Origin: Candidatus Heimdallarchaeota archaeon B3_Heim
GTDB taxonomy: Archaea > Asgardarchaeota > Heimdallarchaeia > Hodarchaeales > Hodarchaeaceae
Direction of reading: 5' to 3'
Assembly: GCA_003144275.1 (NCBI GenBank)
Contig: NJBF01000049.1
Location: 1 to 22,346, forward strand
Length of the DNA: 22,346 nucleotides
Below the pieces are notes generated by a model that had not been told where the DNA came from, did not search any database, and saw nothing but the letters and a program-made list of their open reading frames with translations. The translations under genes were made by a program, and so were the position numbers. Shown here piece after piece: positions 1-22,346 of this stretch (within the stretch, counting starts at the first letter, position 1; every line of letters begins with the position of its first letter).

Positions 1-3
1 GTT

Positions 4-62
4 CAGTAATTTGGGGTTGATTCATAAGAAGGTTTCTCCAATCTTCTTAACCCAAATTACTG
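4..62. repeat. Inverted repeat / long hairpin
   Basis: CAGTAATTTGGG (4-15) is the exact reverse complement of CCCAAATTACTG (51-62). An inner stem TAAGAAG (25-31) pairs with CTTCTTA (43-49). Confidence 0.7.
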
Positions 63-219
63 CTTAAAAAGTTACCGCTACTCAAAAGAAAGTGGTTGCT
101 AGAAAAAAGAAGTTACGTTAGGACTGTAATTTTGTCATAGATTATAATTCTATACTTATCATAATATTCCGATATTTTCTCAAATTTCCCCCTATCTCTT
201 TCTGGCTTGTTTTTACTTC

Positions 220-693
220 TTATTTAAATATAAAAACTGATAAAAGCACACTAATCGCCGTTAAGGGTAATCCTAGAATCGATCCTGGAATTAATGTTTT
301 CAGATGATACTTGGCTGAAGTAAAAACCTCCTCGTCAGGTAAACGCAAAAAATTGGGATGCCATTTTACTAAAATCAGGATATCGATAATGAGGGTGTCA
401 TAAAGGAAAAGAATGAGGTATAGAACATAATTGAACACAAAAATTGCCATAAAATCGGCATTACCTCTATAGCTACCAAGACTGCTAATCGTAGATATGC
501 TCTGGATGAAAATTATTCCAAGAAGGATGATTAAACTTCCAATCATTCCTTTTCTCTTGGTTTTTGGGTCTGGATTCTCCACCGCAGCATAGAGGACTCC
601 AGTTAGGAGAAATATAACGACTAGAATTGTAAAAAGAACACTCCCTATAGACCCCCAAACTAGTAGATAATTTATAACTAAAAGAGATGCCAT
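220..693 (-). CDS. Uncharacterised integral membrane protein (about 4 TM helices)
   Basis: 157-aa ATG ORF with several long hydrophobic segments. No catalytic motif recognised. Confidence 0.75.
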   Translation of the reverse strand: MASLLVINYLLVWGSIGSVLFTILVVIFLLTGVLYAAVENPDPKTKRKGMIGSLIILLGIIFIQSISTISSLGSYRGNADFMAIFVFNYVLYLILFLYDTLIIDILILVKWHPNFLRLPDEEVFTSAKYHLKTLIPGSILGLPLTAISVLLSVFIFK

Positions 694-870
694 TATTATT
701 TCTTCATTTTCTTTCTATAGAACTCCTAATGATCTAGGTTATATCTCTCTTCGGGATCCAAAATTTGATCATGTAAATCCCTCAGTTAAAGAAAATTTGA
801 ACTTCGAAAGTCGTAAATTTACATAAAGGGGGTAGAGTAAAAACTTCCAAACAAAAGTGATTATTAATGC

Positions 871-1104
871 TTATTTCAGCAATTCTACCCAAGGTTGTGT
901 AGACACCCGTTTTTGAGACAAATTTTTTAGATACGGGCTTGCGTCAGATTCAGTAATTAATTGCCCATCTTCAATCATCATAGATAACGAAAAATGACAA
1001 TAGGGGCATTTCATGACCAGATGTTCCTCCCTTTCGAAAAAGTTGTTAGGAATATTAACTATGTAGGCTCCACCACAGTTCTGGCACTTTTTTTTCTTTT
1101 GCAT
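871..1104 (-). CDS. Small Zn-ribbon protein (CxxC-x22-CxxC)
   Basis: CQNC...CPYC. Its ATG lies 1 nt after the TAG of the upstream GNAT gene (TAG-T-ATG), suggesting translational coupling. Confidence 0.7.
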   Translation of the reverse strand: MQKKKKCQNCGGAYIVNIPNNFFEREEHLVMKCPYCHFSLSMMIEDGQLITESDASPYLKNLSQKRVSTQPWVELLK

Positions 1105-1105
1105 A

Positions 1106-1981
1106 CTATTTCCTACTTTGAAAACGATACAAATCCATGTCCGTTACTGGCCGATAGCCGATTTTCTGATAGATTTTGTTTGAGGTTGGATTTGCTAAGT
1201 CAGTAAACAAAAAACAATACTTTTTTCCTTCGGAGAGAATTTTCTGACTCAATTTGGCGACCACTTCTGTAGCGTATCCCTTTCTACGTTCATTCGGAGG
1301 AGTATAGACTGCATTTACTGTCTGCCCATTCGGCGTCACATGAGCTCTTTTTACCATCGAAACAATTTTCCCATTGACCTTCAGAACATAAACCATCTGG
1401 TTTTGTAATCCTTGTTCCATTCTTCGTTGAGAAGATTCGATATGTGCTGGTTCAGTTGATCCTTCGGGAAGGACTTCAAATAAAAATTCTTTTCCCATTT
1501 TAAGAATGATCTCTTTATCATCTGCAGTTGCCAATTCGAATATATTTTCCCCTAATGTCTCTGGATTTACGGTATCTAGTCTATATATACGTTCATGAGT
1601 TTCTAAAAAGTAATCCTGGCCTTGACCTTCTCCCCACATTTGGGTAAATCTCAAAGTACCTTCTTTAAATCCTAAAACTCCTGGAATGTCCATTTGTTTT
1701 TTGATTAGTTCCTTAACAAGGGTATCAATTGTATCCAAGTCGTCTGTATAAGAAATAAGTTGATTAAAAGGAGGAGTACGAATAGAAACCAGCTTTAATT
1801 TACCACGTTCATTCTCCACGGAAATAAATGTCGGATTCTCTTCTTTACTATAAGTATGAAAATCTTGTTTCAAGGTATTCAATATACCGATGAGTAAGTT
1901 ATTTTCTGCTTCATGTTCTAGTAAGAAGGGTAGAACATAATCACTATATTCGTCAATGTTAGAATGAAAGGTGAGTTTCAC
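1106..1981 (-). CDS. GNAT family N-acetyltransferase (COG3393/FR47-like)
   Basis: C-terminal GNAT signature VYTPPNERRKGYAT...LFTDLANPTSNKIYQKIGY with an intact acetyl-CoA motif A. Start placed at GTG 1981, 8 nt after GAGGA; the ORF track starts at TTG 1996. Confidence 0.9.
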   Translation of the reverse strand: MKLTFHSNIDEYSDYVLPFLLEHEAENNLLIGILNTLKQDFHTYSKEENPTFISVENERGKLKLVSIRTPPFNQLISYTDDLDTIDTLVKELIKKQMDIPGVLGFKEGTLRFTQMWGEGQGQDYFLETHERIYRLDTVNPETLGENIFELATADDKEIILKMGKEFLFEVLPEGSTEPAHIESSQRRMEQGLQNQMVYVLKVNGKIVSMVKRAHVTPNGQTVNAVYTPPNERRKGYATEVVAKLSQKILSEGKKYCFLFTDLANPTSNKIYQKIGYRPVTDMDLYRFQSRK

Positions 1982-2450
1982 CAGAATATTCCTCAATTGA
2001 AAATGACTAAGAATGCTTTATGTCATTTTCCTAGAGAACAAAAGCACTAAAGTCAGTGAAAATACGCTTATTCTAAACCTAATACCCATTATTGTTTTAG
2101 TGACGAATTAATTCCCATTAGATGACTAGTAGCAGAGTATCTTTCCATTACAGAGCTTATTCCAGTTTTTACTTCTGGTAGAATCGGTATATTTGTATCA
2201 TCTTTAATTCTTCTTTGAGTGGATGCAGTAATACGTAAAATTGTTACTCTTGAATTTGATATTGTGTTTGGTCATAACTAAGTAGTACTAGTGTCAGCTA
2301 TTGCTGTTTTTCAAAATTATGTGAAAGATCTATCTTCCCACCTCTAGCTATAATTCAACTTGTTCATGTACACTCAGATGAGTCTTGTCATGGGTTAGCT
2401 TTCTTCATCATTCGTCATCTGATGGAATAAGTTTTTAAAGGGGATAGTTC

Positions 2451-2458
2451 CTTATATA
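2451..2458 (+). promoter_or_regulatory. Putative TATA box of the histone gene
   Basis: CTTATATA about 50 nt upstream of ATG 2508. An alternative TTTTTAAA lies at 2432-2439. Confidence 0.4.
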
Positions 2459-2507
2459 GAACTCACGTCAAGTTACCTGATGATAAAATAAAAGGAATCT
2501 GAAAAAA

Positions 2508-2780
2508 ATGGCAAAGAAAAAAGTAGACAAAAAACCAGCTAAAAAAGCAGCACCTAAAAAATCAGGGTCTGGAGCTGGCGGATTTGCAAGTGCAAGGGTT
2601 GAACGATTAATTCGTGATGCAGGAGCATTCCGAGTATCAGCAGATGCAGTCGATGCACTAAATACAGTACTTACCGAGCATAGCTTGAAAATGTCAAAAT
2701 ATGCAGTTGAGATTTGTAATAACTCTGGACGTAAAACTGTCAAAAGTGATGACATCAGACTAGCAGCCTCTAAAATGTGA
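2508..2780 (+). CDS. Archaeal (HMf-type) histone with a Lys-rich N-terminal tail
   Basis: Residues 26-90 align with HMfB (RVERLIRDAGAFRVS...GRKTVKSDDIRLA vs IGRIIKDAGAERVS...GRKTIKAEDIELA). Residues 1-25 (MAKKKVDKKPAKKAAPKKSGSGAGG) contain 9 Lys. Confidence 0.95.
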   Translation: MAKKKVDKKPAKKAAPKKSGSGAGGFASARVERLIRDAGAFRVSADAVDALNTVLTEHSLKMSKYAVEICNNSGRKTVKSDDIRLAASKM

Positions 2781-2819
2781 GACTAGTAGTTAATCACGTT
2801 TTATTTATTCATATAATGA

Positions 2820-2846
2820 CTCTCTGAGAGGTTAGAGAGCTTTTTT
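2820..2846 (+). terminator. Putative terminator after the histone gene
   Basis: CTCTCT (2820-2825) / AGAGAG (2834-2839) stem followed by TTTTTT (2841-2846). Confidence 0.45.
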
Positions 2847-2987
2847 CACCATACCAGATAAAATGGTAGGTATTAACCATATAACAATAATTTCTAGCTT
2901 ATTCTCTACTTGTACTGGGAATTTTGTATCAGCAAATGTGATTTTTTCATGACTATGCTTAAATAATATCTTTTAATGACTTCTCTT

Positions 2988-3845
2988 ATGAGCAATATTC
3001 GAACTATACATCGAACCCAGCCAAGCTTTCCAACAATGGATGGAGCAGGTGTTAAACTTAAACGTGTCTTTAGTCATCAAGAAACCAGTCTCTTGGATCC
3101 ATTTTTGTTACTCGATGCGTTTGGTTCCGAAAACCCAGACGATTACATTGCTGGATTCCCATGGCATCCTCATAGGGGAATTGAAACTGTAACGTACATG
3201 TTAGAGGGCCTTGTCAAACACGAAGATAGTATTGGGAATTCAGGCATTCTAAACGGTGGGGATATTCAATGGATGACAGCAGGTAGAGGAATTATTCATC
3301 AAGAAATGCCCCAAGTGTCAGAGGGAAAATTAGCTGGTTTCCAGCTATGGGTAAACCTCCCAAAATCTCATAAATTAATAGATCCTAGATATCAAGATAT
3401 ACAAGCCGCAAAAGTACCAGAAATTCAGCTAGATGATGGCATAAAAATTCGTGTACTTGCGGGTGATTATAACGACACTAAAGGACCAGTAAAAGACATC
3501 ATTGCTGAACCCCAATATCTTGACGTTGAAATTCCATCAGGCCAAACTTTTAAACACACTCTGAAAGATGGACACACTGCATTTGCTTATGTTTTCAAAG
3601 GAAAAGGTAAATTCGCTCCAGATAGCGACAAATACTTTGATATGGACAATTTAGTCATTTATAATCGAAACGGGGATAGAATTCAAGTTACCGCAAGTGA
3701 TGACGATAAATTACGTTTCCTCTTAATTTCTGGCAAACCAATAAATGAACCTATCGCTTGGGCAGGACCCATTGTTATGAATACCGAAGAAGAACTACGT
3801 ATTGCCTTTGAAGAATATCGTAATGGTACTTTTCTCAAAAAATAG
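2988..3845 (+). CDS. Pirin family (bicupin) protein
   Basis: Pirin motifs DPFLLLD, HPHRGIETVTY, QWMTAGRGIIHQE and GPIVMNT. TTAAATA at 2959-2965 favours a leaderless start at ATG 2988; the track start is 2976. Confidence 0.95.
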   Translation: MSNIRTIHRTQPSFPTMDGAGVKLKRVFSHQETSLLDPFLLLDAFGSENPDDYIAGFPWHPHRGIETVTYMLEGLVKHEDSIGNSGILNGGDIQWMTAGRGIIHQEMPQVSEGKLAGFQLWVNLPKSHKLIDPRYQDIQAAKVPEIQLDDGIKIRVLAGDYNDTKGPVKDIIAEPQYLDVEIPSGQTFKHTLKDGHTAFAYVFKGKGKFAPDSDKYFDMDNLVIYNRNGDRIQVTASDDDKLRFLLISGKPINEPIAWAGPIVMNTEEELRIAFEEYRNGTFLKK

Positions 3846-3990
3846 CTGTACTAATCTGCTCTATAGGCTGATAAGCACTCCAGAAGAACTTGGAATATTA
3901 CGAATCTTCTTTTTCATTTAAAGGCCAATAATACTAGTTTTTTAAATCTACAAACCCAATATCCATAAACATATCAAGGGGCAGATCTTT

Positions 3991-5061
3991 TTGAATGCGA
4001 CACTTAAGCGGTTAGTCGAGACAATTCACCTTCACGTTGTCCCCTCAGATTTACTTGAATATCCAGTCATAAATTATTTTCAATACCGAAATAACGGATA
4101 TTTAGAGGATTTTCAGCTCACAAATAACCTTATTCAGAAGTATTTACCGTATCACAAAAAAGATCCACGTTTACTCTTTACTCTTGATCCACAAATCGAA
4201 AGTAACATCATTTGGAATGATTGTGTTGAAAGAGGAATGTTTTGTGAATCGATTGGCTCGGCACACTCACCCTATCGACCAAAATCTGACGCTATTTTTT
4301 GTGACCCAAAATTTGATCCTCTTAAACAACTAATAGTTCATAGATATATAAGGAAAAATGTTACTAAAGATCATAAAAACGCTTTTCTTTTTATTCATGG
4401 TTATGCTGAGTCACATTTCATTTTTCATGAACAATTTTATTTTCGTTTGGCATATAATCAATTTAAAATCGATATTTACGCTCTTGAGCTGCCCTATCAT
4501 CATCATCGTGTACCATATGACTCCCCATTCTCAGGAGCATACTTTCTGAATGGGAATCCTATACGGATGTTAGAGGCATTTAATCAATCAATTAGTGAGA
4601 TACAATTTCTGGTCAACTATTTAAAGAAAAGATACGATCGAGTCATTTTATTTGGTGTTTCTCTAGGTGGTCATTTAGTGGCTGTCTCCTCACAACTCGT
4701 TACCGACATAGATTGTATAGCCGCATTAGCTAGCCCTTTCCTCTTTGGACTATCATTAAAAACTAATATCGTCCCAATAGCTAATAACTATATCCTGCAG
4801 CATAAAGAACAAGGGCTAGCCTCGACCTATACAATTCTTTATTCTACAAATCTAAAGTATTTCTATCCCTATACAACCAATGAAAATACCACAATCATTG
4901 GAGGAATCTATGATCGAATAGTGCCATTCAATCTAGTTGCTAAACTTGCTAAAATGTTGCAAAAACCGCTCTATCGATATCCTGGGGGTCACCTGACACT
5001 TCTTGCGTGGTTTAGATCTCTTATAACTCAAATTAACCGCCAATTTTCTTCGAAAAAATAA
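3991..5061 (+). CDS. Alpha/beta hydrolase (ABHD18/DUF2048- or Rv2627c-like)
   Basis: Nucleophile elbow GVSLGG, acid residue in YDRIVP, His in PGGHL, and upstream HG and LELPYH motifs. The TTG start is uncertain. Confidence 0.85.
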   Translation: MNATLKRLVETIHLHVVPSDLLEYPVINYFQYRNNGYLEDFQLTNNLIQKYLPYHKKDPRLLFTLDPQIESNIIWNDCVERGMFCESIGSAHSPYRPKSDAIFCDPKFDPLKQLIVHRYIRKNVTKDHKNAFLFIHGYAESHFIFHEQFYFRLAYNQFKIDIYALELPYHHHRVPYDSPFSGAYFLNGNPIRMLEAFNQSISEIQFLVNYLKKRYDRVILFGVSLGGHLVAVSSQLVTDIDCIAALASPFLFGLSLKTNIVPIANNYILQHKEQGLASTYTILYSTNLKYFYPYTTNENTTIIGGIYDRIVPFNLVAKLAKMLQKPLYRYPGGHLTLLAWFRSLITQINRQFSSKK

Positions 5062-5085
5062 TGGGGGGGTATATTCTGATACTAC

Positions 5086-6003
5086 TCATAATTGGTAGTT
5101 TAACCATGTTAGAAATTCATCACTGGCGGTTTTTTTAGATAAAGGCCTACTAATTTCTTCATTTGCAGGATTTCTCTCCCAATCATCAGAAAACGTCGTC
5201 ATCCAATCTGTGAATTGATCTCCAACATCTTTTTTCGGGTGTTGAATTCTCTGTTGTGAATAAAGAGCTTTCATTCTCCGTTGTGGCACCAAGATCCTCT
5301 CAACACCTTTCATACTTTTCAAACTGGACATATCGCGAGGATTTACTCCATATCCTGAGCTCAAAATTCGAATATTGTGCATTACAAGATCAGTGGCTTG
5401 TCGTAATGCTCCCAAATGGTATATATCAGATTTATCGAAATTATATGAAAGATAAATTGGATCTCCAACAGTCAAGGTGACTTTCTTTCCAGCACTAGGC
5501 CAACTACCTCCATATGGAAGAACCCCATCTGTCCCCACAATCCCAACAGGCACCACAGGAGATTCTGTTTCAAAGGCAAATCTAGCAACACCGACTTTCC
5601 CGTCGAGACTTTTACGAGAATACCGGATATGCCCCTCAGGAAAGATCCCCAGAGCTTGGTTTTTTTGTAGAACCTCTAGACCCCTCCGAATTGCTTCATC
5701 GTTATTTCGTTTTTGTACTGGAATGACGCCAAAATAATCCATCATTGTCCCCCAAATTCGATTTCTCCATAACGCGGATTGTTTTCCCAAGAAAAAAACA
5801 CGAGAAATTTCTGGAGGAACAATTAATCCCATTAAAAATGCATCAATGACGCTTTCATGATTTGCAGCAAATATAACACCATCACCCAACCCATCTAAGT
5901 GATTAGTGAGATTCTCACTGCCCTTAACCTCTAATCGATATCCGATTCTTGCACTAAACTTCACTAATCGGCGAATAAATTTGTAAGAAATATCGGACGG
6001 CAT
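5086..6003 (-). CDS. PlsC-like lysophospholipid acyltransferase with a C-terminal extension
   Basis: Acyltransferase blocks NHESVID (NHxxxxD), FLGK and FPEGH, plus VPVGIVGT. About 85 extra C-terminal residues. Confidence 0.9.
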   Translation of the reverse strand: MPSDISYKFIRRLVKFSARIGYRLEVKGSENLTNHLDGLGDGVIFAANHESVIDAFLMGLIVPPEISRVFFLGKQSALWRNRIWGTMMDYFGVIPVQKRNNDEAIRRGLEVLQKNQALGIFPEGHIRYSRKSLDGKVGVARFAFETESPVVPVGIVGTDGVLPYGGSWPSAGKKVTLTVGDPIYLSYNFDKSDIYHLGALRQATDLVMHNIRILSSGYGVNPRDMSSLKSMKGVERILVPQRRMKALYSQQRIQHPKKDVGDQFTDWMTTFSDDWERNPANEEISRPLSKKTASDEFLTWLNYQL

Positions 6004-6128
6004 TGAAAAAACCCAAATTAGTTGGATTGAAGGAAAAGTTGGTATGTTTCAACTTACACTTTGGATTAAATAAATGTAATTTCTGCAAATATCGAAGAAA
6101 AAAAGAAGAGGAAGAAAGCTTGGTGATT

Positions 6129-7427
6129 TTATGCCTGTGACATTGATGCAGATTCAGCTAATCTTTTGTCAAGAGATGATACTTTTGCAATGAAGACTAA
6201 ATAGAATACTAATAGCAAGCCTAGAAGGGGGCAAATGATATAAATTATCTTAAGTCCTGTAAATTCCGCAGCTCCTCCAATAACAAGCAGAGCTATGGGT
6301 AAAATGGATTTAACTAGCGTGAATGTCACTGAAAATATACGACCTTGGATTTCTGGGGGAATATGAATCTGAAGGAGGGATATAATTCCTACATCAATAA
6401 ATGCAATTGAAAAACCAATTACTAGAGCACCGACCGCCATGACTTCGAATACACCAACTGGTGATAAGGAGATTGTTAATAGTCCTAGGAATGATATGAA
6501 TACGAATGTAACTATAGTGCTTACTTTTGGTACAAAATTCCTTACAGCAATCAAGAATGACCCCACTAAGCTCCCTACTTGAAAAGTTCCAACAATAAAA
6601 GCAAGTTCCAAAGCACCACCAAGATGAATTTCTTTGATGAAAAGAGGTAACATACTAAATAGTGGATTAATCAAAATATTGCCAATAGTGAATCCTAATA
6701 TCAAGGGTAGCCAGCCATGACTCTTCAAATATTCGAAGGTTTCAAAAAATTGAGCCTTAAACGAGGGGGCCTTTGTGTCAAGCCCTTCAACGGATTTCTT
6801 TATCACGGGAGGTATAGTTACTAGTATCAATGTAAAAACCGCAACGAAAAATGTGAAAACATCAATCCACAAAACTATACTAATTGAATAGAACTCCAAA
6901 ATTATTGCTCCCAATATAGGACTCAAAATAAAAATGAAATTATTGAAAATTTGTCCTAAACCGTTAATTCTACTAATTTGAGTTTTTGGAACCATTTGAG
7001 GGACAATGGAAATACTTGCTGGCATTTGAAATGCTTGAAATGAACCACGTATTGCTATTAGTACTAGAACGTGCCAAACCTCAACGATATTCATCCAAAA
7101 TAAGGTAATTAACCCAATAGTTGCTATTGCTTGTAGAAAATCAGTTGTTAACATAATTTTCTTTCTATTCCAACGATCGGCTAATACTCCCGAAAATGGC
7201 CCAATAATTACCATTGGTACTAAACCAACAAAAGTTGCTAATGCCAATACAAACGAACTACCTGTTTTGTCTGTTAACCACCATATTATGGCAAATTGTA
7301 CAATTCCTGAGCCAAGAATGGATACTAATTGTCCTAACCAGATTAATATATACCCTCGCATGTTTGTTGTATCGTTAAGCTTTCCTTGAAATTCTAAAGT
7401 TGAATTTACTGAATTCTCTGGGTCCAT
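6129..7427 (-). CDS. MFS transporter (DHA3/MefA-like exporter)
   Basis: About 12 TM segments, motif A GVLADRWNRKKIM, N-terminal IWLGQLVSILGS. A TTATATAC box about 30 nt upstream supports ATG 7427; the track start is TTG 7445. Confidence 0.9.
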   Translation of the reverse strand: MDPENSVNSTLEFQGKLNDTTNMRGYILIWLGQLVSILGSGIVQFAIIWWLTDKTGSSFVLALATFVGLVPMVIIGPFSGVLADRWNRKKIMLTTDFLQAIATIGLITLFWMNIVEVWHVLVLIAIRGSFQAFQMPASISIVPQMVPKTQISRINGLGQIFNNFIFILSPILGAIILEFYSISIVLWIDVFTFFVAVFTLILVTIPPVIKKSVEGLDTKAPSFKAQFFETFEYLKSHGWLPLILGFTIGNILINPLFSMLPLFIKEIHLGGALELAFIVGTFQVGSLVGSFLIAVRNFVPKVSTIVTFVFISFLGLLTISLSPVGVFEVMAVGALVIGFSIAFIDVGIISLLQIHIPPEIQGRIFSVTFTLVKSILPIALLVIGGAAEFTGLKIIYIICPLLGLLLVFYLVFIAKVSSLDKRLAESASMSQA

Positions 7428-7620
7428 TGTCAAAAATACCTTCAAAAAAATGATTTTGTATATAATTCATATGAGATCAATATAATCATTCTGTATGTGT
7501 TCTACAGTTTAGTTTATTTAAAGATACTTTTCTTGGCAATGACTTCTATACTAGGAATAAGTAATAAAGGGAATAAATTCCGATGTTGGTATTAAATACT
7601 CTATCTGAAGGTTAGATCAT

Positions 7621-8256
7621 ATGGAAGAAGGAAAAGTAGTCCAGAAAAAACTCAAAATTTGTTTCATCGACATGGTACAAGATAGAAAACAGCGCTACCC
7701 TGACATGTGGTTGACTCCCTATTCAACATTTTACGGATATGATTTCGATAAAGACATACAAAGCAGGGTTTCTGAGCAATTTGGATGGTCTACTGATTTA
7801 GAAAAACTCATCAACTCCCATTCTGTGGAACTAAATTTGCATATCATTTCATATAGTTTTCTTCGGAAACAAGGAGTCGTCCAAAAATTTCGTTCAAAGC
7901 ATGGAAGAGATTACGATGATCATTATTCTTATCTGGAAGGAATGAATGTTTTAGCTATAGAAGGGACCACGGAAGTACACCTAAAGTATACTGTAAGACT
8001 ACTTTGGAATTTATTTGAGAAAAAAACGAGCATACCTGTTCCCGTCGATGTACCTAGGATCGTGTTGTTAGTTCCCAAAGAGATACATTCTTCAGGCTGG
8101 ATTTTATCTCTAAAACAGGAAAAAAATCTTTCAACCTGCTCAGATATAAGAGATTTCATTTATGATTTTGATTTTGAAGACTTTATCGACCTTTCATTAA
8201 GTAGGGGCTACAAACATCAATTACGGGATTATCTTGAAATTTTTAAGATCTTTTAG
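7621..8256 (+). CDS. Hypothetical protein (possible degenerate small-GTPase fold)
   Basis: 211-aa ATG ORF with TTAAATA 22 nt upstream (7592-7598). The fold suggestion is inference only. Confidence 0.7.
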   Translation: MEEGKVVQKKLKICFIDMVQDRKQRYPDMWLTPYSTFYGYDFDKDIQSRVSEQFGWSTDLEKLINSHSVELNLHIISYSFLRKQGVVQKFRSKHGRDYDDHYSYLEGMNVLAIEGTTEVHLKYTVRLLWNLFEKKTSIPVPVDVPRIVLLVPKEIHSSGWILSLKQEKNLSTCSDIRDFIYDFDFEDFIDLSLSRGYKHQLRDYLEIFKIF

Positions 8257-8289
8257 GATATACTTGATGGTTAATTCCTGGTTTTTACC

Positions 8290-9072
8290 TTAAGATTCAA
8301 GGAATAGACTTTGTAAAAATAGATTGGTTTGCGTTCCATGAATTTCTGAACTTTCTGCTACTGGGATACAGTATCTAATATCCAAAGAATCTCCTTTTAT
8401 AGAAAGAAAGGCAACTAACGCACTTTGAGAATCTGATCCCGATGTAAGTTGATATGTGGGTTGATAAGTCAATATAACGGTATTAGGTTCGAATGTGGGT
8501 ATAAATTCCCTTATTTGCCTGAATATTGTCTCATAGAATTGAAAACTCCGCTGGGGTTCCCTGAATATCCCTTCAATTTTGGAAGCAATCATATCATCTC
8601 GGTCTTTCCACCCATATCCTAATGAGCCTAACAAAGACGATTCTAATCTGAAAATTGTTGTATCGCTTGTTTGGAGATGAGATTTTGTGTGAATAGTTAC
8701 ACTCCTTAACGGATAAATCTCGTCAATTAATTCCACTCGAATCTCTCCTCCAAAACCCACAGAGCACAGTAAATCGAACCAATACGATCCTTGCTCTAAT
8801 CGATGAGCAGAAGTACATGTATCAGCATACGATTTATCCTGGAGATAACTAAACAGTTTTTTTATCTTCTGTGAAACTTCTTTACCAGCAAGAAATGGAA
8901 TTCCCTTCTTATGTAAACCTTCACACAAGAAATATAATCTAAAGTTCTTATTTGATACAGTAAACAGACCAATTCCTTCAATTTCAGGAATTTTGTATCC
9001 ATAAAACCCTGACATTGTGTACTTAAATTCGTGTTCAATGTCTGCCAAGGTAGCTTCCAGAGCTGTGAACAT
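8290..9072 (-). CDS. Hypothetical protein
   Basis: Long ORF. AGGAGGT 3 nt before ATG 9072 (MFTALEATL...) suggests this start rather than the track's GTG 9201. No family recognised. Confidence 0.7.
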   Translation of the reverse strand: MFTALEATLADIEHEFKYTMSGFYGYKIPEIEGIGLFTVSNKNFRLYFLCEGLHKKGIPFLAGKEVSQKIKKLFSYLQDKSYADTCTSAHRLEQGSYWFDLLCSVGFGGEIRVELIDEIYPLRSVTIHTKSHLQTSDTTIFRLESSLLGSLGYGWKDRDDMIASKIEGIFREPQRSFQFYETIFRQIREFIPTFEPNTVILTYQPTYQLTSGSDSQSALVAFLSIKGDSLDIRYCIPVAESSEIHGTQTNLFLQSLFLES

Positions 9073-9397
9073 GCTACCTCCTAAGAAAGGATCGATCTCG
9101 CTTCCTGTTCGTAAATGACAATGGCCTATTATCTGTGTGCAAACTAAGTGTTGGATCCAGATCTGGCTTACTACTACCATAAGAATTCGTCCACTGCTCA
9201 CTCAATTTGGAGATTTAATTTTTTGTTTGATGGATGGTAAGAAACGTCTCTTCACATTACTAAGGATAGAATTTTTTTAAGATCTTCTGAATAGAGCGTG
9301 ATATTAATAAAAGGTTCATCTTATCAAAGGTCACACGGTAAAGGTTTTTGTCATTAAATTATAGTACCAGATTTCAACAAGTATAATGATATGCAAT

Positions 9398-9428
9398 ACG
9401 TTGTGCAACATTGCGCAACGTTTATTAA
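9398..9428 (+). promoter_or_regulatory. Palindromic operator-like site abutting a TATA box
   Basis: ACGTTGTGCAA-CA-TTGCGCAACGT (9398-9421; arms match 10/11) overlaps the first base of TTTATTAA (9421-9428), which ends 29 nt before ATG 9458. Confidence 0.7.
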
Positions 9429-9457
9429 GAGATATACTTAGTGAGTCCTTGTATAAA

Positions 9458-9901
9458 ATGTCTGAAATACAGGATAGAGAATTAAAGAAAATACTGTCGC
9501 AGATTCTAGACGAATTAAAAATAATTTCTCAGAATTTAATTTCAATCGACTCATTTTTAGCTACATCTTCAATAGTATCAGCGGAAACTACTAGTTCTAG
9601 GACTACTGTTTCGAACGAGTCTAGAGTGGATGCTTTAACATCGATGCCTTCAAGTCTAGATATATTAAATTTACAGGAATCCCGACCTGGAATATTCAAA
9701 ACATATAAAGCAATACAGAAAATCGAAGATTGGGTAAAAAGTGCTGATATTGCGAGTCTGACTTTCCGAACTCGCGGTTTAGAATCTAGATATCTTAATT
9801 ATTTAGCTCAAAAAGGATTTGTAATGAAGAAAAGAGAAAAAATTGACTCCGAAAGTAGAGCAACTGAGGTCTGGTACAAAATCGTTGGAGCGAATAGTTA
9901 G
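9458..9901 (+). CDS. Coiled-coil plus C-terminal winged helix-turn-helix DNA-binding protein
   Basis: N-terminal heptads (LKKILSQILDELKIISQNL), a Ser/Thr linker, then an HTH-wing pattern (SADIASLTFRTRGLESRYLNYLAQKGFVMKKR...VWYKI). The TATA position favours ATG 9458 over the track's 9386. Confidence 0.75.
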   Translation: MSEIQDRELKKILSQILDELKIISQNLISIDSFLATSSIVSAETTSSRTTVSNESRVDALTSMPSSLDILNLQESRPGIFKTYKAIQKIEDWVKSADIASLTFRTRGLESRYLNYLAQKGFVMKKREKIDSESRATEVWYKIVGANS

Positions 9902-10702
9902 ATGGAGACAATTACGTTTCACAGCTATAGGTGAGGAGTTGGAAAAACTCTTCTCTCAGTCAACACAGCGGTAAAATTATCTCTATTGGGTAAAAAAGTA
10001 TGTTTAGTCGATTTTGATCTTCGAGCACCATCTCACCAATCCTTGTTTACCTCTAGTTCGTTTTCGATTACTTCTGCCGCCAAATCGTTTACAGGATTTC
10101 TCGTAGGCAATCATGAACCGCAAATGGTAATTAATTCTACCGATAGAGAGAATTTTTATTGTGTTTTTTCCGATATTGAAATTCTTCAACGAAAAGAATC
10201 TAAAATACGTACCAAGTTGACCCAACATGGTGAGGGAAGAATACTTGCAAAATTATTCGAGTTTGTACGATATTGCAACACACAAAAGTTCGACTTTCTC
10301 ATTTTTGACTGCATGCCAGGAATAACATATCGCTCGCTTGATGCACTTGTTGTTTCGGATAAGGTTATGGTTGTAACTCGCCCTGTAAGATCAGAAATTT
10401 CCGGATTGCGGTTAGTAATCTCAGAATGTTATTCGAAACTTGAGGGAGCGAAGCTCTTCTCAATTATGAATCAGGTAGAACAGCAAGAGGATTTAGCTCA
10501 CATTCCAAATTCATTGGATGTCAATCTTGCCAAAGAAAACGTTCAAGGGATAACGAAATGTCTCGAGGAAAGTTCAGTCTCAATTCCCTTACTTTACACT
10601 TTTCGAAGAATTCCATTTGTAACAGAGAGAATATACGTGCTTGATGAAAAAAATCATCCCTTTACAATTGAAATCGAGGATTTTTGTTCAAAGATATTAT
10701 GA
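9902..10702 (+). pseudogene. MinD/ParA family ATPase with an in-frame TGA in Walker A
   Basis: ATG 9902 directly follows the upstream TAG and reads METITFHSYR*GVGKTLLSVNTAVKLSLLGKKVCLVDFD, in frame with the track ORF at 9986. TGA 9932-9934 replaces the Gly of (K/R)GGxGKT. Walker A' VDFD and Walker B LIFDCMPG are intact. Confidence 0.85.
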
Positions 10703-10730
10703 AAATGAGATTTATAGCTGAAGTGTCTAT

Positions 10731-12221
10731 ATGAGTGAGATTCGGGGTAATAAAGGGTTTGAATCGCCTTCTCAGGAAGATCTTGATGATTATCTTAGAC
10801 AAAGTCGAAAATCTATAACGCAAATGAAAGATGGAAAACCACCAATAATCTTTAAACCAAAAAAAGCACTTCCTATAAAATTCTTGGGAATAATGCTGTT
10901 AGTAGTTGTTTCTTCTAGCCTGATGCTGGTAGGCTCTTTCATTGACTTTGATTCCCCCGGAAATAATAACAACACAGATAAGACGACGACTGAAACTACA
11001 ACAATGCTTACAACTACCACGACCACAACAACCCAAGTTGAAACGACTATACCAATTGACATAGAAAAGGATATTACCACGTCAATTCCTCTAGTAGAAG
11101 CTTTCATTAACACCATGATTGCCCCTAATCACTCTCTAATAAATCCAATAGTGATTAATGGGACAATTAACAGATCCCAGACAATTTCTGACCTTGAGTT
11201 GTTCGACTTGGTCTGGATTCTAAGCCAATTCGATGAAAACTCAGAATGGTGGAATCTGGGAAGAAGTTTGATATTTGAGAAATATCTCCTGTGGAATAAA
11301 ACATCCTTCTTGACCGAGAATCTTCGAACACAACTCTTAGCATTAAGAAGCATGATTGCTTACTCTAATGACAATATTCTCCTAGAATCAGATGCGCTTG
11401 AAAGTTATCAGAATTTGACGAAACAGCTCTGGGAGAATGTAAGTTCAGCTTATGACAATGTAACAGGAACTTTTAATCCAGATAACAGTACTATTTTACA
11501 TACTAATGATCAAATACTCTTTAGTCAAGTTCTTGCCAAAACAGCTGGTCATCCTACTCCATTTAATTTCAACATCATAACAGAAAAAGCAATTCTGTTA
11601 TTAAATACAATTTATACGCTTACAGAACCTACAGATGGTCTTCCAGAATCTTTTGATCATAATTTGACTAGAGTTTCCGACGTGTTTTATAGTCATCATC
11701 AAGCAGCCATGATTCTTGTTTTAGATAAATTATCATCACTTTTAGGATCATTCTCAATCATTAACACACTTGCAAATCGATTAAACAATTATTTAACCAA
11801 TATCTTCCTTCAACAAAATTGGAGTATTGCTTTTAACTATAATCAAACCTCCCACAATCTCTCATCCAAAATTGTACTAACTGATCAGATATTATTCATC
11901 AGGGTGAATATCCTCCAAAATAAGCGGAATTTTGCCGATTACACGATAAGTACAGTAAAATCGTCCTTTGGGTCTGAAAATTCGAGCTACTTCACCGCTA
12001 ATGACGATCAGGAGACACAATTTCTCACAGATCATGTTTATCTTCTTCTTTCTTTTGAAGAATTCCTCAAGTTAGAAACGACCGCTACTACTTACACTAG
12101 CACTGAACCTGAAGAAACTTCTGCTGAACAACCTGATGCTGCAGGATTTGCCTGGGAATTTACAATAATTCTGACTGTACTTGTTTTTATATCTTATCGG
12201 CGGCGGAAAATTAAACAGTAG
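10731..12221 (+). CDS. Surface glycoprotein with an N-proximal TM, Thr-rich linkers and a C-terminal PGF-like sorting signal
   Basis: TM FLGIMLLVVVSSSLMLVGSFI, Thr run TTTETTTMLTTTTTTTT, more than ten N-x-S/T sequons, and C-terminus PDAAGFAWEFTIILTVLVFISYRRRKIKQ. Confidence 0.85.
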   Translation: MSEIRGNKGFESPSQEDLDDYLRQSRKSITQMKDGKPPIIFKPKKALPIKFLGIMLLVVVSSSLMLVGSFIDFDSPGNNNNTDKTTTETTTMLTTTTTTTTQVETTIPIDIEKDITTSIPLVEAFINTMIAPNHSLINPIVINGTINRSQTISDLELFDLVWILSQFDENSEWWNLGRSLIFEKYLLWNKTSFLTENLRTQLLALRSMIAYSNDNILLESDALESYQNLTKQLWENVSSAYDNVTGTFNPDNSTILHTNDQILFSQVLAKTAGHPTPFNFNIITEKAILLLNTIYTLTEPTDGLPESFDHNLTRVSDVFYSHHQAAMILVLDKLSSLLGSFSIINTLANRLNNYLTNIFLQQNWSIAFNYNQTSHNLSSKIVLTDQILFIRVNILQNKRNFADYTISTVKSSFGSENSSYFTANDDQETQFLTDHVYLLLSFEEFLKLETTATTYTSTEPEETSAEQPDAAGFAWEFTIILTVLVFISYRRRKIKQ

Positions 12222-12224
12222 AAT

Positions 12225-12260
12225 CGAGAGGAAAAAGTCTCTCGTTAGAACAGTTTTTTT
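12225..12260 (+). terminator. Putative terminator
   Basis: CGAGAG (12225-12230) / CTCTCG (12239-12244) stem followed by a T-tract, just after the stop at 12221. Confidence 0.45.
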
Positions 12261-12345
12261 TCAGAGGATCTCGATGAATTACATCCTCCCAATATTTCTG
12301 TCAATGTTAACTGATTTAAAAATCCAATTATGAAATCTATTTCTT

Positions 12346-12357
12346 AAGCTATTTATA
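12346..12357 (+). promoter_or_regulatory. BRE/TATA-like element shared by both surface-protein paralogs (copy 1)
   Basis: AAGCTATTTATA, identical to 15198-15209, ends 45 nt before ATG 12403. Confidence 0.6.
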
Positions 12358-12402
12358 ACACAATTACTTGAGCAAGCACATCATTTTGAAATAATAGAAG
12401 GA

Positions 12403-14868
12403 ATGAAAAAAATGATTCACAAAAAATCAAATTTAAAATTGGTTAGCTTCTGTATATTTGTACTAACAATCATGATGTTTTCACCAGTGATTGCTATAGC
12501 TGATCAAACTCCCATTGTCCCCGTTGATGATGTAGAAGATACTTACAGCCCAGTATCTTACGGTGATTGGGATTACTATACTCTTCCCCCAGGAACTAGT
12601 TACTCCGATGTATTCTATACTGGTGGAGGTGGATTAGATGGATCGGCAGAATTTACCGAAATATCGTCTGACAGGAATTTTTTTGATCTCAATGATAGAC
12701 CGCTAACTAAAGATGATTATATCGGATCATGGGCATTACGTGGTGATTCACGAGATTCAAGTCACATTTTCTTTGATAACACACTCTACCCACGAGCGGT
12801 AAGGATTGAGTCTAATAAAGACGCCGATTTTCTGAAATCTCAGAAATCCTTGCTCTCACTACACGAAGATTATTCTTCGACATTCTTTGCTGAAAAAGAT
12901 GTCGATTACAAAGGTTATTTTGACTCTAACGATAGTTTTTTTCTCGATGTAACCCTAGGTAATAGTAAAGCTGATGCAGATATTGAGTTCTATTTTAATT
13001 ATCCACTTGGAGGATATACCGCAGGGGTACCCGAAAGTAAGATGACTTATCCATTTATTCCTATGATGGATGGAGTACAACAATTCACGATAACTGCAAA
13101 CGACTCTACCCTTGTTACACTGACCCCTCATGAATGGAAATTTCCATCATGGATGCCAAATTTGGAACTAAATTCTATCTTCTCGGAGGAATTCGATCAA
13201 GGTGATCCTTGGTCTAAGGATGAGAACACCGATGAATTAGTCAAACCTGACAATGAGATGTTTAGTCTACGGATGTTTAATATCTCTGTTGAGAAAGACC
13301 AATACTACAGAATTAATACAATTTTTGAAATGGATGAAGTAAAACCTGGTGTACTCAGCAGTCAACCATTCACATTTCTTATTGGGGATTATTATCAAAT
13401 CTTGGGTGGGGGAACTCTAGATGGAGATGGTTTGGTAATTCGAGCAACTGAAGCCGAAGGAATTACTCTTGTCATGTATTCTCCAGGAGAAGCACATGGG
13501 TCTTATTCAATATTTTTTCAAGAGATTTCTCAGTTCGCATTAGAAGACCAAGAACCCCTTCCTCTTAATGAAAATTTCGCACCTGAAACTAACGTATACT
13601 ATGAATTTACATTATCTTCTCCGACAGCTGTTCGCTTTAACTCCTCTAATCCATCATTTGATTATGATGTTTACGTTGAAGGAAATCCAGGTCAATGGCT
13701 ATATAAGACTAATGAAGTGTTCTTCGGGGCTGGTCCTAATGATTGGACCTATCTACCAAGTGGAAAATATGCAATCGTATTTTCAAACTTTGTAATAGAG
13801 GATAAAATGCGTGTAAATTTGGTTGAAGTGCAATCCCCAGATGTAGTACCATTTTCCATTAACCAAGATAGTATACTTGCCATAGAACTGCCATTAACTC
13901 GGAATAGACTTAACTTTGTGAATATATCGACAACTGATCATATTAATCAATCAATCACCTATTCATACACTATATTTAACAAATATAGAGATTTAGGATA
14001 TTCGCCATTTACTACTAGCACTTCCTTAGGTAATCGTCAACTCAATGGTGTATGGGACGATTGGCCAAGTAATAATACACGTATTGCATCGTATCTTCCC
14101 TCACGTGACTATGATGCTCCCATATTAGTTGTTGCCCCTACTTCCGCTCTCAATGGTTCGGGTGTTTCCGTATCAACTTTTGCGGGTACACTAAGAATTT
14201 CCTCTAATGAAGCAGTTGATCAATCTTATCAAGATCTTACATTTTCTTCCTTATCAACAGCTTTCAGTTCAACTGGTTTCTATGGAAATTTCATCCCCAC
14301 ATCAACCATAAGCCAAACGACGGATTTTGCTATAAATGATGATCAAACAACATCTAACTACCAAATATACGGAGTTCCATTAGATTTGGATCCTAATAGC
14401 ATATATAATGTTTCTGTATATCTTATTGGCAACTATTCAACATCTAATAGTCTAAATGCTACATTCTATAATGATATCCATGCTCATGGTGGTAATTTGC
14501 GCGATTTAGATATCTTTGAACTCCTTATTGATGATTCAGATGAGGAACAGGCATGGCAATCTTTTCTAATCTTAACTGTTTCAGATGTCACCTATCTCTA
14601 TATCAATCTACTCAGAGATTCTGGTTACAATTCGACACTTCAAATATCAATATCAAAATTATCTGCAACAGCGATGAATTTCCAATTAAACCAAGAATAC
14701 AACGAAACGGTAAGCGATAATGAGGTAAAACAGACATCACTTGTGGTCAAGAAGATTACACCAGCAGAGATGAAAAAATCAGCCCCTGGATTTGAGATGG
14801 CAATAGTATTATTTTCTACTATTGGATTGTCGATCTTTATGTCACGAAGACGACGTAAGATGAAATAA
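12403..14868 (+). CDS. Large secreted surface glycoprotein with a PGF-CTERM-like (Heimdall-type) sorting signal
   Basis: Signal peptide, beta-rich acidic body with more than ten sequons, and C-terminus APGFEMAIVLFSTIGLSIFMSRRRRKMK. Paralog of 15268-17757. Confidence 0.9.
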   Translation: MKKMIHKKSNLKLVSFCIFVLTIMMFSPVIAIADQTPIVPVDDVEDTYSPVSYGDWDYYTLPPGTSYSDVFYTGGGGLDGSAEFTEISSDRNFFDLNDRPLTKDDYIGSWALRGDSRDSSHIFFDNTLYPRAVRIESNKDADFLKSQKSLLSLHEDYSSTFFAEKDVDYKGYFDSNDSFFLDVTLGNSKADADIEFYFNYPLGGYTAGVPESKMTYPFIPMMDGVQQFTITANDSTLVTLTPHEWKFPSWMPNLELNSIFSEEFDQGDPWSKDENTDELVKPDNEMFSLRMFNISVEKDQYYRINTIFEMDEVKPGVLSSQPFTFLIGDYYQILGGGTLDGDGLVIRATEAEGITLVMYSPGEAHGSYSIFFQEISQFALEDQEPLPLNENFAPETNVYYEFTLSSPTAVRFNSSNPSFDYDVYVEGNPGQWLYKTNEVFFGAGPNDWTYLPSGKYAIVFSNFVIEDKMRVNLVEVQSPDVVPFSINQDSILAIELPLTRNRLNFVNISTTDHINQSITYSYTIFNKYRDLGYSPFTTSTSLGNRQLNGVWDDWPSNNTRIASYLPSRDYDAPILVVAPTSALNGSGVSVSTFAGTLRISSNEAVDQSYQDLTFSSLSTAFSSTGFYGNFIPTSTISQTTDFAINDDQTTSNYQIYGVPLDLDPNSIYNVSVYLIGNYSTSNSLNATFYNDIHAHGGNLRDLDIFELLIDDSDEEQAWQSFLILTVSDVTYLYINLLRDSGYNSTLQISISKLSATAMNFQLNQEYNETVSDNEVKQTSLVVKKITPAEMKKSAPGFEMAIVLFSTIGLSIFMSRRRRKMK

Positions 14869-14930
14869 AGAAGGATTAACAACCTTCACTCCCTCTTTTT
14901 TCTATTTTCCTTTTTCTTAAAATAGTGATT

Positions 14931-14974
14931 TTCCTGATTTGCCCCTATAATCAGATTTATTAACATACTGAAAA
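14931..14974 (+). repeat. Duplicated promoter segment (copy 1)
   Basis: 40/44 identical to 17908-17950, including an exact 22-nt core AGATTTATTAACATACTGAAAA that contains TTTATTAA. Confidence 0.85.
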
Positions 14975-15054
14975 GTTACATCATGGGAATTTGGAAGAGT
15001 ATTGATAATCCTTGTACTAATACCCTTTAGGCGTTGCTTAAACAAGAAAAAATC

Positions 15055-15174
15055 TTGAAAGTTATTTTCCTCCTTATTGAGCATTGTAAGACTGATTCTA
15101 ATTATAGAGATACTTTCTCAACTGTAGAGGAGTGGTTGTCGTATTTTGAAGATCGAGTTATTCCTGATAGTCAC
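15055..15174 (+). pseudogene. Remnant of a paralog of the GNAT-like gene at 17971
   Basis: 15073-15174 translates LIEHCKTDSNYRDTFSTVEEWLSYFEDRVIPDSH vs LIDLCKTDPNISDAFPNDEEWKSYFGDRVIPDNH (22/34 identical). DNA 15071-15180 vs 18491-18600 is 83/110 identical without gaps. Confidence 0.85.
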
Positions 15175-15197
15175 ACAAATCTATTATTGGATAGACG

Positions 15198-15209
15198 AAG
15201 CTATTTATA
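15198..15209 (+). promoter_or_regulatory. BRE/TATA-like element shared by both surface-protein paralogs (copy 2)
   Basis: AAGCTATTTATA, identical to 12346-12357, ends 58 nt before ATG 15268. Confidence 0.6.
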
Positions 15210-15267
15210 CTAAGATAGCCAGATCATCCCGATATAAAGAAATATTTTTTTGGAGGTATGAGATTCT

Positions 15268-17757
15268 ATGATTAAATCAAAATTAATTAAATATTCATTT
15301 GTATGTATATTTCTTATAACTATTATCTTTATGTCTGTTATAATAAAAGTATCAGCTCAGACACCAATAATTGATATTTCAGAAGAGCGGGATACTTTTA
15401 CTCCTAGTTCTATGGCTGATAACTGGGATTATTATATTGTAAATCCTGGTTCGGTGTTTCCTGATATAGTCTATCAAGGATTACCAACAACTATGCAGTA
15501 TTCATCCGAATTGTCAAATACTTTTGAAACTCTTACAACTGATCGAGATCCAGGAGAATCATTACTTAACCACTTGAAATCTAGTGATAGTCGTAATTCT
15601 AAACACCCATTCTTTGATGATGAAGAATTACCACGTGCGGTGAGAACTTCTACCGACGATGAAGCTAGCTACAGTGCAAAGCAATTGATGACAATAAGTC
15701 TTCACATGAATTATCAATTTACATTTTTAGCAGAAGACAACATTGAATATCTAGTACTAATAAATTCGAGTGATCCATTCTATTTGGATGTTGATATCAA
15801 AGATGACTCTGCAGCAGGAGAACTAAACTTTGAAACATCAATTTTCCCGTATCCTGGATTTCCATTAACAGGTGTATGGAAAGAAACCATACCTGTATTT
15901 CCAGTAGAGGAGAGGACTTTAAGGTTCACTTTTAAGGTTGATAGTCCAACTATTGTTGCACTTACACCCCACAAAATGGGATCTAGTTCAAGCATTACGA
16001 TACCAGCTAATAATACATTTGGAGCTGAAATCGTTCAGGACATTCCTAGCCCATTACCAACTGATCAGGAAATAACGGCAGAAGATCTCAATAAGAAAAT
16101 TGGATTCAGCTTACGTCAATTTTCGCTTCCTATGGTTGAAGGTGAGTATTATAGAATCTATTTATTTATGAACGATCTTGATCCGTCAACTAATCAATCT
16201 ATTCCTTTCCTCCTAGGAGAGAATTATCATATTATCAGTGGAACTTTAAACACTGATGGATTGTTAGTACGTGCTACAGCAGATACTAAACTGACTCTTG
16301 TTTTATATTCTAAAGGTTATACGAATCAGGAATATACAATTTATTTTAGAAATGTCGTAGCAACTTCTGATACAGCAGAATTGGAATTAAATGTTAATAC
16401 AACTTTAGAAAGCGGAACTCGTTATTTTTTTACTTTGAATCTTCCATCGATGATGGCTATAAACTATACAGGACCAATTTGTAGGTTTGATTTATTAGCA
16501 GAAAGTGGTATTCCTGAATTCCCCTGGATTGAAGTTGCAGATCAAGGAGACTTTTATCTTAAAGATGGTAATTTATATGACCCTGGATTAACAGGAATAG
16601 ATTGGATTTATGTCCCCGCAGGGAATTACGCATTAGATCCTAAAACTCCCTTAAGTGATGTAATAATGTTTCATACAGTGGAAGTCCAAGAGCTGTCCCC
16701 ATCCCTATCACTTTCTATGAATCAAAACAGCGTGATTGCATTCGAAATTCCCGAATCAAGTTTACAATTTAACCAGATTAATCGTGTAAATATGTCAACT
16801 TCTGATCACAAAAACGAATCGATAACCTATCAATACTCTGTTGTAGCCAAATATAATGAATTAATTGATGAAAGCGTTCCAAGTGTTGCCATGGGAAATG
16901 AAGAGACTAGTCCTGGAAGTTGGACAGCTTGGGATGAAAACAATACTGAAATCCTTGAATTTCTCCCTAGTAGACCAAAGGAAACCCCAGTAGTCGTCAT
17001 TAGACCATTGAGTGCAGAAAACCAATCAGGATCCATATCAACTTTCTCTGCAAATTTAGCTATCTCTTTAAGTCAGCCAACAAATTATTACCCCCTTGAT
17101 ACTGATATCATGACAAGAGACTATCTAGGAACAGGTGTTATTCTTCCTAAATCAAGTGTTGTCTCTGGAACTAGTGAATTTACCATTAATGATGATTTAA
17201 CTGCAAGCGTTGATCAAATATTAGGTATCCCGTTATCTATGAATCAGTACCAGCTATATAATATAACTTTATATTTAGAGGGCAATTACACAAGCGCTGG
17301 TGACTTGAATGCATCATTTGAAGGGATAAACATAAATGGAGGTAACTTGGGACATATCATGGTTTTTGAATCCGAAACATCTGGCTCTAGTGCCACTAAT
17401 AGTTGGATAAACTTGCTTGTCCTTGCTATATCCCCTACATCATATTTATATGTGGACATAATCAGGAATGACGTAGCCCAACCAGGAACTGAATGGGGAA
17501 ATTGTACGTTGATAGTTGATATCGCAGGTTTAACAGTTGATCCTATGACCTATAATTTGACGGATGAACAGAATTGGAATCCCGACCGTCTCGATGGAGA
17601 AACACGCAATACTGACTACTTATTTGAAGAAATAAAACCCTCGGAATTCCCCTCTGGAGGAATCGATCTTTCATTTATTCTGTTGGTAGGTGTAGTATTC
17701 GCTGGTGCTGCTGGAGGCGCAGGAGCATTTTATTATTTCAGAACTCGTAGAGGTTAA
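15268..17757 (+). CDS. Large secreted surface glycoprotein with a C-terminal TM anchor
   Basis: Signal peptide (cleavage near VSA-Q). Shares blocks with 12403-14868 (QTPI, WDYY, PRAVR, FSLR..YYRI, DW.Y.P.G.YA, STxDHxNxSITY, GGNL). C-terminus PSEFPSGGIDLSFILLVGVVFAGAAGGAGAFYYFRTRRG. Confidence 0.9.
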   Translation: MIKSKLIKYSFVCIFLITIIFMSVIIKVSAQTPIIDISEERDTFTPSSMADNWDYYIVNPGSVFPDIVYQGLPTTMQYSSELSNTFETLTTDRDPGESLLNHLKSSDSRNSKHPFFDDEELPRAVRTSTDDEASYSAKQLMTISLHMNYQFTFLAEDNIEYLVLINSSDPFYLDVDIKDDSAAGELNFETSIFPYPGFPLTGVWKETIPVFPVEERTLRFTFKVDSPTIVALTPHKMGSSSSITIPANNTFGAEIVQDIPSPLPTDQEITAEDLNKKIGFSLRQFSLPMVEGEYYRIYLFMNDLDPSTNQSIPFLLGENYHIISGTLNTDGLLVRATADTKLTLVLYSKGYTNQEYTIYFRNVVATSDTAELELNVNTTLESGTRYFFTLNLPSMMAINYTGPICRFDLLAESGIPEFPWIEVADQGDFYLKDGNLYDPGLTGIDWIYVPAGNYALDPKTPLSDVIMFHTVEVQELSPSLSLSMNQNSVIAFEIPESSLQFNQINRVNMSTSDHKNESITYQYSVVAKYNELIDESVPSVAMGNEETSPGSWTAWDENNTEILEFLPSRPKETPVVVIRPLSAENQSGSISTFSANLAISLSQPTNYYPLDTDIMTRDYLGTGVILPKSSVVSGTSEFTINDDLTASVDQILGIPLSMNQYQLYNITLYLEGNYTSAGDLNASFEGININGGNLGHIMVFESETSGSSATNSWINLLVLAISPTSYLYVDIIRNDVAQPGTEWGNCTLIVDIAGLTVDPMTYNLTDEQNWNPDRLDGETRNTDYLFEEIKPSEFPSGGIDLSFILLVGVVFAGAAGGAGAFYYFRTRRG

Positions 17758-17796
17758 AAAAACGGAAAATGAGTAAACAGCTAATTTGTAAATTAT

Positions 17797-17836
17797 AATT
17801 ACAGGGAGAACAACACTCCTTGTAATTTATTTTTTA
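17797..17836 (+). terminator. Hairpin terminator
   Basis: AATTACAGGGAG (17797-17808) / CTCCTTGTAATT (17816-17827), 12 bp with one G-U pair, followed by a T-rich tract. Confidence 0.65.
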
Positions 17837-17907
17837 TGCTTATTATTACCTTGGCTGAGGAATAAACCTTCGAATTTTTTTTATTCACCTTTTTATAATC
17901 AATATTC

Positions 17908-17950
17908 TTCCTTATTTGCCTCTATAGTAGATTTATTAACATACTGAAAA
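17908..17950 (+). promoter_or_regulatory. Promoter of the GNAT-like gene (duplicated segment, copy 2)
   Basis: TTTATTAA at 17932-17939, about 30 nt before ATG 17971. Repeat of 14931-14974. Confidence 0.75.
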
Positions 17951-17970
17951 AAATTTCAGTTCTGATAAGA

Positions 17971-18879
17971 ATGAAAGTAATTTATCGCTATTATGAATCC
18001 GATCAGGGCTTAGAAGAACTACAGGCACAGATATATAATGATGAACATGAGAGAAGCCCGAAATCGGCATTTGGAAAAGCTACCGCAGATCAAATAAAGC
18101 AACGGTATATCAATGAAAAAAAAGATAGGTTAGGAGTTCGCTATGCTTTGGACGAGGAGGGAAATCCTCTGGCATACATTCAGACCACCTTTTCCGAATC
18201 CCCTCCCCAAACATGGATCGGATATCCTTGGGCAATGGAACATTGTCCTGTCGAAGTACAGACGTTCTTATATGACGAGATGCTAGATTACGTAATGAAG
18301 AAATTTCCTGATAATGAAATTGTAATGGGTTATTTTACAGAAACATGGAAACGACAAACTGAATTTGCTGAAAACAAGGGATTCGTTCTGAAGGATAAAG
18401 CCTTTTTCTATTCAGTGGATACCAAAAAAGTCAAGAAAGCTTCAAACCACGAATTTCTTGTCAGAAATGGTACAATGGATGATGCAACCATCCTTATAGA
18501 CCTTTGTAAGACCGATCCAAATATTAGTGATGCTTTTCCAAATGATGAGGAATGGAAATCATATTTTGGAGACCGTGTTATTCCTGATAATCACGTAATT
18601 ATGTTATTTAGAGATAATCTTCTCGCAGCCGCAGGAGCACCTCTGAGAGGGTACTATGATCATGGCATTCTTGTACGATTTACCGCCATTCGTCCTGGAT
18701 TTGAAGATGCATGGAAAATTCTTCTGCAAGAAATTGCTTTCCATTGTAATGCCCAGCAATGGAATGAACCTCTATTATTTAACTCCTTCACCAATAAAGA
18801 GTTGGCGAATAAAGTAGCTGAAGATCTTGGAGCATTCCGTAGAGATACTCAAGTCTTATATGTTTTACAACCAGAATGA
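17971..18879 (+). CDS. Probable tandem GNAT-fold protein
   Basis: 302 aa with two GNAT-like halves (VIYRYYE...QAQIYN; FLVRNGTMDDATILIDL). No canonical RxxGxG motif A, so the family call is tentative while the CDS is solid. Confidence 0.6.
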   Translation: MKVIYRYYESDQGLEELQAQIYNDEHERSPKSAFGKATADQIKQRYINEKKDRLGVRYALDEEGNPLAYIQTTFSESPPQTWIGYPWAMEHCPVEVQTFLYDEMLDYVMKKFPDNEIVMGYFTETWKRQTEFAENKGFVLKDKAFFYSVDTKKVKKASNHEFLVRNGTMDDATILIDLCKTDPNISDAFPNDEEWKSYFGDRVIPDNHVIMLFRDNLLAAAGAPLRGYYDHGILVRFTAIRPGFEDAWKILLQEIAFHCNAQQWNEPLLFNSFTNKELANKVAEDLGAFRRDTQVLYVLQPE

Positions 18880-18939
18880 GGAGCAAAATATTAGCATTTT
18901 TTGATCTATTTTCTTCCCAAACTCTCCTAATTGTCCTAT

Positions 18940-20376
18940 TCACCAAAGTTTGCGTTCTAAATACTTTGGCTGCCAGAAGCTAGAAGTTAGTTGACCCCAA
19001 AATCTAATTGCTGATCCAGAGTTCGGAAAAATCTCTGGAAAATTGGCTGCTAATTCTTTTCCATATTCAGTCACCGATTTCTGAAGATTTCTCTCTTGAA
19101 TAATTTCTTTCGCTAATCGATCTGATATCATTTCGAATTCTTCTCTATCCAGATCCGAAATCGAAGCTAAATCTGATAAATAGTGACCCATACTTCGAAG
19201 TACAGCTTTGAGAGCTATTGCCTTAGGAGGTTTACTAAAGTCAGTTCTAAACAGCTTAATAAAAGTCAATCTGTCTATATCTTTGTCAGATTGGCTATAC
19301 TTCTTAACCCTCAAAATATTTCGATACCAATAAGTACTGCCCTGATTAATGTAAAAATTCATCCATTTTTTATATTCAAACTCCTTTTTTCCCCTATAAT
19401 AAGCGTCTAATTCTACTGGAAGTTTTTTAATGGCTAGTAGCTGTCCTTTTAATCCATTCATCTTCATGATTTGTTCTATTTCAGAAAAGAGGGAGGGCTT
19501 CTGCTCATCCCCCAGTAAAATTAGAATTAGCTGGAATGTTCCATCGGGGTCGAGAATGTCTGGAATAGCTGGAAATACTTTCCTAACGACTTTAAATCCA
19601 TCAACTCCTCCATCATTGTGTACTGTATCTTTATAGCGAGTATTATCAGGAGTGGGAAGGATTGGTAAATGACCAGTTATCAGATCAAACTGTTCTGAGA
19701 AATCATATAGATCTGTAGTAATATCTCCTTCTTTAAAGGTCATCCATTGAGAGGTATTATTCCATTCCGCAGTTAATGTTGCTGCAGTCACAGCATTTGG
19801 ATTTAGATCTATCCCTAACATAGAAACATTGGGTCCCTGCCAAGGTAACCCAAATAACTGAAAACCTGATCCTGAAGCGAGATCAAGAATTTTTTTGGGA
19901 TGTTTTATTACTTGGATATACTTATGAAAGGTTAAAGACTCTGCACCGAGATAGACTTGTGGTTCAGTGAATCTTCGGAAAGGAACCAGTATAAAGAAAT
20001 GATTCAGGGGGAAAATTCGGAAAACTGATAAGAATTCACCTTTATCTGTTCGAACTATTAAACGATTCCGTTCTAACTCTTGTTGTAGTTCTTCCGTGAA
20101 TAGGGCCTTAATTTCTTTTAATTTTAATGAGCGATTTTCAGCGAAAAAGGAAAGTAGTAACTCTGTGGTAGGATCACCGTGATTCAATCGTTGTCTTGGT
20201 GCGTGAATGAAACCAAATCCTTCGGCCAGTCTTTGATAATATCCCGCTTTATACTCATGTTTGCCTAATAATCCTTTTAGACAATTTAAACTAGCCTCAA
20301 CATCCTTAAACTCATAATTCAGATATAGGGACATGAGCAGATCATTTTTCACTTGATATTTGAAATCAAAAAACAA
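18940..20376 (-). CDS. Class I SAM-dependent methyltransferase (HemK/MTS-like) with an N-terminal extension
   Basis: Motif I ILDLASGSG, acidic GIDLN, EGDI, motif IV FDLITGHLP (NPPY position diverged), and GGVDG. An alternative start is ATG 20334. Confidence 0.85.
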   Translation of the reverse strand: MFFDFKYQVKNDLLMSLYLNYEFKDVEASLNCLKGLLGKHEYKAGYYQRLAEGFGFIHAPRQRLNHGDPTTELLLSFFAENRSLKLKEIKALFTEELQQELERNRLIVRTDKGEFLSVFRIFPLNHFFILVPFRRFTEPQVYLGAESLTFHKYIQVIKHPKKILDLASGSGFQLFGLPWQGPNVSMLGIDLNPNAVTAATLTAEWNNTSQWMTFKEGDITTDLYDFSEQFDLITGHLPILPTPDNTRYKDTVHNDGGVDGFKVVRKVFPAIPDILDPDGTFQLILILLGDEQKPSLFSEIEQIMKMNGLKGQLLAIKKLPVELDAYYRGKKEFEYKKWMNFYINQGSTYWYRNILRVKKYSQSDKDIDRLTFIKLFRTDFSKPPKAIALKAVLRSMGHYLSDLASISDLDREEFEMISDRLAKEIIQERNLQKSVTEYGKELAANFPEIFPNSGSAIRFWGQLTSSFWQPKYLERKLW

Positions 20377-20411
20377 TTCTTTTTAGTTGCTTTAAATGTA
20401 CATTGTGGGGG

Positions 20412-21215
20412 CTAAGTAATATTTGTTAATCTTCTATTTTCAAGGCCTTCTTTCATTTGATAAATGATCTCTAGACTACATATCGCGTGATATGTCGCTT
20501 GCAGTGTTCCTAACGCACTGGATTTTCTAGAAAATCCTCCATTCCCAGTTTTACACTGAAGGATAAACTGTTCACATTTTTCCAAATTCAGGGGGGTTGC
20601 ATTTAGAGTCTGTAATCCTCTTAATGCGTAACAGGTGTTTTCCAAAAATGTTGTTGTGTAAGGTAAAAAACCAAACCCTCCATCACTAGACTGTGATTTT
20701 TGGATCCATTGGATGTACTTTCGTTCCTCAAATTCTTCATTCATTTTTTTCAATAGGAGGAGTCGACGAGATACTTCTGGTATAAAGTTCAAGCTAAAAG
20801 GTGTTTTCGGTAATAAAAATTGATTAGTTAATTCAAACTCAATTTTTGAGCTAGGTATATCTCTTATTAATGTAAAGTAATAAAGCTCGTTAATATTTTC
20901 TGTTTGTAAGTTAGAAGGTAGGTCAAGTATGTTCTTCATCGTCTCTTGATGACCTGTTAATGTAAAAAAGTCCAAAAGGAACAATAATTGGTAAAAATGT
21001 CTACAGGAATGATGTACATCTAATAACATGATTTCTAGATAAGCAAACGTTTTCTTATTAGAATATTTAAAATCTAATCTCTTTAATATCCGCAACGCAT
21101 AGTATGTATCTTCTCGTGTTGGTGGTGTAGTCTTTGAAAAACTAAACCCCCCGTTTGGTTGTTCATATTGGAGTACAAATGAGATTACTTTCTCTTTTTC
21201 CTCATTCGATAACAT
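20412..21215 (-). CDS. Prenyltransferase/squalene-oxidase (PFTB) repeat protein
   Basis: Three repeats: EQPNGGFS..TYYAL, QSSDGGFG..TCYAL and KTGNGGFS..TYHAI. Confidence 0.85.
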   Translation of the reverse strand: MLSNEEKEKVISFVLQYEQPNGGFSFSKTTPPTREDTYYALRILKRLDFKYSNKKTFAYLEIMLLDVHHSCRHFYQLLFLLDFFTLTGHQETMKNILDLPSNLQTENINELYYFTLIRDIPSSKIEFELTNQFLLPKTPFSLNFIPEVSRRLLLLKKMNEEFEERKYIQWIQKSQSSDGGFGFLPYTTTFLENTCYALRGLQTLNATPLNLEKCEQFILQCKTGNGGFSRKSSALGTLQATYHAICSLEIIYQMKEGLENRRLTNIT

Positions 21216-21360
21216 ATTCTTACAACCGACAGCTTCAAAACTTGTTTTAAGCGAGATTTTACTCTTTTTGGGAAAATTATCGCTTTCTATAAATCATATT
21301 AGTCGTCAAACTGGCATTTTACGATGTTAATTTTAATTTATATTTTGTCGCTTAACCAAC

Positions 21361-22346
21361 CAGTACTTCGTAACTATGGGAGAGGGTGATAATTGAAAAA
21401 TCTCGAAGGGGAAAGACTTAAATGTGGAGAAAAGTGATTAGCAGTTATCATGGACAAAATCAAACTACCTCGCTTTCCACCACGAAAAGCTAGAAAAACT
21501 CCGACTCTTATAAAGTTTGTGGTACGCTGGCTTGACAAATTTCAATTTTTACCAAACCCAATCCCAACTAGTTCGCCTTTTGACATGAAATCTCGATTAA
21601 AATTACTTCTACTGTCCGCCATAGATCGAACTTCCATTTCTCGAAAAGCTCGAGATCTACGAGAGCAAAACCTCCCAATTTCCTCCGGTGAAGCTACTTT
21701 AGCATGGTTAAAAACCAAATCCGTTGAAGATATAACAGCTTTGCAACAAGCTGGTTTCTACCAATTCTTAGAGAGCCTGCCTGAGAACTTTCAGTTTGCT
21801 AGGAAGCAAGGAATGTTGCTAGCGATCGATTTCCATACTGATCCTAATTATGCAAAAACATTATCCGCTTATATCTGTAAAGGTAGGAAGAAAGCCAGTA
21901 CCCACCAGTTTTATCAATATATCACAGTCATTTGGTTAAATGCACCCGAACCAATCACGTTAGCAGTCCAACTTCTCCCTACAAAGCATTCGACTTTCAA
22001 GACTGTTCAGAGCCTTTTGACACCTCTACTCACTCAGGAACGAATTGTTGGAGTACTTGCGGATGGTGGATTTTATAATTATGATTTAATTCACTGGCTT
22101 ATTCATAAGCAAGTTTTTTTCATCATTCGAGGACGTGTTAATGCAGGTGTTAAACCTTTGGTGCGAAAATACCAAGAAGAGTTACGTCAAAAAGGAACAC
22201 ATTTGGTTGTAGACTATCGTGTGAATAAAGGCCATACTCGGAAACGACTTCCCGTTAAGCTCGCTCTTTGTCGAGCAGGTGATCGTATCATGGCTTTAAT
22301 TGTACCTCCCACCTGTGTTCTCTCAGGAAGACGGATAAATGAGCTT
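21361..22346 (+). mobile_element. ISH3-family-like insertion sequence (left part; runs off the window)
   Basis: Transposase ORF from 21450. Candidate left end CAGTACTTCG at 21361 fits the C-GT ends described for ISH3 elements. The right end is not visible. Confidence 0.7.
21450..22346 (+). CDS. DDE transposase, ISH3/IS4-like (partial, 3' truncated)
   Basis: Open frame of 299 codons to the window end, absent from the ORF track: MDKIKLPRF...LLAIDFHTDPNY...FYQYITV...VLADGGFY..., giving the first two catalytic Asp motifs. Confidence 0.85.
   Translation, partial: MDKIKLPRFPPRKARKTPTLIKFVVRWLDKFQFLPNPIPTSSPFDMKSRLKLLLLSAIDRTSISRKARDLREQNLPISSGEATLAWLKTKSVEDITALQQAGFYQFLESLPENFQFARKQGMLLAIDFHTDPNYAKTLSAYICKGRKKASTHQFYQYITVIWLNAPEPITLAVQLLPTKHSTFKTVQSLLTPLLTQERIVGVLADGGFYNYDLIHWLIHKQVFFIIRGRVNAGVKPLVRKYQEELRQKGTHLVVDYRVNKGHTRKRLPVKLALCRAGDRIMALIVPPTCVLSGRRINEL

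Follow-up and report, generated by a model that had tools for sequence, protein, structure and literature searches.

Which form of chromatin would be built by an archaeal histone that carries a lysine-rich N-terminal tail and lacks the usual histidine at its dimer-dimer interface? The question is raised by a gene in a window of 22,346 nucleotides, the whole stretch of DNA analysed here, which belongs to a metagenome-assembled genome of the Hodarchaeales within the Asgard archaea (3.9 Mb, 94% complete). Hodarchaeales are the closest known archaeal relatives of eukaryotes, and their tailed histones bear on the origin of tails, marks, and bounded nucleosomes. Judged from its sequence, the gene probably specifies the only nucleosomal histone variant of this archaeon with a Lys-rich tail, of the HMpB/HLoB type, and this variant would favour looser or open assemblies. 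The features discussed below are collected in Table 1.

Table 1. Positions of features in the window (position 1 is its first nucleotide) and of related loci elsewhere
Feature	Position	Strand	Basis or remark
GNAT acetyltransferase (FR47/GNAT_acetyltran type), 296 aa, divergent, 511 nt upstream of the histone gene	1106..1996	-	Profile match; candidate tail writer
TATA-like box TTTTTAAA	2432..2439	+	DNA alignment; inferred promoter of single-gene unit
Three in-frame stops TGA TGA TAA, closing the frame upstream of the ATG	2478..2486	+	Sequence
Tailed histone gene, 90 aa + stop	2508..2780	+	ORF, profile matches, HMfB alignment
N-terminal tail, residues 1-25, hinge SGSGAGG at its end	2508..2582	+	Composition, AlphaFold2 disorder
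Histone fold, helices 28-37, 45-73, 80-89	2589..2774	+	AlphaFold2 model, conservation table, HMfB offset
Ala50 (= HHoB Lys29, stacking residue)	2655..2657	+	HHoB structure paper, conservation table
Asn71-Asn72	2718..2723	+	HMfB alignment, HHoB papers, conservation table
Terminator-like hairpin then T-run, 40 nt past the stop	2820..2849	+	Consensus scan only; role inferred
Tandem histone doublet, 142 aa	G000:C27:8590-8997 (L003/L008)		Source genome
Protein of 366 aa, N-terminal histone fold at residues 16-74	G000:C61:26711-27811 (L010:1456-2556)		Source genome
Histone-fold frame, GTG starts only	G000:C57:167830-168018 (L001)		Source genome
Eis-like gene + K-tailed histone pair	L030:2482-3750 with L030:3950-4213

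On the evidence of profile matches and a structural model, the 90-aa product is an archaeal nucleosomal histone with a canonical fold. It matches Pfam PF00808 over residues 28-86 (E=1.2e-13, 51.5 bits, cut-off 21.4) and the NCBIfam family archaea_histone NF043032 (E=1.5e-21, 76.5 bits, cut-off 50), and an AlphaFold2 model based on 33 homologs predicts three helices with pLDDT >90. The match to HMfB (1A7W) is ungapped, with query residues 29-88 lying on chain residues 6-65, so that a numbering offset of 23 applies and N72 is equivalent to His49, D82 to Asp59, L85 to Leu62, and I69 to Leu46. The DNA anchors R10, R19, K53, and T54 of HMfB are kept as R33, R42, K76, and T77, and its fold salt bridge R52-D59 is kept as R75-D82. 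Likewise, the DNA-contact set of HHoB, an untailed histone of the same order (R9, R15, R21, K55, and K58), is found as R30, R36, R42, K76, and K79. The tetramer interface of HMfB (L46, H49, D59, and L62) reads I69, N72, D82, and L85, with three of the four positions kept. The ungapped alignment confirms what an earlier note had read from the letters, namely that Asn stands at the His49 position while the equivalents of Asp59 and Leu62 are retained, and the site does belong to the dimer-dimer interface, as that note held.

By the criteria of Henneman et al. 2018, the small residue at position 16 is kept (Gly16 as G39) and the dimer-dimer interface is scored +/-. The HMfB stacking pairs K30-E61, E34-R65, and R48-D14 correspond to T53/R84, E57/S88, and N71/D37, none of which is a salt bridge; other residue pairs may take their place. 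As far as the alignment goes, the change from His49 to Asn lowers the status of the protein as a canonical hypernucleosome former, not its membership of the family.

Ten PF00808 matches are present in the source genome, of which two come from the same doublet, one from each half. Five untailed histones of 67 residues have RH or KH before SGRKT (an untailed paralog lies at G000:C4:67679-67855), and the window gene is both the sole long-tailed histone of this genome and the sole one without His at position 49. The approximately 290 residues that follow the histone fold in the 366-aa protein have no Pfam match. The nearest named records of the window histone come from the Hodarchaeota MAGs YT1_021, YT2_004, YT2_065, and MAG_8, with a fold identity of 92-97%. 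Exactly one K-tailed ortholog was found in each of 15 of the 24 genomes of the order. Fourteen of these orthologs start with M-[A/P]-KKK and the one in L027 begins MPKAKKK; the K/A/P composition of the tail is kept across the 15 species, although their folds are only 58-68% identical.

A tree was calculated from the fold without the tail and without the diagnostic columns. The K-tailed orthologs form one clade (support 93/79), and the window gene falls in a subclade with Asn at HHoB position 51, the equivalent of His49 (95/84). The reading of the gene as an Asgard tailed histone, here of the Hodarchaeales, is supported. The sister tailed lineages keep His, so the tail does not require the His-to-Asn change. 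Tailed paralogs of another type are found at L045:1778-2047 and L052:3962-4147, where the tail opens with acidic residues (MEEY...) and continues into an Arg-rich stretch. Arg29, Arg50, and His51 are kept in L045; the L052 sequence breaks off ahead of positions 50-51. In the tree, the K-tailed clade has L045 as its sister (94/82), a placement that points to a single tail-bearing lineage with later divergence. Short-tailed paralogs were also observed in related genomes (L018, L019, L020, L023, L026, L031, and L047), none of them in the source genome. Their tails have 8-12 residues, mostly M-x-K-K-x-K-R-K-A-G, their DNA-contact Lys at HHoB position 58 is replaced by Gln in 8 of 11, and their position 50 is Lys or Gln.

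Tailed histones of this order have been described in several studies. Henneman et al. 2018 noted that the tailed Heimdall LC_3 histone HA has an H49N substitution, predicted that its dimer-dimer interface would be weaker and its hypernucleosome floppier, and remarked that tailed histones tend to bear interface substitutions (PMC6136690). A 2024 review describes groups of histone paralogs that are conserved in Hodarchaeales, some of them tailed (PMC10919886). More recently, the tailed Hodarchaeales histone HMpB.1 was reported to be highly abundant, with methylated tail lysines that lie within a KKKxxKPA stretch, and in vitro acetylation of a Loki tail by a Loki GNAT was shown (Cho et al. 2026, bioRxiv 10.64898/2026.07.02.735847). 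Tail proteomics, a check urged by the earlier note, has been done on this related protein (bioRxiv 10.64898/2026.07.02.735847). The HMpB/HLoB type was defined by Cho et al. 2026 by a disordered tail of approximately 16-32 aa with >30% Lys and a pI of approximately 10.5, on a nucleosomal fold. With 25 aa, 36% Lys, a pI of 10.54, and predicted disorder (pLDDT <50 for residues 6-23 in the AlphaFold2 model from 33 homologs), the tail of the window histone falls within this definition.

HMpB.1 (BEU34764.1, Ca. Margulisarchaeum peptidiphilum HC1) resembles the window histone in length (93 vs 90 aa), in its disordered Lys-rich tail with KKKxxKPA near the start, in the GAFRVS motif, and in carrying Ala at position 29 (HHoB numbering) and Asn in place of His49/His51. 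By an ungapped hand count, the two are approximately 61% identical over the 64-residue fold, and a joint clade of HMpB.1 with the window clade was neither established nor rejected (p-AU 0.24, 64-column tree). In contrast to the window histone, HMpB.1 keeps Arg50, its tail exit is Arg-rich (RRTSRSRG vs a Gly/Ser hinge without Arg), and its loop 2 reads SNRRT vs SGRKT. HMpB.1 belongs to another family of the Hodarchaeales. Its abundance and Lys methylation were measured, whereas the window histone is known from sequence. HMpB.2 has Ala29, Glu50, and Gln51 (Cho et al. 2026 Supplementary Table 2, bioRxiv 10.64898/2026.07.02.735847). The HMpB.1-like representative (P0062) and HMpB.2 (P0074) lie on contigs of 1.2-1.3 kb and have no neighbours on them. 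LC_3 HA, also called HHoA (OLS22332.1), is likewise tailed; it has H49N, retains Gly16, and offers few stacking pairs. According to the text of PMC6136690, it differs in Arg48 and in R17-R19 at the tail exit, where the window histone has Asn and an Arg-free tail. Thus, both the tail and the His-to-Asn change, along with the interpretation of the latter, have been published before (Henneman 2018; Cho 2026), and the window histone is one more member of a published class, a good example and no discovery.

The closest solved protein is the tail-less HHoB of Hodarchaeales LC_3 (PDB 9QV5, 9QV6, 9QV7), with 9QV6 as the best match (E=2.6e-22, ungapped). Its structure on DNA was solved in closed and open states, with pitches of approximately 25 A and 63 A, respectively, and the interface residues were listed (bioRxiv 10.1101/2025.05.24.653377). 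HHoB positions 29 and 50 were named as stacking residues of the closed hypernucleosome, and His51 was found to act in both closed and open junctions (Ranawat et al. 2025, bioRxiv 10.1101/2025.05.24.653377). The DNA-contact residues are shared with the window histone, and Tyr44 and Glu47 of the open junction are kept as Y65 and E68. HHoB differs in having no tail and in having Lys29, Arg50, and His51 in place of Ala50, Asn71, and Asn72. The second of these, N71, corresponds to the stacking residues Arg48 of HMfB and Arg50 of HHoB, and N72 to His49 of HMfB and His51 of HHoB at the dimer-dimer interface. Relative to HHoB, two stacking residues and one open-state contact are changed, as the replacement of His by Asn72 implies loss of the Tyr44-His51 contact even though Tyr and Glu are kept.

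Conservation at every HHoB interface position was tabulated for the order, with 8 Asn-type and 7 His-type tailed histones, 11 short-tailed ones, and 25 without a tail. Within the tailed clade, all five DNA-contact positions are invariant, as are seven of the nine dimer-dimer positions; of the other two, position 51 is Asn in the subclade of the window gene and position 67 is variable. Position 29 is A or S in 15/15 K-tailed orthologs and R or K in 35 of the 36 untailed or short-tailed paralogs. At position 50, the tailed orthologs have N, G, or E, and 35 of the 36 other paralogs have R, K, or Q, a basic residue being present in 29/36 of the latter and in 0/15 of the former. Apart from positions 29 and 50, no position in the table fully separates long-tailed from other paralogs. 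Among 40 long-tailed metagenomic homologs, position 29 is non-basic in all 40 and position 50 in 38 (the exceptions have one Lys and one His), and Asn is found at position 51 in 33. The new observation here is that the K-tailed clade alone has no basic residues at these two HHoB stacking positions (A50 and N71 in the window histone). This pattern reflects the shared ancestry of one clade, not repeated independent evolution.

The loss of basic residues at positions 29 and 50 appears, from these alignments, to support weaker stacking better than the H49N change does. The earlier note had argued from Asn at the His49 position to weakened stacking. His49, however, sits in the dimer-dimer four-helix bundle and not in the stacking interface. 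A K29A/E32A/D36A mutant of HHoB forms wobbly fibres with a wider pitch (bioRxiv 10.1101/2025.05.24.653377), and the systematic loss of two experimentally defined stacking residues in the tailed paralogs predicts open rather than compact fibres.

The probable course of assembly can be outlined as follows. The histone would form handshake dimers, either homodimers or heterodimers with one of the five untailed paralogs, and each dimer would wrap approximately 30 bp of DNA. Multimers would be joined through the mostly conserved four-helix-bundle interface (I69, Y65, E68, R75, D82, and L85). Replacement of His by Asn72 is expected to weaken this junction, and without basic ‘velcro’ residues at the sites of A50 and N71, stacking contacts between successive turns would be missing. 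A softened junction together with a stripped stacking face would lead to open or irregular fibres in preference to compact, closed hypernucleosomes. Via the small Gly/Ser hinge, the tail could exit between the DNA gyres, and its lysines may provide additional DNA contacts as well as sites of methylation or acetylation, as on the related HMpB.1. Asn72 may still hydrogen-bond with Asp82, in which case the junction would be little affected.

A possible, although doubtful, alternative is that the protein forms ordinary hypernucleosomes, with Asn72, A50, and N71 near-neutral and a tail that only adds DNA affinity or bridges in trans. The DNA-contact residues, the dimer core, most junction residues, and Gly16 are all conserved, in agreement with this alternative. 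In HHoB, stacking is described as a diffuse ‘velcro’ of charges without conservation of the individual positions (bioRxiv 10.1101/2025.05.24.653377); the stacking surface tolerates variation, and the loss of two residues may be compensated. Histone marks also had little effect on stacking in simulations (Cho 2026, bioRxiv 10.64898/2026.07.02.735847). Against neutrality stand the separation of the two stacking positions described above, basic in 35 and 29 of the 36 un- or short-tailed paralogs and in none of the 15 tailed orthologs, and the otherwise high conservation of His51, which is used in closed and open junctions alike.

Another alternative, which the earlier note had suggested in supposing that the protein might cap stacks, is a capstone: with Asn72, one or both ends of the dimer would be unable to build a stable four-helix bundle, so that the dimer would end hypernucleosome growth and set the length reached. 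Position 49 is the published site that is diagnostic of capstones, substitutions at this site destabilise tetramers in simulations (PMC7776873), H49N was predicted to weaken LC_3 HA (PMC6136690), and the gene is a single copy alongside five canonical paralogs. The capstones of Methanobacteriales (Msp_0383 and Msm_1260; PMC7776873) resemble the window histone in having a paralog-specific change at position 49. In contrast to its polar, neutral Asn and its tail, they carry Glu or a hydrophobic residue at this position and no tail, and capstones as a group were described as lowly expressed paralogs with an acidic or hydrophobic residue at 49 (Stevens et al. 2020, PMC7776873). Furthermore, the remaining junction residues are invariant in the interface table, and the related HMpB.1, which has Asn, is among the most abundant proteins of its cell, which misfits a rare terminator. 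A capping role is therefore distinctly unlikely, and a looser or open assembly is the preferred reading.

The tail itself contains 9 Lys, 0 Arg, 1 Asp, 2 Pro, and 5 Ala. Its lysines are arranged in four clusters (K3-5, K8-9, K12-13, and K17-18) with PAKK and APKK motifs ahead of the hinge. The tail string given in the earlier note, which corresponds to residues 3-25, was correct in its Lys clusters, its motifs, and its Gly/Ser hinge. The likeness to H2B or H1 tails that was seen in it is compositional only: a search of solved chains with the tail alone had no hit up to E=10, and in a published comparison of k-mers the tails of Asgard archaea and of eukaryotes did not resemble each other (PMC10919886).

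The in-frame start-like codons of the gene are ATG1, TTG60, ATG62, and ATG90 only. An internal start that removes the tail, which would have undone the earlier reading, could thus be placed at TTG60 or ATG62 at the earliest, with loss of helix 1 and half of helix 2. ATG1 is invariant in four close relatives, where indels in the tail-coding part are of 3, 6, or 15 nt and those in the 5' leader are of 1, 4, and also 9 nt. Nine Lys are reached by 2 of 2,510 stop-free 25-aa windows in the six frames of the whole stretch, and nine Lys with 22/25 residues being K, A, P, G, or S by 1 of 2,510, presumably the tail itself. The GC content of the tail is 41% vs 29-33% in its flanks, which indicates that the tail is not translated AT-rich spacer. 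Taken from these sequence comparisons, the tail is translated and under selection. That it is a functionless Lys-rich by-product of a fortuitous upstream ATG in AT-rich DNA, an origin proposed as an easy route to tails generally (PMC10919886) and consistent with the use of AAA for eight of the nine Lys codons, is scarcely credible in view of the absence of an alternative start before codon 60, the M-x-KKK start and K/A/P composition kept across 15 species, the in-frame tail indels, the raised GC content, and the detection of tail peptides of the related HMpB.1 by mass spectrometry (bioRxiv 10.64898/2026.07.02.735847).

The gene appears to be expressed on its own. The box TTTTTAAA lies within a 45-nt block that is near-invariant in a DNA alignment of the four closest relatives, and together with the hairpin and T-run it putatively brackets a single-gene unit. 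Positions 2300-2900 of the window had no match among RNA runs; matches were obtained to DNA contigs only, from marine sediment and cold-seep metagenomes (<=41% of sampled words).

Acetylation of the tail lysines would call for an enzyme, and a candidate is found beside the histone in other lineages. Seven genomes of the order have the K-tailed ortholog 90-440 nt downstream of, and co-oriented with, a gene for a protein of 418-423 aa with Eis architecture (Acetyltransf_9 + Acetyltransf_17 + SCP2_2). Over all arrangements, the two genes lie near each other at L030, L017, L022, L035, L037, L041, L027, L015, L088, and L089. They are 1 kb apart in G016, 2.3 kb apart on one metagenomic contig, and adjacent but convergent on two other contigs. 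The pair survives in two lineages whose remaining flanking genes are all different. It is absent from the narrow clade of the window gene, from G002, and from two further contigs; the source genome has its Eis-like gene at another locus (G000:C47:65969-67219, 44% identity). No mention of this linkage was found in Cho 2026 (bioRxiv 10.64898/2026.07.02.735847) or in the 2024 review (PMC10919886). The Eis-like proteins have weak matches to Eis models, below the curated cut-offs, and to the GNAT-family structures 2I00 and 3N7Z, which we take to be Eis homologs. A complex prediction for the L030 Eis-like acetyltransferase and K-tailed histone gave a score of 0.00, which is no evidence either way.

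A parallel is offered by mycobacterial HupB (MtHU), the tail of which has PAKK-type Lys/Ala/Pro repeats. Like the window histone, it is a nucleoid protein with a Lys-rich tail, but its DNA-binding fold is unrelated and its tail is C-terminal. Acetylation by mycobacterial Eis reduces the binding of MtHU to DNA (PMC6135046), and orthologs of the window histone adjoin a gene of the same architecture. By this analogy, we hypothesise that the Eis-type acetyltransferase is a candidate tail writer. A fuller scenario, which we consider rather unlikely as a whole, is that the K-tailed histone is a dedicated open-chromatin variant that began paired with an Eis-type tail acetylase. The open state would result from the tail, the lost stacking ‘velcro’ residues and, in the subclade of the window gene, the lost junction His. 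The GNAT-GNAT-SCP2 enzyme would acetylate the tail and tune DNA binding, as an archaeal counterpart of Eis acting on mycobacterial HU, and the pair would have been broken in the lineage of the window, with a different GNAT now beside the histone. The ancestral neighbour is a concrete candidate for a writer, none having yet been assigned for a Hodarchaeales tail. Unless confirmed at the bench, neither this point nor the loss of stacking residues changes the published picture.

The GNAT that now lies next to the histone has its GNAT domain at residues 154-288 and no solved relative by sequence. It adjoins the histone only in the four closest relatives. There, the block GNAT-histone-pirin-hydrolase-PlsC-MFS is collinear as a whole, so that conserved partnership with the histone was rejected in favour of ordinary synteny. 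With approximately 32 PF00583 GNAT genes in the source genome, a GNAT neighbour is expected by chance in roughly 2% of cases. This GNAT evolves fast, with 59-94% identity among relatives whose histone folds have 92-97% identity to that of the window gene. The pirin gene (PF02678 + PF05726; window positions 2976-3845, + strand) lies directly downstream of the histone and is collinear with it only in the same four relatives.

Follow-up and report, generated by a model that had tools for sequence, protein, structure and literature searches.

ATPases of the ParA/MinD superfamily organize DNA and protein cargo in prokaryotes. To our knowledge, almost nothing is known about those of Asgard archaea. 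In type Ib partition cassettes, such as ParF-ParG of TP228 and delta-omega of pSM19035, and in the AspA-ParB-ParA cassette of pNOB8, a Walker-type ATPase is encoded beside a small site-specific DNA-binding protein that controls its own expression by binding to repeats or a palindrome in its promoter. In the systems formed by MinD4 of Haloferax, FlhG, BcsQ, and HubP with ParA1, ParC and FlhG, an ATP-dependent dimer is recruited by a short membrane or cargo peptide, and BcsQ operons include the (α/α)6 glycanase BcsZ. A related layout without an ATPase is found in the RsgI/SigI polysaccharide sensors of clostridia, where a protein with a short cytoplasmic N-terminus, a single transmembrane (TM) helix and a carbohydrate-active-like domain outside the cell governs a cytoplasmic transcription factor.

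The closest described system to the locus reported here, compared by its description in a recent preprint, is the ParA-wHTH pair (Li, Burroughs and Aravind, bioRxiv 10.64898/2026.10.19.760177), a mainly archaeal arrangement in which a ParA gene lies beside a gene for a winged helix-turn-helix (wHTH) protein with an elongated N-terminal helix. The preprint proposes a role in immunity, with ParA and the wHTH protein intercepting and coating foreign DNA, calls the wHTH rapidly evolving, and gives as marks of the ConB2 conflict clade an arginine instead of the second lysine of Walker A and a PG motif after sensor-1. It also describes receptor-like ParA proteins (PCTM), which combine a cytoplasmic ParA with a TM segment and an extracellular domain.

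Here we describe a triad of genes, A, B and C, in a 22,346-nt stretch of DNA (the window) from a Heimdall-group archaeon, probably one of the Hodarchaeales. The triad is a compact, well-delimited system in which one operator-like site is combined with a small regulator, an ATPase and a single membrane partner, and it is relevant to the recent suggestion that ParA-wHTH pairs of archaea serve immunity (bioRxiv 10.64898/2026.10.19.760177). As in the described pair, a protein consisting of a long helix (residues 2–45) and a wHTH is encoded next to a ParA gene, in all relatives and distant homologues. What the triad adds is the membrane partner and the candidate operator; the preprint text available to us mentions neither a third gene for a two-TM (α/α)6 protein nor a self-operator. 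By the same description, the triad further differs in that gene B keeps GKT and a DxDxRAP[ST] motif and is without the PG motif, the wHTH is conserved rather than fast-evolving (72% identity in the genus), and the genomic context does not point to immunity. Gene B followed by gene C, with its tail, TM and ectodomain, looks like a split form of PCTM as the preprint presents it, but there are two genes here, the ectodomain is a toroid, a second TM helix is present and there is no upstream effector gene.

The site upstream of its own operon, the small candidate DNA-binding protein and the adjacent ATPase gene also recall the type Ib and pNOB8 cassettes. In contrast to these, the gene order is reversed, a wHTH replaces the RHH, and there is no ParB; the locus is chromosomal and accessory, has a single site and encodes a membrane protein as its third gene. 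An earlier reading of this DNA from its letters alone (the sequence-only reading) had heard an echo of pNOB8, which holds as a likeness of logic but not of the ATPases, since the match of gene B to pNOB8 ParA (5k5z) is restricted to N-terminal residues 3–43 (E 2.6e-5). Unlike the envelope-associated ParA/MinD proteins, gene B falls below every subfamily cut-off and, as read from its sequence, shows no evident membrane-targeting helix, and no MinE, MinC, flagellar or cellulose-synthase genes were found near the triad. Gene C shares with RsgI the layout of a short tail, a TM and a sugar-enzyme-like outer domain; there is no sequence or fold relation, an ATPase is interposed, and an inferred wHTH repressor takes the place of the sigma factor.

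Organization of the locus

The inverted repeat, a TATA-like box and genes A, B and C follow one another 5' to 3' on the + strand with tight spacing (Table 1). The TAG of gene A is followed directly by the ATG of gene B (9901/9902), and the gap between genes B and C is 28 nt (10702/10731). The terminator-like hairpin and T8 run stand between the triad and the next surface-protein gene (12403). A longer frame for gene A, starting from an ATG at 9386, was rejected: it would cross the palindrome, and it stops there in relatives (148-aa open frames). A Pfam search found no defence genes among the neighbors of the triad, and the locus lies on the chromosome and bears no plasmid signature.

Table 1. 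Positions of features of the triad within the window.
Feature	Position (nt)	Strand	Basis
Operator-like 24-bp inverted repeat, two 8-mers one helical turn apart	9398–9421	.	Sequence, repeat finder
TATA-like box TTTATTAA, 29 nt 5' of gene A ATG	9421–9428	+	Read from sequence
Gene A, 147 aa, long helix and wHTH	9458–9901	+	Translation, AF2
Gene A domains: long helix (residues 2–45), disordered linker (46–62), wHTH (about 64–147)			
Gene B, 266 codons, ParA/MinD-superfamily ATPase	9902–10702	+	Pfam
In-frame TGA in gene B, Walker A glycine codon (HSYR-TGA-GVGKT)	9932–9934	+	Translation
Gene C, surface protein with two TM helices	10731–12221	+	Translation, models
Gene C cytoplasmic N-terminal tail (residues 1–48)	10731–10874	+	Sequence conservation
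Gene C first TM helix (49–67) and Thr-rich disordered linker (68–109)	10875–11057	+	Sequence, AF2
Gene C predicted extracellular (α/α)6 toroid (110–450)	11058–12080	+	AF2, Foldseek
Gene C C-terminal TM helix, basic tail YRRRKIKQ, stop codon	12141–12221	+	Sequence, AF2
Terminator-like hairpin CGAGAG/CTCTCG, then T8	12225–12244, then 12254–12261	+	Read from sequence

Much of this layout had been anticipated by the sequence-only reading. The zero spacing between genes A and B and the 28-nt gap before gene C match the coordinates; AF2, Foldseek and VIA give a long helix and a winged helix for the gene that it called coiled-coil/wHTH; Pfam places its MinD/ParA gene in the ParA/MinD superfamily; and the cytoplasmic N-terminus of about 50 aa followed by a TM corresponds to residues 1–48 and the TM at 49–67. 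The claimed absence of ParB agrees with a Pfam search in which no ParB-type family was found in genes A, B and C or in seven neighboring proteins, and the source names of the homologues fit the claimed Asgard host. The second, C-terminal TM with its basic tail, the toroid ectodomain and the terminator after gene C lay beyond that reading.

A single palindrome precedes gene A

The two 8-mers of the inverted repeat are TTGTGCAA at 9401–9408 and TTGCGCAA at 9411–9418. The repeat finder returned arms at 9398–9408 and 9411–9421, each of 11 nt and 91% complementary with a 2-nt gap. Because TTTATTAA lies directly 3' of the palindrome, the BRE position is covered by the second half-site; coordinates and repeat finder thus agree with the earlier claim of a 24-bp palindrome over the BRE position of a TATA box. 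Relatives keep TTTATTAA or TATATAA immediately 3' of the inverted repeat.

A genome scan for the palindrome, which the sequence-only reading had proposed, found one copy per genome, 5' of gene A. The 22-bp element is single copy in the 3.95-Mb assembly, even with up to five mismatches allowed, and five further genomes of the genus, including one of 4.9 Mb on a single contig, likewise carry exactly one copy apiece, each time 5' of gene A. The reversed palindrome, used as a control pattern in the same scan, gave no matches.

Within 110 nt 5' of gene A the palindrome is the sole conserved block, in 11 of 14 same-genus loci, and its flanks diverge among orthologous promoters. A clear copy is absent from the other three loci, though the recognition helix there is unchanged. 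The sister family f3 has another inverted repeat, TATC-N8-GATAT, which in 10 of 13 loci adjoins the TATA box, and its gene A also has a different recognition helix. One distant gene A homologue has a palindrome immediately 5' of a TATA-like box, while inspection of the paralogous pair on contig C70 found no similar palindrome upstream. From the co-variation of site and protein between families we infer that the gene A product binds the palindrome.

The AF2 model of the gene A product (pLDDT 77.5) matches winged helices in Foldseek and VIA, with a Z-score of 11.1 to TFE-alpha; no Pfam or NCBIfam match was found. Identity within the genus is highest in the recognition helix (91%) and is 72% in the wHTH, 42% in the N-terminal helix and 16% in the linker. 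The long N-terminal helix is kept family-wide, with matches that cover profile positions of about 5–122.

Gene B encodes a ParA/MinD-superfamily ATPase outside the named subfamilies

The best Pfam match of gene B was AAA_31 (E 2.2e-20; 73.8 bits against a cut-off of 27), and ParA (43.7 vs 27.1 bits), ArsA (35.3 vs 24.3) and CbiA (33.5 vs 25.4) also exceeded their gathering cut-offs. All NCBIfam equivalogs were below cut-off. Gene B scores far below the cut-offs for MinD proper (TIGR01969, minD_arch, 48.4 vs 201.75 bits; TIGR01968, 43.1 vs 212.9 bits), it scores only 38.2 vs 180 bits on the partition model NF041546 ParA_partition, and its match to BcsQ (E 0.004) was likewise too weak. The best NCBIfam match, to a KGGVGR-variant model (1.2e-18), reached 68 of the 90 bits needed, and the gene B product shares about 30% identity with the best generic MinD-like proteins. 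Identification as Get3/ArsA or as a BY-kinase was rejected, as these NCBIfam matches were below cut-off and involved the P-loop region alone, and there is no Tyr cluster. In PADLOC, gene B gave short P-loop matches to PDC-M28B only and genes A and C gave nothing.

Identity of gene B across the genus is 63–86%. Its Walker A motif in relatives reads HSYRGGVGKT in the genus and HSYKGGTGKT in other families, which conforms to the deviant Walker A pattern x[KR]GGxGK[ST], with the signature Lys replaced by Arg in the genus. The motifs HSY[KR]GG.GKT and D.D.RAPS, like the Walker B motif, do not vary among 17 relatives, and the full switch I (DFDLRAPS) and Walker B (FLIFDCMPG) sequences are invariant or nearly so. 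By inspection, the C-terminus (…IEDFCSKIL) is acidic and hydrophobic, without a basic amphipathic tail.

Gene C encodes a membrane protein with a predicted sugar-enzyme-like ectodomain

Structural modelling assigns the gene C ectodomain an (α/α)6 toroid fold resembling that of sugar enzymes. Most of the domain is modelled by AF2 at a pLDDT of about 90. A Foldseek search of the PDB returned cellobiose/GlcNAc 2-epimerases and GH76 proteins (E 4e-7, TM 0.5–0.6, about 10% identity), the AFDB clusters agree with the toroid, and an Atlas structure search with residues 107–455 gave a TM of 0.8 to the AGE family. No Pfam or NCBIfam match to the ectodomain was found at E ≤0.01. Its conserved positions include DQ and E444/E449. 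Gene C carries 14 N-glycosylation sequons, 13 in the toroid and one (N80) in the linker, and half of residues 75–110 are Thr or Ser. The best-conserved segment is the cytoplasmic tail (mean genus identity 59%, vs 44% for the ectodomain), a motif of which is common to the third genes of the f3 and f2-like loci.

The gene C product was rejected as a PGF-CTERM/archaeosortase substrate: there was no match to a PGF-CTERM or Heimdall-CTERM HMM, and the C-terminal motif, AGF, AGY or ASY in near relatives, is missing in others. A neighboring 821-aa protein has a weak Heimdall-CTERM match (NCBIfam).

Complex prediction, proposed by the sequence-only reading for the ATPase and the cytoplasmic N-terminus, was carried out with the intact G013 orthologues as a gene B dimer, two ATP and gene C residues 1–50. 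The prediction scored 0.58, compared with 0.00 for the best of three controls, with a partner pLDDT of at least 59 and agreement between runs in at least 66% of contacts. In calibration, 58 of 80 solved complexes passed the mark, as did 2 of 110 mismatched pairs. Passes at a score of ≤0.60 comprised 7 of the 80 solved complexes and both passing mismatches, so that, where the contact was not already probable on other grounds, such a pass is false more often than true. The result is thus a weak pass, and it gives weak support to binding of the gene C tail by the gene B product. A search at E 1e-8, in itself weak evidence, found no fused B-C proteins and no longer gene B relative of any kind.

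The triad is conserved but accessory

The A-B-C order is kept in 13 of the 21 species of the genus, and also in two other families, f3 and an f2-like contig, with spacers that range from a 4-nt overlap to 28 nt. The sequence-only reading had named unlinked genes in relatives as the finding that would count against it; the genes are linked, and order, short spacing and palindrome are conserved. Beyond the nearest clade the flanks of the triad are not conserved. Gene C was found in 12 of 13 same-genus genomes with a gene A orthologue and in none of the eight without. The three genes have diverged in step with one another, the pattern that vertical descent would give. A search of the 21 species found no triad in eight, among them four whose genomes are 90–94% complete, and we therefore regard it as accessory rather than as a core segregation machine. 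Distant gene A homologues (E about 1e-12) have the same ParA subtype immediately 3' and no gene C, and many A-B pairs elsewhere are without gene C, which implies that the core function of A and B needs no membrane partner.

All six f3 genomes that were checked have an Orc1/Cdc6 paralogue about 4 kb from the triad, which may therefore sit at a replication origin. In the genus of the window, the nearest Orc1/Cdc6 gene is 72–88 kb away in two genomes, and a third has none on the 632-kb contig that carries the triad.

Proposed function and alternatives

Our preferred reading, which we hold tentatively, is that genes A, B and C are a single autoregulated operon and act as one module, which would control the gene C product. 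The gene A product would dimerize through its N-terminal helix and bind the double palindrome with its winged helices; since the candidate site overlaps the BRE and TATA box, it may repress its own operon. The gene B product would be an ATP-dependent dimerizing switch of the ParA/MinD kind, an activity suggested by the motifs intact in relatives, and the gene C product would sit in the membrane with its sugar-enzyme-like (α/α)6 domain outside and the conserved 48-residue tail inside. The ATP-bound B dimer would bind this tail, and probably also the N-terminal helix of A, so that the regulator on its operator and the membrane protein would be coupled. Most probably the cassette would serve to control its own gene C, either through sequestration of the repressor at the membrane, with feedback on expression, or through ATP-driven placement of the gene C product in the envelope. 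The triad would then be the two-gene ParA-wHTH cassette of archaea in a form that is particular to this lineage and carries a cargo.

Alternatively, gene A may encode an autorepressor only, next to a separate ATPase-membrane pair in which B acts on gene C alone, without contact to A, and serves localization, assembly or gating of the toroid protein. We think this fairly unlikely. Overlap of the operator with the BRE and TATA box suffices to explain gene A, the conserved tail and its weakly predicted contact with B fit such a pair, and ParA/MinD ATPases that serve envelope machines (BcsQ, FlhG, MinD4) are established. However, the long N-terminal helix of gene A is kept family-wide, and genes like A and B stay adjacent in distant lineages without gene C; together with the preprint's definition of the ParA-wHTH pair as a system, this adjacency argues that A and B work together. 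A partition system or DNA-to-membrane tether, with the palindrome as a centromere-like site, A as the binder, B as the motor and C as the anchor, strikes us as unlikely. Models for it exist in the type Ib par cassettes, in pNOB8 AspA and in the capture of ParA by HubP or PopZ. One site per genome 5' of its own operon is the type Ib and pNOB8 layout, the f3 triad is close to Orc1/Cdc6, and the gene B product may bind the gene C tail; but the triad was not found in eight of the 21 species of the genus, including four with genomes 90–94% complete, Orc1/Cdc6 is distant in the genus, no ParB was found, gene B falls far short on the ParA partition model, the locus is chromosomal without a plasmid signature, and an enzyme-like ectodomain would be unexpected for an anchor. 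It is quite unlikely, in our estimate, that the ATP-bound B dimer forms a physical bridge between the palindrome, as the one chromosomal site held by A, and C, as a glycan-bound envelope protein, in a centromere-like attachment; if true, this would be a chromosome-to-envelope attachment of a new kind, in the archaeal group closest to eukaryotes.

We consider it very doubtful that the triad is an anti-invader system in which A and B coat foreign DNA and C senses envelope perturbation in the manner of PCTM. The hypothesis of the preprint and its receptor-like ParA architectures speak for this, as do the accessory distribution among species and the best, below-cut-off NCBIfam match of gene B, to a variant with the Lys-to-Arg change that the preprint gives as a conflict-clade mark. 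Yet gene B keeps that Walker A lysine and is without the PG motif of the conflict clade as described there, PADLOC gave no significant match beyond a short P-loop stretch, the neighbors are not defence genes, and the joint divergence of the three genes is that expected for vertical descent. The conserved wHTH, the conserved self-site in its own promoter and the linked surface protein suggest instead that a component of the envelope is regulated or placed.

An in-frame TGA in gene B

The TGA within gene B, at codon 11, falls in the P-loop, and if this stop were real, the module would be broken in this strain. We regard it as highly improbable that gene B is a pseudogene and the cluster a decaying remnant that no longer works in this genome, even though restart at TTG 9986 would give a protein without Walker A. 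The TGA is a single substitution, with no further stop or frameshift, in a product 96.6% identical to the intact G013 protein, whose gene has GGA at this codon. Recoding of the TGA as Sec or Gly was rejected, as TGA is an ordinary stop here, ending 5 of the 17 genes in the window (gene B among them), and the codon is GGN in all 19 relatives. By these comparisons the TGA is private to this assembly. Among the indexed metagenome runs, which were searched as contigs, the source sample was not found; 0.33 of the sampled words occur in the best-matching run. In contigs of four runs from four studies base 9932 is G, giving the codon GGA; together with the single substitution, this makes a consensus error or a rare variant more likely than decay. 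One of these contigs is otherwise identical at 170 of 171 positions.

Organization and conservation of the A-B-C triad

We find that the wHTH gene A, the ParA/MinD-superfamily ATPase gene B and the two-TM membrane protein gene C form a three-gene variant of a recently described archaeal ParA-wHTH cassette; the variant is new, its operator is clear and its membrane partner is testable. The window is one entire contig (22,346 bp) of a 3.95-Mb assembly with 103 contigs and 36% G+C, and homologues of its proteins carry the names Hodarchaeales, Hodarchaeota or Heimdallarchaeota in public sources. The sequence-only reading had described a palindrome followed by wHTH, MinD/ParA and membrane-protein genes; that arrangement was confirmed, and the linkage is strong.

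Features of the A-B-C operon (window positions) and segments of protein C (residues)
Feature	Position	Strand	Description
Inverted repeat	9398-9421		upstream of A; arms 11 nt, 91% complementary, 2 nt apart (repeat finder)
TATA-like box TTTATTAA	9421-9428		directly after the repeat; ATG of A 29 nt on, at 9458
Gene A	9458-9901	+	147 aa
Gene B	9902-10702	+	266 codons; ATG immediately after TAG of A
Gene C	10731-12221	+	496 aa; 28 nt past B
Hairpin	12225-12244		3' of C; read from sequence
T-run, eight T	12254-12261		3' of hairpin; read from sequence
C tail	residues 1-48		predicted helix 15-33
C TM helix 1	residues 49-67
C linker	residues 68-109		Thr-rich
C outer domain	residues 110-450		confidently modelled
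C second TM helix	C-terminal		ends RRRKIKQ

Since C is followed by a hairpin and eight T, the PGF-CTERM surface-protein gene at 12403 appears to be a transcription unit apart from the triad. It encodes the first of two paralogous surface proteins of ~820 aa each (12403-14868 and 15268-17757) and comes after the triad in the three nearest relatives only. The first protein ends in PGF, a TM and RRRRK with a weak Heimdall-CTERM match; the anchor of the second differs and is Gly/Ala-rich. Further along, a 478-aa class I methyltransferase-domain protein (18940-20376) adjoins a prenyltransferase alpha-alpha toroid repeat protein (20412-21215; Pfam 1.5e-15), a second toroid fold in the window with no sequence relation to C, and an open frame crossing the contig end (21450-22346) encodes a basic protein that is transposase-like by eye.

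Orthologues of A (E below 1e-30) are present in 13 of the 21 other species of the window's genus. The three-gene order, whose conservation the sequence-only reading had named as a check, is kept at all judgeable loci of the genus: at every sufficiently long locus B begins 0-12 nt after A, and C comes next, at spacings between a 4-nt overlap and 28 nt. The sister family f3 has the same order (A of 117-132 aa, B of 252-255 aa and a third protein of 453 aa whose TM helices lie around residues 40 and 425), as does a metagenome contig of another family (f2-like), whose 541-aa third protein has the layout of C and a tail and first TM helix that align with those of C in a profile comparison (E 2.2e-5). 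Genes flanking the triad are common to the nearest relatives only. In an alignment-based search C turned up in 12 of the 13 genomes that have an A orthologue, a contig end cutting the thirteenth, and in none of the eight genus genomes without one, four of which are 90-94% complete. The conserved order and the co-occurrence of C with A indicate that the triad genes travel, diverge and disappear together, and in these genome comparisons the triad behaves as one co-inherited module that is accessory, not universal, within the genus.

Protein A and its promoter

No match to A was found in Pfam or NCBIfam. An AlphaFold2 model based on an alignment of 19 relatives (mean pLDDT 77.5; about 90 in the wHTH part) predicts a long helix at residues 2-45 and a winged helix-turn-helix at 64-147, joined by a disordered linker (46-62). 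The wHTH resembles TFE-alpha, Fur/ArsR/MarR and Lrs14-type domains (Foldseek, E about 1e-3; VIA, Z 11.1, rmsd 2.2 across 78 residues), and in the family profile the N-terminal helix aligns with designed coiled coils. Identity within the genus is 72% for the wHTH, 91% for the recognition helix, 42% for the N-helix and 16% for the linker.

Within the inverted repeat, the 8-mers TTGTGCAA (9401-9408) and TTGCGCAA (9411-9418) are offset by one helical turn. In genome scans for the palindrome, the 22-bp core is a single copy in the 3.95-Mb assembly, even allowing up to 5 mismatches, and each of five other genomes, one of them a single 4.9-Mb contig, has exactly one copy, upstream of A; a reversed control pattern gave no match. 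When the 110 nt upstream of A were aligned from 14 species, the repeat and TATA box were the sole conserved block, present in 11, with a perfect 22-bp palindrome in one species; the repeat was absent at two sister loci and degenerate at one. Family f3 has another inverted repeat, TATC-N8-GATAT, abutting the TATA box at 10 of 13 loci, and its A recognition helix reads RAFNLESRYLVAL or RSMNLESRYLRRL versus RSRGLESRYLNYL in the genus. The distant A homologue at L074 (3900-4010) has a palindrome, TTTGTGTTCAACACAAA, immediately before a TATA-like box in its promoter. A promoter element of constant position and of sequence that varies with the protein is the pattern that binding of A to its own promoter would be expected to produce. 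We infer such binding, and A bound over BRE/TATA would act as a repressor.

Protein B and its in-frame stop codon

B scores above the Pfam cut-offs for AAA_31, ParA, ArsA_ATPase and CbiA and below every curated NCBIfam cut-off (minD_arch 48 vs 202 bits; ParA_partition 38 vs 180; KGGVGR-variant 68 vs 90). The B orthologues group in a tight clade, 53-100% identical; beyond them come generic MinD-like proteins at about 30%. Among the three proteins, B has the highest conservation in the genus (mean 71% identity). The ATPase motifs are intact in the relatives. In alignment A3 the deviant Walker A signature lysine is arginine throughout the genus and in one f3 genome (HSYRGGVGKT; window 9929-9931) and is retained in the remaining relatives (HSYKGGTGKT); all keep the P-loop lysine (GKT).

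In the window, codon 11 of B, the first glycine position of Walker A, is TGA. All 19 relatives examined have GGN here, the nearest (G013, protein 96.6% identical) GGA. Base 9932 is G in all contigs from four metagenome runs (four studies) aligned to the region, and is the sole difference between the window and one 171-nt metagenome contig. TGA is also the ordinary stop of 5 of the 17 genes in the window, B included. On these grounds TGA recoding in B was rejected, and the in-frame TGA is best read as either an error in the consensus sequence or a rare variant private to this assembly, in an intact gene family. Elsewhere, at L014 (G004:C416; a contig of 3.2 kb in an assembly that is 74% complete), an early stop that may be a frameshift or assembly fault shortens the B orthologue to 39 residues.

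Protein C

The outer domain of C is an (alpha/alpha)6 toroid in the predicted structure. Foldseek relates it to cellobiose and GlcNAc 2-epimerases and GH76 mannanases (E 4e-7, TM 0.5-0.6, about 10% identity), AlphaFold DB clusters point to the same folds, and AGE-family proteins matched at TM 0.8 in an Atlas structure search. The stretch from one TM helix to the other holds all 14 NxS/T sequons, and each helix has basic residues on its tail-side flank, which places the toroid outside and both termini inside. Conservation within the genus is 59% for the cytoplasmic tail, 44% for the toroid and 34% for the TM helix.

Relationship to ParA-wHTH systems

In October 2026 Li, Burroughs and Aravind described a mainly archaeal system in which a ParA adjoins a wHTH with an elongated N-terminal helix, and proposed that it coats invader DNA (bioRxiv 10.64898/2026.10.19.760177). 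Set beside that description, A and B show the same architecture. B has neither mark given there for the ParA clade, a PG motif and an Arg in place of the second lysine of Walker A, and the wHTH of A is not fast-evolving (72% identity in the genus). A-B are therefore placed in the system by their architecture, and sequence does not prove the placement. The preprint also reports ParA fusions with a TM segment and an outer domain, of which B and C resemble a split form; our search found no fused relative.

In an exhaustive profile search, 521 cluster representatives proved to be related to A; 42 of them scored E 1e-10 or better, and many matches span N-helix through wHTH. Beside two distant homologues (E about 1e-12 to 1e-13), ATPases of 256-259 aa with the B hallmarks HS[YF]KGGTGKT and D.DFRAP[ST] start about 10 nt downstream, with no C-like gene after the ATPase at either locus. 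At distant wHTH-ParA pairs on sediment metagenome contigs L071 (150-280), L074 and L076, a convergent MFS transporter gene comes next. The window's own genome has a paralogous A'-B' pair (contig C70 of G000; L002:1480-2948, minus strand; 202 + 265 aa) without a C-like gene; past B' are convergent genes for an ABC-transporter ATPase and an FtsX-like permease. Another small wHTH gene lies upstream of this pair, and the layout recurs in a second genome of the genus (L036).

Possible function of the triad

A dimers would bind the promoter element and repress, B would dimerize with ATP, and B would bind the tail of C and the helix of A. We favour a physical model in which an ATP-dependent bridge would join regulator to membrane protein. 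Because of the TGA in the window's B, intact G013 orthologues were used to predict a complex of B with C(1-50). The score was 0.58 (best control 0.00), with partner pLDDT at least 59 and at least 66% of contacts common to runs; in the benchmark, 58 of 80 solved complexes and 2 of 110 mismatches reached the mark, and scores of 0.60 or under comprised 7 of the 80 and both passing mismatches. The model hints that B may bind the C tail.

The most likely purpose is control of C, through sequestration of the repressor at the membrane or through placement of C in the envelope. An immune role is a less likely possibility, for which we found no support in PADLOC, the neighbouring genes or the conservation pattern. 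True partition or tethering is possible but weakened by the accessory distribution, by the absence of a ParB domain among A, B, C and seven neighbouring proteins and by the distance to the nearest Orc1/Cdc6 gene in the genus, 72-88 kb or further; in its favour, an Orc1/Cdc6 paralogue precedes the triad by about 4 kb in six of six f3 genomes checked (G028 [L069, C1:1094500-1100700], G032, G036, G156, G178 and G206). Two divergent genes separate that paralogue from the f3 triad: one encodes a surface protein of 720 aa with a vWA domain, the other a membrane protein of 434 aa with a C-terminal RING-H2-like zinc finger.
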